Origin: Candidatus Aenigmatarchaeota archaeon
GTDB taxonomy: Archaea > Aenigmatarchaeota > Aenigmatarchaeia > GW2011-AR5
Assembly: GCA_039091535.1 (NCBI GenBank)
Contig: JAWCLW010000001.1
Span: 11,881-75,880 of the forward strand
Direction: 5' to 3'
Length of the DNA stretch: 64,000 bases
Made by a program: the position numbers and the translations under genes
Notes under the pieces: generated by a model
The model's database searches: none
Seen by the model: only the letters and a program-made list of their open reading frames with translations
Told to the model about the DNA's origin: nothing
Part shown: positions 1 to 64,000 of the stretch, one piece after another
How the letters are laid out: each line of letters begins with the position of its first letter
How positions within the stretch are numbered: the stretch's first letter is position 1

Positions 1-508
1 TAAACAACAAGTAAAAATGATTGCAAAAAAACTTTCAAAAGAAAAGATAGATGTAATATATTCAAGTGATTTGCAGAGATGTAAAAGTACAACAAATGAG
101 ATTGCAAAAACTCTAAAACTTCGCATCCCAATACATTATACCCATGAACTTAGGGAAAGGAACTTTGGTGTCTTCGAAGGTAAAAAGAGAGAGACATTAC
201 ACAAATATAGAGAAAAATTAGGTATACCACATCATGTCTTTAAGCCAGATGGTGGTGAAAGTTATGTCGATGTTCAGAAAAGAATTATTAAATTTTTTAA
301 TAAAATAAAAAGAAAATATAAAAACAAAACAGTAGTTTTTATTACACATGGAGGTATAATAAAGGTATTATTATTTTATTTAATGAACAAAAGCCTTGAA
401 AGATGGAATGAATATAAAATAGAAAATGCAAGCATAAGTATTATCGAATTTAAGCCTGATTCAAAAATAAAGCTTATAAATTATACAGACCATTTATTAA
501 AGAAATAA
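1..508 (+). CDS. Histidine phosphatase superfamily (PGAM/CobC-like) protein, 5'-partial: the RHG catalytic motif lies upstream of the window
   Basis: ORF is open to the window start; matches the IYSSDLQRCKST...VFITHGG core of the phosphoglycerate-mutase-like fold; the N-terminal RHG region is missing. Confidence 0.55.
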   Translation, partial: KQQVKMIAKKLSKEKIDVIYSSDLQRCKSTTNEIAKTLKLRIPIHYTHELRERNFGVFEGKKRETLHKYREKLGIPHHVFKPDGGESYVDVQKRIIKFFNKIKRKYKNKTVVFITHGGIIKVLLFYLMNKSLERWNEYKIENASISIIEFKPDSKIKLINYTDHLLKK

Positions 509-515
509 ATATAAG

Positions 516-824
516 TTGATATTTATGTCAAAGATACAAGAATTCATAGAAAAAAATAAAATAAAGCCTAGTGATTGTATTTATCATACAAACAGAACTG
601 TGAAAAATTCAAAAAAACAATTAACTGGAAAGATCCGTGTTCTTGTTGCAAAAAGTGATATGATTGCACGATGCGAATATATATGCCCTGAATGTAAACA
701 TGAAGGTTACAAAGAAACAGAATGGAAAAGACCATTCTATGTGAAATGTGAAAAATGTAATTTTAAAATAAGTGTACCAAGAATGCGAGATGAAGCAAAA
801 AAAGAGATGAAAAGTGATATGTAA
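516..824 (+). CDS. Small Zn-ribbon protein (CPEC...CEKC), function unknown
   Basis: 102-aa ORF with two CxxC pairs 18 residues apart; basic and K-rich. Confidence 0.35.
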   Translation: MIFMSKIQEFIEKNKIKPSDCIYHTNRTVKNSKKQLTGKIRVLVAKSDMIARCEYICPECKHEGYKETEWKRPFYVKCEKCNFKISVPRMRDEAKKEMKSDM

Positions 825-1221
825 TTGATTTTTATTAAAATACCTGTTCAAAAACAGTAGTATTTTTATATTCAGAATTCCATGTATTCATCCACTATTT
901 GAAAATAGTAGAATCCTAAAATTTAAAGAACTATTATTCTCAATTTGAAGTGTACTAATGCAAAGACCGCAATTGCTTCTTTTAGATTAACCATTACTTG
1001 GCTTGGCACCAAAAACAATGAAAGAAATTTTTGAAAAAATAAAAGAAATAAATACGATATATCCATTATTATTGTTGAACAGAATACAAAACAGCAGTTA
1101 ATATAGATAATAGGACATATATTCTAGAAGATGGAAAAATTGTATTAAAAGTGGTAAAGAAATCCTAAAAGATAAAAAATAAAGAATATCTATTTTGATG
1201 AAAGATAAAATAAATATATTT

Positions 1222-1596
1222 CTAACACATCACTTTTGTCATCATTTTCTTATATAATTTATCAATATTTTTCTTGTTAACAACGTTGTGATACTTGAAG
1301 CCACCACCAAATGCTTTTGGGATATGCATAAGTTCGTGAATTAATGTCTTTGTTTTTTCTTCCTCACTCATTTTATCAAATCTCTCTGAAATAATCTCTA
1401 TAACATAATGTGTCTTTATATTTAATGCAAACTGCATTATCCTTGGTAATGAATGACATCTCGCAATAACATATTTGCTTTTTGAGCCATAACTACGTAC
1501 ACAAACAATTCTGGAGAAATCGTGATTTATTTTCAACCTTCTAGCAATATTCCTTATTTGTAAATCTATATCTGGTGCGAGAGTATATTTTATCAT
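1222..1596 (-). CDS. Predicted HExxH zinc metallopeptidase-like protein
   Basis: HELMHIPKAFGGGFKYH motif (HExxH plus a downstream His); 124 aa. Confidence 0.45.
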   Translation of the reverse strand: MIKYTLAPDIDLQIRNIARRLKINHDFSRIVCVRSYGSKSKYVIARCHSLPRIMQFALNIKTHYVIEIISERFDKMSEEEKTKTLIHELMHIPKAFGGGFKYHNVVNKKNIDKLYKKMMTKVMC

Positions 1597-1654
1597 AATT
1601 TTTATTTTTTGTAATAAAAGAATAAAAATATATAAAAAAAATATTTATTTATTT

Positions 1655-1726
1655 GCCTCGATAGCTCAGTTGGTAGAGCATGTCCTTGGTAAGGACAAGG
1701 TCGCGAGTTCAATCCTCGCTCGAGGC
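1655..1726 (+). tRNA. tRNA-Thr (anticodon GGT), no intron, CCA not encoded
   Basis: Cloverleaf: acceptor gcctcga/tcgaggc, D arm gctc-agttggta-gagc, anticodon arm tgtcc-ttGGTaa-ggaca, T arm gcgag-ttcaatc-ctcgc. Confidence 0.9.
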
Positions 1727-1790
1727 TTTAATTTTTCATTTTTTAATCTTTAAATCTTACCAAAAACAAAAATAAAAGAGGTGAAATTAG

Positions 1791-2021
1791 ATGAAGGGTT
1801 GCTATAACTTTTCAGGAAAATTCTTTCTTGGGATAATATGCGCAGCGATATTTGGCTCACTATTCGTGGCAAGCATAGTCCATGGGTTTGTTGTCCAAGT
1901 AACAGGCGAGACGCAAACAGCCATAGTTTTTTATTTTGTTGGTTTTCTGTTGTTGGCCATAACAAAGATATGCATACAAATAACCAAGGAACCTGTCAAC
2001 GTTGCAAAGAAAAAGAAGTAA
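1791..2021 (+). CDS. Small two-TM membrane protein, hypothetical
   Basis: 76-aa ORF with two hydrophobic helices and a K-rich C-terminus; weak. Confidence 0.25.
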   Translation: MKGCYNFSGKFFLGIICAAIFGSLFVASIVHGFVVQVTGETQTAIVFYFVGFLLLAITKICIQITKEPVNVAKKKK

Positions 2022-2127
2022 TTTAACTTTTTCTTTATTTTTTCTTTGTTCACAATAAATTACGTAAAAATTACGAAATGTAATATTTATAAATAACTAA
2101 AAAAATATATATAAATAAGGTAATTAT

Positions 2128-3543
2128 ATGAGAAAATTATTGTTGTTTGTATTATTTCTTCTGATAGCCAATGTAGTTTTTGCTTTCGAGATAAGTGCAC
2201 CTGAGGGTACAATAGACATAGGTACAGGTAGCACAAAGATTATTAACATAAATCTTACAAGCAACAAGGATGATGATATCACATTTAGTTTTGTAGATGG
2301 AAAGACGTGGATTAATCTGGATGTACAAAAAATTAAAATAAATGCGGGTGAAATAAAAACTGTAAAGGTTTATATTTCACCTTTTTTCACAACACAGTTT
2401 GGACTTTATAAGATCGGTATTGTTGCCGAATCTACGATAAGCAAAGAAACTAAAAAAGCAGATATATTCATTAATGTAAAACGTGGTGAATATATTTACA
2501 TAGACAAGGTTACTGTAAGCGGAAATCTTGAGCCAAAAGGATATGCAAAAATAGAGACAACAATAAAAAATTATAAGTTAAAAACAGTAAATGATATATA
2601 TGTACATACAATTGTTTCATCCCCATTAAGGAAATTATTGGACACAACAATAAAGATAGATAAACTTGATCCAGATGAATCAAAAACAATTGAAAATATT
2701 ATTAATTTTGATAGGCTTGCTGAACCAGGTACATACAACGTAAAAATAATATCAGAATATATGAATGAAAAAAATGAATATGAACAAACATTTGCAGTCA
2801 TAAAAAAAAGTGTAATAACAAAACAATATGAAAAATTTCCATTACTTCTTGGATACGGAAAAACTATAAGAGTAAGAAATGATGGTAATGAAGTTGGTGA
2901 TGAAATTGTTTATGATGATGTGCCAAAATTTGATTCTATATTCTTTTATGGAGATGAACCAACACAAAAGGAAGATGGACGCTATGCATGGAAAATAAAA
3001 GATATAAAACCAGATGAAGAAAAAACAATAACATATTACATAGATTATTCACCATTATTTGTTTTCGTACTAGCAATAATTATAGTTTTTTGGTTCTTTT
3101 TCTATAAATATAGAACTGTAAGAATTAGTAAATTTATTTTAAATAAGAAACACATCGAAGAGGGTGAGGAGTTTACAGTATGTATAAATGTTTATAATGG
3201 TTTAAAGAAACTGGACGAAATTTTGGTACATGATTTTGTCCCATCGATATTTAAAATAAAGGATACAGAAGGACCTGTACCACATAAAAAGACAACAAAT
3301 ATAGGAACAGAATTAACATGGAAATTAAAAGATGTTAAAAGTCATGAAACAAGAATATTAACATATAAAATAATACCAATATTTGGAGTACATGGTACAA
3401 TAAGATTGCCAGAAGCATCTGCAGAATTCAAGTTCGGCAAAAAGTTTGTAAAAAATATCTCAGGATCCCCATCAATTGGTTTAGTTGAAAGTGAAGAAAC
3501 AAAAATAAAATTACTAAGAAGTAAATTTATTTCCAGGAAATAG
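2128..3543 (+). CDS. Secreted/membrane beta-rich protein (signal peptide, CARDB/Ig-like repeats, internal TM helix, C-terminal beta domain)
   Basis: N-terminal signal peptide MRKLLLFVLFLLIANVVFA; repeated beta-strand-rich segments; TM helix PLFVFVLAIIIVFWFFFY followed by KYRTVR. Confidence 0.6.
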   Translation: MRKLLLFVLFLLIANVVFAFEISAPEGTIDIGTGSTKIININLTSNKDDDITFSFVDGKTWINLDVQKIKINAGEIKTVKVYISPFFTTQFGLYKIGIVAESTISKETKKADIFINVKRGEYIYIDKVTVSGNLEPKGYAKIETTIKNYKLKTVNDIYVHTIVSSPLRKLLDTTIKIDKLDPDESKTIENIINFDRLAEPGTYNVKIISEYMNEKNEYEQTFAVIKKSVITKQYEKFPLLLGYGKTIRVRNDGNEVGDEIVYDDVPKFDSIFFYGDEPTQKEDGRYAWKIKDIKPDEEKTITYYIDYSPLFVFVLAIIIVFWFFFYKYRTVRISKFILNKKHIEEGEEFTVCINVYNGLKKLDEILVHDFVPSIFKIKDTEGPVPHKKTTNIGTELTWKLKDVKSHETRILTYKIIPIFGVHGTIRLPEASAEFKFGKKFVKNISGSPSIGLVESEETKIKLLRSKFISRK

Positions 3544-3641
3544 TGCTTTTAATGAATAAAATGAACAATCCTTCTTTAATGTCACATTAATAAACATCAA
3601 TTTTAAATAAATAGACAATTCTTAATTTTATAGTTAAATTT

Positions 3642-3772
3642 CCCCTGATAGCTCAATGGTGCAACAAAATGCATTAAAGAGCGCGTGGCTGTAGACGAGC
3701 TCTATTGAGCTTGTCACCAGTAGGTGCTCGGAAATTACCATGAGGTTGGGAGTTCGAATCTCCCTCAGGGGA
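3642..3772 (+). tRNA. tRNA-Tyr (anticodon GTA) with C1:G72 pair and two predicted introns (about 16 nt in the D-loop, 42 nt at 37/38)
   Basis: Acceptor cccctga/tcagggg+A73 (C1-G72 is the archaeal Tyr identity pair); U8 A9; D stem gctc...gagc separated by 24 nt; anticodon stem cgtgg/ccatg enclosing ctGTAga plus 42 extra nt with a cgagc/gctcg helix; T arm gggag-ttcgaat-ctccc. Confidence 0.75.
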
Positions 3773-3860
3773 CTTAATTTAACTTTAAAAAGATTTGTTA
3801 ATATTTTAAGGTATAATGAGTTGATTATTCAACTTATCATTAAAAAATGGGGGTTATTTT

Positions 3861-5126
3861 ATGGCTGAGAAGAAACCACATTTGAACTTAGTAACCATTG
3901 GTCATGTTGACCATGGTAAATCTACACTTGTTGGTAGATTATTATACGATACAGGAGCTGTCAGAGATGAACAGATGAGAAAGTTAAAAGAGCTTGCAAA
4001 AGAACTAAAGAAAGAGACATTCGAGTTTGCATTCGTAATGGATAAGCTTAAGGAAGAAAGAGAAAGAGGATTGACAATAGACATCATGCATCAGAGATTT
4101 GATACACCGAAGTATTATTTTACAATCATAGATGCACCAGGTCATAGAGATTTTGTCAAGAACATGATTACAGGGACTTCACAAGCAGATGGTGCAATCC
4201 TTGTTGTTTCAGCAAAAGAAGGTATTCAAGAACAGACAAAAGAACATGCATATCTTGCTAAGGTCTTAGGTGTGAACCAAATGATTGTAGCAATAAATAA
4301 AATGGACGCAGTAAAATACGATGAATCAAAATTCAAAGAAACAAAAGAAGCAGTGGAAAAATTATTGAAAGGTGTTGGCTTTAAGGTAGAAGAAATACCT
4401 TTTGTACCTACATCAGGTTTCATGGGTGATAATGTTGCAAAGAAATCAGAAAATATGCCATGGTACAAAGGACCTACTATAGTAGAAGCACTTGATTTGT
4501 TTAAAGTACCTGAACAGCCAATAGATAAACCACTAAGACTTCCAGTACAAGATGTTTATACAATAACAGGTGTTGGTACAGTTCCAGTAGGACGCGTTGA
4601 AACAGGTATAATGAAACCAAATGACAAGATTATTTTTGTCCCTTCAGGTGCTCAGGGTGAGGTAAAAAGTATAGAAATGCATCATGAACAAATACCAGAA
4701 GCGCGTCCAGGTGATAATGTTGGCTTCAATGTACGTGGAATAGGAAAAGGTGATGTAAAGCGTGGTGATGTTGTCTGTCATCCACAAACAGCAGCAAAAC
4801 CAGTAAAAGAGTTCACTGCTCAGATTATTGTACTAAATCATCCGAGTGTAATAAGCAAAGGTTATACACCAGTTTTCCATGTGCATACAGCACAGGTTGC
4901 ATGTACAATAACAGAAATACTTAAAAAACTTGATCCAAAAACAGGTGCAGTTATTCAGGAAAATCCTGATTATATAAAAACTGGAGATGCAGCTATTGTA
5001 AAGGTTAAACCATCAAAACCTTTGGTAATAGAGAAACAATCAGATATCCCACAAATGGCAAGATTTGCAATACGCGATATGGGTCAAACAGTGGCTGCAG
5101 GCATTTGCATAGATACTGTCGTATAA
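3861..5126 (+). CDS. tuf: Translation elongation factor 1-alpha (aEF-1A)
   Basis: [17 protein letters not shown] and NKMD GTPase motifs; 421 aa; followed by S10 as in the conserved archaeal arrangement. Confidence 0.97.
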
Positions 5127-5220
5127 TTTTAATATTTTTATTTTATTTCCTTTTTATTTAAAAATAGAGAGAATTCATCAATCGATGATTTTTTATATTT
5201 AACTAATTATGTTATATTTC

Positions 5221-5547
5221 ATGAATATTGCACGCATAAAACTTACAGGAAGAGATCCAAAACAATTAGATGAGTTATGTAGAGAAATTAAGGATATCGC
5301 TGAAAAGATAGGTGTATCTGTTTCTGGTCCAATACCATTGCCAACAAAGAAATTAAGAATACCTGTCATGAAAACACCATGTGGTGATGGTATGCATCGT
5401 GGCGGTGGTGGTGGAAACTGGGAGACATGGGAGATGCGTATACACAAGCGCATACTTGATGTTGGTGCAAATGATCGAGTTCTGAGACAAATAACAAGGA
5501 TTAAGATTCCTCATGATGTTAATATTGAAGTTGAATTGACAGATTAA
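5221..5547 (+). CDS. rps10: Ribosomal protein S10 (uS10)
   Basis: ARIKLTG...GPIPLPTK...EMRIHKRILDV signature; start chosen at the internal Met, the ORF track starts at 5209; carries a Gly5 insertion (HRGGGGGNWE). Confidence 0.9.
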   Translation: MNIARIKLTGRDPKQLDELCREIKDIAEKIGVSVSGPIPLPTKKLRIPVMKTPCGDGMHRGGGGGNWETWEMRIHKRILDVGANDRVLRQITRIKIPHDVNIEVELTD

Positions 5548-5676
5548 GTTGATCTTTTTTTAATTATTTTTGAAAATGAGTGTTTATACTCATATATATA
5601 ACATTAAAAGTTATGTTGCGAAACGAAAGTAAAAATATATAAATTCATATTACTAATAAAAATCAAGTGATTTTTC

Positions 5677-6354
5677 ATGAACCTGATATTTTTTGGTCCA
5701 CCAGGCTCTGGAAAAGGAACATACGCATCAAGAGTTTCATCATCACTAGCCATAGCACATATATCAACAGGTGATATGTTCCGTGCAGAAGTTAATGCAA
5801 ACACAAAATTGGGAAAATTAGCTGATAAATACATGAAAGCTGGAAAACTTGTTCCTGACAAAATAACAATAAACATGCTAAAAAAAAGAATAAAAAAACC
5901 TGACTGTAAAAACGGCTTTATTTTAGATGGTTTCCCAAGAACAATAGCACAAATGAAAGCTTTAGAAAAAATTGTAAAAATAGATTTGGTGCTAAATTTT
6001 AAACTTCCAGAAAAAATGATAATACAAAAAACACTTGCAAGAAGGGTTTGCGAAAAATGTGGGGCTATATATAATATTGCCGATATAAAGGTTAAAAATA
6101 TACATCTGCCACCACTTCTTCCAAAAAAAGATGGTATCTGTGATAAATGTGGTGGTCATTTAATACAAAGAAAGGATGATAATATAAAAACAATAAAAGA
6201 TCGTCTAAATATTTATAAAAAACAGACAAAACCTCTTTTAGAATACTATAAAAAGAAAAGATTAATGAAAAATATAAATGTAATTGGCCCACCTGAAGTA
6301 ATGGTGCCAATAATTATTGATGAGATAAAGAAGAATTTTGAAACAAATATATGA
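5677..6354 (+). CDS. adk: Adenylate kinase, long bacterial-type with Zn-binding lid
   Basis: P-loop GPPGSGKGT; lid CEKCG...CDKCGG (CxxC...CxxC); 225 aa. Confidence 0.9.
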   Translation: MNLIFFGPPGSGKGTYASRVSSSLAIAHISTGDMFRAEVNANTKLGKLADKYMKAGKLVPDKITINMLKKRIKKPDCKNGFILDGFPRTIAQMKALEKIVKIDLVLNFKLPEKMIIQKTLARRVCEKCGAIYNIADIKVKNIHLPPLLPKKDGICDKCGGHLIQRKDDNIKTIKDRLNIYKKQTKPLLEYYKKKRLMKNINVIGPPEVMVPIIIDEIKKNFETNI

Positions 6355-6658
6355 TTTATTGATTAATTTTTGATTATTTCTTTCATAATTTTTTCTATTC
6401 TCTTTACTCTTTCTTTTACTGGTATTGTTATTGGTTTGTATCAACTTTCGAATATATTTAATAAATAATGTTATGTATATTCAAAGCTTCTTCTACACTC
6501 TCAACTCTTATACCATCTTTCTTATAATGGTAGCATATCAAGAATGAATACAATATCATATTTTATCTTTTTTTGTCACATCGATTATCTCTTTTGGTGG
6601 TTTTATTTTTCTGAAATAGTAATAAGCAAGACAATCAACAACCCCTCTATCTAAAAAA

Positions 6659-6895
6659 ACAATTTTTGTATTTTTATTGGATCATGTACAGGAAAGACAG
6701 AAACAATCAAAATGTTTGAGAAAAAAAGGATATTATGTTGTACGCGAATTTGCTACAGAGATAATAAAGAAACAGAAGGCATACGGCGGTGATTTATTTC
6801 CACATACAAAACCATTAGAATTTCAATTAGAGTGTTTAAGAAGACAACTCGAAAAAGAAAATAAAACACCTACAACACGAAACATATTTTTATAA
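6659..6895 (+). pseudogene. AAA_28-family P-loop ATPase, frameshifted remnant
   Basis: Walker A GSCTGKTE at 6679-6702 is in a different frame from the downstream KKGYYVVREF...GGD...FQLECLRRQLE ORF; the join is at an A7 homopolymer near 6720-6727; no start codon in the P-loop frame after the stop at 6652. Confidence 0.5.
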
Positions 6896-6908
6896 ATTGA
6901 AATAAAAA

Positions 6909-7538
6909 TTATTTGAAAATTTCCCCCGTTTCCATTGACCAGAATAATAAATCAAGATGTGATAATGGTATGTTTATTTTTTTAGAAAATTCTATCATTT
7001 TCTTTTCTATTTCTAGATATTTCTTTTTTGTAAGTGTTTTTGGTATTTCATCGATCACGTTATGTTTTTTCAAATTTCTTAAAATATGTCTATCTAAGAT
7101 TGTAATATCATTGTAAAATCCAATATTTCTTAGAAAATGACTTGCCTCCTTCATGCCAAAACCTTTTATATTTTTTGCAAGATATTCTCGCATACTATTG
7201 ATATCATTAAATCTTTCTAATTTTTCTTTAATTTTTATTTTACCATTTTTAGAAAAGAAATTTCTTGCACTAATAATATATTTTGCTTTGTTATTATGAA
7301 ATCGTACGCCAACAAGATATCTTGCAATATCATTCTCATCTCCAACATACAACAACTTATTTTTAACCAATTTCTCAATCGCTTCCCAACATATTTTTGC
7401 TTTTGATTGTGGTGTGAGTAAACAAAAACATAATTCAGCAAAAATTTCTTTGTCTGATTGTTTATAATTTTTTCTAAATTTATTAAGATGTTTTTCTATT
7501 TCTCCTTTCTTTTTCTGATAGACTTCTTGTAATTTCAT
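6909..7538 (-). CDS. ogg: 8-oxoguanine DNA glycosylase/AP lyase, archaeal Ogg2-type (HhH-GPD)
   Basis: GFGMKEASHFLRNIG...ILDRHILR helix-hairpin-helix/GPD motif; 209 aa. Confidence 0.8.
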   Translation of the reverse strand: MKLQEVYQKKKGEIEKHLNKFRKNYKQSDKEIFAELCFCLLTPQSKAKICWEAIEKLVKNKLLYVGDENDIARYLVGVRFHNNKAKYIISARNFFSKNGKIKIKEKLERFNDINSMREYLAKNIKGFGMKEASHFLRNIGFYNDITILDRHILRNLKKHNVIDEIPKTLTKKKYLEIEKKMIEFSKKINIPLSHLDLLFWSMETGEIFK

Positions 7539-7591
7539 ATTTAATGAATAATTAAAAAGATATTAAAAATAATAAAATAGAAAGAATTATT

Positions 7592-8425
7592 ATGTTGATA
7601 ACAAAAGATATTCTCAAAAAAATTTATAAAAAACGTAATGTATGGTCGCATAAAGGTAATTTTGGAAAATTGCTTATAGTTGGTGGCAGTAAGTTATATT
7701 CTGGTTCACCTACACTTGCTGCATTGGCTGCTTATAGATCTGGTTGTGACTTAGTAACAATAATGGCGCCTGAACGTGCTGCAAATATTATTGCAACATT
7801 TTCACCTGATTTAATAACATATCCATTAAAAGGGGATTATCTTAATAAAAATCATTTGAAAGAAATTTTTTCGCTTGCTAAAAATTATGATGCAATTGTA
7901 ATTGGTGGTGGGTTATGCAAAAATAAAGAAACCATATTTTCAGTAAATAAAATATTAAAGAGAATAAGTATACCAATTGTTGTTGATGCAGACGCAATTT
8001 ATGCAATAAAAAATAAATTGGATAAAAATTTTGTACTCACCCCACATGCACATGAATTTTTTGTACTAAGTGGAATAAAATTAAAAAATAATATAAATTA
8101 TATGAAAAAAATTGTTAAAGATACTGCAAAGAAATTTGAATGTGTCATCCTGCTGAAAAGCCATGTAGATATTATATCTGATGGTAAAAAGGTTGCATTA
8201 AATAAGACAGGAAATCCATTCATGACAAAAGGTGGTACAGGTGATACATTAGCAGGTATATGCGGTGCTTTATTAGCAAGAAAAATTAATCCATATTATG
8301 CAGCATGTGCTTCTGCATATATAAATGGAAAAGCAGGTGACTTAGCTGCAAAAAAATATGGTGAAAGTATGTTAGCATCCGATCTATTGAATGAAATAAA
8401 AGATGTGATAAAAAGAAACTCATAA
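7592..8425 (+). CDS. nnrD: ADP-dependent NAD(P)H-hydrate dehydratase (YjeF C-terminal domain)
   Basis: HKGNFGKLLIVGGS...GSPTLAALAAYRSGCDLVTI...GGTGDTLAGI motifs; 277 aa. Confidence 0.85.
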   Translation: MLITKDILKKIYKKRNVWSHKGNFGKLLIVGGSKLYSGSPTLAALAAYRSGCDLVTIMAPERAANIIATFSPDLITYPLKGDYLNKNHLKEIFSLAKNYDAIVIGGGLCKNKETIFSVNKILKRISIPIVVDADAIYAIKNKLDKNFVLTPHAHEFFVLSGIKLKNNINYMKKIVKDTAKKFECVILLKSHVDIISDGKKVALNKTGNPFMTKGGTGDTLAGICGALLARKINPYYAACASAYINGKAGDLAAKKYGESMLASDLLNEIKDVIKRNS

Positions 8426-8536
8426 CTGATAAAATTGTAATTTTTTGATTATTATTTAAGTTTGTAAATTGTGTTTTTGTTGTCTTCTTTAATCTATCTT
8501 GTAGAAAAAGGAATAATTATTGTGGTTTTTTACACT

Positions 8537-10021
8537 TTATCTTTCAATGGTATTAGTTGTTTCAATACCATAAAATGATGTTTCACGACTGCCATGCTCG
8601 CTTAAACGTTCTAAAATTGCATTTTCTCTAAATTCTTTTAAATTTCTACAACCAGCATTACTCATAGACGACTTTACTATATTTGCATCATATTCTATGT
8701 TTGGCTTAAGTCTGCCTCTATATTTTACTATACCTTCAACACCCTCAGGGAAAAATGTTTTAATTGTTTCATGACTATATCTACCTAAATTCATAGCTCT
8801 TCTAGAGCCTTCTCCCCATATCTCTTTGTATTTTATTTCGTTTTCTCTTTCATCTGGTTTATCTATAGGTTTTTTTTCTGCGTCAAGTGGTGTACCCTCA
8901 GCCTCAAAAAATTGATTAAAATATTTACCCATCATCAAAGCATCAGCACCAATTGCCAAAGCTATAACCATATCACCAGTATTTTCTATAGAACCATCCA
9001 TAATAACTGGTATATATTTTCCTGTTTTGTTAAAGTATTCATCTCTTTTATTAACAACTTCTATTAAAGATCTCGCTCCTCCACGACCAACGCGCTTAAC
9101 TTCTGTTGTTGTACAAATAGAACCAATTCCCATTCCAACCTTAATAATATCTGCACCATGAGAAACCAAGCAATCAAAACCTTCCTTTGTTACAATGTTA
9201 CCACCACATATTGGAACATTCGGATATTCTTTTTTGAATTCTTTTATAACATTTACTGCCCAATAATTGTATGCGTCAGATGTATCTATAGAAATTAAAT
9301 CAACACCTGCTTCTATAGCAACATCTACTCGTTTCTTCCAACCTTCGTACGTATCTATGGAAACAGCTATATAGTTTGGTCTATCTTTTTTGAAAGCAAA
9401 TTTAATTAGATGACCTTCATTGTCTAAAATTGGCATAATTTTTTTTCCATTTTTTTCCATATATTCCAAAATTTTATCTTCTGTTGCTGTAATAAGACAA
9501 AAATCAATGTTTTCTCTATTTTTATTTTTTTTCATTAAATCCTTCATCTTTGCATCATTAGGATGCTTTTCCGGACTTATATAATAGAATACACCAAGAT
9601 ATTTTCCATATTCATTTACTATTGGAATTGTTGAGTGTCCATATTTTTTTATTTTTTCTTCATAAACCCTTTCAAATTTATCTTCTGGACCCGCTGTGAT
9701 TATTCCTGGATAATTATGAATTATCAGTTTATCTTTTTTTGCCTTAATATCTTTTATAATTCTAATAATCTCTTCTAATTCTAAAGAACGTGGGAGAAAT
9801 GGTATCATCCCATTTCTTGCCACCTCTAATGCCATTTTGTATCCAGTAACAGAACGCATAGCAGCTGGTATAAATGGGAACTTTAATTTAATCAAAGGGG
9901 AAAGTTCAGTTTCTATATTAATATTTTGTATTATGCAATTCTTATCTGTATAGCTTGGTAAAAGAACATAATCTTTAAAACTTGTTGATCTCTCATCATC
10001 TCCTCTAATTTCTTTTGCCAT
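8537..10021 (-). CDS. guaB: IMP dehydrogenase family protein with CBS pair
   Basis: TIM-barrel IMPDH/GMPR fold with catalytic-loop KVGMGIGSICTTTEV; CBS-like insert; 494 aa. Confidence 0.65.
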   Translation of the reverse strand: MAKEIRGDDERSTSFKDYVLLPSYTDKNCIIQNINIETELSPLIKLKFPFIPAAMRSVTGYKMALEVARNGMIPFLPRSLELEEIIRIIKDIKAKKDKLIIHNYPGIITAGPEDKFERVYEEKIKKYGHSTIPIVNEYGKYLGVFYYISPEKHPNDAKMKDLMKKNKNRENIDFCLITATEDKILEYMEKNGKKIMPILDNEGHLIKFAFKKDRPNYIAVSIDTYEGWKKRVDVAIEAGVDLISIDTSDAYNYWAVNVIKEFKKEYPNVPICGGNIVTKEGFDCLVSHGADIIKVGMGIGSICTTTEVKRVGRGGARSLIEVVNKRDEYFNKTGKYIPVIMDGSIENTGDMVIALAIGADALMMGKYFNQFFEAEGTPLDAEKKPIDKPDERENEIKYKEIWGEGSRRAMNLGRYSHETIKTFFPEGVEGIVKYRGRLKPNIEYDANIVKSSMSNAGCRNLKEFRENAILERLSEHGSRETSFYGIETTNTIER

Positions 10022-10033
10022 AATTGATCGATA

Positions 10034-10408
10034 TCACCACTTCTTAAAGAAGCTTGTACTTAATACTTTCAAATCAAAATTACCATTATTGTTTTGACCA
10101 CTTAAAATACCATATATGTTTTCATTTGTTTTAAGATTTTTTAATTCAGAGTATAGCATAATATCTTTATCCCCATCTTTGTCTATATCTATTAATTCTA
10201 CTTTTTCTATTCTTTTTATTTCATAATTGTTTATTTTTGGATCGATTAGTCTATTTCCTTTTTCGTCGATTATTTCGTTTTTAGTAAAATAAATCAATTC
10301 ATATTTACCATCTTTGTTCATATCAACTAAACCGATATAATTTTTGCTTGGTTGACAAGATATCAATGTCGAAAATACTAACGGTAAAACAAGCTTTTTA
10401 ATCTGCAT
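10034..10408 (-). CDS. Secreted lipoprotein-like protein with DKDGDKD calcium-binding-like motifs
   Basis: Signal peptide plus lipobox-like LISC; DxDxDG-type motifs. Confidence 0.4.
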   Translation of the reverse strand: MQIKKLVLPLVFSTLISCQPSKNYIGLVDMNKDGKYELIYFTKNEIIDEKGNRLIDPKINNYEIKRIEKVELIDIDKDGDKDIMLYSELKNLKTNENIYGILSGQNNNGNFDLKVLSTSFFKKW

Positions 10409-10509
10409 TGTACCACCCCATTTTATTTATTAAATATAAAAATAAAAAATATTTAAAATTATATAAAAAATCAAATCGGATAAAAATACATTACAAATGA
10501 ATTACAAAT

Positions 10510-10704
10510 TTATTTCTTCACAATCTTTATGCATTTTGTAGGGCAGATATCTGCTGCTTCTTGGTTGCATCCTATGCTATTCAATTCTGTTTTCTTAGGT
10601 TTTGATTTATCGCCTTTCATCTCCCAATTCTCAGGACATACAGAAACACATGCCCCACATCCTATGCATTCACTAACATTGTGAATTATTTTTATTTTTG
10701 CCAT
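10510..10704 (-). CDS. fdx: 4Fe-4S ferredoxin (small)
   Basis: CIGCGACVSVCP plus a second partial motif C..C..CP; 64 aa. Confidence 0.8.
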   Translation of the reverse strand: MAKIKIIHNVSECIGCGACVSVCPENWEMKGDKSKPKKTELNSIGCNQEAADICPTKCIKIVKK

Positions 10705-10733
10705 ATTTATCCACCCACCTATTCTTTATCGAT

Positions 10734-10994
10734 TCATTCACGAATTTTATTTTTAATTGCATTATTCATTTCTCTGAGCATTTCATCCAATTCCTTTTTT
10801 GTCATGCCATGAGAAATGGCGCCTTGCTCTATTGTTTCATAAAGTGCAACATGACAACCTACACAATGTAGTCCATAATCAAACATTATATTAATGGTTT
10901 CTGGATATTTTCTCACAACCTCGCCAAGTGATGTATCTTTTGTAATTATATTAATTTCTTTTTGTTTTTTTGTTTTCTTCTGCATAAAAATCAC
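10734..10994 (-). CDS. DUF1858 / ScdA-N-like redox disulfide protein
   Basis: GEVVRKYPETINIMFDYGLHCVGCHVALYETIEQGAISHG matches the hybrid-cluster-protein-associated redox disulfide domain. Confidence 0.7.
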   Translation of the reverse strand: MIFMQKKTKKQKEINIITKDTSLGEVVRKYPETINIMFDYGLHCVGCHVALYETIEQGAISHGMTKKELDEMLREMNNAIKNKIRE

Positions 10995-11041
10995 ATAGTT
11001 ATTTTATTATGAATAATATTTATAATTTTGATATAATGGTC

Positions 11042-11137
11042 TCAACTGCATAAACCAAATCCACAATTCCTACAAAATGTACAACCCTCCTGATGAATCA
11101 AAGGAGAGCCACAATCTGGACAAATTTCTTTGTTCAT
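11042..11137 (-). CDS. 31-aa six-Cys Zn-ribbon mini-protein (MNKEICPDCGSPLIHQEGCTFCRNCGFGLCS)
   Basis: Absent from the ORF track (<60 aa); strong SD GAGGTGA 7 nt upstream of the ATG; 12 nt downstream of the cobA stop on the same strand; CxxC-x9-CxxC-xx-C-x4-C. Confidence 0.5.
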   Translation of the reverse strand: MNKEICPDCGSPLIHQEGCTFCRNCGFGLCS

Positions 11138-11153
11138 TGGAATCACCTCATTT

Positions 11154-11729
11154 TTAATATTGTATGCCTTTTGTTGTAGGCAATTTCTCCGGAATTTTTA
11201 TCTCAACAATCTCATTGACAAAATCTGATTTGTCAATTAATTCTTTTGGTGCATATCTCCCAGTCAAAATAACATTTGTTCTTTTTGGTATTTTATTTAA
11301 AAAATCTATTACATCATCAATGTTTAGAAGATTCCAGTGCAAGGCTAAATTAATTTCATCTAAAATCAATAGATGTGGTTTCTTTTCCTTCATAATCTTT
11401 TTTGCAAACTCTAATGCTTCATTTGCAAGTTTTTTGTCAAATTCTTCCAAATTCTTAACAATAAATTTTTTTCCACCGAATCTAAATGTTTTTGAACCTT
11501 TATTATTAACTTTGAACCACCCAGGACGACCAAACTGATATATTTCATAATAAGGTCTCAACCTCTTTTCTATTTTGCATTCTCCAATATTTTTCCACCA
11601 TTTTAAAAACTGTATTATAATAACTTTTTTTTTATGGCCAACAGAGCGCAAAGCTAGACCTAATGCATTTGTTGTTTTACCGCCACCAGAACCAGTATAA
11701 AGATAGATATGTCCCATAATTATCATCAT
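11154..11729 (-). CDS. cobA: Cob(I)alamin adenosyltransferase, CobA/CobO/BtuR family
   Basis: P-loop YTGSGGGKTTNALGLALR, then VIIIQFLK...LLILDEIN, characteristic of CobA-type ATP:corrinoid adenosyltransferases. Confidence 0.85.
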   Translation of the reverse strand: MMIIMGHIYLYTGSGGGKTTNALGLALRSVGHKKKVIIIQFLKWWKNIGECKIEKRLRPYYEIYQFGRPGWFKVNNKGSKTFRFGGKKFIVKNLEEFDKKLANEALEFAKKIMKEKKPHLLILDEINLALHWNLLNIDDVIDFLNKIPKRTNVILTGRYAPKELIDKSDFVNEIVEIKIPEKLPTTKGIQY

Positions 11730-11754
11730 GATGTATTTAGTTAGTTTTTAATCA

Positions 11755-13839
11755 CTAAATAAAACAGGTTTCACATGTTTCATTCTTTTTTATTTGCTCT
11801 TCTGAGTCTATATTTAATACTTGTTTCTCTCTACTACCATATCTATAAATTGTAAGACCCTTACATTTCAGTTTCCATGCAAGCATAAATGCCTTCTCAA
11901 CATCATGTGGTGTAGCAAAATTAGGGAAGTTTATAGTTTTTGAAACAGCATTATCTGTATATTTCTGAAATGCTGCCTGAACTCTTATATGCCATTCTGG
12001 CGAAATATCTAATGCTGTAACAAACAATTTTCTAATTTTTTCAGGTATCTCATCTATTCCTTGGATTGAACCACGTTTTGCTATCTTTTTCATTAATTCC
12101 TCACTATAGATTTCTTCTTCTATCGCAATTTTTTCAAAGAGTGGATTTACCTCGACCAATTCATGACCTAAACTTTCAGATACATCACGAATATAAGAAA
12201 TAGCAAATATTGGTTCAATACCAGAAGAGCAGTTAGCAATAACACCGATGCTTCCTGTAGGAGCAATTGTTGTTGTTGTTGCATTTCTCATTGCCTTATA
12301 TTTATTTTCCCATATGCTTCCGGAAAAGTTCTTAAAAGAACCTTTCTCTATTCCAAGTTCTTCGCTCATTTTCTTTGATTCATCGTTAATAAATTTCATA
12401 ACATTTTCAGCGGTTTTTATGGCCTCTTCGCTCGCATAAGAAATTCCTAACTGTATCAAGAAGTCTGCAAAACCCATGACACCCAAACCAATTTTTCTAT
12501 TAGCTTTTGTCGTTTCCTCTATCTCTTTTATTGGATATTTATTTGCATCAATAACGTTATCTAAAAATCTGACTGCTAATCTCACTGTATTTCTTAGTTT
12601 TTCCCAATCTATTTTTCCATCTTTAATCATTTTTGTAAGATTTATGCTGCCTAAATTGCAACTTTCATATGGTAGTAGTGGTTGCTCGCCACAAGGGTTC
12701 GTAGATTCTATTTTACCTATATGTGGTGTAGGATTGTGTCTATTTATTTCGTCAATAAATATTACGCCAGGTTCACCATTTTTCCATGCCATCATAACTA
12801 ATAAATTGAATACAGCACGTGCTGGTAAACGCTTAACTGCTTCCTTTGTTCTTGGATTTATCAAATCATATTCATCATTCTTTTCGACTGCCCTCATGAA
12901 ATCATCTGTAACTGCTACAGATATATTAAAATTAGATAAAATACCTTCGCGCTCTTTGCATGTTATAAATTCTAAAATATCTGGATGGTCTACACGCAAG
13001 ATGCCCATATTTGCTCCACGTCTCTTCCCTCCTTGTTTTATAACCTCGGTTGCTGTGTTAAATACTTGCATGAATGAGATAGGTCCAGATGCAACACCAC
13101 CCGTGGAGCGAACAACATCACCTTTTGGTCTAAGATTACTAAAAGAGAAACCTGTGCCACCACCACTTTGATGAATTAAAGCTGTATTTTTCACAGCTTC
13201 AAAAATGCTTGCCATATCATCTTTAACAGGTAAAACAAAACATGCAGAAAGCTGTCCCAAACCTGTTCCTGCATTCATCAATGTCGGTGAATTAGGCAAG
13301 AATTCAAGATTTACCATCATGCTATAGAAATTCTCTTCTAACTTTTGAACTTCATCATCACTTTTTCCATAATTTTTTTCAATACTTGCAATTGTTTTTG
13401 CAACTCTTCTAAACATTTGTGATGTAGATTCAATTATTCTTCTATTCTCATCTCTTCGTAAATATCGTGAAGCAAGAACCTTTATTGCATTCATTGATAA
13501 TTTTAGTTCATCTGTTACACCTAAAAGTGCTTTTGCCTCTCTTATCTCTGAGCGCTTTTGTCGGTACAAAATATAAGCCTTAGCAGTTTTTGCATGACCT
13601 TCTTCTATTAAAATCTTTTCAACTATATCCTGTATCTGTTCCACTGTTGGTATTTCATCATCTTTTATTTGTTCTTCCAATTTTTTAACAACCTTATCTG
13701 CAAGCTTTTTGGCTAGTTCATAATCTCTTCCACCAATAGATTGAGCTGCTTTAAAAATAGCATTAGCGATTTTTTCTTTTTCAAATGGGACAATCCTACC
13801 ATCGCGTTTTCTTATTTGTGTGAATTTTGTCATTTTCAA
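11755..13839 (-). CDS. nrdJ: Ribonucleoside reductase, class II (adenosylcobalamin-dependent) with N-terminal ATP-cone
   Basis: ATP-cone (KRDGRIVPFEKEKI); catalytic NPCGEQPL; 694 aa; adjacent cobA; no intein. Confidence 0.85.
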   Translation of the reverse strand: MKMTKFTQIRKRDGRIVPFEKEKIANAIFKAAQSIGGRDYELAKKLADKVVKKLEEQIKDDEIPTVEQIQDIVEKILIEEGHAKTAKAYILYRQKRSEIREAKALLGVTDELKLSMNAIKVLASRYLRRDENRRIIESTSQMFRRVAKTIASIEKNYGKSDDEVQKLEENFYSMMVNLEFLPNSPTLMNAGTGLGQLSACFVLPVKDDMASIFEAVKNTALIHQSGGGTGFSFSNLRPKGDVVRSTGGVASGPISFMQVFNTATEVIKQGGKRRGANMGILRVDHPDILEFITCKEREGILSNFNISVAVTDDFMRAVEKNDEYDLINPRTKEAVKRLPARAVFNLLVMMAWKNGEPGVIFIDEINRHNPTPHIGKIESTNPCGEQPLLPYESCNLGSINLTKMIKDGKIDWEKLRNTVRLAVRFLDNVIDANKYPIKEIEETTKANRKIGLGVMGFADFLIQLGISYASEEAIKTAENVMKFINDESKKMSEELGIEKGSFKNFSGSIWENKYKAMRNATTTTIAPTGSIGVIANCSSGIEPIFAISYIRDVSESLGHELVEVNPLFEKIAIEEEIYSEELMKKIAKRGSIQGIDEIPEKIRKLFVTALDISPEWHIRVQAAFQKYTDNAVSKTINFPNFATPHDVEKAFMLAWKLKCKGLTIYRYGSREKQVLNIDSEEQIKKNETCETCFI

Positions 13840-14254
13840 AACCTTTTTATGATTTATCTAAGTAATGAAAAAAAATTATTACAACCACACACCTGAGTAG
13901 TTTTATTTATGAATTTATTTAAAAATACTTTTCTCTTTTTTGAATTCTATATCAAAAAATAGAAATGACTTCACAGGAATGACGAAAGATTTATATATTG
14001 GTTTGAGCAATTAATATCCTCTTATTTATTTTCCTAGTTCTAATAAGACCCCATTTAAATTATTTGATAAATGAAATATTTTTTTAACATTTAAAGAGCA
14101 TATAATTCATATTTTAAATACTTTTCCAAAAATAAAAATAATAAATTCCGTGAATTTTATGTTTTTAAATTTTACATTGTTTGCGGAATACAAAAAGCCC
14201 TTGATTAATGTTATTACGTGATTTACAAAATAGGGCCTATTTACAGGTGAAAAA

Positions 14255-14950
14255 ATGGTTACAGTAGATGAGGCTGTTATAGCAAAATACGAAAAAGATG
14301 GAAAACATTTCGAAATTCTTGTTGACCCGGAATTAGCCTATGAGCTTAAGGATGGTAAATCTGTTTCTATACAGAAAATGCTAGCTATAAATGCTATTTT
14401 TACTGATGCAAGAAAGGGCGACAGACCATCAAATGCTGACATATTAAAAATATTTGGTACAAATGATATTGAAAAAATTTCAGAATTTATAATAAAAAAT
14501 GGTGAAGTGCAATTAACAACAGAATTCAGAAGAAAAAAGATTGATGAAAAGAAAAGACAGATTGCTGCATTAATAAGTAGATTTGCAATAAATCCACAAA
14601 CAAGATTGCCACATCCACAAGAACGTATTTTAACAGCAATGGAACAAATAAATATATCAATCGACCCATTCAAACCAGCAGAACAACAAGTTGATAATGT
14701 TGTAAAACTATTGAAATCTATTTTACCTCTTTCTCTAGAAGAGCTCACACTTATTGTTGAGATACCTGCAAAATATACGGGTAGGGCCTATGGAATTTTA
14801 AAAGAATACAATGTCCATCAAGATAAATGGCTCAACGACGGTACCCTAGTTGCAAGGATCACAATACCAGCTGGACTAAAAGAAAACATTTACAGAAGAC
14901 TTGGTGCCTTGTGCGAAGGTAATTTAAAAATCGAAGAGGTAAAGAGGTAA
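14255..14950 (+). CDS. sdo1: Ribosome maturation factor SBDS/Sdo1
   Basis: VILVDPELAYELKDGK N-terminal FYSH domain; 231 aa; followed by the exosome genes. Confidence 0.9.
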   Translation: MVTVDEAVIAKYEKDGKHFEILVDPELAYELKDGKSVSIQKMLAINAIFTDARKGDRPSNADILKIFGTNDIEKISEFIIKNGEVQLTTEFRRKKIDEKKRQIAALISRFAINPQTRLPHPQERILTAMEQINISIDPFKPAEQQVDNVVKLLKSILPLSLEELTLIVEIPAKYTGRAYGILKEYNVHQDKWLNDGTLVARITIPAGLKENIYRRLGALCEGNLKIEEVKR

Positions 14951-14955
14951 AAGAT

Positions 14956-15267
14956 ATGAAAATAAAATATTATGAATGGTTGAACAATGTATATTTTGGT
15001 ATACCTATAGATGATGACAATAATGAATATAACATTTGGATACAGAAACTTAATAATAATTATGGGTTTATTGGATCAGATAAAAACTATAAAATAGTTC
15101 ATAATACAAAAAATTCTATTGAAATAATAAAAAAAGATATGAAACTAATCAAAAAATTATTAAATATTTTTTTCTCAGAAAAACCTCCATACAAAAAGGA
15201 AGTAATTCAAGAAATTGATCATCTTTGTCATATTGTTTTTGATAAGTATCTTGAAAAAAAGAGGTGA
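14956..15267 (+). CDS. Hypothetical protein inserted between SBDS and rrp4
   Basis: SD AGAGGTAAAAG upstream; 103 aa, N/K/Y-rich; no recognisable domain. Confidence 0.45.
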   Translation: MKIKYYEWLNNVYFGIPIDDDNNEYNIWIQKLNNNYGFIGSDKNYKIVHNTKNSIEIIKKDMKLIKKLLNIFFSEKPPYKKEVIQEIDHLCHIVFDKYLEKKR

Positions 15268-15271
15268 AAAA

Positions 15272-15961
15272 ATGATCGAAAAACCACAAAGGAAATTAGT
15301 TATACCTGGTGATTTTTTGGGAATCGGACGTGCTGGTCATGGAGCTTATGAAGAAGATGGGAAAATTTTTTCAAAATTTGTTGGCCTTGCAGAACAGAAA
15401 GGTGATTTGTTCTTTGTAATACCACTTAGCGGAATTTATAATCCAAAACGTGGTGATGGTGTTATAGGAAAAATTGAGGATATAGTATTTTCAAAATGGA
15501 TAGTTGATATAAATTCACCTTATCAAGCCGTATTGCCACTAAGTGAAGCAACAGAAGATTTTATAGATTTGACAAAAACCGATTTGACAAAATACTTTGA
15601 TTATGGTGACATTATTTTTGCAGAGATATCAAGTGTGACAAAAACAAAAAATATTCAATTGTCAATGCGTGATAGAAAATGCAGGAAACTTCGTGGTGGT
15701 CGATTAATCAAGGTAACACCTGCAAAAGTTCCACGTATTATTGGAAAGGGTGGAAGCATGGTTGAGATGATAAAAGAACTTACAGGAACGCAGATTGTTG
15801 TTGGTCAAAATGGGCTTGTATGGGTAAAAGGTGATAATGAGGATTTAGCTGCAGAAGCGATACTTATAATAGAAGAGAAGTCACACATACAAGGATTAAC
15901 AGACCAAATAAAAACAATGCTTCAAAACAAGCTCAGCAAAAGAATAGAAACAAATGTATAA
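15272..15961 (+). CDS. rrp4: Exosome RNA-binding subunit Rrp4 (S1 + KH)
   Basis: Start chosen at the ATG behind SD GAGGTGA (ORF track starts at 15215); S1 domain then KH (RIIGKGGSMVEMIKELTG). Confidence 0.85.
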   Translation: MIEKPQRKLVIPGDFLGIGRAGHGAYEEDGKIFSKFVGLAEQKGDLFFVIPLSGIYNPKRGDGVIGKIEDIVFSKWIVDINSPYQAVLPLSEATEDFIDLTKTDLTKYFDYGDIIFAEISSVTKTKNIQLSMRDRKCRKLRGGRLIKVTPAKVPRIIGKGGSMVEMIKELTGTQIVVGQNGLVWVKGDNEDLAAEAILIIEEKSHIQGLTDQIKTMLQNKLSKRIETNV

Positions 15962-15973
15962 TGATGTGATCAA

Positions 15974-16198
15974 ATGAATAAGAAAAATCTTAAAAAAGTT
16001 TATCTTCCTAAGTGGACTGCTTGGTTCATGTTAATAGTACTCATACCAATATTAAGAGTAATCGAATATGAGGCATTTTATGGAAAGGATCAATATCCAA
16101 TTATGGGTATCGTTGTCGGATTTTTATTTTTAGCACTTTTAGTAATGTTATTTGTTGTCGCATATAAAAAAATTCCATATATGTTTATAGAAAATTAG
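15974..16198 (+). CDS. Small two-TM membrane protein inserted between rrp4 and rrp41
   Basis: 74 aa with two hydrophobic helices; downstream SD AGGAGG precedes rrp41. Confidence 0.4.
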   Translation: MNKKNLKKVYLPKWTAWFMLIVLIPILRVIEYEAFYGKDQYPIMGIVVGFLFLALLVMLFVVAYKKIPYMFIEN

Positions 16199-16210
16199 GA
16201 GGATGATATT

Positions 16211-16927
16211 ATGGAAGAAAAATTAATTAAAGATGGTATACGCCTTGATGGTCGCAGATTTGATGAAATCCGACCAATAGAGGCAAAAGTTGGTGTAATT
16301 AAGAATGCCGATGGTTCTGCACTATTCAAATTGGGAAACACAGTTGCAGTTGCTGGTGTTTATGGGCCAAGAAAAGTTTTTCCAAGACACGAAGAAGAAA
16401 TGGAAAAATCTATTTTGCGTGTAAGATATAACATGGCTCCTTTTGCAACAATAGAGCGTGGAAGACCTGGACCAAGTAGAAGAAGCATCGAGATTTCACT
16501 TGTTACAAGAGAGGCGTTATTACCTGTTTTATTTTTAGATGAGTTTCCAAAGACTGCAATAGATTTGCATATAGAGGTTCTTGATGCAAATGCTTCCACA
16601 AGAATTGCAGGCATAAATGCTGCATCGCTTGCACTTGCAGATGCAGGTGTTCCTATGAAAGATTTAATATGTGCATGCTCTGCAGGAAAAGTTGAGGGTA
16701 ACATTGTACTTGATATCGCAGGAAAGGAAGATACAGAAGGAGAATTAGATTTGCCTGTTGCTTATTATCCAAAACAAAAACAGATAACACTTTTACAGAT
16801 GGACGGTCTAACAGACAAAGAAGAGTTAAAAAAAATTATATCACTTGCAATAGAAGGGTGCAAAAAAATTTATGAGATACAAAAAAAAGTTTTAAAAAAT
16901 AAATATGTAGTTGAAGAAGAGGTCTAA
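16211..16927 (+). CDS. rrp41: Exosome RNase PH subunit Rrp41
   Basis: RNase PH domain (DGRRFDEIRP...GSALFKLGNTVAVAGVYGP); 238 aa. Confidence 0.9.
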   Translation: MEEKLIKDGIRLDGRRFDEIRPIEAKVGVIKNADGSALFKLGNTVAVAGVYGPRKVFPRHEEEMEKSILRVRYNMAPFATIERGRPGPSRRSIEISLVTREALLPVLFLDEFPKTAIDLHIEVLDANASTRIAGINAASLALADAGVPMKDLICACSAGKVEGNIVLDIAGKEDTEGELDLPVAYYPKQKQITLLQMDGLTDKEELKKIISLAIEGCKKIYEIQKKVLKNKYVVEEEV

Positions 16928-16938
16928 AAGGTGATAAT

Positions 16939-17727
16939 ATGATAGAAGTGGATATAGAACTAATAAAGAATATTATAAAAAAAGGTAAACGTATTGATAA
17001 TCGTGATTTTGAAAAATATAGAGAAATTATTATTGAGCAAGGTATTATTTCATCGGCAGAGGGATCAGCAAAAGTTAAAATAGGTGATACAGAGGTTATC
17101 GCCGGTGTAAAGATGGATGTTGGAGAACCATATCCAGATTCGCCTGATGAAGGTGTAATAACAGTTTCAGCAGAATTTGTGCCTTTAGCAAGTCCTGAAT
17201 TTGAGGCAGGACCACCAGGTGAAGATGCAATAGAACTTGCACGGGTTGTTGACAGAGCAATACGCGAATCAAAAGCCATAGATTTTAAGAAATTATGCAT
17301 AACTCCAAAAGAAAAAGTATGGATGATTTTTGTAGATTTAGATATACTTAATGATGATGGAAATCTTATAGATGCATCAGGGCTTGCAACAATTGTAGCA
17401 TTGTTGAATACAAGAATACCAGAACTTACAGAGGATGGAAAACCAAACTATGAAAAGAGAGTTGAAAAACTACCAATAAATGGCATACCAATCTCAACAA
17501 CATTTGTAAAGATAGATAATACAATAATTGCTGACCCAAATCTTGCAGAGAGCAAATCTATGAATGCACGACTTACTGTAGGCACGGTTGATAAAGATGA
17601 TAAAATCATGATTTGTTCGTTACAGAAAGGTGGGCCAGATGGTTTGTCAATGGAAGATATAGATAAAATTATTGATTTATCTATAAAAAAAGGAGAAGAA
17701 TTTAGAAATTTAATCAGAAGTTTATAA
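16939..17727 (+). CDS. rrp42: Exosome RNase PH-like subunit Rrp42
   Basis: Second RNase PH-fold protein directly after rrp41; 262 aa. Confidence 0.9.
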   Translation: MIEVDIELIKNIIKKGKRIDNRDFEKYREIIIEQGIISSAEGSAKVKIGDTEVIAGVKMDVGEPYPDSPDEGVITVSAEFVPLASPEFEAGPPGEDAIELARVVDRAIRESKAIDFKKLCITPKEKVWMIFVDLDILNDDGNLIDASGLATIVALLNTRIPELTEDGKPNYEKRVEKLPINGIPISTTFVKIDNTIIADPNLAESKSMNARLTVGTVDKDDKIMICSLQKGGPDGLSMEDIDKIIDLSIKKGEEFRNLIRSL

Positions 17728-17761
17728 AAAATTGGGATAAAAATACAACAATTAAAAAATA

Positions 17762-18961
17762 TTATTCATATCTTAATGCTTCAACAGGATCTAATTTTGC
17801 AGCCCTATATGCTGGGTAAGTCCCTGAAACCATTCCAACAATCATTGAAAATAAAATGGCACCTATAATTAACATAGGATCTATTTCTACATTCAATGAT
17901 AAGCCAATTATATTTGTAGCAAACTTAGAAAATCCTAATGAAAGAGAATAGCCAACAATTGTTCCAACAACACCACCAATAAGGCCTACAAACGATGATT
18001 CTATTAAAAAAAGAGCAAGAATTCTTCTATTTGTTGCACCGATTGCCTTCATTACACCTATTTCCTTTGTACGTTCTATAACAGCCATGAGCATTGTATT
18101 CAATATACCAAAACTTGCTACAAGCAAGGAAATTCCAGCAATACCTGCAAGCACAATAGATATTATGCTAAATATCGAATTTATTCTTTCAAGAAGTTGT
18201 TCTGTTGTCATTGCAAAAAAAAGTTTTTCATTATGCAGATCTTCTAATTCTTTTTCAATTCTTTCTGCAACAATTTTTGGGTCTTCGTATGCTTTTGCAA
18301 AAATTACTGTTATATCTTCCTTATCGCCAATAATATCACGTAGTGTCTCAATGGGTATTATTATTCCATTATCATCCTGTTGATTTCCTGTAGGTTTCAT
18401 AATGCCTATAACACGAATCTCTTTACCCAATATTTTTATTTTGTCTCCGACTCTAATTTCATTACCAAATATATCTGTGTGAACTCTACTTCCTATGATT
18501 GCTACTGATTTTTCATCTTCTTTCATGAAACGACCTTCATCAAGTGTATATCTCTGAACTCCTGAAAAAAATATTTTGCTTTCCTTACTTGACACACCAT
18601 AAATAGTTATAAATGATGTTTTTTTTTCATAACTTACAGGAAGATTTTTGAGTAGTATAGGTATAGCGATATCAACACCCCTTGTCTTTTTTACAATATC
18701 TAAATCCTTTTCAGAAAGTTTTTGGGTAAATCCTGTTGGTGGACCAAAACCACCGGATGTTTTTGGAATTATAATTATTTTATCAGTACCTATTTGTTCC
18801 AATTGTTTTGCAACAGATGTCGATAGGCCTGATCCAAGAGAAATTAATGCAACAACAGATGCGATACCAACAATCACACCCAAAAGTGTTAGGACTGTCC
18901 TTGCCTTCTGATGTGAAAGATTTCTGAATGCTATCTTAAAAATTTCTTCCATAAGAATCAC
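17762..18961 (-). CDS. ABC transporter permease, MacB/FtsX-like (N-terminal TM + periplasmic domain + C-terminal FtsX 3-TM)
   Basis: MacB_PCD-like extracytoplasmic segment and C-terminal FtsX helices; 399 aa. Confidence 0.85.
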   Translation of the reverse strand: MILMEEIFKIAFRNLSHQKARTVLTLLGVIVGIASVVALISLGSGLSTSVAKQLEQIGTDKIIIIPKTSGGFGPPTGFTQKLSEKDLDIVKKTRGVDIAIPILLKNLPVSYEKKTSFITIYGVSSKESKIFFSGVQRYTLDEGRFMKEDEKSVAIIGSRVHTDIFGNEIRVGDKIKILGKEIRVIGIMKPTGNQQDDNGIIIPIETLRDIIGDKEDITVIFAKAYEDPKIVAERIEKELEDLHNEKLFFAMTTEQLLERINSIFSIISIVLAGIAGISLLVASFGILNTMLMAVIERTKEIGVMKAIGATNRRILALFLIESSFVGLIGGVVGTIVGYSLSLGFSKFATNIIGLSLNVEIDPMLIIGAILFSMIVGMVSGTYPAYRAAKLDPVEALRYE

Positions 18962-19001
18962 AGGAGATTATTAAGATTAAATAAGATTTCACTTTTGTAA
19001 A

Positions 19002-19907
19002 TTATTTTTTCTTTATGAATGGTTTGATAAACCATCTTATAAATGGTACAAATAATGCACGAAATGCAACAATAATTACTAGCGCATAAATAACATACAT
19101 CCATACTGGTGTATCTGATTTATTCAGTAACGCAGCCTCTTCTGCTGTGATAAGATTTAAATAAACAACATTATTTTGAACGATCTCATCCCCATCAATA
19201 TTTTTATATATCATGGTTATATTTAGTGGATATACACCCTTACTTACATTTTTGAATTTCAGCTCAAAGTCAACAGAATCAAAATCATCACCTTCAATGT
19301 TGCCAACAAAAATTTCATTTCTTTTTATTTCAGCTATATCTGTTTCTGCTTTTACAAGTGTATGGTATGCTGTTCCATCATCCAAATTCACAATATCAAG
19401 TGTAATTTTTGATGTACCAAGTGGATATGGTATTGGCTCTATATCAACGAACAACGCTCTTAAATCTGCTTTTTCCTTCTTTTTACCTTCAACAACTGTA
19501 ATCATGAATTTATTTTCCTTAAATACAAGACTATCATTATCAGTATAATATTTTGTTTTTATATTTATTTCACTTGTTGCATTCGGTGCATCTTTATCAA
19601 CAAGCAATCTATACTCTAATCTTATTTCACCAAATCTTACAATCGATTCATAATGCCTTTCTGAATCATTATCCTGAAGTATAAATGGATATTTTGGTTC
19701 AAGTATAAATGTAATATTTCTTATAGTCTTTACGCCAATATTGTTAGCATTTATCCATATAGTAACATATTTTCCTGCCTCTGCTGGGTATGGATCGTAT
19801 TTCGCAAGGTCTAATTTAAGCATTCCATCATCAAATAATGGTATTGTAACATTAGTTGCATATGTTATTGTTGATAAAAGTAATAAGAAAATTATTATTT
19901 TTTTCAT
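19002..19907 (-). CDS. Secreted beta-rich protein with C-terminal TM anchor, encoded between the ABC ATPase and permease
   Basis: Signal peptide MKKIIIFLLLLSTITYA; C-terminal TM VWMYVIYALVIIVAF plus a basic tail; composition similar to the 2128-3543 protein. Confidence 0.6.
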   Translation of the reverse strand: MKKIIIFLLLLSTITYATNVTIPLFDDGMLKLDLAKYDPYPAEAGKYVTIWINANNIGVKTIRNITFILEPKYPFILQDNDSERHYESIVRFGEIRLEYRLLVDKDAPNATSEINIKTKYYTDNDSLVFKENKFMITVVEGKKKEKADLRALFVDIEPIPYPLGTSKITLDIVNLDDGTAYHTLVKAETDIAEIKRNEIFVGNIEGDDFDSVDFELKFKNVSKGVYPLNITMIYKNIDGDEIVQNNVVYLNLITAEEAALLNKSDTPVWMYVIYALVIIVAFRALFVPFIRWFIKPFIKKK

Positions 19908-19913
19908 TTTGTA

Positions 19914-20588
19914 TCATCTCCTTTCATGAATAATAACTCCATCTTTAATATGAATCTCTCTCTCAGCAACTTTTGCAATATCTAGATCATGCGTTACAAG
20001 TATGAGAGTTGCACCATCATTATGTATTTTTTTAAATATATTTATTATTTCTTTACCTGTTTTGCTATCTAAATTACCAGTTGGTTCATCAGCAACTATT
20101 ATATCTGGGTTATTTACTAATGCACGAGCTATTGCAACACGCTGTCGTTCTCCACCACTAAGTTGAGTTGGTAAATGATTAATTCTTTTTTCAAGACCAA
20201 CCTCTTTCAAAAGTTCTATTGCCCTATCTTTCCTGTTTCCATCAAAATCAGCAAACCACATTGGGAGTATTACATTTTCTAAGGCAGTAAGTCTTGATAT
20301 TAGGTTGAATGTTTGAAAAACAAAACCAATTCTTCGACCTCGTATCCAAGCAAGTTCATTATCGTCCATTTTAGATGTATCCTTACCCCCAATAAAAACA
20401 TGACCCTTTGTTGGCCTGTCAAGTGCTCCAATTATATGAAGCAGTGTTGACTTTCCTGAACCACTAGGACCTACAATGGACATAAATTCACCTTTTTTTA
20501 CCTTCAAATCTATTCCATTCAATACATTCAATTCTACTTCATCAAGCATATATGTCTTATGAACATTTTTCAATTCAACAATATTCAT
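19914..20588 (-). CDS. ABC transporter ATP-binding protein (MacB/LolD/FtsE-like)
   Basis: Walker [10 protein letters not shown], signature [15 protein letters not shown], Walker [13 protein letters not shown]. Confidence 0.92.
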
Positions 20589-20642
20589 AAGACTTATTTA
20601 TGATAAAAATCTTTTTAAATTTCTAAAATAGGTATTTTTTTC

Positions 20643-21524
20643 ATGTTTGATGAATTAATTAAAACAATAAAAAAACAAAAACCAAAAAAAATATTATTAC
20701 AATTACCCGATGGATTAAAAACAAGGGCAATTGATATATTAAATGAAATCGAAAATGAAAAAATAGATGTTATACTTTCAAATGATACATGCTATGGAGC
20801 ATGCGATTTACGCGAAAGAGAAGCAAAAATGCTTGGTTGTGATCTAATCGTTCATATTGGCCACAACAAATTCTATAAAAATATAAAAACGAAAATTCCT
20901 GTTATTTATTATCCGGGGAAAATTGATACAGGTTTAAATAATATTGATTTCTCAAAAATAAAAGAAAATAAACTTGGTCTTATAACAACAATACAATATA
21001 TTAACTTATTAAAAGATGTTGCAGAATTATTGAAAAAAGAAAATAAGAAACCTATCATAGGTGGTCAAATATTAGGTTGTTGGATAGAAAATGCTAAGAA
21101 AATTGCAAACAAGGTTGATGCGTTTCTTTTTATTGGAACTGGAAAATTCCATTCACTAGGCATTGTTGGAAAAAAGGTCTATGTCTTAGATTTGGAAAAA
21201 CAAAATATTGAAGTTGCTGACACAACAATATTTGAGAAAAGAAGATATGCAAATATATTCAAAGCAAAGGACGCAAAAGTATTTGGAATAATTGTTTCAT
21301 CAAAGTTAGGTCAATATAATATCCAAAAAGCTGAAAAAATTAAAAAAATTATTGAGAAAAATCACAAAAAAGCTTTTATTTTAATAATGGATGAAATAAA
21401 AGATGAAAAATTACTTGGTCTACATTTTGATGCATATATAAATACTGCATGCCCAAGAATTATTGATGATAAATTTTCAAAACCGATAATAAATGATAAA
21501 GATATTAAAGAATTGTTTTTGTGA
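20643..21524 (+). CDS. dph2: Diphthamide biosynthesis enzyme Dph2 (2-(3-amino-3-carboxypropyl)histidine synthase)
   Basis: LQLPDGLK...TCYGACD and conserved Cys triad spacing; 293 aa. Confidence 0.8.
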   Translation: MFDELIKTIKKQKPKKILLQLPDGLKTRAIDILNEIENEKIDVILSNDTCYGACDLREREAKMLGCDLIVHIGHNKFYKNIKTKIPVIYYPGKIDTGLNNIDFSKIKENKLGLITTIQYINLLKDVAELLKKENKKPIIGGQILGCWIENAKKIANKVDAFLFIGTGKFHSLGIVGKKVYVLDLEKQNIEVADTTIFEKRRYANIFKAKDAKVFGIIVSSKLGQYNIQKAEKIKKIIEKNHKKAFILIMDEIKDEKLLGLHFDAYINTACPRIIDDKFSKPIINDKDIKELFL

Positions 21525-21584
21525 AGTTTTAAATAAATTTTGCAATATTACTAAGTTAAGAAAATATAAAAAGAGGTTAGTAAA

Positions 21585-21851
21585 ATGAAAATAGAAGTAC
21601 TTGAAAATGAGAAAGACAAATTGAAAATAGAAATACATGATAATTTAACGCTTGTGAATTTGATTAATGAAAATATATGGAAGCAAAAAGGTGTTGATTT
21701 TTCTGCATATTCTCAGCAACACCCATACCTTTCAAAACCTGTTCTTATTGTAAAAGGAAAAGACCCTAAAAAAATTGTCATAGAAGCTGCAGAGCAGATA
21801 ATCGAAGATGTAAAAGAATTTAGAAAACATTTTCAAAATGTTGTGAAGTGA
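21585..21851 (+). CDS. rpoL: RNA polymerase subunit L (Rpo11)
   Basis: MKIEVLENEKDKLKIEIHDNLTLVNL...FSAYSQQHPYLSKP matches the Rpb11/RpoL fold; 88 aa. Confidence 0.8.
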   Translation: MKIEVLENEKDKLKIEIHDNLTLVNLINENIWKQKGVDFSAYSQQHPYLSKPVLIVKGKDPKKIVIEAAEQIIEDVKEFRKHFQNVVK

Positions 21852-21930
21852 AAGGTTTTTATTTTCCGCAGAATTCTTCAGTAATTATTCATTAACAATA
21901 TTCTCAAAACTCTTATTAAATTTTTAAACA

Positions 21931-22539
21931 TTGTTAGATAATCATTATTTTATGATAAAAAAAGAAATACGCATAATTGCTTGGGACGATTGCAGATTTA
22001 GATTTAAAAGTAAGAAAGTTCGCATAATTGGGGTAATATTCCGTGGTGGTTTATTCTTAGATGGATTATTATCAACAATAATAAATAAAGATGGAAATGA
22101 TGCAACAGATAAAATAATTAATAGTATTTTATATTCACGCCATTACAATCAACTTTCAATAATAATGCTTGATGGTATTTCTTTTGCAGGATTTAATCTT
22201 GTTGATATAAAAGAATTAAATAAAAAAACAAAACTACCTGTAATTGTTGTACAAAGAAAAAAGCCTAACATGAAAAAGTTTATAAATGCATTAAATATAT
22301 TTTCGGACAGCAAAAAAAGAAAAGAAATTGTAAAAAAAGCTGGAAAGATATATAAATATGATAAAATATTTTATCAGAAATACGGTTTAAGTATAAATGA
22401 ATGCAATGAAATATTAAAAATAACATGCACAAGAGCAAATATTCCAGAACCAATCCGTGTTGCACACATAATCGCATCTGGCCTAAGTAGACAATCAAAA
22501 AGTGCATCATTTGTTTTTGAGTCAAGGGGACGAGCATAA
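21931..22539 (+). CDS. DUF99 (UPF0215) family protein
   Basis: IRIIAWDDCRF...VRIIGVIFRGGLFLDGLLST...DGNDATDKII...IIMLDGISFAGFNLVDI matches the DUF99 signature. Confidence 0.7.
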   Translation: MLDNHYFMIKKEIRIIAWDDCRFRFKSKKVRIIGVIFRGGLFLDGLLSTIINKDGNDATDKIINSILYSRHYNQLSIIMLDGISFAGFNLVDIKELNKKTKLPVIVVQRKKPNMKKFINALNIFSDSKKRKEIVKKAGKIYKYDKIFYQKYGLSINECNEILKITCTRANIPEPIRVAHIIASGLSRQSKSASFVFESRGRA

Positions 22540-22543
22540 AATT

Positions 22544-23047
22544 ATGAAACCAAAAAATAAAAAACAAAAATATATTCATGAAATATTTGAATTTATTGTA
22601 GCATTTGTTATTGCTTGGTTATTTTATCAAGGATTGGTATTTGCTTTTGGCACAGAAATGCCTATAGTATCTGTTGTGTCCCAATCTATGTATCATGATA
22701 AGCAGTTTGATATATGGTGGGATGAGCACGGTGAATTTTACGAAAAACTTAATATAACAAAAGAAGAATTTCTGAAATTTCCGATGCCAAATGGTTTTTC
22801 ACGTGGTGATCTTCTTTTTGTAGTTAATGGTGATCCAAGCATTGGAGATATTATTTTATATAATAAAAATAGTATAACAATAGTACATAGGGTGATAAAA
22901 ATTACAAAGGATGGATATTTAACAAAAGGTGATAATAACTTTGTTGCAGATACTCCAATAAAAAGAGATCAAGTTGTTGGTAAAGTAATATTTGGTGTCC
23001 CAATTCTTGGATACCCCAGACTTGCATTATATGCACTTGGGATATAA
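22544..23047 (+). CDS. Signal peptidase I (S26, archaeal Sec11-type)
   Basis: Catalytic Ser box VVSQSM, GDLLFV, IVHRV and GDNN motifs; start at internal Met MKPKNKK (ORF track 22502). Confidence 0.8.
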   Translation: MKPKNKKQKYIHEIFEFIVAFVIAWLFYQGLVFAFGTEMPIVSVVSQSMYHDKQFDIWWDEHGEFYEKLNITKEEFLKFPMPNGFSRGDLLFVVNGDPSIGDIILYNKNSITIVHRVIKITKDGYLTKGDNNFVADTPIKRDQVVGKVIFGVPILGYPRLALYALGI

Positions 23048-23145
23048 TTGTCAAATATAGAAAAATATAAAAATAGGGAATATTTAAAAACTTTTCCTTA
23101 CTAAGTAAAAAGGTTCTATGACTATTGTGGAGAGTGTCTTAAAAA

Positions 23146-23493
23146 ATGAAAACAAAACAAAATATATTATCGACAATATTTTGCGATAAGTGTCATTCGA
23201 TCATGGTGCCCACAAAAAAGGGAAAGAACATATATCTAAAATGCAGAAAATGTGGTGCAGAAAAAAGAAAGGACATAAAGGATATCAAAATAGTTGAAGA
23301 AAGAAAAAAAATAAAAGGTGTTACTATACTTGAAAAAGACGAAACCCCTTTACCAATCACAGATCGTGTATGTCCTAAGTGTGATAATCCAAAAGCATAT
23401 TGGTGGCTTCAACAGACAAGAAGTGCAGATGAACCACCAACACAATTTTTCAGATGTACTAAGTGCAAGTATACATGGCGAGAGTATAAATAA
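23146..23493 (+). CDS. tfs: Transcription factor S / RNAP subunit M (TFIIS-type Zn ribbon)
   Basis: N-terminal CDKC...CRKC ribbon and C-terminal CPKCDNPKAYWWLQQTRSADEPPTQFFRCTKCKYTW. Confidence 0.92.
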   Translation: MKTKQNILSTIFCDKCHSIMVPTKKGKNIYLKCRKCGAEKRKDIKDIKIVEERKKIKGVTILEKDETPLPITDRVCPKCDNPKAYWWLQQTRSADEPPTQFFRCTKCKYTWREYK

Positions 23494-23671
23494 ATTTGAA
23501 ACTATCCAAAATTTTTAATTTTAATAAACTAATTTTTTGAATCTATCTAGTTTTAATAGTGAGTGTAATTCATGATTTAAATAAATATTTGATTTCTATC
23601 GTTTCTTGATATAATTCTCTTCATATTCTCAAAGAATTTTTATTCTTGTAAATAAAAGGAGGGACAAAAAA

Positions 23672-25054
23672 TTATTTTTTCTTAATCTTCTTTATCAATA
23701 CAGGCAAAATTCTCATCATATCAACTATATTATCATAATCAGCAAGCATAACTAAATCTTTTAATTGATGAATACATAATCTTTTGATCTTCATTTCCCT
23801 GCACAATTTGATTATTGCACTTTGTTTTTCTTTTTCATTTGCATATTTTTCAAATTCTCTTATTAATTTCAATACAGTTATTCTTTGACCAGGGTTCGCC
23901 CCTCTTTTATATTTGAAATAAATAATTGGTGGTTTCCATTTGTTATCTAATTCTTTTTTTGCAGTTTCATCTAATTCCTTTTTTTCTGCAAAGTAGTCAC
24001 GTTTTCCAAATTTGTTTTCATTTATTTCACCACAATATTTTCTTATTTTCAAATTCCTTAATATTCGCATTATCGGTAGACCATAAGGGCAAACACTTTC
24101 ACAATGTCCACAATATATACATGCGTTTGGTTTTACTGACTGTCTTTTATATAAATTGATTATCCATTTTTGTGGACCAAATTTCTGAAAATATCCTTCT
24201 AAAGCAAGAAAATAGAATATGTTTATATTTCTCGGGCATCCACCACTCATTGTAACACAATATCCACATGCGTGACAATATTTTTCTTGTCTTATTTTAT
24301 CATTTTCTAATTTTTCTTTGTCATCTTTTTTAAACTCTTTTGTTTTTAATACATTTATAACATCTTCTTCTAATTCTTTTTCTGTATGAATCCCAGGTAT
24401 AACGGTAGAAATTCCATCAAAAGACAAACAAAATCTAATGGCAGATGTTGGATGTGCAATCAATCCACCAGCAAGTGGCTTCATAACAATCACACCTATA
24501 TTTTTCTTTTTACATAATTTTATCAAATCTTCTGATTCTCTTTCATAATAATTAAAACTTGTCATAATTGTATCAAATAAATTTGTTTTTATTGCTTTTA
24601 CAAGGACCGTTGGTTCATGAGATGAGATTCCAATAAATCTTATTTTTCCATCATTTTGAAATTCTTTCAATGCAGAAATTGCCCCATCTTTTTTCAAAGA
24701 CTCTCTTAACATTTTTTTATCTTTGATATGATGAAGTTGGTACAAATCGATATAACTCATCTGAAGCTCACTAAGACTTGTTTTTATATCTTCTTTCATA
24801 CGATCGTATGAAACAGCAGGACTTTTTGACGCAACAATCCATTTTTTTCTTTCATTTTTTATTGCTAGACCAATCTTTTTCTCTGAATCGGTGTATACAC
24901 GGCCTGTGTCTATGAAATTTACTCCATACCTACCTGCTTTTTTGATTATAGAAACAGCATCATTTTCATTTATTTTTTGTATTGGAATTCCACCAAAACC
25001 TATCTCTGAAACAGAAAGATTAGTTCTACCCAATATTCGATAATTCATTTTCAT
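23672..25054 (-). CDS. Aldo/keto reductase fused to a 4Fe-4S ferredoxin domain
   Basis: AKR N-terminus (YRILGRTNLSVSEIGFG) and C-terminal Cys clusters CHACGYC...CP and CIYCGHCESVCP. Confidence 0.8.
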   Translation of the reverse strand: MKMNYRILGRTNLSVSEIGFGGIPIQKINENDAVSIIKKAGRYGVNFIDTGRVYTDSEKKIGLAIKNERKKWIVASKSPAVSYDRMKEDIKTSLSELQMSYIDLYQLHHIKDKKMLRESLKKDGAISALKEFQNDGKIRFIGISSHEPTVLVKAIKTNLFDTIMTSFNYYERESEDLIKLCKKKNIGVIVMKPLAGGLIAHPTSAIRFCLSFDGISTVIPGIHTEKELEEDVINVLKTKEFKKDDKEKLENDKIRQEKYCHACGYCVTMSGGCPRNINIFYFLALEGYFQKFGPQKWIINLYKRQSVKPNACIYCGHCESVCPYGLPIMRILRNLKIRKYCGEINENKFGKRDYFAEKKELDETAKKELDNKWKPPIIYFKYKRGANPGQRITVLKLIREFEKYANEKEKQSAIIKLCREMKIKRLCIHQLKDLVMLADYDNIVDMMRILPVLIKKIKKK

Positions 25055-25299
25055 TATTTTTCACTTTCTTTATTTTTTTGTGTTTTAATATTAATAAATT
25101 TATTTTTAATATCTAAGTTTCTAAAATTATCAAAAAATCTAAATTATTTTTCTAATTTTGGCTAACATCAATTTAAATTTATTATTTTATTAAGATTTCT
25201 TTCTTTTCTTTCCAATAAGTTATAGTTGATAAAAATTGATAAAGCCTTGTTCTTATGTTTTGAAATTTAATATTTAAAATTTTCAAATTTAATATAAAG

Positions 25300-26010
25300 T
25301 TGATATTTATGGAAATCTTATATATGGAAGATTGTTATATCAAAGAATTTGATGCAAGTGTTATAAATATTAATGGAAAATATGTCTTTTTAGACAAAAC
25401 AGCATTCTATCCGAATTCCGGTGGACAACCACATGATACAGGCATACTTGTCCATAATGGAGAAGAATTTAAAGTTATATATACTGCAAAACTAAATGGA
25501 AATATTTCTCATGAGGTTGACAAAGTTGGCTTGAAAATTGGTGATAAAGTAATAGGTAAAATAGATTGGAATCGTAGATATTTATTTATGCGATACCATA
25601 CTGCGTCACATGTGCTAAGTGGTTTAATTAATAGAGAAACAGGAGCAAAGATTACAGGAAATCAAATATCAGAGGATAAAACCCGCATAGATTTTGATCT
25701 CGAGAACTTTGATAGAGAAAAGATAAAAGAATGGGAAAATGAAGCAAATAAAATAATAGAACAAGGACGTAATGTAATACTCAAAATTCTTCCAAGAGAG
25801 GAGGCATTTAAAATACCAGCAATTGTAAAATTGCGTATGGCTTTTCCAGAAAATATAAAAAATATAAGGATTGTCGAGATAGAAGATTTTGATCAGCAAG
25901 CATGTGCAGGAACACATGTAAAAAATACAAAAGAAATAGGAAAGATAGAAATAATAAAAACTGAAAACAAAGGAAAGAACAACAGAAGAATTTATTTCGT
26001 TTTGAAATAG
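25300..26010 (+). CDS. alaX: Alanyl-tRNA editing protein AlaX-M (tRNA_SAD)
   Basis: HTASH and CAGTH zinc motifs of the AlaRS editing domain; 236 aa. Confidence 0.85.
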   Translation: MIFMEILYMEDCYIKEFDASVININGKYVFLDKTAFYPNSGGQPHDTGILVHNGEEFKVIYTAKLNGNISHEVDKVGLKIGDKVIGKIDWNRRYLFMRYHTASHVLSGLINRETGAKITGNQISEDKTRIDFDLENFDREKIKEWENEANKIIEQGRNVILKILPREEAFKIPAIVKLRMAFPENIKNIRIVEIEDFDQQACAGTHVKNTKEIGKIEIIKTENKGKNNRRIYFVLK

Positions 26011-26027
26011 AATTAGGTGTTATTAAA

Positions 26028-26552
26028 ATGAAAAGAAAGATGCATTATTTACTTATTAAAATTATCTTAATGATAATTGCTTTTATTGCTGGATTTATTG
26101 CTAGCACATATTTTTATAAACCAAATTTTCTTGAATATATTGTTGAGAAAGCCGAACCATATGAGATAGATACAACAAATCTTGTACCCGTTAATGTTAC
26201 TATAAATTTTGTTACACTTAGTTTTATAAATGATTGTTATCAAATATCATTTGATGTTACAGAGGATCAGGCTTACTCCATAGCAAGAGGTATGGAAAAA
26301 TCACTTAGTCCAAGACCACTAACTCATGATATAATAAAGGATATAATTGATAATTTTGGAATAGAAATATTATTCATAAGCATAGATAGATATGAAAATG
26401 AAATATATTATGCAAGAATGCTTATGAGACAAGGAAATAAAGTTCTCAATCTTGATTTGAGACCTAGTGATGCCACAGCATTGTCATTGAGACTTGGAAT
26501 ACCAATATATCTAAATAAAGATTTGCTAAAAAATGCTGAATATATTTGCTAG
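26028..26552 (+). CDS. Membrane-anchored BFN-domain (DUF151) bifunctional-nuclease-like protein
   Basis: N-terminal TM; DQAYSIARGMEKSLSPRPLTHDIIKDII matches the BFN core. Confidence 0.65.
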   Translation: MKRKMHYLLIKIILMIIAFIAGFIASTYFYKPNFLEYIVEKAEPYEIDTTNLVPVNVTINFVTLSFINDCYQISFDVTEDQAYSIARGMEKSLSPRPLTHDIIKDIIDNFGIEILFISIDRYENEIYYARMLMRQGNKVLNLDLRPSDATALSLRLGIPIYLNKDLLKNAEYIC

Positions 26553-27322
26553 GTGAATATTTTATGAAAAAAAATATAGTCAAATTGAGAATATCAGATT
26601 TAATTTTTATAGTTATTATTGTATTCCTTATAGGTTTTTTATTTGGTTTAGGTTCTATCCCAAAAGAGATAAAAAAAACATCAGAATTCAAGCAACAAAA
26701 TATAAATGAAACAATAATAGAGATTGGTATACCTGCTGTTGATAGCAAAGGTAATGGTGTTGTCGGAAAACTTGAAACAATTGTTAGACCAGGGACAGGT
26801 TTAGTTTTAGTAAATATAAACAATGTACTTGCACAATATGATACACAATACTCTGGACGTGTGGCAGCAAAGGTTGCCAGCGAATATACAAAAACAAATA
26901 TGAGTAATCTTGATGTTATATATAACATAAAAGTTAATGCATCCATTGTTGAAGGTCCATCCGCTGGCGCAAGCATGGCACTATCAATAATTTTGGCGCT
27001 TGAAAATAAGAAATCAAATCCCAATGTTATGATTACAGGTACAATAAATGAGGATGGCACAATAGGACCTGTTGGCGCAATATACGAAAAGGCACTTGCT
27101 GCAAAAAATGCAAATGCAACAATTTTCCTTGTTCCTCAAGATCAATCAACTCAATATGGATATAAAAGAGAAAGAGAATGCAAAAAATTTGATTTTATAG
27201 AATATTGTAGTATAAAATATATAGCAGAAAAAATTAACATAGGCGAAAGCCTTAATATAACAGTCAAAGAAGTAAGAAACATAGACGATGCAGTTAAGTA
27301 TTTTATTCAAAATTCGATATGA
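26546..27322 (+). CDS. Membrane-anchored Lon-like S16 protease domain protein (no AAA module)
   Basis: N-terminal TM; Lon catalytic Ser motif EGPSAGASMALSI; overlaps the upstream BFN gene by 7 nt. Confidence 0.75.
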   Translation: MLGEYFMKKNIVKLRISDLIFIVIIVFLIGFLFGLGSIPKEIKKTSEFKQQNINETIIEIGIPAVDSKGNGVVGKLETIVRPGTGLVLVNINNVLAQYDTQYSGRVAAKVASEYTKTNMSNLDVIYNIKVNASIVEGPSAGASMALSIILALENKKSNPNVMITGTINEDGTIGPVGAIYEKALAAKNANATIFLVPQDQSTQYGYKRERECKKFDFIEYCSIKYIAEKINIGESLNITVKEVRNIDDAVKYFIQNSI

Positions 27323-28553
27323 TCTTTATATTGTTATCAAGTTTTCTAAAAATATTTTCAAGCATTTCTATGTTATGTTTTATATTATTTTTCATTCGTT
27401 CTTTCTCAGAATTTTTTCCTTGTAATATTTTTTTTATTTTTTCTATTTCCTTCTGTTTGTTTGTTATATCATTTTCTATTTTATTTCTTTTTTCAATATA
27501 TGGTATAATTATGTTATTTAGGATATTTTCTTTTTCATTTATTTGGGATACCAAACTAGAATAATGTTCTTTTATTGATATAAAAAAATCTATACTTCTA
27601 TATAACATAAGTATTTTATTTTTTTCCTTATCATCTACAGAAATCATGCCATTATTTACATAGTCCTTTATCCGTTCAAGTATCTTTTTTATTTCATTAT
27701 TTTTATCAGACAAAAGAAATGTCTCAGTGGATATAATATATTCATTTAATACATCTTTTTCATTTTTTGAAAGATTTATCTCTTTTGTTTCTGCAAGATG
27801 CTGAAGTTTTTTCATTGGTCTAAGTATACTTCCAAATTCTGTATCTATTTGTTGTTTTATTGCATCTCTCTGTCTCTTCAAGTTTTCAATTTCTTTGTTT
27901 AATTCATCTATGTTCTTTTCTTCAATTTTTTTTCTGTTGTTTTCTAACTCTTTTCTTAAATCTATTATTTCTGAAAAAAGTTTTTTTTCGTTATTAATCA
28001 AATCATTTATTTCATTTTCGATATTATTTAATTTATTTTGTATCTCATTAATCCAATCTATGCATTTTTCTGCATGTTCCTTTCTTTCTAATATTGGAAT
28101 ACTAATAACTTTTCTAAAATCGTTTATTTTTCTTTTTAATATTTTTGATTGCGATGCTATTTTGCTCATTTCATTTTTAAAAATAGCAAGCTGTTTAAAC
28201 TCTTTGATACTCGGGTTTTCTACAACTTTCAGAATATTGTCAACATTATCAGTAAACTTTATCAATTCTGAATATGAAAATGAAGGATTATTAAAATTAA
28301 AATACGTCAAACATCTTTCACAATATTTATTTTTAATGTTATTTGCAAAATTATCTTCAATATTTCTCTCCTTTAGTTGTGTTATTAGATTTTTTAGTAT
28401 AGATAATTCCTTAAGCAAATCATCTAAGATTAACTTTATTTTTTTCTCAATTTCGCTTATTTTTCTCTTTGTTTTTTCTTCCAAAAATTTTTTTGCATTG
28501 TCAATTTTTAATTCTTTCTTTTTCTTATTTAATATTTTAAACATTTTTATCAT
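27303..28553 (-). CDS. Coiled-coil K/E/N-rich protein, hypothetical
   Basis: 416 aa, almost entirely heptad-like charged repeats. Confidence 0.5.
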   Translation of the reverse strand: MIKMFKILNKKKKELKIDNAKKFLEEKTKRKISEIEKKIKLILDDLLKELSILKNLITQLKERNIEDNFANNIKNKYCERCLTYFNFNNPSFSYSELIKFTDNVDNILKVVENPSIKEFKQLAIFKNEMSKIASQSKILKRKINDFRKVISIPILERKEHAEKCIDWINEIQNKLNNIENEINDLINNEKKLFSEIIDLRKELENNRKKIEEKNIDELNKEIENLKRQRDAIKQQIDTEFGSILRPMKKLQHLAETKEINLSKNEKDVLNEYIISTETFLLSDKNNEIKKILERIKDYVNNGMISVDDKEKNKILMLYRSIDFFISIKEHYSSLVSQINEKENILNNIIIPYIEKRNKIENDITNKQKEIEKIKKILQGKNSEKERMKNNIKHNIEMLENIFRKLDNNIKIISNFE

Positions 28554-28615
28554 ATTTAATCCTCATAAGATATAATTATAAAAACATTTTTTATTATGCT
28601 ATATAATGTGGTATA

Positions 28616-29413
28616 ATGAAAATAAAAAATAAAATATTCCTGATAATTATACTCCTAATTTTATTAGGTATTTTTATTATCTTTAATACGTCAAATATAC
28701 AAATATTGGAAACACAGAAACTTGTAACAAAGGTTATCGATGGCGACACTATAATTGTTGAGGGTGGACATATTGTTAGATTATTGGGTATAGATGCTGA
28801 CGAGAAGGGATACCCCTGTTATGAGTCTGCAAAACAAAGGCTCGAAGAACTTGTATTGAACAAAAGAATTTTTTTGGAACAAGATAAAAAAGATAAAGAT
28901 CAATATAAAAGATATCTTAGATATGTTTTTCTTGATGATGATAATATAAATCTAAAATTGGTTAAAGAAGGGTTTGTGGTTGCTCATTTTTCAGATGAAA
29001 ACATAAAATATAAAGAAGAAATTATTAACGCTGAAAAATTTGCAATAGAAAACAAGATTGGTTGTAAATGGGGTAATATATCAAAAACTGAAAATATGAC
29101 ATTATCTAGTTTGAAAGAAGATGTTATTGACGCCTGTGATGCAATAAAGTATGTTAATGAAGAAAAAACTGTCAAAGGTAAAATAGTTGATGGCTATAAA
29201 AGTGTAACAAATACTGTTTTTCTTAATTTTGAAAAGCCATATCCAAATCAGTGTTTTACAGCGGTTATATTTTCTTATGATTTAAAAAAGTTTCCTGAAA
29301 ATCCACAAAATTATTATGAAGGGAAAATTGTAAAAATAAGTGGAAAAATAAAAGAATATAAAGGGAAACCTGAAATTATTTTAAGCAATATGTCTCAAAT
29401 AGAAATTTTATAA
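28616..29413 (+). CDS. Membrane-anchored thermonuclease (SNase) with C-terminal OB-fold
   Basis: N-terminal TM; VIDGDTIIVEGGHIVRLLGIDADE SNase motif; C-terminal YEGKIVKISGKIKEYKGKPEIIL OB-fold. Confidence 0.8.
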   Translation: MKIKNKIFLIIILLILLGIFIIFNTSNIQILETQKLVTKVIDGDTIIVEGGHIVRLLGIDADEKGYPCYESAKQRLEELVLNKRIFLEQDKKDKDQYKRYLRYVFLDDDNINLKLVKEGFVVAHFSDENIKYKEEIINAEKFAIENKIGCKWGNISKTENMTLSSLKEDVIDACDAIKYVNEEKTVKGKIVDGYKSVTNTVFLNFEKPYPNQCFTAVIFSYDLKKFPENPQNYYEGKIVKISGKIKEYKGKPEIILSNMSQIEIL

Positions 29414-29416
29414 GAC

Positions 29417-30043
29417 TTATCTCATATACTTTTCTTCCCATTCATCAAGATCTTTTTCATTTAATGGTTTTTCTTTTTTTGTATTTGTTTCTTCTTTATA
29501 TTTATTTCTTAATACAAATCCAAAAATCATACCTATTAATAATCCACTAATATGTGATATATTTGCTATGTTACTTGGGTAAAAAACTCCTACTAGATCT
29601 ATCAAGAACCATATAGCAGCTGCAACAATCATTGGCATTGGCACGCTGTAAACCCAAACAATCATTTTTGGTCTTAGAAAAGTTAAGCAACCCAAAATTC
29701 CAAATATAGCACCAGATGCTCCTAATGTTGCTTCGTAAAAGAATATAGAGGTTATATTTGCTAAAATTCCGGAAACAAGAAACACTAATATAAAATTTTT
29801 GCTTCCTATAATTTTTTCAAGTATTGTTCCAAACAATACAAGCGCTAGCATATTATACATTAAATGTTCTAAGCTACCATGCAAAAATATTGATGTTATC
29901 AAAATCCATGGCCTTGATATAACATCTATTGAAATCAAAATAAAATTTTCAGTAATGAAAGAGAATATTACTTGGATTATAAAAATAATTATGCAAAATA
30001 TAGTGATTATTATTGCGCAATATCTGAATTCATTTTTTGACAT
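29417..30043 (-). CDS. Rhomboid-family intramembrane serine protease
   Basis: GASGAIFGILG (GxSG) and HISGLLIGMIFG catalytic His helix; six TM segments. Confidence 0.85.
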   Translation of the reverse strand: MSKNEFRYCAIIITIFCIIIFIIQVIFSFITENFILISIDVISRPWILITSIFLHGSLEHLMYNMLALVLFGTILEKIIGSKNFILVFLVSGILANITSIFFYEATLGASGAIFGILGCLTFLRPKMIVWVYSVPMPMIVAAAIWFLIDLVGVFYPSNIANISHISGLLIGMIFGFVLRNKYKEETNTKKEKPLNEKDLDEWEEKYMR

Positions 30044-30181
30044 AAACTAAATATTACAATAATGTTTTAGTTCTTTTATTTACAATATTTATTACATCAC
30101 ATTTGTTTTAGTCCTAAAGATAATTTATTTATCTAAATTTCTATACAAATCTTTATTTATTATAAATTAAATATCCTTTTA

Positions 30182-31330
30182 GTGAATTTTATGGATGTAA
30201 ATGTATTATTGACACTTGGTATTTTATTATTATTTGCTAAAGTATTTGGTGAAATAGCAGAACGTCTCAGTGTCGCATCTCTCGTAGGTGAGGTAATAGC
30301 AGGTATAGTACTTGGACCTATTCTTGGTTGGGTTGTTCTTAACGAATTCCTATCTGAATTTATGATACTTGGGATAATTTTTCTGCTTTTGATGGCTGGA
30401 CTTGAGGTAAAGGCAGATGATATAAAGAAGAATACATATGTTGCTAGTATACTTGCTATTAGTGGTGGATTATTATCATTTTTTTTGGGCTTTTTTGTAG
30501 GCATGATATTTTTCAATGATATATTAACTTCTATTGCTATAGGTATTGTATTGATATCTACAAATAATGGAACACTATTTATGATACTTATGAAGATTGG
30601 TGAGTTTAATTCAAAAATAGGTAGAACAATAGTTTCTATAACAATTGCAGATGACGTAGTAGGTATTCTTATATTATCATTTTTTACAATGTATGTAACA
30701 CAAAACAAATTTTCATTTAATGATGCATGGTATTTATTTCTTTTGAGTATTGGTTTTTATTTGATAATGCTCACAGCAGGATCAAAAATAGCAAATAAAC
30801 TGCTTGATATATTTGGATTTTTTAGAAATGAATATATACTTTTTTCAATTCCAATAGTTATAACATTTATACTTGCATATGTTACTGAAAATCTTGGAAT
30901 TAGTCTTGCAGTTGGTGCGTTCCTTGCAGGCGTAGCAATGGCAAACAGCAAGTTTACAGAATCTATAATAAGACCCAAAATTGAAATAATTTCATATGGT
31001 TTTCTTATACCATTATTTTTTGCATCGATAGGAACTATGCTTGTATTTAAAGATTTAAATATAATTCTTATTATTGCGATAGTTTTAGCTGCGATATTAG
31101 GAAAATTCATCGGATGTGGTATGTTAAGCAGATTCTTTGGCTACACATGGGATGAAATAAAGCTTATTGGATTGTCGATGATGCCTCGTGGGAATGAAAA
31201 TATAGTTTTTGTACAAATTATTTTAATGCTTGGTGTTATAACAATGCAGGTTTATACATCCATAGTATTTTCAATGGTACTTACAGTAATACTTGCACCA
31301 ATTCTATTGAAAATATTTTACAAATCTTAG
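30182..31330 (+). CDS. Cation:proton antiporter (CPA2 / Na+-H+ exchanger family)
   Basis: About 11 TM segments; KefB/NapA-like segments GLEVKADD and LAGVAMANS; 382 aa. Confidence 0.8.
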   Translation: MNFMDVNVLLTLGILLLFAKVFGEIAERLSVASLVGEVIAGIVLGPILGWVVLNEFLSEFMILGIIFLLLMAGLEVKADDIKKNTYVASILAISGGLLSFFLGFFVGMIFFNDILTSIAIGIVLISTNNGTLFMILMKIGEFNSKIGRTIVSITIADDVVGILILSFFTMYVTQNKFSFNDAWYLFLLSIGFYLIMLTAGSKIANKLLDIFGFFRNEYILFSIPIVITFILAYVTENLGISLAVGAFLAGVAMANSKFTESIIRPKIEIISYGFLIPLFFASIGTMLVFKDLNIILIIAIVLAAILGKFIGCGMLSRFFGYTWDEIKLIGLSMMPRGNENIVFVQIILMLGVITMQVYTSIVFSMVLTVILAPILLKIFYKS

Positions 31331-31502
31331 ATGAAAAAAAATTGATATGAATAGATTAACAATGGGTATTAAAATAAACCCAAAAAAAACAAGAAATTTA
31401 TAACAGAGTAATATTTTAATATTTTTATTATTTATTTATAATCATATATTGTTGAATGATTACTTTTTTATTTTAATGACAATTTAGTTAGGGTGATGTG
31501 GA

Positions 31503-31757
31503 ATGAGATGGAATCCTGGTAATGAGATAAAAATTGATGGGATATCGTACAAAATAAAAAAGACTAATTTAGGATGTGAACTAGAGGGCGACCTTTCAAA
31601 ATACACAAATTTGTGGAGTAAAATAAAAATATTGTTGAATGATGATGGTAGAATAACAAAAATTGTGCTATATAATCATGAGGAAAAAAATGTAACACAA
31701 TTTGGTTTATTTTTCCGTGATTCTAAGTTGCCAGACTATTTAAAAGAAAAATTATAA
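31503..31757 (+). CDS. Hypothetical protein
   Basis: 84-aa ORF, no domain recognised. Confidence 0.3.
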   Translation: MRWNPGNEIKIDGISYKIKKTNLGCELEGDLSKYTNLWSKIKILLNDDGRITKIVLYNHEEKNVTQFGLFFRDSKLPDYLKEKL

Positions 31758-31837
31758 CAAGATGATATTATCAAACTAAAGACTTATTATGAAGCATTTG
31801 ATAATATTTAAATTTCTTTCTATATATATATATCGAT

Positions 31838-32188
31838 ATGTCGGTTAATAAACATAATAGAAATAGACAAAATGACATAGAAATTGGAATTCTTCAAATG
31901 CAAATTCTTTGGTTATTGAATAAAAAACCAATACATGGTTATGAACTGATGAAAAGACTTAATGAAATAAAAACCACAAAAATAACACAAGGGACACTCT
32001 ATCCTACATTGCAAAAATTGGAAAAATTAAAACTTATAAAATCAAGAAAAAATGAACGGGTGATAATTTACTATGTTACAAGTAAAGGTAAAAAAATTAT
32101 GAAAGAAACTTGTGATGATTTCTGTCGAACGTTCTTGGGAATAATTAAGGATTTCGTATGTCTAAAATGTGGTGCAAAAATTGGGTGA
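31838..32188 (+). CDS. PadR-family winged-helix transcriptional regulator with C-terminal Cys motif
   Basis: HGYELMKRL...TQGTLYPTLQKLEKLKLI wHTH; C-terminal CDDFC...CLKCG; immediately upstream of iscS. Confidence 0.7.
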   Translation: MSVNKHNRNRQNDIEIGILQMQILWLLNKKPIHGYELMKRLNEIKTTKITQGTLYPTLQKLEKLKLIKSRKNERVIIYYVTSKGKKIMKETCDDFCRTFLGIIKDFVCLKCGAKIG

Positions 32189-33392
32189 TGTCATGAAAAA
32201 AATAAAAAACAAAATTTATCTAGATAATGCAGCAACAACACCTGTTGATCCTAATGTTTTAAAGGCGATGAAGCCTTATTTTAATAAAAAATATGGAAAT
32301 GCATCATCGCTTCATTCTTTTGGTAGAGAGGCACATGAAGCATTAACAAAATCAAGAGAGACGATTGCAAATTTTCTAAATGTACAAATAAATGAAATAA
32401 AATTTACATCATGTGGTACAGAATCAAATAATCTTGCATTAAAAGGTATTGCATTTGCGAATAAAGATAAAGGAAAACATATAATTACAAGCAAGATAGA
32501 ACATCATTGTATACTTGAAGTTTGTGAGTGGCTTAAAAAACATGGTTTTGATGTAACATATCTTCCTGTTGATAAATATGGGTTTGTAAACCCTAATGAT
32601 GTTGAGAATGCCATAAGAAAAGACACAATACTTGTTTCTATAATGCATGCAAACAATGAAATAGGTACAATAGAGCCAATTGACGAAATTGGAAAAATAT
32701 GTAAAGATCATGACGTCTATTTTCACACAGATGCTGTACAAAGCTTTGGGAAAATTCCTATAAATACAAAAAATATAGACCTGGTGTCGATTTCTTCGCA
32801 TAAGATTTATGGTCCAAAAGGTGTTGGTGCATTGATGATAAAAAATGATGTAAAAATAGAACCATTGCTCCATGGTGGTGGGCACGAATTTGGATTAAGG
32901 TCTGGAACAGAAAACGTTGCTGGGATTGTAGGATTTGCAAAAGCAGTAGAGATTTGTAAAAAAACAATGAAAAATGAAGAAAAAAGACAAATAAGAATGC
33001 GTGATACGTTAATAAAAAATATCTTAAAAATAGAAAATTCATTTCTTAACGGTCATCCAACAAAAAGATTACCAAATAATGTTAATGTATGCTTTAAATT
33101 CATAGAAGGTGAATCCTTAGTTTTAAGATTAGACGATTATGGAATAGCAGCGTCCACTGGTTCTGCCTGCTCATCAAAATCACTTGAACCTAGTCATGTT
33201 TTGCTTGCAATAGGTTTGAAACATGAAGAGGCACACGGTTCTCTTAGGCTTACATTAGGTAGACAAAATACAAATAATGAAATAAAATATGTTTTGGAAG
33301 TTATTCCAAAGATTGTTGAAGAATTAAGAAAGATATCACCATTCAAAAAAAGTTTTGCATTTAAAGCAACAAAAGGGTTTGAAAATAAATAA
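32169..33392 (+). CDS. iscS: Cysteine desulfurase IscS/NifS (PLP-dependent)
   Basis: YLDNAATTP, SSHKIYGPKGVGAL PLP-Lys region and SGSACSS active-site Cys; 407 aa (real start probably at the internal Met near 32193). Confidence 0.92.
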   Translation: MVQKLGDVMKKIKNKIYLDNAATTPVDPNVLKAMKPYFNKKYGNASSLHSFGREAHEALTKSRETIANFLNVQINEIKFTSCGTESNNLALKGIAFANKDKGKHIITSKIEHHCILEVCEWLKKHGFDVTYLPVDKYGFVNPNDVENAIRKDTILVSIMHANNEIGTIEPIDEIGKICKDHDVYFHTDAVQSFGKIPINTKNIDLVSISSHKIYGPKGVGALMIKNDVKIEPLLHGGGHEFGLRSGTENVAGIVGFAKAVEICKKTMKNEEKRQIRMRDTLIKNILKIENSFLNGHPTKRLPNNVNVCFKFIEGESLVLRLDDYGIAASTGSACSSKSLEPSHVLLAIGLKHEEAHGSLRLTLGRQNTNNEIKYVLEVIPKIVEELRKISPFKKSFAFKATKGFENK

Positions 33393-33407
33393 TGCAGTTG
33401 ATTTAAT

Positions 33408-33806
33408 ATGTCACCAATGTCATTATATTCTGAAAAAATGCTTAAATTATTCAGGAATCCACATAACATGGGTAAAATAAAAAATGCTGACGGTATTGGT
33501 AGAGTTGGAAATCCTGTTTGCGGAGATGTTATGTACTTGTATATAAAAGTCAAAAAAAACAAAATCACAGATATAAAATTTGAAACATTTGGATGTGCTG
33601 CTGCAATAGCAACAAGCAGTGTTATAACAGATTTAGCAAAAAATAAAAAAATAGAAGATGCATTAAAAATTACAAAGGATGATGTTGCAAAAGAGGTTGG
33701 TGGATTACCACCAATAAAGATGCACTGTTCTCTTCTTGCAATAGATGCATTAAGGGCTGCAATAAAAGATTACAAAGAAAAACAAAAAAAATCTAAAATC
33801 TTATAG
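33408..33806 (+). CDS. iscU: Fe-S cluster scaffold IscU/NifU
   Basis: NPVCGDVM, FETFGCAAAIA and KMHCSLLA conserved Cys motifs. Confidence 0.92.
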   Translation: MSPMSLYSEKMLKLFRNPHNMGKIKNADGIGRVGNPVCGDVMYLYIKVKKNKITDIKFETFGCAAAIATSSVITDLAKNKKIEDALKITKDDVAKEVGGLPPIKMHCSLLAIDALRAAIKDYKEKQKKSKIL

Positions 33807-33829
33807 AATTTTTCATTGTAAATTTTTAA

Positions 33830-34609
33830 TTATAATTTCTTTATCCTTCCTGGTCTTGGTTCAAAACATATACCATCAGATAATAATTCATTTATCACAG
33901 CATCGAGAACATCCTCTGCAAGTCCAGATGCCTCTATCAATTCAGAATAATCACAGCCAGATCCTTGATCAAGACTTTCTATTAATTCTAGAACTTTATT
34001 TTTTGCATCGCTTGTTTGTTCCTCTTTTTTCTCAAGAAATTCTTGAAGTTGTAAAATTGATTCTACATATTCTTTATCAATACCAAAACGCTCCTTCATT
34101 ATTCTTATCAATTCTTCTAAATCGCTTACTTGTTTTTGATATTCAAGTACTATTTCTTTTCTTTTCTCTAATTTTTTTTGTTGTTCTCTAATTTCTAATT
34201 CTCGCAAAATCTCAAAATTAGGGTTTTCATTCTTTTGTATAATTTCTGGTATAAGATATATCTCACCTTGAAATTCTTTTATACGTGCTATAATATCTAT
34301 CACATCACCAATATTTATATTATCAAACATGGAGACTGCATTGAAAACTTTTACGCGTATTGTGTCTGTACCATCGTCAATAGTAAGACTCGCAAATTTT
34401 CCTGTTTCTGACAAAAATTTATCAACAACAGTAGCTAGAACACGCACACGAGACAAACGCAAACCTAAATCTGTAATTACATAACTTGGATTAAATCCTT
34501 CACCTGGAATAAATTTTCCATTGGTTATAGACTTTATCTTAGTTTTTACAGATGTTATGCGTCTATTTTCGATACGAATCACCCCACTATTGTTATTAGA
34601 TGCATACAA
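33830..34609 (-). CDS. OB-fold plus winged-helix protein, RPA32-like; C-terminal wH closely resembles the MCM C-terminus
   Basis: OB-fold RVLATVVD...LTIDDGTDTIRVKVFN...GDVIDIIARI; C-terminal GICFEPRPGRIKKL versus MCM GVIFEPRPGYLRKV; lies immediately downstream of mcm. Confidence 0.6.
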   Translation of the reverse strand: MYASNNNSGVIRIENRRITSVKTKIKSITNGKFIPGEGFNPSYVITDLGLRLSRVRVLATVVDKFLSETGKFASLTIDDGTDTIRVKVFNAVSMFDNINIGDVIDIIARIKEFQGEIYLIPEIIQKNENPNFEILRELEIREQQKKLEKRKEIVLEYQKQVSDLEELIRIMKERFGIDKEYVESILQLQEFLEKKEEQTSDAKNKVLELIESLDQGSGCDYSELIEASGLAEDVLDAVINELLSDGICFEPRPGRIKKL

Positions 34610-34612
34610 TTA

Positions 34613-36589
34613 TCATACCTTTCTTAAATATCCTGGCCTTGGTTCAAAAATCACACCATCTTTTTTTAGTATATCTATAATCTCATCTATATCCTTTATC
34701 CCTTGGTTTTCTGCTTCTGCTTTAAGATCTTCAACTGCAACTTCATGTGCTTCTTTCTGTAATGATTCAAGTATATCTAGTATCAATGGAACTTTCCTAC
34801 GTCTGCTTGATGGAACACCACCATCCATACGATCTACATCAAAGCGTTTTGTTTCAAAATCGTAACCTAGTTGCATCATAGAATATCTCATTAACCTTAT
34901 TGCTCTTTCTGCATCCTCGACACGAACTTTTGTGTCTAATCTTACTTTTGCTGATGCTTCTGCAAGTCGTATTAATGCCTCATATTGTCTTAATGTTATG
35001 CTTATTGTAGGTGTTTCCTCACCACCATAAATATTTCTCATTTCAACATAGAATTTTTTTAATATATCAGCAGCCTCTTGTGTTAGTTCGATATCTTGTA
35101 TCTGTTTTGCATATGCTATATATTTTCTTAAAAGATTTATGTTTATCACAGGTTCGATACGCTCTGGACTCGTCCTTGACGTGATTATGTGATCTGCCAT
35201 TTTTTCGTCAGTTGTGATATCTGGCTTATCCCTTATTGCAAATTTGAGATCAAACCTCGAAAGTAATGTTTCTGGTATTAAAATTTGATCACCTATTGGT
35301 TTATATGGGTCAAACCTACCAAGTTTTGGATTTGCACCAGCAAGTATAGATGTTTGTGCCGGTAATGTTGCCACAATACTTGCTTTGGCGATGCTTACGG
35401 TTTCGACTGAAGTAGCCTCATGCATTGCTATTTGATCATCCTTACTCATTTTGTCAAACTCATCAATAGCAATCAAACCTTTGTTGCATAAAATTAATGC
35501 ACCTGCTTCAAGCACCCAACCACCTATTGCCTCGTTCTTCACAACAGTAGCAGTTAACCCAGCACCAGAAACACCCGAACCAGAAACATATTTCCCACGT
35601 GGTACAATAGAAGATATAAGTTTCAGGATTTGTGTTTTACCAACACCTGGATCACCTGTAAGCAAAATATGGATATTGCCTCTTATTCTTGTACCATCTG
35701 GCATTTTATGTGGTATGCCGCCAAACAATTGCAAAACAAGAGCCTCTTTTATTTCATCATAACCATATATGGTTGGTGCAATTGATGCCTTCAATTTTTC
35801 ATATATATCAGGGCTACTTGCAAGTTCTTTTATCATTCTTTCTTCTTCTGATGTTATTTCTAATTCCTCAAATTCTATGTCGCTTGGTTCAAAATAAATT
35901 GCATCCATATAAATATCCATTCTTGTACTTAGTTTTCCTTTTATACGTTTTGGTAATTCTTTTACTATGCCATATAATTTTATTCTATTCCCTGGATCAG
36001 ATTTTCTTTGCATGCGTGGGGTTGTTAATCCTTCTTTTAAAAAAATACTTATCTCACCAGGTCTTTCACCTGTTGTTAATTCAAAAGGCTCAACCCCGAC
36101 AAGCCATCGTATATCGTACATTTTCTTATCAATAAGAGGAAAATCACCACGCCTTCCACATTCGCATAAACCAGGTTTTTGTATTATATTTGTAGTCTGT
36201 GGAACTGTTATCTTTGCACTACACTCTGGACATTCAAATATTGCTTCGTAAATTTGTGGTTTCACTTCTGATGCTGATTTAATAATAGTATCTATACAAA
36301 AAAGCTTTCCAATGTGTTTTGCACGGAGATTTCTTATTCTTATCTGCCTGCTTGGTGGGAGATTCTTTATCCCGATTTCCATTTTTTCACCAGCGATGTT
36401 GCTAGCTGCTTTTTTAAGTGCGTCTATAACATTGTTCGGGTCCTCTAATAATTGGTCTGCAATTAGTGGATCAAACCTATCGAGTAAACTAAAATCGATA
36501 ACAATCAACCTTTCCTCTTTTGCTGCTTTGAGTATCTCTGTATGATATTTTTCACGCAAGAATTCGTCCAACCTATCAATTAATTCCAT
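34613..36589 (-). CDS. mcm: MCM replicative helicase
   Basis: C4 zinc finger CPECSAK...CECGRRG; Walker A GDPGVGKTQ; arginine finger SRFDL; C-terminal wH; 658 aa, no intein. Confidence 0.95.
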   Translation of the reverse strand: MELIDRLDEFLREKYHTEILKAAKEERLIVIDFSLLDRFDPLIADQLLEDPNNVIDALKKAASNIAGEKMEIGIKNLPPSRQIRIRNLRAKHIGKLFCIDTIIKSASEVKPQIYEAIFECPECSAKITVPQTTNIIQKPGLCECGRRGDFPLIDKKMYDIRWLVGVEPFELTTGERPGEISIFLKEGLTTPRMQRKSDPGNRIKLYGIVKELPKRIKGKLSTRMDIYMDAIYFEPSDIEFEELEITSEEERMIKELASSPDIYEKLKASIAPTIYGYDEIKEALVLQLFGGIPHKMPDGTRIRGNIHILLTGDPGVGKTQILKLISSIVPRGKYVSGSGVSGAGLTATVVKNEAIGGWVLEAGALILCNKGLIAIDEFDKMSKDDQIAMHEATSVETVSIAKASIVATLPAQTSILAGANPKLGRFDPYKPIGDQILIPETLLSRFDLKFAIRDKPDITTDEKMADHIITSRTSPERIEPVININLLRKYIAYAKQIQDIELTQEAADILKKFYVEMRNIYGGEETPTISITLRQYEALIRLAEASAKVRLDTKVRVEDAERAIRLMRYSMMQLGYDFETKRFDVDRMDGGVPSSRRRKVPLILDILESLQKEAHEVAVEDLKAEAENQGIKDIDEIIDILKKDGVIFEPRPGYLRKV

Positions 36590-36660
36590 AAATAATCTTA
36601 AAACAAAAAAGTATTTGAGTATATTGGGGTGCGTTTCTTTTATTTCATATGGAAAATATA

Positions 36661-37206
36661 TTATTTGTTTTTAAGAGATCTTAGTGTAGCCTCTAATTTT
36701 CTTACAGCTGCTTTCACAGCATCCATACTTTTTGCGCCTGCACAAACAACACGACCTGATGAGAATAATAGGAAGGCAACCTTTGGCTCATAAATTCTAT
36801 AAACTAATCCTGGAAATTGTTCTGGTTCATATTCACTATCCTCTAATTGGAATGCTAATTGATCAAGATTAAGTTCTTTACCAAGATTAACGGCAACAAC
36901 TATATTCTCTATTTTTACTTTTAGAGTATCTTCGTTGAATCTTATGCCAATCTTTTTTATGTTTTTTACAGTTTTTTTTAACGCCTCTTTTGCAGCTGCT
37001 GTGCTACGCGCACCAACACATATTATTTTTCCAGAACGAAATATTAATGTGGCAACCTTTGGCTCATCTAGACGATAAACAAGACCTGGAAACTGCTCTG
37101 GCTCATATTCACTTGCTTCCAAAACATTTAGAAGTTTGTCAAGCGATATTATTTTTTTTATGTCAGTAGAAGCAACAACATTTTCTATCTTTATTTTTTC
37201 TACCAT
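36661..37206 (-). CDS. tbp: TATA-box binding protein
   Basis: Two direct repeats (ENVVASTDI.../ENIVVAVNL..., PEQFPGLVYR twice); 181 aa. Confidence 0.95.
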   Translation of the reverse strand: MVEKIKIENVVASTDIKKIISLDKLLNVLEASEYEPEQFPGLVYRLDEPKVATLIFRSGKIICVGARSTAAAKEALKKTVKNIKKIGIRFNEDTLKVKIENIVVAVNLGKELNLDQLAFQLEDSEYEPEQFPGLVYRIYEPKVAFLLFSSGRVVCAGAKSMDAVKAAVRKLEATLRSLKNK

Positions 37207-37291
37207 TGAAACACCTCTCCATAGAAAATAATAGATTAGTATTTAAATATAGCGAAAAATATTTAAATAATATTTAAAAAGGTGTTTTCTT

Positions 37292-37687
37292 GTGATATAC
37301 AGAGAAATTATTGAAATAGAAACAAAAAGTAATAAATATATTGATATAACAAATAAAATTTCAGATATAGTTGAAAATTGCCATATAAAATATGGTTTAT
37401 GTCATATATTTCTAGAAGGTACGACTGCTGGATTTTTACTTAATGAAAACGATCCAATGCTATTAGCGGATTTTAAAAACGTTTTCAAAAAAATTGCACC
37501 AAAAAAGAAATTATATCAACATCCATCAAATGCATTTTCACATATTAGGGCATCTATGTTGAGACAGGATTTAACATTTCCTATTAATGATGGTAAGCTT
37601 ATTCTTGGTACATGGCAAAACATTTTACTTTGGGAGTTTGACATTAAAAAAAGAAAAAGAAAGATAGTAATAACAATCTCTGATTAA
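37292..37687 (+). CDS. YjbQ/UPF0047 family protein
   Basis: GLCHIFLEGTTAGFLLNENDP...HIRASMLRQDLTFPINDGKLILGTWQNILLWEFD matches YjbQ. Confidence 0.8.
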   Translation: MIYREIIEIETKSNKYIDITNKISDIVENCHIKYGLCHIFLEGTTAGFLLNENDPMLLADFKNVFKKIAPKKKLYQHPSNAFSHIRASMLRQDLTFPINDGKLILGTWQNILLWEFDIKKRKRKIVITISD

Positions 37688-37875
37688 TTTTTTAATTCGT
37701 CTTGTAATTAAATATGGATAAATATCTAATTTCATAACTAATTTGTTTGAGAAGATATTTTAGTACGCAGTATTACCTGACTTATGTTCAATCTAAGAAT
37801 TTTATATATAAGAAGAACATTGAATCTTAATAATAAGTAATCTAATATTTACTTATTTAAAAATTTATAAAAAAT

Positions 37876-38661
37876 GTGAAAAATATGAAAGAAATTAATG
37901 TTATATTCAAAAACAAGGGCCAAAAAATTATTGGCGTTTTACATATACCTAAAAAACAAAACCCACCAGCCATAGTAATGTGCCATGGTTTTACTGGAAA
38001 TAAAGGAGATATTCACAATAAACTTTATAAAGCTGCAAAAAAGTTCTGCGAAAATGGTTTCGTTGTTTTAAGGTTTGATTTTCGAGGTTCTGGAGAAAGT
38101 GAAGGAGAATTTGTGAATGTTACTATTAGTAGTGAAGTAAGTGATTTAAAAATTGCTATTGGTTTTATGCAAAAACAAGGTTATAAAAGAATTGGTGTAG
38201 TTGGTTCTAGCTTAGGTGGTACTATTTCTCTCATTGGTTTTAATGAAAGAATTAAAGCAATGGTTTTATGGAATCCTGTCACAAATTTAAGACAAACATT
38301 TATAGATTCAGATCTTATACCAAAAGAAAATGCACAAAGATTAGAAAAAAATGGGTTCATAATATTTAAAGATAATCGTACAGGAAAGGAATTTAAAATT
38401 GGTAAGAAGTTCTGGAAAGAAATTGAAACTTTAGATGTAGTTAAATATTTAAAAAGATTAAAATGTCCTGTATTAATTTTGCATGGTAATAAAGATACGG
38501 TCGTACCATTAAAACAATCAGAAAATGCCATGAAAATTATTGGGAGTGAGATTAAAGAACTCAGAATAATAAATGGAGCAGAACACGGATTTCATAAAGC
38601 ATCACACGAAAAACAAGTTATTGATTTGACTTTAAATTGGTTCAACAAATGGTTAAAATAA
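37876..38661 (+). CDS. Alpha/beta hydrolase (dienelactone hydrolase / peptidase S9-like)
   Basis: GxSxG nucleophile elbow GVVGSSLGG; C-terminal HGNKD and His. Confidence 0.75.
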   Translation: MKNMKEINVIFKNKGQKIIGVLHIPKKQNPPAIVMCHGFTGNKGDIHNKLYKAAKKFCENGFVVLRFDFRGSGESEGEFVNVTISSEVSDLKIAIGFMQKQGYKRIGVVGSSLGGTISLIGFNERIKAMVLWNPVTNLRQTFIDSDLIPKENAQRLEKNGFIIFKDNRTGKEFKIGKKFWKEIETLDVVKYLKRLKCPVLILHGNKDTVVPLKQSENAMKIIGSEIKELRIINGAEHGFHKASHEKQVIDLTLNWFNKWLK

Positions 38662-39087
38662 AAGTAACTGAGGCGGTGATAATTATGCAAAAAAGATCCA
38701 AATTCCAGAGTGTTTATCACAACTTCGGAAAAGGCATTTTGAGAATTGTATCATTTCCAAATCCAACTGCAAAAAGAATTATGCAAAAGATACAAGGGCT
38801 TGTTGAAACAAATTTTGACGGTTATGAAACATGAAGAGGCAACAAAACAAGAATAAGGCTTGCAGAAATTCAAGCGATTACTTATGTCAGTATACAGACC
38901 ATAGGTGCAGAATAACATAAAAAGACGGTAATAAAAATGATGTCTTTTAAACCAAAATTATTTGTTAGATTTAGTTTTCCTTTATAGAATTTTTTCTAAC
39001 AATTTCTCTTTTAAGAAATTAAATGAATATCTTTTAATTTTAAATTCTAATATATTTAAGTTTGAGTTTAATCTTCAAAAAGCAATT

Positions 39088-40023
39088 TTAAACTAAGTTT
39101 AAAAGTTCCTCTAGATTTTTATATCCTATCTTTTCTAAAGTTGATGCATCGAAATTCAGTCTTCTGAAAGTTTCTATTTGTTCGCTATAATCTGCTACTG
39201 GAAAATCAGTCCCAAAAATTAATTTGTCTGCACCGATATAATCTATAAGCAACTCGTAGACAGTTTGCGCAGAATCAACTAACCTAAAATTCCCTCTAGA
39301 TTTTGTTTTGTCATAAAATTGACTAGCTGCACTTGTATCCACATATACATTTTCTATTTGTCTAATTTTTTTAAGTACCTCTTCATCAAGACCAGCGCAA
39401 TGTGCAATAATAAATTTTGCTTTTGGATGAGAAGTTGCTACTTTCAATATATCATGTGAGAATCTGAATTGAAATGGGTCAAACAAAACACATAGGTCAT
39501 AATCTTCAATTACGTTTATAAGTTCACTATCTATCAATTCTTTAGGGTCATAAAAAGTTGCAACAAGATGGATTTTGATTCCTCGTATATCTTTTGAAGT
39601 TTTGACAAGTTTTTCTAAATACCTACTACTTTTTGGATATCTTGGATCGATTATTGGAAATGGGAATAGTCTGTTTGGGTATTTTGTTGCAGCCTTAATT
39701 AATAAATCATTTTTTCTGATATAGGGATTTCTTTTTACTTTCCATATTGTTTCACAGACTGGACATTGTAACGTATAAGAAGTTTTTTCTTTTTTGAGAA
39801 GGATTGGTGGCTTATTGAGATTGTCACATATTTTGTATTCAGGACAAACAATAGAACGTGTCGTTACGCCCGGTATGATTATTGCTTTTTTCACATTATT
39901 TTTTTCCATCGCCTGAATTAGATCTTCAGCATAAAAAGTTCGATATAAATTTCCTTTAACTCTTGAATAAAAATCTGGTCCAATATGTGTATGGCTGTCA
40001 AATAATTCAATTTCATTCAGCAT
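39088..40023 (-). CDS. Amidohydrolase-2 family TIM-barrel metal-dependent hydrolase with an inserted Zn ribbon
   Basis: N-terminal DSHTHIG metal-binding motif; insert CPEYKICDN...CPVCETIW; overlaps the upstream rSAM gene by 11 nt. Confidence 0.65.
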   Translation of the reverse strand: MLNEIELFDSHTHIGPDFYSRVKGNLYRTFYAEDLIQAMEKNNVKKAIIIPGVTTRSIVCPEYKICDNLNKPPILLKKEKTSYTLQCPVCETIWKVKRNPYIRKNDLLIKAATKYPNRLFPFPIIDPRYPKSSRYLEKLVKTSKDIRGIKIHLVATFYDPKELIDSELINVIEDYDLCVLFDPFQFRFSHDILKVATSHPKAKFIIAHCAGLDEEVLKKIRQIENVYVDTSAASQFYDKTKSRGNFRLVDSAQTVYELLIDYIGADKLIFGTDFPVADYSEQIETFRRLNFDASTLEKIGYKNLEELLNLV

Positions 40024-41296
40024 TTGAATTACCTTGAGAGACTCTCCAAATCCTAATTATTGCATCCCTTATTATACCTTTTCTGATATTACAAAGATAC
40101 TTATCTACTTTATATGGGTCTCCAGTTGTTAGGGAATTATGAACAGGGCAACCACCACAACATATATATTTTGCAAAACAATCATTGCATTCCTTCATAT
40201 AATCCACAGAATGTTTGATTAATTTATATATTTTGAGTGGTTGATATTCAAATTTATCTTCATCCTCATTATATTTACCCACTAAAAATAGGTCAGAAAG
40301 TGGTGTATTTTCATTTTGTATTTCTAAACAAAAAGTTATTTTACCTTCAGGTGTAACCATAAGTCTTCCTCCATGTGATGAGAAACAAAACTGTTTAGAG
40401 GGATTTAGCAAAAAAAATAAACTAGATTCAGTCACTTTCATGCTATATTTTTTGGCCATGTCTAGTGCCTTCTTAAAGTTTGTCACATAATCTTTTGTTT
40501 TTGGTCTTAAATATTCTTTTCCTGTACCCCGTCCAGAAGGTGTAAAAGATTCAAAATGAACACATTCTATACCTAATTGATTAAAATACTCTATTATTTC
40601 ACTCATTCTATTTACAGAATAACTAGTAATTGTTGTTCGAGCTTTGAGATCGCATCCAGCATCAATTATTTTTTTTATAGTTTTTTCCACAATAGGATAA
40701 GAAGGTTTATTATTAGGTGCTGGTCTTTGATAGTTCTGAATATCTGGTGGCCCATCAATTGAAACAAAAAATAAAAAATTATTTTTTATTAAGAAATTTA
40801 ACTTTTTGTTATTCATCACACAATTTGTCGTTACTTCAAATATGGGTTCTACACTTGTATTATTTAAAACATAGTTAATTGTCGATTCTATACATCTGAA
40901 ATTCATGGTAGGTTCTCCACCAAAAAAATACAAATGAAGTTTTTTTGAATTAGGTTTTAAAACCTCTTTAACAGAACGTATAGCTAACTTTTCACTCATA
41001 TATAATGCACTTTCGCCACCTCTTGCAAAACAGTATATACAACGCAAATTACAATCTGAGGTGGTTAAAAGGGTAAGTCTTTCTTCTCCTTTTTTATATC
41101 TCGTTAATATCTTTGGAGTACCAAAAAATCCTTCCCTTTCTAATTGTTTTTTAACATTTTCGTTATTAATCTGTTGTTTAGTAAGAGATGCTATTTTGCC
41201 AACATACGGTGAGAAAACGATAAAATTTTTACCTTCTACAACACAAGGCAATCCATTATATAGCAATTCTTTTAATTTCTTAGATTGATTTTTCAT
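40013..41296 (-). CDS. Radical SAM enzyme with C-terminal SPASM domain and ~85-aa N-terminal RRE-like extension
   Basis: CNLRCIYCF (Cx3Cx2C); SPASM ECNDCFAKYICCGGCP (Cx2Cx5Cx3C) plus upstream auxiliary Cys; the N-terminal beta-beta-alpha segment before the rSAM core is consistent with a RiPP recognition element. Confidence 0.8.
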   Translation of the reverse strand: MKNQSKKLKELLYNGLPCVVEGKNFIVFSPYVGKIASLTKQQINNENVKKQLEREGFFGTPKILTRYKKGEERLTLLTTSDCNLRCIYCFARGGESALYMSEKLAIRSVKEVLKPNSKKLHLYFFGGEPTMNFRCIESTINYVLNNTSVEPIFEVTTNCVMNNKKLNFLIKNNFLFFVSIDGPPDIQNYQRPAPNNKPSYPIVEKTIKKIIDAGCDLKARTTITSYSVNRMSEIIEYFNQLGIECVHFESFTPSGRGTGKEYLRPKTKDYVTNFKKALDMAKKYSMKVTESSLFFLLNPSKQFCFSSHGGRLMVTPEGKITFCLEIQNENTPLSDLFLVGKYNEDEDKFEYQPLKIYKLIKHSVDYMKECNDCFAKYICCGGCPVHNSLTTGDPYKVDKYLCNIRKGIIRDAIIRIWRVSQGNSNAE

Positions 41297-41336
41297 TGTT
41301 CCTCATAGAATTATAAAAAGATAAAAAATAAAAAGT

Positions 41337-41471
41337 TTAATCCTGAGCACATTCAAGACCATTGAGTACTCTTTTATATTTTTCAAACTTTTCATACTTA
41401 GAAGGTCTTGTACCTATTTCTTCTGGCAATACTATTTTATATATTTTAATACTTTTTAATATTTCATTCAT
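41337..41471 (-). CDS. Candidate 44-aa precursor/leader-like peptide (MNEILKSIKIYKIVLPEEIGTRPSKYEKFEKYKRVLNGLECAQD) immediately upstream of the rSAM/SPASM gene
   Basis: Absent from the ORF track; same strand; stop 38 nt before the rSAM ATG; AT-rich TATA-like stretch 25-30 nt upstream; single Cys near the C-terminus. Confidence 0.3.
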   Translation of the reverse strand: MNEILKSIKIYKIVLPEEIGTRPSKYEKFEKYKRVLNGLECAQD

Positions 41472-41779
41472 AACTTAATAATAAATACTAAAAATATTTA
41501 AATTTATCACTTGGTTTATGAATATTTTTTAATTATAATTTTTATAGATTCAAAACTAATTTCAATGGTCTTATATATAACCTGCTCTACAAAATAAAGT
41601 CAAAAATAAAAACTAATTTTTCAAATTACTACATAAATTATTTATTTTACCATTGGTCCACACAAAATAACAAAAAGTATAACAAATAATTAAATTAATG
41701 CATCGTTAAGATGATATAATTGATAATAATGAAGTTAGATGTGGATTAAACTTAAATTTTTAATACTTAATTTTTATTA

Positions 41780-42643
41780 ATGATGAAAATAGAAAAGTTA
41801 GACAAAAAATTAAAAGAAAGATTACGAGAATATTTGATGCAGGACTTTAGTAAAAATGCGATTTATCTTTATGATTTAGATAAAGAATATCCAAAGAGAG
41901 CTGATTTTTCTGTTTTGTTACAAAATGAAAAAATAAAAGGATTTAATGTTATTTGGATGGATAATCCTAATTTTTGTTATTTACATATCATAGCAGAAGA
42001 CGAAGAATCTTTCTTAGAGTTACTTAAAAATTCCAAAAGTCATCTTGAGAAGGCAAAACGTCTTATTATATCATCAGAATTTTCATCGATATTGGAAAAT
42101 GAATTCAGTCTTGTTGGTGATCATATGAATTTAATGTCTCTTACTAAAGGTAATGAAAAATTAGAAATAAAACATCCTGTTAGAAGATTGCAACATGAAG
42201 ATTTACCATATATTATAGAACTCTTAAAAGAAGGCACAAATTTGTATGTTAAAGATAATGATGTGAGAAATGGTATTCTTAAATCAGTTGAAAACTCAAT
42301 TGATAAAGGGTTATTTTTTGGTTGTTTTATTAACAATGAATTAGTATCTTTTATTCGTACTACAATATCATATCCACCGATAACTATGATAGATACACTA
42401 TATACGAAAAAAGTTTTGCAAAGAAGTGGGGCTGGTCAATCTGTTACATCTGGTTTAATTAAAGAATTGTTTTATAATAGAAGCGAGTTTAATGAAATAC
42501 AATTATATGAAGAAAAGAAAAATTTACCAGCCTTCAATCTTTATACTAAACTTGGATTTAAGGTACTAAAAGAATATATAAGATACAATATAACAGGCAT
42601 TAGTTTCAATTGTCGGTATTATTTATTATTAGGGGGTCTGTGA
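41780..42643 (+). CDS. Two-domain GNAT-family N-acetyltransferase
   Basis: C-terminal GNAT signature (LQRSGAGQSVTSGLI...AFNLYTKLGF); N-terminal domain unclassified. Confidence 0.65.
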   Translation: MMKIEKLDKKLKERLREYLMQDFSKNAIYLYDLDKEYPKRADFSVLLQNEKIKGFNVIWMDNPNFCYLHIIAEDEESFLELLKNSKSHLEKAKRLIISSEFSSILENEFSLVGDHMNLMSLTKGNEKLEIKHPVRRLQHEDLPYIIELLKEGTNLYVKDNDVRNGILKSVENSIDKGLFFGCFINNELVSFIRTTISYPPITMIDTLYTKKVLQRSGAGQSVTSGLIKELFYNRSEFNEIQLYEEKKNLPAFNLYTKLGFKVLKEYIRYNITGISFNCRYYLLLGGL

Positions 42644-42728
42644 GGGCGTGGAAATTATATAATTAATTACTATTAAGTTACAGTATATAGAAAGGTTTAT
42701 AAAGTTTTGAAGAATACTTATTTAAAGT

Positions 42729-43395
42729 ATGATAGATAGGAGCAGATTAGAAGAATTGTTAAGCGAATTGTTAGATGGACATGAAATAAATCCATTTTCA
42801 TTAGATTTTTATTCTAAATAGCCCAAGAGCCACTGCGGATTCTATTAGGCAAGTTCACACTATTCTTAGAAGATATGGGTTAACTAATGAGAAGATAGCG
42901 TCACAAGCTCAACTGCTTGGAAGAGATCCGGAAACTATTGAAAGAAATTATCAGAGTTATGTTGGACTATTAAGACAAGATATTCGTCTGATATACCCTG
43001 ATGTCATCAGCCGTTCCAAAGAAGAAATCAAACAAATGTTAAGAAGTCGTGAATACAGAAGTTCTGGAAAAGATTTACTAACTAACCAAGCACAACTACT
43101 AGGAATACCGCCTGAAACGATAGAAGCAAACGTTCAATATCTCAATTCAATTGGGATAGATTATAAGAATGTTTTCTTGTTGGGAACAAAACCACAAACA
43201 AAAAGACAAAAAATGGCTTGGATGTTAAGAGAATTATTTGATTACAGAACTCTCCCATATGAAGAAAGAAAAGACGCAATTGATGGTTTATACGATTTCG
43301 TAAGAAACGATTCTACAATTTTAACCAGATCCATTAAGTATCTGGAAAGAAATAGAGATAAATTAAGAGAAAGAGTTACGCAATATAGAAGATAA
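42729..43395 (+). pseudogene. mTERF-repeat protein gene interrupted by a frameshift at a T5 run
   Basis: Frame 0 ORF MIDRSRLEELLSELLDGHEINPFSLDFYSK* ends at 42819; frame +1 continues without a start codon through two about 33-aa repeats (SQAQLLGRDPETIERNYQSYVGLL / NQAQLLGIPPETIEANVQYLNSIGI) typical of mTERF motifs; the region is GC-richer than its flanks. Confidence 0.45.
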
Positions 43396-43688
43396 TTTCC
43401 GATCCGACCCCCATTTTTCTATATAGTGCCGAGAACTCAAAAATTTTCCTGCGGAACGTTGCACTAAATTTTTGCCGTTCGGGACACTTTGTAGAATTTT
43501 TTTCTTTAACGAAGATACTGTATAATTTACTAATATTTTTTTATATTATACCTCGCTTTCTTTTAAAGGATATAATTCAAATTTTTAATTAATTTTTAAT
43601 CCTATAGATTTGTTCATTATAGAAAAATCTGTTAAAATTAGCTTTGAATTGGCTCTTAGATTTAAATATTTAATCTTAAAAATAAATT

Positions 43689-44090
43689 ATGAAACTAAAA
43701 GGTGTATATATTTTATTAATTAGTATTGCTAAAGATATACGAATAAATATAGGCTCATTAGGAAAAATAAAATTTTCTGCAGGTAATTATGTATATGTTG
43801 GTTCCGCACAAAATAATATTATGAAAAGAATTGAAAGACATAAATCAAAAACAAAAAATAAATTTTGGCATATTGATTATTTGCTTGATAGTAAATATGC
43901 AAAAATTTTAAAGATATTTTACAAGGAATCAAAAAAATCTGAAGAATGTAGAATTGCAAATAGATTATTAAAAAATGAAATTTTAATTAAAAATTTTGGT
44001 TGTTCTGATTGCAATTGTAAATCGCATTTATTCAAAATCAAAAACATAAAAAATATTTTGAAATTAGGTATGAAAATTTATAAATGGTGA
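43689..44090 (+). CDS. DUF123 (GIY-YIG superfamily) protein
   Basis: KGVYILL...GSLG...AGNYVYVGSA...HKSK...KFWHIDYLL pattern. Confidence 0.65.
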   Translation: MKLKGVYILLISIAKDIRINIGSLGKIKFSAGNYVYVGSAQNNIMKRIERHKSKTKNKFWHIDYLLDSKYAKILKIFYKESKKSEECRIANRLLKNEILIKNFGCSDCNCKSHLFKIKNIKNILKLGMKIYKW

Positions 44091-44800
44091 ATAAAATGAG
44101 ACTTGCAGCATTATTGAGCGGTGGAAAAGATTCATTATATTCGATGTACCTTGCAAAAAAACATGGTCATAAGATAAAATATATAATCTCAATTATTTCT
44201 GAAAATCCTGAAAGCTATATGTTTCATGTTCCTAATATAGAATTTGTAAAGCAGCAGGCAAAAGCGATGCAAATACCTATAATACAAAAGATGACAAAAG
44301 GTATCAAGGAAGAAGAATTATTAGATTTGGAAAAAGTTTTGAAAAAAATAAGAAAAAATATTGATGGTGTTGTAACTGGTGCTGTTGCAAGTGTTTATCA
44401 AAAAACAAGGATAGATAAAATTTGCGAGGTGCTGGAATTAAAATCCATAGCACCATTGTGGAACACTAATCCTGAAAAAATTTTGAACAATATGTTAAAT
44501 GAAAATTTTGATATTTTAATAACAGCAGTTGCAGCACCTCCAATGGATGAAAATTGGCTTGGACGTAAACTTGATAAAAGATGTTTGAATGAGTTAATAA
44601 ATTTAAATAAACTTTATAGAATAAGCATAAATGGCGAAGGTGGTGAATATGAAACATTTGTTCTGGATTGTCCATTATTCAAAAGTAAAATAGAAATTCT
44701 TGATTATGAAAATTTCTGGGATAAAAAAACAAATTCAGGGTTTATGCAATTCAAGAAAATAAAACTAGTAAAAAAAAATTCAAAATCTAGCTTCCTCTAA
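44084..44800 (+). CDS. dph6: Diphthine-ammonia ligase-like PP-loop ATPase (Dph6 N-domain / MJ0570 family)
   Basis: PP-loop LLSGGKDS; EGGEYETFV motif; 238 aa. Confidence 0.75.
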   Translation: MVNKMRLAALLSGGKDSLYSMYLAKKHGHKIKYIISIISENPESYMFHVPNIEFVKQQAKAMQIPIIQKMTKGIKEEELLDLEKVLKKIRKNIDGVVTGAVASVYQKTRIDKICEVLELKSIAPLWNTNPEKILNNMLNENFDILITAVAAPPMDENWLGRKLDKRCLNELINLNKLYRISINGEGGEYETFVLDCPLFKSKIEILDYENFWDKKTNSGFMQFKKIKLVKKNSKSSFL

Positions 44801-45562
44801 TGCTTTTGAACATATACAACTTCTTTTTTCTAGTATTTTTGGTATAAGTTCAAAAATCAGTTTCTTTAATTTTTCATTATTTTCATTAAAGACCCTTACG
44901 ACTTCATTAAATGTTACTGGCTTTATTGTTGGATCATCTTTCAGACCAGCATCGTAATCTGTGACAATAGAAATATTAGCATAACAAATCTCCATTTCCC
45001 TGGCAAGTATCAATTCTGGGTATATAGTCATATTTATGATATCCCAATTATTTTTTCTGTAAAATTCACTCTCTGCCTTTGTCGAAAATCTTGGACCTTG
45101 AATTACAACAACAGTTCCTTTATTATGAACAGTGAGATTCAAATCTTTTGCTGTTTTTATTAATAATTCTCTTAATTCAGGACAAAATGGTTCTGCTGAT
45201 GAAATATGTGTTGTTTCATTTTCATTATAAAATGTATCATCTCTATGTGTAAAATTCACAAATTGATCTGGAACAAGAAATTCTCCAGGTCTTATCTCTT
45301 TTTTTAGCGAACCAACAGATGCAGGAGCAATTATTCTCGTAACACCTAATTTTTTTAATGCATAGATATTTGCTTTATATGGAATTTTATGTGGCGGATA
45401 TTCATGTTTTTTTCCATGCCTTGGTAAGAATGCAACATCCTTACCAGAAATCTTACCAATCGATATCAAAGAGTTTGGTCTACCATAAGGTGTTTCTATA
45501 TCTTTTTCTTCTACATTCTCAAGCAATGAATAAAATCCAGAACCACCTATTATACCTATCAT
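44780..45562 (-). CDS. mtnP: 5'-methylthioadenosine / purine nucleoside phosphorylase (PNP family II)
   Basis: MIGIIGGSGFY N-terminus, PRHG and conserved phosphate/ribose-binding segments; 260 aa. Confidence 0.88.
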   Translation of the reverse strand: MIGIIGGSGFYSLLENVEEKDIETPYGRPNSLISIGKISGKDVAFLPRHGKKHEYPPHKIPYKANIYALKKLGVTRIIAPASVGSLKKEIRPGEFLVPDQFVNFTHRDDTFYNENETTHISSAEPFCPELRELLIKTAKDLNLTVHNKGTVVVIQGPRFSTKAESEFYRKNNWDIINMTIYPELILAREMEICYANISIVTDYDAGLKDDPTIKPVTFNEVVRVFNENNEKLKKLIFELIPKILEKRSCICSKALEEARF

Positions 45563-45612
45563 ATGTATTGTATAAAAATAAAAGGTTAAAAATTTATATA
45601 AAGTTGATAACT

Positions 45613-45945
45613 ATGTCATTATTAGATATGCTAATAAAAGGTTACAAAATATATCCGATCAAATTAGATGATAAAGTGTATTTCCCAAAATACAATCCAA
45701 TTTCTTATAATTATCCTTCTTATATTCCTAATATTGAAATATTTGAAATAGATGAGCATTATTTACCAAGATTTGTTCTGGGGATGACAGATGGGAAAAA
45801 AATACAGCTCAAAAATAACTTAGGATATTTTAGAAAATTTGTTCTTGCGCATGAGGAAGAGCATATAAAGGATATGGAAGCAAGTGAGGATGTTATTGAT
45901 AAAAGGGTATGTGCAAGACTTGGTTTATCTTATCCACCAATTTAA
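45613..45945 (+). CDS. Small HExxH protein (ImmA/IrrE-like DUF955 fragment)
   Basis: FVLAHEEEHIKD motif; the ORF-track version (45358) overlaps mtnP on the opposite strand, so the internal start was preferred. Confidence 0.35.
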   Translation: MSLLDMLIKGYKIYPIKLDDKVYFPKYNPISYNYPSYIPNIEIFEIDEHYLPRFVLGMTDGKKIQLKNNLGYFRKFVLAHEEEHIKDMEASEDVIDKRVCARLGLSYPPI

Positions 45946-45969
45946 AAATTTTATTTCTAATTTATTTCT

Positions 45970-47253
45970 ATGAACATTTATATAGAAACATATGGGTGCT
46001 CAAATAATATTGCTGAAAGTCAGATAATGGCTGGATTATTAACAAGAAGTGGATTTAGTGTAATAAATGACATAGAGAACGCAGATATAATAATTGTGAA
46101 CACATGCAGTGTAAAATCAACAACAGAACAGAAAATTTTATATAGAATAAAGCACTTACGTGAAAAATATCCAAAAAAGAAAATGATAATTACAGGATGC
46201 ATGCCTGAATCAGAATACGATATAGTAAAGTCTTTTGTACCAAATGCATCCTTTGTAGGAACACATCACATAACATATATAGCAAAAGCTGTAAAATCAG
46301 AGATGGAAAATAAACATATAGAATTACTGGGAAAAATAAAAAAAGAGAAGTTGTGTCTTCCAAAAATTAGAGAAAATAATGCTATCGATATAGTTCCTAT
46401 TTCAAGTGGGTGCTCATCATATTGCAGTTATTGTTCAACAAAACTTGCAAAAGGTGATTTATTTTCTTATTCAGGAGAAAAAATAATTGAAGAAATCAAA
46501 ATAGCAAAATCAGATGGATGCAAAGAATTCTGGCTCACAAGCCAGGATTGTGGTTGTTATGGTCTTGATAAAAATACAAATATTACAGAATTATTGAAAA
46601 ATATAATAAAAAATGTTTCTGGAAAATATTTTTTGCGCATAGGTATGATGAATCCACAAAATATTATGAAATTTATACCAGAATTAATAGATGTATTTAA
46701 AGATGAACATGTATTCAAATTTATTCATTTACCTGTACAATCTGGAAGCGATAAAATTCTTAAATTGATGAATCGTGGATATACGATAAATGATTTTAAA
46801 CATATTATAAATGAATTTAGAAAAGAAATTCCTGAAATAACGTTATGGACAGATATCATTGTTGGATTTCCAAGTGAGGATGAAGAAGATTTTAATAAAA
46901 GTGTTGAGCTTATCAAAGAAATAAAACCAGATTTTGTGAATATATCCACCTTTGGACCAAGACCAGGAACAAAAGCAGCAAAAATGAAACAAATATTAAC
47001 AAATATAAAAAAGGAAAGGACAAGGATATTAACAAAAATTGTTGATAAAATATCTTTAGAAAAAAACAAAAAATGGGTTGGATGGAAGGGTGAAGTTATT
47101 ATAGATGAATATAAAAAAGAGAGAAAAAATTTTATAGCAAGGAATTTTGCATACAAGCCAATAGTACTACATGGGAACTTCAAGATTGGTGATTTTGTAA
47201 ATGCCAAAATAATATCAGCCTCTAAAACATATCTTGTTGGTGAAGTTTATTGA
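45970..47253 (+). CDS. mtaB: tRNA methylthiotransferase, MiaB-like archaeal/eukaryotic MtaB (CDKAL1) type
   Basis: N-terminal MTTase Cys (YGCSNN, NTCSVK, GCM) and radical-SAM CSSYCSYC; C-terminal TRAM domain. Confidence 0.88.
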   Translation: MNIYIETYGCSNNIAESQIMAGLLTRSGFSVINDIENADIIIVNTCSVKSTTEQKILYRIKHLREKYPKKKMIITGCMPESEYDIVKSFVPNASFVGTHHITYIAKAVKSEMENKHIELLGKIKKEKLCLPKIRENNAIDIVPISSGCSSYCSYCSTKLAKGDLFSYSGEKIIEEIKIAKSDGCKEFWLTSQDCGCYGLDKNTNITELLKNIIKNVSGKYFLRIGMMNPQNIMKFIPELIDVFKDEHVFKFIHLPVQSGSDKILKLMNRGYTINDFKHIINEFRKEIPEITLWTDIIVGFPSEDEEDFNKSVELIKEIKPDFVNISTFGPRPGTKAAKMKQILTNIKKERTRILTKIVDKISLEKNKKWVGWKGEVIIDEYKKERKNFIARNFAYKPIVLHGNFKIGDFVNAKIISASKTYLVGEVY

Positions 47254-47330
47254 TTTTTAATTAAATTTGGTCAACCGAAAGCTTTATATATTAAATAATC
47301 ACTATATAGTAGTATTAATGGTGATTAATT

Positions 47331-47528
47331 ATGAATAATTTTATATATAAAATAAAAGGAAATGAATTTAGTATTTATATCACACAAATAAAAAATGGTA
47401 TCTTTTTTAATTTAAATAAAGCTATTGAATTGGCTAATACAAATTGGAAGCGATATCTCTTGAAAAAAGCATTAGATGAGAATATTAAAAAATTGAAAGA
47501 AGAACCTATTCAATATTTAAAATGGTGA
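47331..47528 (+). CDS. Hypothetical small protein (65 aa)
   Basis: ORF only; first of three tightly packed small ORFs. Confidence 0.3.
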   Translation: MNNFIYKIKGNEFSIYITQIKNGIFFNLNKAIELANTNWKRYLLKKALDENIKKLKEEPIQYLKW

Positions 47529-47818
47529 GAAAAATGAGTTATCCACAAAAGACGTTTCTTGAAAAGTATGGAAATCGGTTTCAGGTAAAAAGAAAATTAG
47601 ATCCATATGCTTCAGGACTTTCAACTATGTTAGGTTTAACTATTTTTATTTGTTTAACTGAACTTTTAACTCCAGAAACAACAGAATATATCTATAAAGC
47701 AATCGAATCATTTGGAGGAGTTGATAAATTTGCATTAGCACAATACTTGGTAGCTGGTGCTGGTGGTTTGTCTACTGGTTTATTTTCATATCCAATATTT
47801 AGAAAGATTTTAAAATGA
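47522..47818 (+). CDS. Hypothetical small protein (98 aa) with one hydrophobic helix and a Gly-rich C-terminal part
   Basis: Overlaps the upstream ORF by 7 nt. Confidence 0.35.
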   Translation: MVRKMSYPQKTFLEKYGNRFQVKRKLDPYASGLSTMLGLTIFICLTELLTPETTEYIYKAIESFGGVDKFALAQYLVAGAGGLSTGLFSYPIFRKILK

Positions 47819-47830
47819 AGTTGAATAAAA

Positions 47831-48067
47831 ATGAAAGAATTTGATATAGAAACTGAGCTAAAAAACTTGATGACCGAAATAAATGAATATAGGGAAAAAA
47901 ATAATTTGTGCCCTTTACAGAGAAGTCATGAAAATTATAAATTTTGCCTTGTTTTAAATAATTATCATCCACCAAGACTTTGTTGTTACTTTGATAAAAA
48001 TATCATCTTTGTAAAAGATGAAAATAATTTAATAGGTAGCCCATATAATTTATGTAATTTCAAATGA
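47831..48067 (+). CDS. Cys-rich small protein (78 aa) with CAP/SCP-like N-terminal motif
   Basis: LMTEINEYREKNNL resembles the first helix of CAP/PR-1 domains; five Cys; truncated relative to a full CAP domain. Confidence 0.3.
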   Translation: MKEFDIETELKNLMTEINEYREKNNLCPLQRSHENYKFCLVLNNYHPPRLCCYFDKNIIFVKDENNLIGSPYNLCNFK

Positions 48068-48177
48068 TGCTTCACACAATCAAAGTATTATACTGTTGTT
48101 TCATATCTTATAGCATTGCAAAACAAAAGTAATCTATTTGCTAAATTGGCAAATCCAAAAAATGGTTCTTGTGATGT

Positions 48178-48558
48178 TTATATTAAAACAGAATAATATC
48201 CCATAACGTAAGGCATAACAAATATACTAAGAATCTCATAGACAACAAATGCAATTATTATAACTTTCAGTTTTGTTATCATTTCTGCTTTAAGTAATAT
48301 TTCACCAAGAATTATCCATATTATTAGTGGAAATATAAATATTTCAAAATATGGTATTGAAATGTTTATATATGTAGTTAACAATGCACCTGCTATTGGT
48401 GCGAGAAATAATGCAACAATTGCTAAAATAAATGAATGTTTTGTATCTATATTATGTGCTATAATAGCATCGCTAATAATTATTGCAATAAATGCAATTA
48501 TCGAACTTATAAGTGTACTCACAGCAAAACCTATGCTCAGAAAAGATTCGATTGGCAT
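48178..48558 (-). CDS. Integral membrane protein (4 TM), hypothetical
   Basis: 126 aa, highly hydrophobic. Confidence 0.45.
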   Translation of the reverse strand: MPIESFLSIGFAVSTLISSIIAFIAIIISDAIIAHNIDTKHSFILAIVALFLAPIAGALLTTYINISIPYFEIFIFPLIIWIILGEILLKAEMITKLKVIIIAFVVYEILSIFVMPYVMGYYSVLI

Positions 48559-48656
48559 ATATAATTTTTGATTTATGTTGTATTTAAATTTTTACATCTT
48601 ATATAAAAACAAATTTAAGTTTATAAAATCATTAAAAAAACAAGACAGGTGATTTT

Positions 48657-49763
48657 ATGGTTGTTTATGATGTTTTTGGACCTGAGAAGATAGTAGAAGT
48701 TTATGACCCAAGAATAAATATGCATGGTTTCCTCGTTATAGATAATACAGCATTAGGACCTGGTAAGGGTGGCATAAGAATGACACCAACAGTAACAATA
48801 AATGAAATCGCAAATCTTGCAAGGGCAATGACATGGAAAAATGCAATGGCTGATTTGCCTTTTGGCGGTGCAAAAGCTGGAATTGTTGCCGACCCAAAAA
48901 AACTTTCAAAAAATGAAAAAATTGATATTGTTAAATCATTTTCAAAGGCACTAAAACCTTTGTGCCCAAGTGTTTATATTGCTGGTCCGGATATGTACAT
49001 GGGAGAAGAAGAGATGGGTATATTTGCAAAAGCAAACGGCTCGATGAAATCATGTACAGGGAAGCCAAAAAATATGGGTGGAATCCCACATGAACTCGGT
49101 TCTACTGGTTTTGGTGTTTTTCATGCAACTGTTGTTGCCGCAGAATTCATTGATTTAGATATAAAAAATTCAAAGGTTGCAATAGAAGGATTTGGAAATG
49201 TTGGAACATTTGTAGCAAAGTTTTTGTCAGAAATTGGCGCAAAAATTGTATGTGTATCTGATTCAAAAGGATGTATATACAATCAAGATGGACTAAATTA
49301 TGAAAAATTAATGGAAATTAAAACAAAGACAGGCTCTGTGACAAATTATAGCCCAGGAAATGTGCTTCCAAATAAAGATATTATAAGTTTAAATGTTGAT
49401 ATCCTAATACCTGCAGCAGTTCCAAACTTAATTGTTGCAAATGATGTTAAAAATGTAAAAGCAAAATTAATTGTAGAGGGTTCAAACATCCCAATAGAAC
49501 CATCCGTAGAAAAAATGCTTCACAACAAAGGTATTACAATTGTACCAGATTTTATTGCAAATGCGGGTGGTGTAATTTCATCGTATGTAGAATATATTGG
49601 TGGAACACCTAAAAAGATGTTTGAAATGGTAGAGAATAAAATAAAGAAAAATACAAAAATAGTTTTAGAACATGCAACCAAAAATGGTATAACAACAAGG
49701 GATGCTGCATTAGAAATAGCAAAAAGTCGTGTATTGAAGAAATGTAAAACATGTAGGATATAA
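48657..49763 (+). CDS. gdh: Glu/Leu/Phe/Val dehydrogenase family oxidoreductase (short form)
   Basis: LPFGGAKAGI catalytic Lys motif; Rossmann GFGNVG; 368 aa. Confidence 0.82.
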   Translation: MVVYDVFGPEKIVEVYDPRINMHGFLVIDNTALGPGKGGIRMTPTVTINEIANLARAMTWKNAMADLPFGGAKAGIVADPKKLSKNEKIDIVKSFSKALKPLCPSVYIAGPDMYMGEEEMGIFAKANGSMKSCTGKPKNMGGIPHELGSTGFGVFHATVVAAEFIDLDIKNSKVAIEGFGNVGTFVAKFLSEIGAKIVCVSDSKGCIYNQDGLNYEKLMEIKTKTGSVTNYSPGNVLPNKDIISLNVDILIPAAVPNLIVANDVKNVKAKLIVEGSNIPIEPSVEKMLHNKGITIVPDFIANAGGVISSYVEYIGGTPKKMFEMVENKIKKNTKIVLEHATKNGITTRDAALEIAKSRVLKKCKTCRI

Positions 49764-49780
49764 ATTTCTTGGTGATTTTT

Positions 49781-49906
49781 ATGGAAACTCAATATGGTAA
49801 AATATTTGTTTGTATGACATGCTCAAAAGAAATTCTAATTTTAAAAGAAGGGAAGAGTCTAAATCCACCATTATGCTGCGGGAAAGTGATGAGAATAAGA
49901 AAGTGA
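49781..49906 (+). CDS. Desulforedoxin-like 41-aa protein (METQYGKIFVCMTCSKEILILKEGKSLNPPLCCGKVMRIRK)
   Basis: Absent from the ORF track; CxxC-x15-CC-G-x2-M spacing characteristic of desulforedoxin / Dfx N-domain. Confidence 0.5.
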   Translation: METQYGKIFVCMTCSKEILILKEGKSLNPPLCCGKVMRIRK

Positions 49907-49970
49907 TTCAACATCTGAATTCTATTATTTAAAAATTTTTAAGTCTTCGTTGTGATAATATATTGATTAT

Positions 49971-50474
49971 ATGAAAAAGGTCTTAATGATAATAGCACCA
50001 AAAGATTTTAGAGATGAAGAACTTTTTGAAACAAAAGAAATAATAGAAAAAATTGCAGAAGTTAAAATAGCAAGCACAACAATCGGAACTGTTAAGGGTA
50101 TGCTTGGTAAAAGTGTAAATCCAGATATACCATTAGCACGCGTTAATGTTGATGATTATGATGCAATAATATTTGTTGGTGGTGTTGGTGCATCTGTATA
50201 TTTTAAGAGTGCAACAGCCTTAAACATAGCAAAAAATGCTTATGAAAAAGGTAAGATTATAGGAGCCATATGTATAGCACCAAGTATATTAGCTAATGCT
50301 GGTATTCTTAAAGGTAAGAAAGTGACATCGTGGCCAAGTGAGGCGAGCAACCTCAGATCAAATGGTGCATTCTATACAGGAAGTCCAGTTGAAATAGATA
50401 AAAATATTATAACAGCAAATGGTCCACAATCTGCAAAAAAATTTGGTGAAGCAATACTTGAAGCGCTAAAATAA
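49971..50474 (+). CDS. DJ-1/PfpI family protein
   Basis: AIIFVGG...GAICIAP nucleophile-elbow Cys; 167 aa. Confidence 0.85.
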   Translation: MKKVLMIIAPKDFRDEELFETKEIIEKIAEVKIASTTIGTVKGMLGKSVNPDIPLARVNVDDYDAIIFVGGVGASVYFKSATALNIAKNAYEKGKIIGAICIAPSILANAGILKGKKVTSWPSEASNLRSNGAFYTGSPVEIDKNIITANGPQSAKKFGEAILEALK

Positions 50475-50588
50475 ATTAAAAGTACTAGCAAAAGTTCTAT
50501 ACCATATTAAATGAAAGATGCATAATTTATATCAAAAGAAATGGAAGAAGTAGGGCTTAAAAATCATAAAATTTAATATTCAATTTTA

Positions 50589-51578
50589 TCAAAAACCTAA
50601 TATTTTACCTGCAATTATTTTTGCTTCTTTTTCATTTTTTATGTTATTTATTAATATTCTACCATTATTGAACAATGTTATATTTTTATTATAATATTTC
50701 ATACTAAGAAAAAATTTATGTAATCTTATTATTTCAAAATCTTGATTTCTCTTTATTTTATTTTTTATTTTCTCTAAATCTAGTTCTATTTTTTCTTTTG
50801 GTATAAATTGGAATGAGCTTCCGCAAACTTTCTTAATTCCATTTATTTCTTTTTCTAAGAATTCATAAATACCGTTACATGTAATACACTTTTTCCTTTT
50901 CTTTATTTTTATCAATTCAAATTTATTCTCCAAAATATCTAAGTGTAATATCTTATTTGATATTATATTCTTATAATTTGTAATGTATTTTATTGCTTCT
51001 ATTGAAGCAAGTAAGCCAATAATCCCAACTACAGGAGATAATACACCAACTGTTTCACATGTATCTAAGTAATATGATGGTTTTGGAATGATACATCTCA
51101 AGCAGGGTGTTTTATCAGGTATTATAAATGATATTATACCTTCACTACGTATTGCTGCTGTATAAATGAATGGTATTTTATTTTTCATACAAAAGTCATT
51201 TATCAAAAATCTTGTTTCATTGTTATCTGTACAATCTATTATTAGATCACTATTTTTAAGCAAATCATCGATGTTTGTTGAATTCAAATCTTCACAGAAT
51301 GCAAATATATTAATTTCATTGTTTACATTCTCTAATTTTTCTTTTAACGCTATTGCCTTTGGTTTTCCTATATCGCTTTGGGTATATAACTGTCTCTGCA
51401 AATTATTCAATTCAACAATATCTCTATCTATTAATATCAAATTTGCCCCAGATCTTGCTAGATATTCTGCAGCCACAGAACCTGTACCGCCAAGACCTAT
51501 TATTGCTATATGTGATTTTAATATTTTATTTTGCTTTTCTTTTCCTAGAAATACAATCTGTCTTGAATACCTTCTCAT
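50589..51578 (-). CDS. ThiF/MoeB/UbaA-type E1-like adenylyltransferase with ~100-aa C-terminal extension
   Basis: IAIIGLGGTGS nucleotide loop; CLRC...CITC zinc motifs; extra C-terminal domain of unknown fold. Confidence 0.75.
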   Translation of the reverse strand: MRRYSRQIVFLGKEKQNKILKSHIAIIGLGGTGSVAAEYLARSGANLILIDRDIVELNNLQRQLYTQSDIGKPKAIALKEKLENVNNEINIFAFCEDLNSTNIDDLLKNSDLIIDCTDNNETRFLINDFCMKNKIPFIYTAAIRSEGIISFIIPDKTPCLRCIIPKPSYYLDTCETVGVLSPVVGIIGLLASIEAIKYITNYKNIISNKILHLDILENKFELIKIKKRKKCITCNGIYEFLEKEINGIKKVCGSSFQFIPKEKIELDLEKIKNKIKRNQDFEIIRLHKFFLSMKYYNKNITLFNNGRILINNIKNEKEAKIIAGKILGF

Positions 51579-51614
51579 AACTGAATAGTTTAACTTAAAT
51601 ATTTTAAAATAATT

Positions 51615-52160
51615 ATGTCATTCATGATAAGAGCAATTTATGCAGGAAGTTTTGACCCTATTCATTTTGGACATTTGAATATCATTGAAAGGAGTACAAA
51701 ACTTTTTGACGAACTTATAATTGGTGTAGGCGAAGACCCACGAAAAAAATATCTCTTTACATTAGATGAAAGAATAGAATTTATAGAAGATGCCCTAAGT
51801 TACATTGATAAAAATTATGTTAACAAAATATTTATCGAATATTTTAGTGGATTATTAATAGAATTTGCAAAAGCAAAAAATGCGAATGTTATCATAAGAG
51901 GCTTGAGAGAGAACACAGATTTCAGTCGTGAATTTCAGTTGGGGCTTACAAACATGGACATAGATAATAATATTGAAACAATTTTTCTTTTAGCAACACC
52001 AGAACATTTGTTTATAAGTTCTAGTATGTTAAAAGAAATAACGATGTATGGTGGCGACATCTCAAAATATGTAACAAAAAAAGTTGAAACAGCACTAAAA
52101 GAAAAATTCAAAAAATATAAAAATAAAGAAAAAATTCCAAAAGGGATATTTGAGGATTAA
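51615..52160 (+). CDS. coaD: Phosphopantetheine adenylyltransferase, bacterial CoaD-type
   Basis: AIYAGSFDPIHFGHLNIIERS (HxGH) and RGLRENTDF...ISSSMLKE conserved bacterial PPAT blocks. Confidence 0.82.
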   Translation: MSFMIRAIYAGSFDPIHFGHLNIIERSTKLFDELIIGVGEDPRKKYLFTLDERIEFIEDALSYIDKNYVNKIFIEYFSGLLIEFAKAKNANVIIRGLRENTDFSREFQLGLTNMDIDNNIETIFLLATPEHLFISSSMLKEITMYGGDISKYVTKKVETALKEKFKKYKNKEKIPKGIFED

Positions 52161-52162
52161 AA

Positions 52163-52603
52163 TTATATAATTTTTATAAATTCTTCTTTCACTTTATTTA
52201 GTATTAATTTTGTTTCTGTTCTTTCAACAAAATCAAATGTTTGTATTTTTTTCAAAAATCTATCAAGCTCTTTTCTACTTTTAAAATTTGCTATTACCAT
52301 AACATCAAACTGTCCTGTAATGTCATAAACAGCACCAACGTTTGGATGTGATGCAATCTTTCTTTCAACATCAAATAATTTTCCTTTAGAAACGCGAATA
52401 TCGATAATAACATTAAGATCATAACCAAGCTTTTCATAATTCAATTTTGTAGTGTATTTCTCTACGATACCATTCTTCTCTAATTTATTTACCCTATTCA
52501 TAATTGTTGCAACACTTATTCCAAGCTTCTTTGCAATCTTTCTATAAGATAACTTTGAATTTTCTAAGATAAGATTCAAAATTTTCTTATCTATTTCATC
52601 CAT
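52163..52603 (-). CDS. lrp: Lrp/AsnC-family transcriptional regulator
   Basis: N-terminal HTH (DEIDKKILNLILENSKLSYRKIAKKLGISVATI) and C-terminal RAM domain; divergent from glnA. Confidence 0.88.
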   Translation of the reverse strand: MDEIDKKILNLILENSKLSYRKIAKKLGISVATIMNRVNKLEKNGIVEKYTTKLNYEKLGYDLNVIIDIRVSKGKLFDVERKIASHPNVGAVYDITGQFDVMVIANFKSRKELDRFLKKIQTFDFVERTETKLILNKVKEEFIKII

Positions 52604-52753
52604 AAATACACCATTCGTTTAAAAATATATTATATTTTGATTAATTAATGAACAAATATTTAAAATTATAATTTTTAAAATTACATTTGTTTAATAAATT
52701 TGATATAAACTATATTTATTCTTTTATGCATAAATAGTGTATGGGGTGATGCG

Positions 52754-54076
52754 ATGGATGAAAAAGAACTTTTAGATAGAATTGAGGCTGATAATGTTAA
52801 ATATATTTGTTTGATGTTCACAGATATTCTTGGGACAAATAAAAGTGTGGAGATTCCAAAAAATCAGATTAAGAAGGCATTGAATGGTGAAATAGCATTT
52901 GACGGTTCATCAATAGAAGGATTTGTACGAATAGAAGAATCAGACATGCTTTTAAAGCCTGATTTAGATACATATGTTGTATTTCCATTTAACAAAGAAA
53001 ATAGCAAATCCAAAGTTGCACGATTAATATGTGATGTACATCTTCCAAATGGAGATAAATTTTCTGGATGCCCTAGAACAGCCTTAGAAAATTTTGTAGA
53101 TAAAATAAATAGAAAATATGGATATATTATGAAAGCTGGCACAGAGATAGAATTCTTCCTTTTTAAGAAAGATCAAAATGAAAATATAACAACAAACATA
53201 CACGACAATGCATCATATTTTGATATGGAGCCAATCAATAGAGGATCCAATGTATTGCATAACATAGTTGAAGTATTAGACTCTATGGGTTTTGAAGTTG
53301 AGGCAGCACACCATGAAGTTGCACCAAGTCAGTATGAAATAGATTTCAAATATGCTGATGCTGTAAAAACAGCTGATAAAATAATCACATTAAAATATAT
53401 TGTAAAAAAGATCGCTGATAAAGAGGGACTTTATGCAACATTTATGCCAAAACCTATATTTGGAGTAAATGGTTCTGGAATGCATACACATCAGAGCTTA
53501 TGGAAAGATGGAAAAAATCTTTTCTTTGATCCAGAAAAAGAAGATCAACTTAGTAATCTTGCACTTTATTACATTGGTGGCTTAATTAAGCATGCTAAAG
53601 GAATTACAGCTATAACAAATCCAATCGTAAATTCTTATAAAAGACTTGTACCAGGCTATGAAGCTCCTACAAACATAGCATGGGGGAAAAGAAATAGAAG
53701 CCCGCTTATAAGAATACCAGAAAAACGCGGAAATAGTACAAGAATTGAATATAGATCTCCAGACCCTTCATGTAATCCATATCTTGCATTGCTCGTAATG
53801 TTAGCAGCTGGTATTGATGGAATAGAAAATGAATACCATCCAGGTCCACCAATTGCTAGTAATGTATATCATATGGATGAAAGTGAAAAAAGAATTTTTG
53901 GAGTAGAAAAACTTCCAGCTGATTTGAACGAAGCATTAACATATCTAAAGAATGATGAAGTAATTAAAGAAGCGCTTGGAAAGCATATAGTTAGTAAATT
54001 TATAGAAGCTAAAGAAAAGGAATGGAATGAATATATATCACAAATCCATGATTGGGAGATAAAGAGATATTTATGA
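52754..54076 (+). CDS. glnA: Glutamine synthetase type I
   Basis: N-terminal beta-grasp, DGSSIEGF, and catalytic GMHTHQS, NPYL and R-rich C-terminal motifs; 440 aa. Confidence 0.93.
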   Translation: MDEKELLDRIEADNVKYICLMFTDILGTNKSVEIPKNQIKKALNGEIAFDGSSIEGFVRIEESDMLLKPDLDTYVVFPFNKENSKSKVARLICDVHLPNGDKFSGCPRTALENFVDKINRKYGYIMKAGTEIEFFLFKKDQNENITTNIHDNASYFDMEPINRGSNVLHNIVEVLDSMGFEVEAAHHEVAPSQYEIDFKYADAVKTADKIITLKYIVKKIADKEGLYATFMPKPIFGVNGSGMHTHQSLWKDGKNLFFDPEKEDQLSNLALYYIGGLIKHAKGITAITNPIVNSYKRLVPGYEAPTNIAWGKRNRSPLIRIPEKRGNSTRIEYRSPDPSCNPYLALLVMLAAGIDGIENEYHPGPPIASNVYHMDESEKRIFGVEKLPADLNEALTYLKNDEVIKEALGKHIVSKFIEAKEKEWNEYISQIHDWEIKRYL

Positions 54077-54132
54077 TTTTTTGAATCGAGATAAAGAAAA
54101 ATCCAACAAAATATAAAAATTGTTAAAAAAAG

Positions 54133-54442
54133 ATGCGAGGGGTCGGAATTTCTCAGATCCACAATATTTGATGAAGGCCTTCTATTTCTTTTGGTATATA
54201 AAAACCCTCTTTACCAAACAATGGATCTGTTTTGAACCGACGAACGGATTTGTCCAAAACGTTGCTTTGCAACGTCGCTGTCTAACCGACAAGGTCTCTT
54301 AATAAAGCGACATATATTTACGTTATTTTTTCCTACTTCTGAGCATCGCCTCAGCCCTAAGCTTCGCCTTGACCAATCTTGCGCCTTTGACCAATCAAGG
54401 AAACCGTTTCAAAAGAAACGGAACTGACTTGGCTACCCTCGC
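54133..54442. ncRNA. GC-rich highly structured RNA candidate (~310 nt), unclassified; strand unresolved
   Basis: Local GC far above the ~28% background; termini can pair (gcgaggg 54135-41 with ccctcgc 54436-42, then gtcgg with ctgac); internal helices cagatcc/ggatctg, acgttgc-ttt-gcaacgt, ccgtttc-aaaag-gaaacgg, gtcgct/agcgac; TATA-like atataaaa ~20 nt upstream; SRP helix-8 and RNase P CR-I consensus motifs were not found. Confidence 0.45.
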
Positions 54443-55062
54443 TTCTTAATGATAGAAATAATATTCTTTGAAAACAATTTAAAAACCTTTTCCTTACCAT
54501 AAAATACAGTAATATCATCAAAATATTTTTTTAACAGCTTTTTAAACTCACTCTTTGTAAATAAATGATAATATCGCATGAATTTTTTATTTTCAACTCT
54601 CCATGGTACATATATATCTTTTTTCTTTAAAAAGAATCTTGGTTGCCAACGATTCCAAACAGTAATCATAGCTTCTCCATTATTTTTCATAACCCTTTTC
54701 AATTCTTGTATACACATCTCTCTTTTTTCTTTTTCAATACAATGCAATGTTGCAATAAATATTATAAAATTGAAGGTATTGTCTTTAAATGGTAATGAAG
54801 AAGCATCGCATAAGACCAATTTAACATTCAGATTATTTTTAAAAATATATTTCTTTGCAAGTTTTAACATATTAAGAGATGAATCGATACCAACAAGATT
54901 TTTATTTTTGATAAAATGTCTTCCAGTACCACATCCTATATCAAGAATTATACCATTTTTATTATTCAGAAATTCCAAAACTTCACTAAATGGTTTTTTT
55001 CTAAGATTATACCATGAGCTTGCAATATTATCCCAAACCTCATTTTGATTCATACATAACAA
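54433..55062 (-). CDS. Class I SAM-dependent methyltransferase
   Basis: Motif I ILDIGCGTGRH; 209 aa. Confidence 0.8.
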   Translation of the reverse strand: MLCMNQNEVWDNIASSWYNLRKKPFSEVLEFLNNKNGIILDIGCGTGRHFIKNKNLVGIDSSLNMLKLAKKYIFKNNLNVKLVLCDASSLPFKDNTFNFIIFIATLHCIEKEKREMCIQELKRVMKNNGEAMITVWNRWQPRFFLKKKDIYVPWRVENKKFMRYYHLFTKSEFKKLLKKYFDDITVFYGKEKVFKLFSKNIISIIKKRG

Positions 55063-55232
55063 TTTATTTTCTATTTTTTAAATTTTATCTCGTTTCAATT
55101 TTTCTATCTTAAATACTTTTCGTATAAAAATTATTTTAATGGTTAGGTAGGTAGATGAAGAATATTGGTTTTTTCTAATATTTTCTTCATTTGACTATTT
55201 CTAACCAATAAAAGAGAAATAAGGAAGGTGTT

Positions 55233-55556
55233 TTGAAAATGTATGGAAGAAAGGAAAGAAGAGGTGGTTTTGGACACGGATCTACTCACGGTTTTGGGCG
55301 ACATAAGTTCGATAAACAAAAACCCGTAAAAATAGGTGAAGAATACAATATTAAAATAACAGATGTTGGCGCAAAAGGTGATGGTATAACAAAAATAGAC
55401 AATTTCATCATCTTTGTTGCTGGTACAAAAAAAGGAGAAGAATGCAGAATTCGTATAAAGGAGGTCGCAAGAAAATTTGCTATAGGTGAAAAAATCGGAG
55501 AGACTGAAGTAAAAGAAGAGGAAAGTGAAGAAGAGATTAAAGAAATAGAAGAATAG
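55233..55556 (+). CDS. TRAM-domain small RNA-binding protein with RGG/Gly-rich N-terminus and acidic tail
   Basis: IGEEYNIKITDVGAKGDGITKIDNFIIFVAGTKKGEECRIRIKEV TRAM fold; SD AAGGAAGGTG upstream. Confidence 0.7.
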   Translation: MKMYGRKERRGGFGHGSTHGFGRHKFDKQKPVKIGEEYNIKITDVGAKGDGITKIDNFIIFVAGTKKGEECRIRIKEVARKFAIGEKIGETEVKEEESEEEIKEIEE

Positions 55557-55722
55557 TTTCATAAAAGTTTTTAATAAGACATTTCTTGATTCTATTTTAT
55601 TTTTAATAAGAATAAAGAAACTTTATAATTTTTTAAAAACTAAAAAACTATTCAAATACTCTAAAAATTAAATAAACAAATAAAACTTTAATTTTGTATC
55701 TAACGTCTACTAAACTAAATCA

Positions 55723-56127
55723 TCACTTTATTTTTATGGCTTTTATACCAAATAAACGCTCTAAGATTTTACTGATTATTTTTATATTTTTTCCATTTTT
55801 TCCTATTACTCTTGGTTTATCATTCTGCTTTAACTTAATGCTGACTACATTTTTGTTAATATCTATCTCTTGTATCTCTGGTATTGCATTTTTTACAAAT
55901 GTTTTCACATCTTCAGAATATTCAAAAATTCTTATATTTTTCTTAATAATCTTTTCTGCATTCTTTATTTTGATACCATTTTTTCCAACACTTAGGCCAT
56001 ATTGACCTTTTGCTACAACAAAATAGACATCATTATTTTCTTGGATGCAATCTATAACAGAAGAGCCTGTTAAATTATGAAATAGATTCATCAGTTGTAT
56101 CGTATTCTTGTCAAGAGTGATTCTCAT
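55723..56127 (-). CDS. nusA: NusA-like KH-domain transcription termination factor (archaeal)
   Basis: Two KH motifs (VAKGQYGLSVGKNGIKI and RVIGKNGKNIKII); conserved position after L30e. Confidence 0.85.
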   Translation of the reverse strand: MRITLDKNTIQLMNLFHNLTGSSVIDCIQENNDVYFVVAKGQYGLSVGKNGIKIKNAEKIIKKNIRIFEYSEDVKTFVKNAIPEIQEIDINKNVVSIKLKQNDKPRVIGKNGKNIKIISKILERLFGIKAIKIK

Positions 56128-56133
56128 GATTAT

Positions 56134-56373
56134 CTATTCCTCGTAGCCTACCATTGCAACAGGGAAAGGTTTACCAACTTTTGTCCCTAGTTGTGATTGA
56201 TCACCATCAAATCTTTCTATTTTTACATCTTTGAAATTAGATAATTTCTCAATCAAAAAATCTGGACAATTATTTGCAACAATAATTCTTTTAATATTTC
56301 CATTTTTTATACCTTTAATTATTTCACGTGTTCCAATTACCCCATCCCTTCCTTTCTTAGCCATATAAATCAC
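56134..56373 (-). CDS. rpl30e: Ribosomal protein L30e (eL30)
   Basis: VIGTREIIKGIKNGNIKRIIVANNCP...GTKVGKPFPVAMVG; conserved position between rpoA'' and nusA. Confidence 0.88.
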   Translation of the reverse strand: MIYMAKKGRDGVIGTREIIKGIKNGNIKRIIVANNCPDFLIEKLSNFKDVKIERFDGDQSQLGTKVGKPFPVAMVGYEE

Positions 56374-56377
56374 TTAT

Positions 56378-57490
56378 TTATTTCTTTTTTCTCAATTTTT
56401 CAACATCTACAGTTAACTTAACCATACCTGTACCAATAGGTGCAATCTGTCCTAAAAGTACATTCTCTATAATCCCATCAAGATTATCACTTTCACCATA
56501 GAACGATGCATTTACTAGATGTTTTTTTGTCTCTTCAAAATTTGCACGAGCAAGTACACTTGCCTTTTTTCCAGAAACACCATATCGACCTATATCCTTT
56601 ATAGTCCCATCAAATGTCATCATATCAGCAAGTAATCTTATATGACGTATATCAACATCAAGTCCCTGTTCATCCAATGTATTTTTAGTTTCTTGAAGTA
56701 TAACATTTCTTGCAGCCTCAATACCAAGAACTTCATAAACCTGATATACATCATTTGTTCTTGTTCTTTCAATATCAATCCAATCAAGTGATAAAATTTT
56801 CTTTAGGTTTGAGCCTGTTGTTCGTATTACCCAATCATCACCATCCTTTATAACAACAACATTTTCTATACCTTTTATACCATCTACATGCAGTTTGAGT
56901 ATTTTATTTTTTAATTTTCTTAGATTCTTTGCATCATTTTTTTCTGGCTTTATATATATTTTTTTGCCTTTTAGTGAAATTTCACAATTCTTAACATATT
57001 TATCAAGAATTTCTTTTATCTTATTTTTATTACTTTCTTTTTCTACTTCCATTTCAATTCTCAATTCTATTAAATCTATCGAGCTATATGTAATTAGGTC
57101 ACTTATTTTCAATGCCTTTATTTTACTTGCAAATTCTTTGGCTTTTTCCATTGTATTATATTCTGGTTTTAGGAATATTATCATATTCTTTTCGAATGTC
57201 TTTCTTGCATCAAAAATTTCTATAAGTCTTGGAAGACCATGTGTAACCTTGCTTAATCTATCGCTTTGCGATGCAAGTGTGTAAGATCGCATTGTCATCT
57301 GTGTAGCAGGCTCAGAGATGCTCTGTGCAGCTATTATTCCTATCGCCTCTCCAGGTTCGTATAAATATTTTTTTATTATTGTGGAAAGTAGTTTGAATTT
57401 TTCTTCTTTCTCTTTCTCAGATATATTATTTTTTTTGCAGTATTCATCAAATGCATCTAAAATATTTTTTGGTATATACATAATGATCAT
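56378..57490 (-). CDS. rpoA2: DNA-directed RNA polymerase subunit A'' (Rpo1C)
   Basis: 370 aa; conserved C-terminal third of the largest RNAP subunit; follows rpoA'. Confidence 0.93.
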   Translation of the reverse strand: MIIMYIPKNILDAFDEYCKKNNISEKEKEEKFKLLSTIIKKYLYEPGEAIGIIAAQSISEPATQMTMRSYTLASQSDRLSKVTHGLPRLIEIFDARKTFEKNMIIFLKPEYNTMEKAKEFASKIKALKISDLITYSSIDLIELRIEMEVEKESNKNKIKEILDKYVKNCEISLKGKKIYIKPEKNDAKNLRKLKNKILKLHVDGIKGIENVVVIKDGDDWVIRTTGSNLKKILSLDWIDIERTRTNDVYQVYEVLGIEAARNVILQETKNTLDEQGLDVDIRHIRLLADMMTFDGTIKDIGRYGVSGKKASVLARANFEETKKHLVNASFYGESDNLDGIIENVLLGQIAPIGTGMVKLTVDVEKLRKKK

Positions 57491-57496
57491 TTTATT

Positions 57497-60016
57497 TTAT
57501 TCGAATATTCTTTCTAAATTTATAGTGCCATTATCACTCTTTGCCGGATCAATACCATCTCCACCTGCCACAAATTGAATTATATGGTTTTTGCTATCTC
57601 TTACTGTTCCATCATATTCTACATGTAAATCCTGCAATGCATTGATAAGTCTTCTTTCCATATACCCGGAATGTCTTGTGTGCAATGATTTATCCATAAG
57701 ATTTTCTCTTGAGTTCATTGCATCAAAGAAGAATTCAAATGGATCAAGACCCTTCTTATAACCATCCCTAACAAAACCACATGCCTTAAGACCTATGTCA
57801 CCTTCTTTGAAGTGTGAAAGTGTCCTATTCAAAAAGCCTCTATGTATTCTTTCACCCTCTATTGCTTCTTGACCAACAAATCCACACATTTGCATAAGAT
57901 TAACAAATGAACCACGTGCTCCTGTCCTTGCCATTATAACAGCAGAGTTAAGCGGTAAATCGTTCTTTATTATTTCATTACACTGATTTGAGAGCACACC
58001 ACCAAGTTGAAGTATTCTTGTCTCAAGCGTCTGGCTCATAGTAAGACCTGCTATCTTTTCAAGTCTATTTGCATTATAAGCTTTTATCATCTCACTTATA
58101 TTCTTTTCATATTCTTCTATTATTGATTGTATTCTTTTTTCCGCTTTTTCACTCAAATCAACATCACTTATGGATATGCTAAATCCTTTTTTTGTCAAGA
58201 ATTCTAATGCCATTCTAGATACTTTATTTATGAAGTCCATTGCCTTTTGTGGACCATATTTTTTTTCTATAATATCAATTAATTTTCCCTTCTTTTCACC
58301 AAGTGCTGTATCATCGATAACACCCTTTTTAAGTACACCATTCCTTATTACAACATAAGAATCGTATGGGCAGTTTTCATATTCACATTTTTTGCATCGC
58401 ATGCATGTCTGCGATTTAAATTCTATGTTAAGATCCTTTGGGAGTATTATGCTAAATATCTCTTTTCCTGTATATGTTTCTTTGCGTTCAAAATTTTCTA
58501 TACCAATACTAAACAAAATTTTTACCGCATCTTTTAACGATAATTTTGTATCTTTTTTTGTTAATAAATAACAACCTGTTATGTGATCATGTTTACATGC
58601 AATCACAGGTGATCCATATCTTGGAGATCTTATATGATTTTCAATAGATAGAAGCATCTCTGCTTCTGTTTGTGCCTCTTCTGTTTGCGGTACATGCAAA
58701 TTCATTTCATCTCCATCAAAGTCTGCATTATAAGGTATTGTGGCTGTGAGATTTATCCTCAAAGTTCTGAAAGGCATAATTTTTGCTCTATGGGCCATCA
58801 TAGACATTCTATGCAATGAAGGTTGTCTATTTATCACTGTTATATCTCCATCCATTAAATGACGTTCAACTACGTATCCTATGTCTATCTCATTTGCTAT
58901 ATCTTTTTTATTTTCATCTGTGATTTTTTTTCGCACACCATCAGGTCTTATCACGTAATTGGCACCTGGGTGTGTATTCGGACCATTAAGTATAAGATTT
59001 TTCAGTGTTGAAATATTATTTTTATTAACCTTCACAGGTACTGTTAATTCTTTTGCTATTTCTAGTGGTATGCCAACTTCGTTTAGTGATATACATGGAT
59101 CAGGTGATATTACAGTTCTCGCAGAGAAATTTACACGCTTTCCAGCAAGATTTCCTCTGAAACGACCTTCTTTTTTACTCAATCTCTGCATGAGTGTCTT
59201 AAGAGCCCTTCCAGACCTATGTCTTGCTGGTGGTAGTGTAGATATTTCATTACTCATTAGAGTAGAAACATGATACTGTAATAATTCCCATATGTCAGCA
59301 ATGATAAAGTCGGGTGCACCTATTTCTAAATTCTTTTTTAATCTTTCATTTATCCTAACAACATCAACAAGTTTGTGAGTAATATCATCTTCGCTTCTTT
59401 CCCCTGTTTCAAGTATGATGGACGGTCTTACAGTTACAGGTGGTATTGGTAAAATTGTAAGTACAAACCATTCAGGTCTACCGCCAAATATTTTCAATAA
59501 TTTCAAGTCCTCATCTGTAATTTTTTCTAATCTTTGGCGAATTTCTTCGCTTGTAAGCTCGGTTTTTCCCTCTATATAAGTTGTCGGTTTTTGAAATTCT
59601 ATATTTTTTTGTTTCTCACCACAGTGTGGACATGTTTTTCTAGCTTTTTTATAAAGTTCTGGGAGAGGAAACTTCATTTCTTTTATCTCTTCATCTGTTG
59701 CAAGTGGTCTAGAACATTTTCTACATGTGGCACGTAGAAGCATAAAAATCTTTTTTCCATATAATGGATGGATAACAGGCTTCACAAGTTCTAGATAGCC
59801 AAAATGGCCAAGACACTGACCGATTGTTCCACCACATGTTCTGCATCTCAGGCCAGGGTCAACAACACCAAGGTGTAAATCACAAAGTCCCTTATCTATA
59901 GGATATCCATCAGGATCATATAATTCTGATTCTTCTATCCTTATTGCAGCCATCTCTTTTATCATTTTTGGGGACAAAAATCCAAAATCAATAGATTTTA
60001 CAGGCATATTTGACAC
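57497..60016 (-). CDS. rpoA1: DNA-directed RNA polymerase subunit A' (Rpo1N)
   Basis: Zinc motifs C..C..HFG, NADFDGDEMN catalytic aspartate loop; 839 aa; no intein. Confidence 0.96.
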   Translation of the reverse strand: MSNMPVKSIDFGFLSPKMIKEMAAIRIEESELYDPDGYPIDKGLCDLHLGVVDPGLRCRTCGGTIGQCLGHFGYLELVKPVIHPLYGKKIFMLLRATCRKCSRPLATDEEIKEMKFPLPELYKKARKTCPHCGEKQKNIEFQKPTTYIEGKTELTSEEIRQRLEKITDEDLKLLKIFGGRPEWFVLTILPIPPVTVRPSIILETGERSEDDITHKLVDVVRINERLKKNLEIGAPDFIIADIWELLQYHVSTLMSNEISTLPPARHRSGRALKTLMQRLSKKEGRFRGNLAGKRVNFSARTVISPDPCISLNEVGIPLEIAKELTVPVKVNKNNISTLKNLILNGPNTHPGANYVIRPDGVRKKITDENKKDIANEIDIGYVVERHLMDGDITVINRQPSLHRMSMMAHRAKIMPFRTLRINLTATIPYNADFDGDEMNLHVPQTEEAQTEAEMLLSIENHIRSPRYGSPVIACKHDHITGCYLLTKKDTKLSLKDAVKILFSIGIENFERKETYTGKEIFSIILPKDLNIEFKSQTCMRCKKCEYENCPYDSYVVIRNGVLKKGVIDDTALGEKKGKLIDIIEKKYGPQKAMDFINKVSRMALEFLTKKGFSISISDVDLSEKAEKRIQSIIEEYEKNISEMIKAYNANRLEKIAGLTMSQTLETRILQLGGVLSNQCNEIIKNDLPLNSAVIMARTGARGSFVNLMQMCGFVGQEAIEGERIHRGFLNRTLSHFKEGDIGLKACGFVRDGYKKGLDPFEFFFDAMNSRENLMDKSLHTRHSGYMERRLINALQDLHVEYDGTVRDSKNHIIQFVAGGDGIDPAKSDNGTINLERIFE

Positions 60017-60030
60017 CTCTTAACATAAAA

Positions 60031-63000
60031 TTATTCTGGATTTATTTTTGGGTATATACCCATACATTTCAATTCGTCTAACATAAGCTTGAATGCATAT
60101 GAAATTTCAACATCGACAATCTTACTCTTTTTGCATATAGGGCAGTATTTCTTACCTTTTATAAAATCTTCTATTGCTATGAGACCGCATTTATCACATA
60201 CCGGTATTTTATATTTATCAGAGCTGAATCTTTCTTTTAGCAAAAGCGCAGCACCATGCGCAATCAGACAATCTTTTTCCATCTCGCCAAGACGTAAACC
60301 ACCTTGTTTTGCACGTCCTGCTGTTGGTTGTTTTGTAAGTAATGTAACTGGTCCACGTGCACGTGCTTGGATTTTATTTGCTACCATATGGTGTAGTTTC
60401 TGATAGAAGCAAGGCCCTATAAGTATTTGGGCCTCATAAATTTCACCAGTCACACCATTATATAAACATTCTTTACCATCATCACGAAAACCTAATTTTA
60501 TCAATGCTTTTCTTATTGTATCTTCATTAACTTCATTGAACACTGTTGCATCAAGTTGTTCTCCCTTAAGCGATGAAACTTTTGATGCAATAATTTCTAA
60601 CAATTGACCGATTGTCATTCTAGAAGGAATTGCATGAGGGTTGAGTATTATGTCAGGCACAATACCCTTTTCTGTGAATGGTAGATTTTCTTCAGGCTCT
60701 ATCAATCCAATAACACCTTTTTGTCCATGTCTTGATGTAAATTTATCACCGAGTTCTGGTATTCGTTCACTACGTACAGTAACTTTCACAAATTTATTTC
60801 CGCTTGCTGTTTCTGTGATGATAACATTGTCTACAACTCCTTCTTCACCATGCCTTATAGTTTCTGATGTTTCTCTTCTATTTTCTGTCTCGACCATAAA
60901 ACTTTCAACAGGTCCAAAGAAACGTAATGGTGAGACCTTACCAATAAGCACATCACCTGATTCTACAGAAATTTCTCTGTTTATAATCCCATCTGATGCA
61001 AGATTTGCATAAGCCTCTTCTGTTCTGTATCCACTTACAGATTTGTCCGGTATCTTTATTTCATCCTTTTCAATGCCCCAATATTTTTTTTCCTCTGTTG
61101 AATATGTTCTAAAGAAGAATGATCGACCAAAACCACGCTCTATAGATGCTTTGTTTAATACTATACCGTCCTCCATGTTATAACCTTTATAGCTAAGTAT
61201 GGCTATAACTATATTTTGCCCATTAGGATGTTTGTCAAGATCTATGTTACGTGATATGATTGTATTTACGAGAGGTACTTGTGGATATACTAGTAGATCG
61301 GATTTTGTATCTGTCCTTATGTGGAAAGATGTATTATATATACCCAATGCCTGACCAGACATTTTTGCACCAAAGTTTACACGATCACCTCTATTATGTG
61401 ATGAGAATGGTACAAGAGATGCAGAGATGCCAAGTATTACAGACGGATTTATTTCTAGGTGTGTGTGATTTTTTGTTATATCTTCTTGTGTTAGTGCTAC
61501 TAATGCATTATTCTCTTCATCTGCATCAAGGTATTCTATAACACCTTGTTTTATTAAATCAAACCATTTGAGTTCATTGGAAGCAAGTTTTTCAATAATT
61601 TTTTGTGTCAGTTTTGGTTTTCCATTTTCGATAACTATTAATGGTCTTTGTAATCTTCCAGAATCTGTGTTTATATGGATTTCTTCAAATTCAGGATGAA
61701 TAGCAATATTTATATTTGGAGATATTGCTCCTGACCTACGTTTTTCTTTAAACTTTTCAATAAAATTTTCTGGTGCGTCTGTTGATCCAATAACATGTCC
61801 ATCCATAAATATAACATAAGATGTGCCTGTTTCTTTCTTAACCATTTCGTATATAATTTCTTTTTCCTTTTCTTTTGTTGTCTCAGAGATTACAGCAAAG
61901 AGAGCAAGATATTTTCTCAAACCAATGTTAACACCTTCTGGTGTTTCTTCTGCACATAGTCTACCCCATTGTGTACAATGTAGAGCTCGAGCTTCAAAAT
62001 GTTCTTGCGAAGAAGAAAGAGGTGATATAACATTTCTAAGATGAGCGATTGTTCTAATATAATTTGTCCTTTCCAATCTCTGACATACACCTGTACGACC
62101 ACCAATCCATTGACCTGTTGCCATATGAGAAACAATTCTTTTTGTAAGATAATCACTTTCAACAATAGATTTTATTGATGGCATCTTTCCACGTTTTATA
62201 AGCTTTTGATAAGCGTATATAATCCTAGACACAAGTCCATATTTACCCAGTAAAATAGACCTAAACAATATTTCCATGAAATCGCCAACAAGATGCAATC
62301 TCTTATTTGCATAATGATCTATGTCTTGCTCTTTCATATCTTTTAATCCCAATTTTAGAATTTTTCTAGCAACCTTGCATAAATATATGGCCTTATCCAT
62401 CCTGCTCTTTTTGTCTTGACCAAGATGTGGAAGAAGATATTTATCAAGTATATCATTTATTCTCTTTTCTCTATACTCTTTTTGTTGAATTTTCAACTTT
62501 TTGCCTATATATTCTTTTGCTTCCTCGGCTGTATTAATGTTAAACTCATAAAGATTGAAATAAATCTCTTGAGCCTCTTCTTCATCTGTTGCTATTTCAT
62601 TTATGATATTTTCATCTAGCTCCATTCCAAGAGCACGCAATAATACGACTAGAGGCAATTTTTTTAGATTTGCAAAAGATATAGTAATTATTCCACCCTT
62701 TCTTTCAAGAAGATGTCTCTGCACAAATCCAGATGATTCAGAATTTATTCTGACTGTTTCTATTCCACCTTTTTTTTCAACAATTGGCATATTTGGTAGA
62801 ACCTCTTCAACCATAACAATAACACGTTCAGTACCATTGATTATAAAATATCCACCAGGATCATCTGGATCCTCACCATTTTCTATAAGCTCATCTCTTG
62901 ATAAACCATTCAATACACATCTATTCGATTTTAACATTATTGGAAGTTCACCAAGTTTTACCTCTTGTGGATCTTGATCAACACCATTTATCACAGGTAT

Positions 63001-63300
63001 CATCTCAACATAAATTGGAGATGCATATGTTAGATCCCTTATTCTTGCTTCCATTGGTGTTATTTCACGTGTTGCACCATCTGCTTCTTTTATCGAAGGC
63101 TTTGGTATTCTAACCTTACCAAGTCTTATCTTAAATTCTGCAAGCTCTGGGGCTTCTAATTCTATTTCTCCGATCTCATCTATTATCTTCTGCACTCTAT
63201 AATCTACAAACTCGTTGAATGATTTTATTTGATGATCTACAAAACCAACAGAGTCTTTAAAAGATTTTAATATGGTCTCGAATCCATTCATGCTTCTCAC
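60031..63300 (-). CDS. rpoB: DNA-directed RNA polymerase subunit B (Rpo2), unsplit
   Basis: 1089 aa; GDKFTSRHGQKG and C-terminal CxxC...CxxC zinc ribbon; not split into B' and B''. Confidence 0.96.
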   Translation of the reverse strand: MRSMNGFETILKSFKDSVGFVDHQIKSFNEFVDYRVQKIIDEIGEIELEAPELAEFKIRLGKVRIPKPSIKEADGATREITPMEARIRDLTYASPIYVEMIPVINGVDQDPQEVKLGELPIMLKSNRCVLNGLSRDELIENGEDPDDPGGYFIINGTERVIVMVEEVLPNMPIVEKKGGIETVRINSESSGFVQRHLLERKGGIITISFANLKKLPLVVLLRALGMELDENIINEIATDEEEAQEIYFNLYEFNINTAEEAKEYIGKKLKIQQKEYREKRINDILDKYLLPHLGQDKKSRMDKAIYLCKVARKILKLGLKDMKEQDIDHYANKRLHLVGDFMEILFRSILLGKYGLVSRIIYAYQKLIKRGKMPSIKSIVESDYLTKRIVSHMATGQWIGGRTGVCQRLERTNYIRTIAHLRNVISPLSSSQEHFEARALHCTQWGRLCAEETPEGVNIGLRKYLALFAVISETTKEKEKEIIYEMVKKETGTSYVIFMDGHVIGSTDAPENFIEKFKEKRRSGAISPNINIAIHPEFEEIHINTDSGRLQRPLIVIENGKPKLTQKIIEKLASNELKWFDLIKQGVIEYLDADEENNALVALTQEDITKNHTHLEINPSVILGISASLVPFSSHNRGDRVNFGAKMSGQALGIYNTSFHIRTDTKSDLLVYPQVPLVNTIISRNIDLDKHPNGQNIVIAILSYKGYNMEDGIVLNKASIERGFGRSFFFRTYSTEEKKYWGIEKDEIKIPDKSVSGYRTEEAYANLASDGIINREISVESGDVLIGKVSPLRFFGPVESFMVETENRRETSETIRHGEEGVVDNVIITETASGNKFVKVTVRSERIPELGDKFTSRHGQKGVIGLIEPEENLPFTEKGIVPDIILNPHAIPSRMTIGQLLEIIASKVSSLKGEQLDATVFNEVNEDTIRKALIKLGFRDDGKECLYNGVTGEIYEAQILIGPCFYQKLHHMVANKIQARARGPVTLLTKQPTAGRAKQGGLRLGEMEKDCLIAHGAALLLKERFSSDKYKIPVCDKCGLIAIEDFIKGKKYCPICKKSKIVDVEISYAFKLMLDELKCMGIYPKINPE

Positions 63301-63421
63301 CAGAATTTAGTGAATTTAATTAGATACCAAAAAATATTAAACTTTTTGTTTTCATCGATGAAAATATAATATATCATTTTTATCATGACCCTATTTTTAT
63401 AGTTTATTATTGAAATTTTAA

Positions 63422-63661
63422 TTAGACAACAACTCTATAATATTCTGTTTCTGAATCTCTAAATATTTTAATCACATCACCATGCTTTGCTCCCAAAAAT
63501 TTTGCTACAGGATCTTCTTTTTTTATACGTGGGAGATGTTTTATTGTAATATTTAATCTCTTAAGTAGTTCTGCCTTTTCTTCACTGCTGAGCAAAATCT
63601 GTTTTGGCACAAGTCCACTTTTGAAAATATCTATCTCATTTTCATATTTTTTTGTACTCAT
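63422..63661 (-). CDS. rpoH: RNA polymerase subunit H (Rpo5)
   Basis: 79 aa; VPKQILLSSEEKAELLKRLNI...GDVIKIFR; first gene of the rpoH-B-A'-A'' block. Confidence 0.9.
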   Translation of the reverse strand: MSTKKYENEIDIFKSGLVPKQILLSSEEKAELLKRLNITIKHLPRIKKEDPVAKFLGAKHGDVIKIFRDSETEYYRVVV

Positions 63662-63674
63662 AATATCACCATTA

Positions 63675-63846
63675 TGGGTCCGACGGGATTCGAACCCGCG
63701 ACACCCGGCAGAAGAGACATACGGTTTCTCTCTTCTTTATAAGGGTATGATTAGAGCCGTATTTTCATTTCCCCCATTTAAAAGGCCGATGCTCTTTCCT
63801 ACAATGCGTCCTTCAACAATCATGCACCAGGCTGAGCTACGGACCC
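63675..63846 (-). tRNA. tRNA-Lys (anticodon TTT) with two predicted introns (~30 nt in the D-loop, ~66 nt at the anticodon loop); 172 nt precursor
   Basis: Minus-strand read: GGGTCCG-TA-GCTC-AGCCTGGT[~30 nt]AGAGC-A-TCGGC-CTTTTAA[~66 nt]GCCGG-GTGTC-GCGGG-TTCGAAT-CCCGT-CGGACCC-A; exons reconstitute a canonical archaeal tRNA-Lys(UUU). Confidence 0.7.
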
Positions 63847-63883
63847 ATTTTTCTATTGATGATTCTATCTTTTTGCTAGATAG

Positions 63884-63956
63884 CGCCTCGATCGGGATTT
63901 GAACCCGAGTCATAGCCTCGACAGGGCTATATGCTAGTCCGCTACACCATCGAGGC
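63884..63956 (-). tRNA. tRNA-Asp (anticodon GTC), no intron
   Basis: Minus-strand read: GCCTCGA-TG-GTGT-AGCGGACTA-GCAT-A-TAGCC-CTGTCGA-GGCTA-TGAC-TCGGG-TTCAAAT-CCCGA-TCGAGGC-G. Confidence 0.8.
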
Positions 63957-64000
63957 ATTGAAGCATAATTGTTTTCCATCCAAATTCTATTTTCATAACT

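Follow-up and report, generated by a model that had tools for sequence, protein, structure and literature searches.

The mTERF proteins (PF02536), among them MTERF1, MTERF3, MTERF4 and the plant mTERFs, are built from three-helix repeats of about 30 residues, each with two alpha helices and a short third one, that are stacked into a superhelix. In the solved complexes, MTERF1 is bound to DNA and MTERF4 to rRNA. The mTERF proteins are stated to be present in animals and plants and absent in fungi and prokaryotes (PMC12977773; reviews and a 2026 survey), and another source also describes them as absent from prokaryotes (PMC7826268). Archaeal mTERF proteins were not described in any paper found in our literature searches. 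Integron gene cassettes and attC sites, the second system to which the locus discussed here can be compared, have archaeal examples (Ghaly et al. 2022, PMC9668308).

The window, meaning the whole stretch of DNA that was analysed, covers 64 kb of a Candidatus Aenigmatarchaeota contig and is AT-rich, with 29.6% GC. Its genes include those for the diphthamide synthase Dph6, the exosome protein Rrp4 and Endo-dU, as well as an intron-containing tRNA. An mTERF-like gene is found in this window, split over two reading frames and bracketed by pieces of a structured repeat. Taken together, the data are probably best read as a dead gene of the mTERF superfamily from DPANN archaea, which may have arrived as a mobile cassette and is now decaying. 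In the following sections, the gene, its protein family and its flanking repeats are discussed.

Frame structure of the mTERF-like gene

The gene, its promoter and its two neighbours are as follows.
41780-42643: GNAT acetyltransferase ORF, the left neighbour
42689-42704, + strand: archaeal-type promoter AGAAAGGTTTATAAAG, which recurs upstream of family genes elsewhere
42729-42809, + strand: 5' part of the mTERF-like gene, the first 27 codons (MIDRSRLEELLSELLDGHEINPFSLDF), which aligns with the N-termini of intact homologues
42806-42810, + strand: T5 run with one T in excess relative to the homologue family; the coding frame is +1 downstream of it
42811-43395, + strand: 3' part of the mTERF-like gene, the other 194 codons and TAA
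43689-44090: DUF123/GIY-YIG gene, the right neighbour

As sequenced, frame 0 runs from the ATG at 42729 to a TAG at 42819-42821 and encodes 30 aa, and no stop interrupts the +1 frame between 42802 and the TAA at 43393-43395. The earliest ATG, GTG or TTG of the +1 frame is found at 43036, which is codon 103 of the repaired protein. The gene would thus give a 30-aa peptide only, at best together with a 119-aa C-terminal fragment that starts at the ATG at 43036. When one T is deleted from the T5 run, the segments 42729-42809 and 42811-43395 fuse and encode a protein of 221 aa. Both the frameshift at 42806-42810 and the protein of about 220 aa that had been proposed in the initial annotation are thereby borne out, with homologues reading through where the window changes frame. 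Across the junction, the repaired protein reads ...NPFSLDF/ILNSPRATADS... (the slash marks the junction), and homologues have FS(L)DWILNSPRAT in a single frame. More than 100 intact homologues remain in one frame through the site that is equivalent to the T5 run. After the shift, the +1 frame is uninterrupted for 198 codons, for which the chance probability is about 7e-8 at window composition.

The 3' part encodes a repeat (residues 50-80), an insert that is common to the intact Aenigmatarchaeota protein P0059, a second motif (residues 118-141) and the C-terminal module KRQKMAWMLRELFDY. All invariant columns of a 48-sequence alignment are satisfied by the repaired protein. The residue at the shift site, F where the family has W, is the one exception to the conserved columns. 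A 22-aa stretch (DIRLIYPDVISRSKEEIKQMLRSREY) is colinear with P0059 and, judged from the alignment, is a subfamily feature and no sign of decay. Compared with its family in this way, the gene is frameshifted and carries exactly one lesion. The decay of the ORF that had been suggested earlier therefore comes down to one extra T and nothing more, since the insert is shared with an intact homologue and 198 codons are open.

A TATA box (TTTATAAA) is present at 42696-42703, 25 nt upstream of the ATG at 42729, and this distance implies a probable leaderless mRNA for the gene. The sequence AGAAAGGTTTATAAAG, which we take to be a promoter from general archaeal promoter architecture, is found at an equal distance before the family genes of five other loci (L034, L004, L011, L030 and L045). 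The genes around the locus, including GNAT, DUF123, Dph6 and others, are absent near family genes in other genomes. The locus would be a single-gene unit with its own promoter, and its product a short member of an undescribed DPANN branch of the mTERF proteins.

The T5 shift is likely a real inactivating mutation, and we read the window copy as a gene that was inactivated very recently. Because of an extra T in the T4 tract at codon 27/28, which would have turned T4 into T5, translation ends after 30 residues. The window contains 898 A/T runs of at least 5 nt, and no further split genes were detected among its approximately 60 genes. This speaks for a correct assembly and hence for a real mutation. 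Within the window, only the mTERF-like gene has a long start-less open stretch before its first start codon. Five suspicious adjacent ORF pairs were considered as split genes and rejected, all of them being separate full-length genes. A homopolymer error of sequencing or assembly, with an intact gene and a functional 221-aa mTERF-like protein in the organism, is a less probable explanation that we hold to be somewhat unlikely. Such an error would agree with the single lesion, the conserved promoter, the full set of invariant residues and the 198 open codons. In addition, assembly trouble is common in the family, as approximately 21 of the 53 family loci found in species genomes are cut by a contig end and one locus (L008) has a run of N inside the repeats. 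Besides the lack of a second frameshift in the window, the position of the T5 site, which is outside the repeat region that troubles assemblers, and the flanking repeat copies, which are degenerate as well and fit a decaying region, speak against it. No match to the shift-site DNA was observed in a metagenome scan in which T4 or T5 was allowed.

A regulated production of the full-length protein, by ribosomes programmed to shift +1 on UUU-U or by a polymerase that slips there, is very improbable. Perfect re-pairing of tRNA-Phe is possible after a +1 slip on U-UUU-U, and the downstream frame is wholly preserved, as such recoding would require. However, the site is not conserved, and the compared homologues all encode D-W/F-I in one frame. 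The A-site codon in frame 0 is the common UAU, which is neither a stop nor rare; the stop of frame 0 follows three codons downstream of the slip site. In genes with a prfB-type programmed +1 shift, the slippery site is shared by homologues and the A site is occupied by a stop or hungry codon, a combination that was not found at the T5 run. A T5 run is also short for polymerase slippage. Finally, the only other frameshifted family member (L011, from an Aenigmatarchaeota MAG) is shifted at a different position.

Family, fold and distribution

The repaired window protein reaches 11.8 bits (E = 0.11) with the Pfam model PF02536, which is below the gathering cut-off of 23.1 bits. The model matches 16 of 20 homologues at E <= 0.01. 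Members with more repeats are clearly above the gathering cut-off: P0121 (81.6 bits), P0059 and L051 (79.3 bits each), L052 (75 bits), P0118 (51.4 bits), P0104 (49.5 bits), P0029 (29.1 bits), P0003 (28 bits) and P0004 (27.3 bits). Short members with one repeat, such as P0047 and P0051, also remain under this cut-off. The assignment to mTERF needed family-level evidence, because the repaired ORF alone is sub-threshold for PF02536.

The repeat unit of the family is 31 aa in length (GLKDDKIASQAxLLGRDPETIERNYQRLSAL), as derived from 139 unique full repeats. Homologues have one to seven repeat hits and differ mainly in the number of units. Positions 10, 12, 16/17, 26/27 and 30 of the 31-mer are variable. 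In the window protein, one unit is good and a second is degenerate. Two clear repeats of about 33 aa had been described for it, and the motif xQAQLLGxxPETIExN is indeed present twice (residues 58-75 and 118-135 of the repaired protein), but the copies are 60 residues apart and are not tandem 33-mers. Conserved basic residues are found at K55, R72, K158, R159, K161 and R167. Three parts were used to define the DPANN mTERF-like family, and the window protein has all of them: an N-terminal cap (...FSxDWIxNSxxAT...), one or more 31-aa repeats and the module LLGTxPQxKRxKMAWMLRELFDY at the C-terminus. In total, 47 members are 45-70% identical to the window protein over the full length, and the full-length aligned members are 190-260 aa and align end-to-end. 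A separate N-terminal helix-turn-helix (HTH) domain in the longer homologues was considered and rejected, as the added length consists of more repeats.

An AlphaFold2 model, built on the 48-sequence alignment, has a mean pLDDT of 90.8 and contains only helices, which are arranged in about six successive units of three. In this model, the 31-aa units form helix triads, which corresponds to the tandem helical motifs of mTERF proteins, and the predicted fold is a superhelical solenoid like that of MTERF1, MTERF3 and MTERF4. A Foldseek search against the PDB gave mTERF proteins only on ranks 1-18 (MTERF4, MTERF3, MTERF1 and mitoribosomal mTERF-like subunits). The best TM score is 0.59, to MTERF1 over 229 columns, and the E-values are modest (2.6e-3 at best). 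In a search of the PDB with the family profile, human MTERF1 (5crk) was found with E = 0.009, ranked after designed toroid repeats of 31 residues. We assign the family to the mTERF superfamily, with the window copy as a short member below the Pfam threshold. The resemblance noticed in the initial annotation is thus supported for the family, by the Pfam matches of 16 of 20 homologues and by the fold, and fails for PF02536 on the repaired ORF by itself.

The protein is predicted to be an all-helical solenoid with a conserved N-terminal cap, three-helix repeats of 31 aa, of which the window protein would have one full copy, and a basic module, likewise conserved, at the C-terminus. Judged from the solved mTERFs, it would most likely bind a specific target, either double-stranded DNA or structured RNA, on the inside of the superhelix, and it could be a roadblock or termination factor or else a factor that handles RNA. 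Eukaryotic mTERFs are encoded in the nucleus, sent to organelles and bind the DNA or RNA found there; such targeting cannot apply here, since the host is an archaeon, as seen from Dph6, Rrp4 and the intron-containing tRNA. These small archaeal proteins with variable repeat number could be simple models for nucleic-acid reading by mTERF solenoids. The window copy is probably dead and has small direct biological weight, and the main interest is in the family and in the repeat at the cassette boundary.

A search with the repaired protein gave 117 clusters (90% identity) at E <= 0.01. When 1.84 billion cluster representatives were searched exhaustively with the family profile, only about 293 proteins (50% identity clusters) were found at E <= 1e-3, and eukaryotic mTERFs were not retrieved. 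In a scan of GTDB species genomes, 53 loci were found, and several genomes have multiple copies. These loci are from MAGs of Nanoarchaeota, Woese-, Pace-, Aenigmat-, Micr- and Parvarchaeota, and further include a few doubtfully labelled MAGs and one Promethearchaeota (Asgard) MAG, in which one high-scoring member is found. By these searches, the family is native to DPANN archaea, small, coherent and well apart from the large eukaryotic mTERF families. An archaeal family of this kind bears on the question of where the mTERF fold came from.

The composition of the gene is mildly atypical and does not form an islet. The GC content is 0.326 for the region and 0.334 for the gene, compared with a window mean of about 0.295 (sd 0.035), which corresponds to z values of 0.9-1.1. 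At the gene level (49 genes, mean 0.299 +/- 0.035), the mTERF-like gene has z = 1.0 and is equalled or exceeded in GC by 9 of 49 genes. The region stands out in GC only because its neighbours are very AT-rich, with a GC content of 0.206 for the DUF123 gene and of about 0.2 for the spacers. The GC3 of the gene (0.23) is marginally the highest of 50 genes (z 2.0), and its synonymous codon-choice likelihood is the lowest of the 50 (z = -3.8). With the amino-acid sequence fixed, codon choice gives z = -2.67 (p = 0.005), and the most deviant other gene has -2.69. The GC-richer islet that had been proposed is therefore weak in overall GC (0.334 against about 0.295, z about 1), and what is left of it is the highest GC3 and a codon choice at the edge of the atypical. 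The real compositional outlier is the non-coding segment 43396-43495, with 43% GC; GC peaks over 100 nt in the intergenic spacers of the window are typically 0.21-0.41.

Two other explanations have been weighed for this protein. That it is a generic HTH or other helical array, whose mTERF likeness is an artefact of the repeats, is hardly credible. Many weak Pfam HTH matches pile up over the repeats, and the best PDB sequence matches of the profile are the designed 31-residue toroids, which speaks for such an array, but the HTH matches are sums over repeats and no single stretch passes alone. Long single-stretch matches above a curated cut-off were found only for mTERF, and the top of the fold search consists exclusively of mTERF proteins. 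The transfer of a eukaryotic or organellar mTERF gene into an archaeon, leaving a decaying GC-rich islet of foreign DNA, is just as remote. The reported absence of mTERF from prokaryotes (PMC12977773) speaks in its favour, as do the slightly atypical GC3 and codon choice. It is contradicted by the close relatives, which are all from MAGs of DPANN archaea, and by the profile search, in which only 293 clusters were found and the large eukaryotic mTERF families were missed. The overall GC is also at a z of about 1, and the promoter is of the archaeal type and common to other DPANN copies. The phyletic oddity on which the initial annotation had based a transfer is real when set against the literature, yet it is a general property of DPANN archaea, in which the family is native, and it is no evidence of recent foreign import into this genome. 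A eukaryotic source for the proposed horizontal acquisition is thus not supported, and arrival on a mobile DPANN cassette with later decay is plausible.

Flanking repeats and their cassette context

Two copies of a structured repeat flank the gene in the window, both found with the covariance model R1, which detects no other copies there.
43400-43505, + strand: full A-type repeat copy (97 bits, E = 1.3e-19)
42586-42644, - strand: partial, hairpin-less, inverted B-type copy (19.2 bits, E = 0.014)

The A-type copy has the layout CGAT-CCGACCCCC-T5-...GTGCCGAGAAC, followed by a hairpin at 43438-43475 and a small hairpin (GCCGTTCGGG). The hairpin at 43438-43475 contains the invariant bulge ACGTTGCACT at 43457-43466. 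The 3' part of this copy has diverged, and no ATATAAC...GTTATAT palindrome follows it. On the + strand, the B-type copy reads ATATAAC-AGGCATTAG-TTTCAATTGTCGGT-N-GGGGGTCTG-TGAG and overlaps the final approximately 19 codons of the GNAT ORF (41780-42643). The ATATAAC half-site is fused to the B module at 42588-42644, and this module resembles CCGACCCCCTAATAATA...GCCGACAATTGAA in two related loci (L001 and L075).

Short blocks of 43396-43495 are 100% identical beside family genes in three other loci (L001, L030 and L034), and a pattern scan of metagenome contigs gave 25 further repeat copies. In the repeat alignment, the blocks CCGACCCCC, GTGCCGACAAC and ACGTTGCACTAAA are invariant. An 8+4 bp hairpin shows compensatory changes in 8 of its 12 pairs, and an additional small UUCG-type hairpin is present. 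The 'aaattttt' tracts that had been seen downstream of the gene are there, and two of them make up the opposite strands of a single covarying stem. The segments cggaacg and cgttcgg, which had been proposed as an inverted repeat, are also present and belong to two separate small hairpins. Rfam 15 gave no match at E <= 10 on 43300-43750 or at E <= 1 on five related loci, a tRNA search of the 3' element with ARAGORN found none, and a window-wide repeat search found no other copy of the element. Inverted repeats around family genes in general lack significance, both in the window, where the flanking modules on their own give z = 1.0, and in 28 other loci, so that the flanking-repeat argument rests on cross-genome conservation and not on self-complementarity.

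In related contigs, an A copy is followed by an imperfect palindrome of 91-171 nt, which consists of ATATAAC, an A, one strand of an 8-bp covarying stem and, further on, the other strand, 3 or 4 nt and GTTATAT. In metagenome contigs, this palindrome is often followed by an inverted B module. Twelve ATATAAC...GTTATAT sites with covarying stems were found in related loci. Seven contigs have two or three full copies, and these are co-oriented (9 of 9). The order B(-), one small gene and A(+) was observed in 16 other loci with a spacing of 399-760 nt, like the window. The enclosed genes are unrelated and include PIN/AbrB pairs, phosphatase-like proteins and many unknowns. A link between the repeat and the mTERF-like family as a general rule was rejected, since a family gene is missing beside 22 of the 25 metagenome copies. 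The homologue closest to the window gene (63% identity, in L001) is located at the edge of a cassette array. XerA-like tyrosine recombinases adjoin the sites in four contigs (L054, L066, L071 and L074). They score 201-210 bits with NF040815 (cut-off 220) and 186 bits with TIGR02249 (cut-off 265), and the TIGR02249 match in two stretches suggests that the IntI-specific insert may be missing from them. An IS200 transposase is found near a repeat site in L034. No tyrosine recombinase was found in the 64-kb window.

The heptamers ATATAAC and GTTATAT were compared with RYYYAAC/GTTRRRY, which we take to be the attC core-site consensus. Canonical attC geometry, with spacers of 5/6 nt, was rejected with 0 sites. 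A geometry with spacers of 1 nt and 3-4 nt fits, and this relaxed pattern also gives three low-complexity chance matches in the window. Inverted core sites with a palindrome at the 3' end of a cassette, as in attC, were not found in the window. We read the window sites as probable relics, the right one without a palindrome and the left one a fused stub.

The degenerate and well-preserved repeat copies around the gene would point to its arrival as a mobile cassette from another DPANN lineage, which would now be immobilised and decaying in the window genome. Cassette arrival followed by decay is plausible because relic cassette-boundary repeats bracket the gene and its codon choice is atypical, and we regard acquisition from a DPANN donor with subsequent decay as evenly balanced. 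The weak points of the cassette reading are the left copy, at 19 bits, and the codon-usage deviation, which is matched by another gene. A broader proposal, which is rather improbable, is that the mTERF-type proteins of DPANN archaea would be modular sequence-specific binders with a target length set by the repeat number, carried on mobile single-gene cassettes and perhaps binding the boundary repeat. Their target there would be the CCGACCCCC modules and also the hairpin that carries the ACGTTGCACT bulge, and their possible roles would be those of transcription insulators or of accessory factors for XerA-like cassette recombination. A specific partnership between protein and repeat is a speculative possibility. 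If the broader proposal is true, the mTERF fold, regarded as 'eukaryote-only', would have arisen in archaea.

Comparison with known systems

The DPANN proteins are most similar to the eukaryotic mTERFs, with which they share the stacked three-helix repeats. Several members pass the PF02536 cut-off, and the best fold matches are MTERF4, MTERF3 and MTERF1. In contrast to the eukaryotic proteins, the DPANN family is archaeal and not organellar, and its repeats are near-identical 31-mers whose number differs from one homologue to the next. The conserved N-terminal cap (FSxDWIxNS) and C-terminal module (KRKKMAWMLRELFDY) are particular to the family, and the sequence similarity is too low for the DPANN profile to retrieve eukaryotic members. 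The window copy differs further in being short (221 aa), sub-threshold for Pfam and frameshifted.

Tandem helical repeats in variable number, with few variable positions per repeat, are also found in TALE, PPR and PUF proteins, but the variable positions of the DPANN repeats show no clear di-residue code and the likeness is only conceptual. The designed left-handed toroids dTor_9x31L and dTor_12x31L and their derivatives (4yxz, 5byo and 8v2d) share the 31-residue helical repeat pattern GL..D..I...A..LGLDP..I and are the best PDB sequence matches of the family profile. As they are artificial, this likeness says nothing on function.

The repeats and the genes between them can be compared to integron cassettes. 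In both, unrelated single genes are parted by co-oriented imperfect palindromes, which are 91-171 nt in the related contigs. The DPANN sites resemble attC in their inverted heptamer ends (ATATAAC/GTTATAT), covarying inner stems and asymmetric bulges, and nearby tyrosine recombinases in related contigs are annotated as 'XerA / integron integrase'. However, the heptamers match the attC consensus, as we assume it, at 6 of 7 positions, the 1-nt spacer opposite one of 3-4 nt is non-canonical, and the DPANN sites carry the extra conserved A and B modules. The DPANN cassette genes, unlike those of integrons, have their own promoters and are often reversed, and the recombinases are under the curated cut-offs. 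The window itself has relic pieces only and no recombinase. DPANN cassette arrays with unusual attC-like sites and XerA-like recombinases would extend the known archaeal integron-like systems.

Structured repeat, attC-like palindromes and neighboring recombinase genes

The conserved structured repeat, present in the metagenome contigs L054-L078, in the family loci L001, L030 and L034, and in the window, consists of an A module and a covarying hairpin with an invariant bulge, ACGTTGCACT. Rfam gave no matches for this element. The window holds two copies:

43400-43505, + strand: full A-type repeat copy
42586-42644, - strand: partial inverted B-type repeat copy

After the repeat (A module and hairpin) stand attC-like palindromes of the form ATATAAC...GTTATAT, 91-171 nt in length, and these are often followed by an inverted B module. 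In arrays, the repeats are co-oriented and set unrelated single genes apart. In four metagenome contigs, repeat sites are found approximately 60-700 nt from genes for XerA-like tyrosine recombinases:

L054, 7335-8120: XerA-like tyrosine recombinase gene
L071, 10889-11710: XerA-like tyrosine recombinase gene
L074, 3541-4332: XerA-like tyrosine recombinase gene
L066, 85-441: XerA-like tyrosine recombinase gene

These recombinases reach 201-210 bits in the NCBIfam 'XerA / integron integrase' comparison, slightly under the cut-off of 220, and they align to the integron-integrase model in two pieces. At L034 / L064, a repeat copy is also found approximately 240 nt from a TnpA of the IS200/IS605 family, which is followed by a 237-aa ORF without a family match:

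L064, 773-1249 (element-oriented coordinates): IS200/IS605-family TnpA, 133 bits

The repeat model (covariance model R1) also matches, weakly and with the hairpin part only (54262-54278), the intergenic spacer 54077-54432 of the window. The GC content of this spacer is unusually high (0.38, with a peak of 0.49 at approximately 54332), no Rfam matches were obtained for it at gathering level, and it may represent an unannotated RNA. At 3642-3772 of the window, Rfam gives a tRNA match (131 nt, 47 bits), presumably an archaeal tRNA containing an intron; ARAGORN made no call here.

Surroundings of the mTERF-like gene

Directly upstream of the mTERF-like gene, the GNAT ORF does not stop where its Pfam domain ends but continues for approximately 19 codons into the partial copy of the repeat (42586-42643), ending there as ...NCRYYLLLGGL*, and this copy probably supplies the C-terminus. 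In several genomes, a conserved motif, (A)GT(A/G)GTAACA, stands approximately 10 nt 5' of the BRE/TATA that precedes family genes, as seen by comparing window positions 42672-42704, where it reads AAGTTACAGTA, with the upstream regions of L004, L008, L011, L030, L034 and L045. This motif may serve as an operator, or it may be a promoter-proximal element of a general kind. Downstream, the DUF123/GIY-YIG-like gene (43689-44090) has the lowest GC content among the window genes (0.206) and shares 7 nt with the beginning of the Dph6 gene.

Family members in other genomes

The near-identical 93-bp tandem repeats of the family evidently disrupt short-read assemblies: in about 21 of the 53 family loci (L001-L053) the contig ends inside the gene, and in L008 an N run lies within the repeats. 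Because of this breakage, repeat counts in MAGs may be too low, possibly including that of the window copy. A second split member is found in the Aenigmatarchaeota MAG JZ-2_201705_bins_163 (L011, 4001-4695), with a 1-nt frameshift (...KIAN|KHICLEE...) at a different position from that in the window gene. L051 (3307-4887), on a contig from a MAG labeled Promethearchaeota (Asgard), encodes a 526-aa protein scoring 79.3 bits on Pfam mTERF, which, if not contamination, bears on where the eukaryotic mTERFs came from.

Follow-up and report, generated by a model that had tools for sequence, protein, structure and literature searches.

tRNA genes disrupted by BHB introns are well known from Thermoproteales, Thaumarchaeota, some DPANN and Asgard archaea, and the red alga C. 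merolae. In Thermoproteales (Pyrobaculum, Thermofilum), these genes are cis-encoded and carry BHB or relaxed-BHB introns at canonical and non-canonical sites (PMC4033280, PMC8450103, PMC4090602), the non-canonical ones lying in the D-loop, anticodon stem, variable region and T-loop; they are processed by EndA and a ligase, they are missed by standard tRNA finders, and the stated maximum for an archaeal tRNA gene is three introns (PMC4033280, PMC8450103). In the Asgard Atabeyarchaeia and Freyarchaeia, most tRNA genes are disrupted and more than half are multi-intron, many of the latter escaping tRNAscan-SE and coming to light only on structure-based inspection (PMC11291895); the accessible part of Supplementary Data 4 of that study includes tRNA genes with four introns. 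Some other DPANN archaea carry broad-specificity endonucleases (the epsilon2 EndA of ARMAN/Micrarchaeota, and an alpha4 EndA with an L3 loop), and in these lineages tRNA genes are more often disrupted and the predicted sets of tRNAs are incomplete (PMC3239211, PMC5829648). Split and tri-split tRNAs (Nanoarchaeum equitans, Caldivirga maquilingensis) and permuted tRNAs are likewise fragmented and joined through BHB-like structures by the same enzymes, with their parts at separate loci or in permuted order. In the literature searched, we found no report of a five-intron tRNA gene and no paper on tRNA introns in Aenigmatarchaeota.

Within a 64-kb window (the whole stretch of DNA analysed) of a Candidatus Aenigmatarchaeota (DPANN) MAG, we identified what is very probably, judging from its sequence, a single cis-encoded tRNA-Leu(UAG) gene with five archaeal BHB-type introns. 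The gene runs along the minus strand from 54442 to 54134 (309 nt) and consists of six collinear exons that sum to 86 nt. Its introns measure 32, 15, 60, 33 and 83 nt in 5' to 3' order (223 nt in all, 72% of the gene) and interrupt the D-loop, the anticodon stem at 30/31, the canonical 37/38 position, the variable-arm loop and the T-loop at 59/60 (minus-strand indices 18-49, 66-80, 88-147, 162-194 and 213-295, respectively). As in Thermoproteales, the gene is cis-encoded, has canonical and non-canonical intron sites and escapes standard tRNA finders, and we infer processing by EndA and a ligase here too; unlike them, it has five introns rather than at most three, in a low-GC DPANN host. Five also exceeds the "up to three" of reviews and of the tRNAscan-SE 2.0 paper, and it is one above the four seen in the accessible part of the one Asgard table, from a different superphylum, which was the highest count for any tRNA gene that we found reported in the literature searched. 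In the Aenigmatarchaeota gene, compared with the Asgard ones, the junctions of introns 1, 2 and 4 could be verified using orthologues that lack the intron. Whereas split and permuted tRNAs have separate or reordered parts, the six exons here are collinear in one 309-nt locus. The gene is an extreme case of the known intron-disrupted tRNA genes, not a new kind of gene.

The locus is flanked by glnA (52754-54076, plus strand) and by a class I SAM methyltransferase ORF (54433-55062, minus strand). The methyltransferase shows 100% identity to a protein encoded on a 234-kb contig of a Candidatus Aenigmatarchaeota MAG; an exact look-up of glnA gave no record. The initial annotation had placed a structured element at 54133-54442, which matches the gene defined here almost exactly, and had called it a candidate unclassified ncRNA; the call of a structured non-coding RNA gene stood, while the label "unclassified" gives way to tRNA-Leu(UAG). 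Its orientation had to be reversed. The plus strand had been implied, but the RNA strand is the minus strand, which folds at -104.9 kcal/mol (z = -5.3, with 0/100 shuffles as good), the plus strand, though also better than chance, being far weaker (-78.8 kcal/mol, z = -3.0). With this change, the methyltransferase gene, described as convergent, lies upstream of the tRNA gene on the same strand, and glnA is the convergent neighbour; the reported overlap with the last methyltransferase codons is real, as the first 10 nt of exon 1 overlap the final codons and TAG stop of that ORF. Likewise, the TATA-like atataaaa, proposed as an upstream element, is located downstream of the gene, just past a T7 run. 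Of the terminal helix, the 7-bp gcgaggg/ccctcgc part was upheld as the acceptor stem, followed by the discriminator A, and its gtcgg/ctgac extension was not: gtcgg forms the 3' strand of the T-stem, in which its partner is GUCGG (minus-strand index 202-206). The described local hairpins are present and correspond to inner helices of the introns, and the palindrome gaaggccttc and the twofold direct repeat ttgaccaatc (spacing 18) were also found as described. GC content is indeed raised at the locus (0.38-0.43 versus 0.25-0.30 in the surroundings, using 200-nt windows), although "GC-balanced" overstated this for the element as a whole: the modest overall rise arises because GC is 0.58 in the exons, 0.37 in the introns and 0.296 in the whole window. 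The size of about 300 nt, in turn, is explained by the presence of five introns within an 86-nt tRNA. In an independent Logan assembly of the same organism (L010) the locus was identical, which added no comparative information.

Exon 1 (54426-54442, minus strand, as for all parts below; 17 nt) comprises the acceptor 5' strand GCGAGGG, U8 and A9, the D-stem 5' strand and the first part of the D-loop (GCCAAGUC). Intron 1 (54394-54425, 32 nt) follows position 17 in the D-loop, and its BHB has a 4-bp central helix (CAAG/CUUG), bulges UCA and AUU, and the inner hairpin CCGUUUC-UUUU-GAAACGG. Exon 2 (54378-54393, 16 nt) supplies the rest of the D-loop (UGGUCAA), the D-stem 3' strand AGGC, G26 and positions 27-30 (CAAG). 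Intron 2 (54363-54377, 15 nt) sits in the anticodon stem between positions 30 and 31 and can form a relaxed BHB, with a 3-bp central helix (CGC/GCG) and an inner 2-bp helix closed by a tetraloop. Exon 3 (54356-54362, 7 nt) is G31 followed by C32, U33, U34, A35, G36 and G37, giving the anticodon UAG, and intron 3 (54296-54355, 60 nt) occupies the canonical 37/38 position with a 4-bp central helix (CUUA/UAAG) and bulges GGG and AGA. Exon 4 (54282-54295, 14 nt) carries A38, the anticodon-stem 3' strand CCUUG, U44, the variable-arm 5' strand CGG and the loop nucleotides UUAG. Intron 4 (54249-54281, 33 nt) interrupts the variable-arm loop between UUAG and U; it has a relaxed BHB only, consisting of a 3-bp central helix, an enlarged 3' bulge and the inner hairpin ACGUUGC-AAA-GCAACGU. 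Exon 5 (54231-54248, 18 nt) continues with the variable-arm loop U, the 3' strand CCG, UUC, the T-stem 5' strand GUCGG and UUCAAA of the T-loop. Intron 5 (54148-54230, 83 nt), at 59/60 in the T-loop, has a near-textbook hBHBh' motif, the strongest BHB in the window, in which the T-stem GUCGG/CCGAC forms the outer helix, UUC(A)/(A)GAA the central helix, AAA and AUU the bulges, and CAGAUCCA/UGGAUCUG the inner helix, with the palindrome GAAGGCCUUC inside. Exon 6 (54134-54147, 14 nt) completes the gene with U60 of the T-loop, the T-stem 3' strand CCGAC, the acceptor 3' strand CCCUCGC and the discriminator A73. No CCA is encoded at the gene's 3' end. Two nucleotides past the discriminator is the T7 run (54125-54131), which is likely an archaeal transcription termination signal; in a homologous gene, L023 (see below), a T7 run directly follows the discriminator.

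We assessed whether removing these introns in silico gives a credible tRNA. The spliced product is a perfect class II cloverleaf, called by ARAGORN as tRNA-Leu(tag) of 86 nt, and 249/249 of the variable-region junction variants tested were likewise called tRNA-Leu. The landmarks are already legible along the unspliced minus strand, which reads UA-GCCAAGUC, then UGGUCAAAGGCG, CUUAGG and GUCGG-UUCAAA...U-CCGAC, the last adjoining the 3' strand of the terminal helix. The acceptor stem has 7 bp (GCGAGGG/CCCUCGC) and a single A after it, and two of its positions covary with L023 (G-C to A-U, and A-U to G-C). An A73 discriminator is typical of tRNA-Leu. Without intron 1, the D-arm reads UA GCCA AGUCUGGUCAA AGGC G, with U8, A14, G18G19, A21 and a stem of 3-4 bp; its 3' block UGGUCAAAGGCG, spanning D-loop and D-stem, is identical in an unrelated intron-less tRNA-Leu(GAG), L020, which was retrieved with a search pattern that required that block. 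The anticodon arm without introns 2 and 3 (CAAGG CUUAGGA CCUUG) has a 5-bp stem, a 7-nt loop, U33, a purine at 37 and a leucine anticodon, and 4/5 of its pairs show compensatory changes across the alignment of homologues. The variable arm, U CGG UUAGU CCG UUC, has its own stem. Finally, the T-arm without intron 5 (GUCGG UUCAAAU CCGAC) abuts the acceptor 3' strand, and its loop fits UUCRANY. In all, U8, G18G19, U33, G37, UUCAAAU and A73 are kept in the spliced product.

As a control for chance, each strand was aligned, with up to five free introns, to an unrelated intron-less archaeal tRNA-Leu(GAG) from metagenomes. The minus strand scored 39 and the plus strand 8, compared with 5.4±3.4 (maximum 17) for 200 dinucleotide shuffles. 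With the positions forced by the search pattern approximately masked, the score was 25, against 5.0±2.8 for shuffles.

Comparative evidence came from two homologues. A metagenome pattern scan that required a split D-arm followed by a leucine anticodon loop yielded one true homologue, L023; the other 11/12 matches were chance hits or ordinary intron-less tRNA-Leu(GAG). L023 is a 241-nt tRNA-Leu(UAG) gene with introns of 28, 29 and 98 nt in the D-loop, at 37/38 and at 59/60, and it is uninterrupted exactly at the sites predicted for the 15-nt intron and the variable-arm intron of the window gene. The second homologue, L026, also a tRNA-Leu(UAG) gene, is on the contig with the closest methyltransferase homologue (50% identity), starts 58 nt past it, and is cut off within the T-stem by the contig end, which leaves it without a 3' end. 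Over its first 40 nt there is no interruption, and the sequence is exactly that predicted for the joined exons 1, 2 and 3. Its only introns are one of 34 nt at 37/38 and one of 56 nt in the variable loop between UUAG and U, the latter with a complete BHB helix of 4 bp. Other methyltransferase homologues (P0007, P0010, P0003, P0020, P0004) had no adjoining tRNA-Leu in their contexts, and a glnA-based scan of GTDB genomes gave distant, mostly bacterial loci only. The nearest relatives of this glnA are bacterial, at about 60% identity, and were of no use for synteny.

Intron presence therefore differs among the three genes: the window gene has introns 1 to 5, L026 has 3 and 4, and L023 has 1, 3 and 5. 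At the level of sequence, the predicted junctions of introns 1, 2 and 4 are confirmed by a close relative without the intron, as intron 1 is absent from L026, intron 2 is absent from both, and L023 has an uninterrupted variable arm where intron 4 lies, with L026 carrying an intron at that same site. Every close homologue that spans the sites of introns 3 and 5 has these introns, the intron-less state being seen only in the unrelated L020; their junctions are shared with the relatives, and their removal restores universal tRNA loops. The 5' part of intron 3 is homologous to the L026 intron (z = 4.8) and intron 5 has residual homology to its L023 counterpart (z = 5.5), which has a perfect BHB, while in a global alignment with L023, intron 3 was at shuffle background and introns 1 and 5 were slightly above it. 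The exons are 90% identical to those of L023 (77/86).

When the spliced sequences were aligned, 80/80 base-pair cells formed standard pairs and 10/23 pairs had changes on both sides; 0/500 shuffles attained even one of these values, and pairing fell to 27-48% when the 3' partner was shifted by 1-3 columns. The covarying pairs join exons that are up to 300 nt apart, namely exons 1 and 6 in the acceptor stem, exons 2-3 and 4 in the anticodon stem, and exons 4 and 5 in the variable stem, which is CGG/CCG, UGG/CCA and CUC/GAG in the three homologous genes. Covariation among homologues, which the initial annotation had suggested examining for its element, is thus present, on the spliced tRNA cloverleaf.

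For the splice signals, the junctions had been fixed by the product and by homology, not by choice of motif. At 10/10 junctions across the three genes, at least 3/4 pairs (4/4 in six) are possible between the 4 nt that precede the 5' site and the 4 nt that precede the 3' site. With this pairing both cuts fall behind the second nucleotide of a 3-nt bulge, as in the archaeal BHB. When all junction pairs of these sequences served as background, the ten fell at fractions of 0.0001-0.18 (Fisher-combined p ~2e-15). In the window gene, the central helices of introns 1, 2, 3 and 5 measure 4, 3, 4 and 3 bp, and the motifs score in the top 4.8%, 0.7%, 0.2% and 0.2% of junction pairs, respectively, the motif of intron 1 being modest and the second weakest (background fraction 0.048). 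Cutting at these positions yields canonical D-, anticodon and T-loops. The weakest is intron 4, which has no outer helix in strict register and which 18% of arbitrary junction pairs equal in score. Unconstrained folding of the locus recovered the flanking helices and did not form the short central BHB helices; when the acceptor stem and T-stem were enforced along with the central helices of introns 1, 2 and 5, the cost relative to the MFE was 8.4 kcal/mol. The MFE structure holds a competing 12-bp helix created by a duplication (see below). The motifs of introns 2 and 3 share C82-U84 and so are mutually exclusive, which would imply that these introns are removed stepwise.

Intron 2 nearly repeats the 17-18 nt that directly precede it. 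The exact 10-nt direct repeat TTGACCAATC (spacing 18) is the core of a longer duplication, in which index 47-65 (GATTGGTCAAAGGCGCAAG, covering exon 2 and the final 3 nt of intron 1) matches index 65-82 (GATTGGTCAAGGCGAAGC) at 17/19 positions with two 1-nt gaps. Most likely, intron 2 arose in the lineage of the window by an 18-nt tandem duplication across the boundary of intron 1 and exon 2. Because both relatives lack intron 2, a lineage-specific duplication after the gain of intron 1 is the simplest reading of the repeat. Removal of the duplicated segment would restore the anticodon stem, and the duplication was presumably tolerated because it can be excised. Published work has proposed transposition for BHB-intron gain, and one paper deals with short direct repeats near splice sites; in the literature searched, no BHB intron was described as having arisen through local duplication. 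Among the tRNA genes in the window, we found no similarity between introns of different genes and no sign of intron transposition. If the reading is correct, tandem duplication would be a de novo route of intron gain in archaea, distinct from the transposition proposed for Thermoproteales. The presence/absence pattern together with the duplication-like origin of intron 2 offers a concrete, testable case of rapid archaeal intron gain and loss.

Several other explanations of the locus were weighed. Its length of about 300 nt, paired 5' and 3' ends and folding z of -5.3, with no Rfam tRNA match on the unspliced locus, resemble archaeal SRP RNA or RNase P RNA, and the initial annotation, while correctly noting that the expected motifs of both were missing, had suggested a divergent form of one or the other, or another RNA class. 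That the locus is such a distinct structured ncRNA, its tRNA likeness being coincidental, is extremely improbable. Neither SRP RNA nor RNase P RNA was matched even at E<=10, a chance likeness to tRNA is ruled out by the spliced-alignment control (z = 10), and conservation falls on tRNA exon blocks rather than on long hairpins: the hairpins inside the introns are absent from the homologues or unrelated in sequence there, while the six short exon blocks are well kept and show the covariation of a cloverleaf. Both families had also been tried directly. For archaeal SRP RNA there was no Rfam match on either strand at the gathering threshold or at E<=10, no helix-8 motif was found, and a fit by hand to helices 2-8 failed; for archaeal RNase P RNA there was no Rfam match at the gathering threshold or at E<=10, no complementary P4 strands were found by reading, and a fit by hand to P1-P4 and CR-I/V failed. 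The element is instead best read as tRNA-Leu with introns.

Given a tRNA-Leu, the number of functional introns could still be lower. The weak motif of intron 4 (at 161/195) might mean that the variable insert is retained, giving a 48-nt variable arm, or is excised at other junctions, so that there are four introns only; ARAGORN accepts many variable-arm lengths, and BHB scoring alone prefers 156/196 and 157/195 (index 157-195 or 158-194). We consider this very unlikely, as these alternative junctions leave variable regions of 9-11 nt in which no stem is possible, L026 has a clean intron with a 4-bp BHB helix exactly between UUAG and U, and the uninterrupted 15-nt variable arm of L023 (UUGGUUAGUCCAUUC) matches UCGGUUAG and UCCGUUC of the window block by block, with a compensatory change in the stem. 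Ranking by BHB score alone picked the wrong junctions in the variable region. A further candidate variable arm, U GGA CAAA UCC GUUC (removal of 155-187), was also rejected: it has no BHB support, L023 and L026 contradict it, and the hairpin in question sits at the boundary of intron 4 and exon 5. A somewhat less remote alternative, though still an improbable one, is that a gene of one to three introns has acquired inserts that are no longer removable and is now a decaying pseudogene, with another gene supplying tRNA-Leu(UAG). The weak BHB of intron 4, the youth of the intron 2 duplication and the competing structures in the fold would be in keeping with this, but the relaxed BHB of intron 2 is usable and ranks in the top 0.7% of background, and the site of intron 4 is common to L026, where its BHB is good. 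Moreover, 23/23 cloverleaf pairs are intact after predicted splicing, with U8, G18G19, U33, G37, UUCAAAU and A73 preserved. All 4 exon differences from L026 are compensatory, as are 8/9 of those from L023 (four compensatory pairs), the ninth being G-C to G-U, and exon pairing has been kept though the flanking methyltransferase is only 50% identical. We hence retain the intact five-intron tRNA-Leu(UAG) gene as the preferred reading.

While the structure of this gene rests on results from the tools, its processing pathway was inferred from archaeal tRNA biology, of which end trimming by RNase P and 3' nucleases, cleavage at BHBs by EndA, ligation by RtcB and CCA addition are established parts. 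Transcription would start from a promoter in the 3' end of the methyltransferase gene, or reach the locus by read-through from that gene, and would end at the T7 run. RNase P and a 3' nuclease would trim the ends, the tRNA-splicing endonuclease EndA would cut within the 3-nt bulges of each BHB, an RtcB-type ligase would join the six exons, and CCA would be added post-transcriptionally. The expected product is an 86-nt class II tRNA (GCGAGGGUAGCCAAGUCUGGUCAAAGGCGCAAGGCUUAGGACCUUGUCGGUUAGUCCGUUCGUCGGUUCAAAUCCGACCCCUCGCA) that would read the leucine codon CUA (and related CUN codons). Should the gene be functional, a genome-reduced symbiont must manage, with its endonuclease and ligase, five excisions in order on one 309-nt precursor.

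Standard tools did not identify the gene. At this locus Rfam gave no match at the gathering threshold and, at E<=10, only unrelated families (E > 2), which agrees with the initial annotation in that curated families do not recognise the element, and ARAGORN made no call on the unspliced sequence. With five insertions, such a failure of ARAGORN and of the Rfam tRNA model is expected. Rfam cmscan and ARAGORN also missed the two homologues, L023 and L026, and a two-intron tRNA-Lys in the window (below), whereas both detected the intron-less L020. This blind spot means that reports of "missing" tRNAs in DPANN archaea may partly reflect genes of this type, not real loss or trans-splicing. A broader reading is that this is the most fragmented collinear tRNA gene on record that we found, that its intron 2 is a newborn one made by an 18-nt duplication that folds into a cleavable BHB, and that fragmentation is general in this lineage and one cause of the missing DPANN tRNAs. 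We put this combination forward tentatively, judging it slightly more likely to fail in some part than to hold in full.

Other tRNA genes in the window are disrupted as well. The only Rfam matches in the whole window at the gathering threshold were three tRNAs, one of them with two large insertions, a feature that pointed to an archaeal source. To these we added a screen of the window for a T-arm adjoining an acceptor stem, which recovered the known tRNAs, the tRNA-Leu gene and one further gene. The latter, tRNA-Lys(UUU) (63675-63846, minus strand), has a 30-nt D-loop intron and a 68-nt intron at 37/38. The Rfam match with insertions is tRNA-Tyr(GUA) (3642-3772), which has an 18-nt D-loop intron and a 42-nt intron at 37/38. 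Overall, 3/5 tRNA genes in the 64-kb window are disrupted, each with an intron in the D-loop.

Introns disrupt three of the window's five tRNA genes, and all of the disrupted genes have one in the D-loop. Besides tRNA-Leu(UAG), with its five predicted introns of the bulge-helix-bulge (BHB) type, these include a tRNA-Tyr(GUA) gene on the plus strand (3642-3772), found as an Rfam tRNA match with two insertions. The insertions are introns, one of 18 nt in the D-loop and one of 42 nt at the canonical archaeal position 37/38, and ARAGORN made no call on the gene in its unspliced form. A screen for T-arm and acceptor sequences identified the other, a tRNA-Lys(UUU) gene of 172 nt on the minus strand (63675-63846), 37 nt downstream of tRNA-Asp(GUC). 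Neither Rfam (at the gathering threshold) nor ARAGORN called tRNA-Lys(UUU) at this location. Its introns are likewise in the D-loop (30 nt) and at 37/38 (68 nt), and splicing in silico left a 74-nt product that was called as tRNA-Lys(ttt).

For tRNA-Leu(UAG), the predicted minimum free energy structure contains a 12-bp, G-U-rich helix at 54367-54400 (minus-strand index 43-54 paired with 65-76). Its partners are the boundary of intron 1 with exon 2 and the exon 2/intron 2 copy, so the helix is a product of the probable duplication; where it forms, the BHB motifs of introns 1 and 2 would have to compete with it. The top-scoring BHB-like motif of the entire element lies within intron 3, at 54303-54351 (minus-strand index 92-140), and consists of a GGGC/GCUU helix, UGA/UAU bulges and flanks of CUUA/UAAG and GGCG/UGUC. 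Excision here would remove 49 nt. Since chance alone should yield about two motifs of this quality across the 22,254 junction pairs, it may be either coincidental or a nested intron.

The 3′ end of the class I SAM methyltransferase ORF lies inside the tRNA-Leu gene on the same strand (54433-54442), so that tRNA-Leu positions 2-10 are also the final methyltransferase codons and TAG stop (..CGA GGG TAG). This arrangement implies either a tRNA promoter inside the ORF or co-transcription with the methyltransferase. In L026, the closer of two relatives with a homologous tRNA-Leu gene, the two genes are instead separated by a 58-nt gap. Farther upstream (about 55140-57500, and also in L010, an identical but independent assembly of the same organism), the gene order on the same contig starts with RNA polymerase subunit A'' (Rpb1 domain 5), followed by an L7Ae-family ribosomal protein and a NusA-like KH protein; next come a TRAM-domain protein, encoded on the opposite strand, and the methyltransferase.

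Between L023 and L026, synteny is retained only in L026, because the three-intron homologue in L023 has neither glnA nor the methyltransferase beside it and adjoins a convergent ORF of 416 amino acids (L023 2188-3438). Once the protein of the MAG itself is set aside, the nearest relatives of GlnA, an archaeal glutamine synthetase (52754-54076), are about 60% identical, and those that are named are bacterial (Acidobacteriota, Calditrichia and others), which suggests that the gene was acquired horizontally.

Follow-up and report, generated by a model that had tools for sequence, protein, structure and literature searches.

Locus and gene structure

The window, which here means the whole 64-kb stretch of DNA that was analyzed, contained a lysine tRNA gene of Aenigmatarchaeota (DPANN) that was interrupted by two introns. 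The tRNA-Lys(UUU) gene was located on the minus strand at 63675..63846. It spanned 172 nt from G1 (63846) to the discriminator A73 (63675), consisted of three exons and had no CCA encoded in its sequence. Exon 1 (63826..63846, minus; GGGTCCGTAGCTCAGCCTGGT) covered tRNA positions 1-20, and alignment to intronless orthologues gave a unique exon junction, GGT|AGAGC. Intron 1 (63796..63825, minus; 30 nt; GCATGATTGTTGAAGGACGCATTGTAGGAA) was located in the D loop at position 20/21. Exon 2 (63779..63795, minus; AGAGCATCGGCCTTTTA) covered positions 21-37, intron 2 (63711..63778, minus; 68 nt) was located in the anticodon loop, and exon 3 (63675..63710, minus) covered positions 38-73. These limits apply to a junction of intron 2 at 37/38; for a junction at 38/39, exon 2 extends to 63778 (A38), intron 2 occupies 63710-63777 and exon 3 begins at 63709.

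On the minus strand, the gene read GGGTCCG-TA-GCTC-AGCCTGGT-(30 nt)-A-GAGC-A-TCGGC-CTTTTAA-(about 68 nt), followed by GCCGG-GTGTC-GCGGG-TTCGAAT-CCCGT-CGGACCC-A. The acceptor stem was GGGTCCG/CGGACCC, the variable loop was GTGTC and the T arm was GCGGG-TTCGAAT-CCCGT. All 21 stem pairs of the joined exons were standard. After removal of both inserts in silico, ARAGORN called a tRNA-Lys(ttt) of 74 nt whose cloverleaf was regular. The original prediction of a minus-strand tRNA-Lys(UUU) was borne out by this splicing in silico, and by the near-identity and the shared tRNA-Asp/tRNA-Lys/rpoH position with the tRNA-Lys(UUU) genes of relatives. Its structural elements also stood, except for the D stem AGAGC: the stem was GCTC/GAGC, and the A was position 21. 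The D-loop insert, given as about 30 nt, was exactly 30 nt long and could be placed at 20/21, where the central helix scored 4/4 and each bulge had 3 nt; the anticodon-loop insert, given as about 66 nt, measured 68 nt. The latter had been placed at 37/38 or 38/39, and both registers indeed gave a 7-nt loop and were called as tRNA-Lys by ARAGORN.

The tRNA-Lys locus was missed when ARAGORN was run on the window with or without the intron option, and only tRNA-Thr and tRNA-Asp were called. The Rfam tRNA model found three tRNAs in the window and also missed the locus. Among Rfam models at a permissive threshold, the tmRNA model alone bridged the two tRNA-like ends (14.5 bits). A custom scan of both strands for a T arm and a 7-bp acceptor complement within 450 nt yielded exactly four loci, namely the three tRNAs found by Rfam and tRNA-Lys, which argues that the arrangement is no chance match. 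Since both ARAGORN and the Rfam tRNA model miss the gene, automated annotation may report tRNA-Lys(UUU) as absent and understate genome completeness. The problem of missed tRNAs has been raised earlier for DPANN and Asgard genomes (PMC5829648).

The G+C content was 63.5% in the exons, 43% and 38% in the two inserts, and 29.6% in the window. The gene was neither split nor permuted, as the three exons were contiguous and collinear within 172 nt. The stability of the whole-precursor fold was not unusual (z = -1.31).

An intronless tRNA-Asp(GUC) gene (63884..63956, minus; ARAGORN, and Rfam with 60 bits) was located 37 nt upstream of tRNA-Lys. Downstream were rpoH (63422..63661, minus; NCBIfam), an unsplit rpoB, rpoA' and rpoA''. 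The RpoB and EF-1alpha encoded in the window were 100% identical to NCBI proteins assigned to a metagenome-assembled Candidatus Aenigmatarchaeota archaeon. The start codon of rpoH, preceded by GGTGAT, lay 14 nt past the 3' end of tRNA-Lys, so the RNA polymerase operon is probably co-transcribed with the tRNAs or starts inside the tRNA gene. Two ORFs of 80 and 93 codons (63737-63979, minus; 63621-63902, plus) overlapped the two tRNA genes. These ORFs are almost certainly spurious, and gene callers could report them.

Orthologous genes and intron layouts

Orthologues were searched by a 3' 25-mer scan of species-representative genomes, by a gapped pattern scan of metagenomes, and via contigs encoding RpoH and RpoB homologues. 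The joined exons of the window gene were identical to the spliced gene of L003 at 73/74 positions and to the intronless gene of L028 at 71/74. Among ten DPANN tRNA-Lys sequences, the cloverleaf was paired in 100% of cells, and six pairs covaried with changes on both sides. The order tRNA-Asp, tRNA-Lys, rpoH was kept in L003, L008, L024, L026 and L028, and tRNA-Asp and tRNA-Lys were also adjacent in L016 and L017. The spacer between tRNA-Lys and rpoH in the relatives ranged from 31 to about 205 nt.

Six intron layouts were found among eight orthologous tRNA-Lys(UUU) genes: none; 22/23; 37/38; 22/23 with 37/38; 22/23 or 20/21 with 59/60; and 20/21 with the anticodon loop. The gene of L028 (RpoB 79%) had no intron. 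The gene of L024 (RpoB 83%) had an intron at 22/23 only, and the tRNA-Lys(UUU) genes of L016 and L017 had one at 37/38 only. L008 (RpoH 76%) carried introns at 22/23 and in the T loop at 59/60, L026/L027 (RpoB 79%) at 20/21 (85 nt) and 59/60, and the tRNA-Lys(UUU) of L003 at 22/23 and 37/38. The window gene combined 20/21 (30 nt) with the anticodon loop (68 nt). A homologous intron 2, sought for covariation, was not found; the nearest relative by RpoB (83%, L024) had a different layout. The eight orthologues form a compact data set on how rapidly introns of the endonuclease type appear, disappear and change position.

The neighboring tRNA-Asp gene, intronless in the window, had D-loop and T-loop introns in L016 and a D-loop intron in L017. 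In L024 (780-950), it had a D-loop and/or T-loop intron. Introns in the tRNA-Asp genes of relatives and none in that of the window indicate that intron turnover affects neighboring tRNA genes independently.

The D-loop intron

Alignment to intronless relatives allowed a single junction for intron 1, GGT|GCATG...GGAA|AGAGC. The bulge-helix-bulge (BHB) core was of the 3-4-3 type, with a central helix CCUG:UAGG (4/4) and the bulges GU|G and AA|A; intron 1 therefore had the two 3-nt bulges with a 4-bp helix between them that define a BHB. The inner helix (h') was 2 bp long, and the outer helix (h, the D stem) was 2 unpaired bases away. Shuffled versions of intron 1 reached 4/4 with a chance of 0.025. 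All six D-arm introns examined scored 4/4, with helix sequences that were different and compensating (the tRNA-Lys and tRNA-Tyr of the window and L026 at 20/21; L003, L008 and L024 at 22/23). Positions 20/21, 22/23 and 59/60 are known non-canonical intron sites (PMC4090602).

Structure of the anticodon-loop intron

The BHB search that had been proposed for both introns turned out positive for intron 1 and not for intron 2. The canonical central helix of intron 2 scored 0/4 in both registers that yield a 7-nt loop, and the 12 other introns of the set (D arm, T loop and anticodon loop) scored 2-4/4, 11 of them at least 3. One half of the canonical 37/38 motif was present at the 5' site (63735..63784, minus), with a geometry that matches the one described in PMC4090602. 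In this half-site, C32-U35 (63784-63781) paired with AAAG (63738-63735) as helix H, followed by a 3-nt bulge, U36 A37|A (63780-63778), and by a 7-bp helix h' (63777-63771 with 63745-63739). The resulting 11 pairs, broken only by the 3-nt bulge, were matched by 0.00065 of shuffled introns.

The second hairpin of the intron (63710..63736, minus; AGAAGAGA/TCTCTTCT; 8 bp with an 11-nt loop) belonged to the minimum-energy fold. It abutted the anticodon stem at the place where the 3-nt 3' bulge is expected. Eight base pairs abutting G39 occurred in 0.004 of the shuffles. Six bases in the loop of one intron hairpin, AUACGG (63762-63757), were complementary to six in the loop of the other, CCGUAU (63724-63719), within 63719..63762 on the minus strand (p = 0.008 by loop shuffling), and the alternative fold using this loop-loop pairing was 3.6 kcal/mol above the minimum.

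The minimum-energy fold contained both intron hairpins and an open anticodon loop, and both junctions of intron 2 lacked a bulge in this fold. The half-site (BHB-like) fold was 4.2 kcal/mol above the minimum; in it, the unpaired stretch that separates the hairpin from the anticodon stem was C-U (or U-C-U). Only in this 4.2 kcal/mol fold did the 3' site show a relaxed motif, a 2-3-nt bulge flanked by the hairpin and the anticodon stem.

Neither intron showed the boxes of a C/D small RNA (no CUGA and no RUGAUGA; the best C-like string was AAUGAAA), and no Rfam family matched the introns up to E = 10. The "7x7 internal loop" register, which is used by tRNA-Tyr, was rejected for tRNA-Lys at 11 kcal/mol above the minimum. 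A strict but blind BHB scan that considered every pair of cut sites in the precursor was also discarded. Its top pair (69|70 with 87|88) cannot give a tRNA, and the scan was noisy because the A+T-rich sequence with purine and pyrimidine runs yields chance motifs.

Proposed splicing of the precursor

In archaea, it is established that tRNA introns are cut by a splicing endonuclease and that the exons are joined by an RtcB-type ligase. Judged from sequence and predicted folds, the locus most probably encodes a functional tRNA-Lys(UUU) with three exons and two introns that are spliced by proteins of the endonuclease type (probability of about 85%). The precursor would be transcribed, probably jointly with the upstream tRNA-Asp. 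Its ends would be trimmed, and CCA would be added after transcription, because it is not encoded. The archaeal tRNA splicing endonuclease (EndA) would cut each exon-intron junction, and an RtcB-type ligase would join the exons. Intron 1 would be recognized through its regular 3-4-3 BHB core. At the 5' site of intron 2, the first two anticodon bases would pair with the intron, followed by the 3-nt bulge and the 7-bp helix; at the 3' site, the hairpin would take the first bulge position and leave C-U before the anticodon stem. An endonuclease with relaxed specificity would then recognize the two cut sites of intron 2 separately, each as a helix-bulge-helix half-site. A weak motif scan for the endonuclease saw no endonuclease or ligase gene in the 64-kb window or the fetched loci.

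[quoted passage not shown] Broad-specificity endonucleases cut relaxed motifs and tolerate bulges of 1-4 nt (PMC3239211), and relaxed motifs are likewise cut by endonucleases that have extra loops (PMC4090602, PMC3239211, PMC5829648). As the sole breaker of the BHB rule, intron 2 offers a natural test substrate for the relaxedness of the DPANN endonuclease.

The fold models lean toward a junction of intron 2 at 37/38, with the cuts A37|A and C|U and a mature loop CUUUUAU (U38), which we regard as slightly more probable than all other positions together. In the half-site fold, each of these cuts follows the second unit of the bulge, one base before the next helix. This is the placement of the normal motif, which favors 37/38.

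A junction at 38/39 (63777..63710), with the cuts A38|A and U|G, CUUUUAA contiguous in exon 2 and A38 kept, is a less probable but serious competitor. The 37/38 reading gives U38, and A38 was invariant in 10/10 related tRNA-Lys sequences, which argues for 38/39; in six of the ten, which have no anticodon-loop intron, A38 could be read directly. The 38/39 reading also needs no substitution in the alignment to the intronless orthologue of L028, and a 4-nt 5' bulge, within the 1-4 nt tolerance (PMC3239211), could move the cut by one base. However, H, h and h' were all zero in this register, and both cuts fell at helix ends, outside the bulges, in every low-energy fold. The significant half-site of H, bulge and h' indicates a cut after A37.

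It is unlikely, though conceivable, that intron 2 is composite, that is, an ordinary 37/38 intron with a separate hairpin module inserted in its 3' bulge. Such a module may be akin to a hairpin that a relative carries in its tRNA-Lys/rpoH spacer, next to a duplicated 3' end of tRNA-Lys. The 3' hairpin of the window (GAGAGAAACCGTATGTCTCTTCT, 63710-63732, minus) was 20/23 identical to this hairpin (L026, 1035-1057), which was its best non-self match in 434 kb. The match is treated as a lead, because its score barely exceeded the background (31 against 29). If intron 2 is composite, either the endonuclease accepts a whole hairpin where a bulge base would normally stand, an undescribed splice-site architecture, or two nested rounds of splicing take place, and the locus would record a recent event of intron remodeling or transposition. 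A junction at neither 37/38 nor 38/39 is unlikely.

We consider it very unlikely that the gene is disabled or decaying, with the 3' splice site destroyed by the hairpin insertion and another tRNA-Lys(UUU) gene in use. Decay would fit the fact that intron 2 was the sole one of 13 related introns with a 0/4 central helix, and that standard tRNA finders miss the locus. Against it, all four stems were intact, the syntenic position was the same as in every relative examined, and the intron had kept a non-random structure. The exons differed from those of relatives at 1-3/74 positions and the introns could not be aligned, and such strong constraint on the exons beside unalignable introns argues for a working gene.

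Also very unlikely is an intron within the intron, in which a 22-nt inner hairpin (63732..63711) is removed first and a canonical 37/38 BHB is removed afterwards: removal of pre-tRNA positions 115-136 does restore AAAG + AAU + GCCGG (H 4/4, h 5, h' 7), and the 20/23 match of the hairpin in L026, where its surroundings differ, would be in keeping with a module acquired on its own, but the BHB of the inner element itself was poor (H 3/4, h 1, h' 1), the register it needs was less stable than the 8-bp hairpin by about 10 kcal/mol, the hairpin had no other copy in the window or the viral contigs, the L026 likeness hardly rose above background, and purine/pyrimidine repeats produce many spurious two-step solutions. 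An enumeration of two-step splicing gave more than 100 weak solutions, among which only the removal of 115-136 restored a canonical BHB.

Sequence elements around the hairpin

Besides the 20/23 hairpin match, a second short motif, GGGAAATGA(R)(R)AT, was common to the window, L026 (two copies) and L008, in collinear order. A repeated or mobile element was considered as a source of the 3' hairpin and rejected, as further copies were absent from the window and the viral contigs. When the introns were compared with all loci by short-word BLAST, the matches were at chance level only.

In L026 (about 940-1082), the last 10 bases of tRNA-Lys and the 11 bases downstream (GTCGGGCCCATAATATTTGCA) were repeated exactly about 120 nt downstream. 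In L024 (about 1185-1200), the tRNA 3' end occurred a second time in degenerate form (AATCCTGTCGGACCTA). Integration at the tRNA gene could have left these copies as remnants, or they could stem from a duplication.

Strand-symmetric CCYTTTCTT-loop-AAGAAARGG hairpins recurred in the D-loop and T-loop introns of the relatives (L003, L008, L016, L017, L026 and others). In many contigs of related Aenigmatarchaeota, they also occurred in spacers between genes, such as the one that directly follows rpoH. The introns of the window contained none of them.

Comparison with known systems

Multi-intron tRNAs with non-canonical intron positions are known in Thermoproteales, ARMAN-2, other DPANN and Asgard archaea (PMC5829648, PMC3239211, PMC4090602, PMC11291895), and disrupted tRNA genes are numerous in DPANN lineages (PMC5829648). 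The unusual element of the present gene is the 3' site of intron 2, with a hairpin in place of the bulge; otherwise the gene follows this known archaeal habit. The literature examined contained no description of multi-intron tRNAs in Aenigmatarchaeota, which is absence of evidence only.

The tRNA genes of Thermoproteales and other archaea have up to three introns per gene (Sugahara et al. 2007, 2008; PMC4090602, PMC3239211). Their non-canonical sites include 20/21, 22/23 and 59/60, with BHB or relaxed (HBh'/hBH) motifs at the junctions; the tRNA-Lys gene resembled them in its multiple introns and in the BHB core at its 20/21 site. It differed in its phylum, Aenigmatarchaeota (DPANN), in its very A+T-rich genome, in the length of intron 2 (68 nt, where the median is 12-25 nt) and in the hairpin that replaces the 3' bulge. 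The pre-tRNA-Glu(UUC) of Methanopyrus kandleri likewise has introns in the D loop and the anticodon loop, and an archaeal endonuclease was able to cleave it in vitro (PMC5829648). In M. kandleri, the D-loop intron is relaxed (HBh') and the 37/38 intron is canonical, whereas the tRNA-Lys gene appears to show the reverse.

The disrupted tRNAs of ARMAN-2 and other DPANN also have introns at various positions, and co-evolution of this pattern with endonucleases bearing extra loops has been suggested (PMC3239211; PMC5829648); the genomes analyzed in those papers did not include Aenigmatarchaeota. The tRNA genes described in Atabeyarchaeia and Freyarchaeia (Asgard) belong to a different superphylum (PMC11291895). 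The tRNA-Trp intron that hosts a box C/D small RNA is, like intron 2, a long (about 65 nt) and structured anticodon-loop intron (PMC4090602), but intron 2 of tRNA-Lys had no C box, no D box and no Rfam match.

Other interrupted tRNA genes

The other multi-intron tRNA of the window, which the original prediction had implied, was tRNA-Tyr(GUA) (3642..3772, plus); it had inserts of 17 and 42 nt and was identified by the Rfam tRNA model (47.1 bits) and, in its spliced form, by ARAGORN. Its intron 1 (3661-3677, plus; 17 nt) was located at 20/21 (H 4/4, h 4), and its intron 2 (3695-3736, plus; 42 nt) at 37/38 (H 2/4, h 5, h' 5). The window gene for EF-1alpha was located at 3861-5126, and an independent Logan assembly (L029, a 2.8-kb contig around EF-1alpha) was 100% identical over the tRNA-Tyr locus; Logan run SRR27730043 contains the same organism. 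Two of the four tRNA genes in the window were interrupted twice. Multi-intron tRNA-Lys and tRNA-Asp genes were also present in related Aenigmatarchaeota contigs, and with the same habit in these relatives, multiple tRNA introns are a lineage-wide, fast-changing trait. Together with tRNA-Tyr in the 64-kb window, the genes of the relatives lend support to the originally suggested genome-wide trait, which may hold.

In L012-L015, a fragment ending in GGATTTCAAATCAGGTCGGCGTCGGGCCCA was located about 220-260 nt upstream of rpoH. It resembled the 3' end of a tRNA, with no recognizable 5' part nearby, and may represent a more heavily disrupted or split tRNA.
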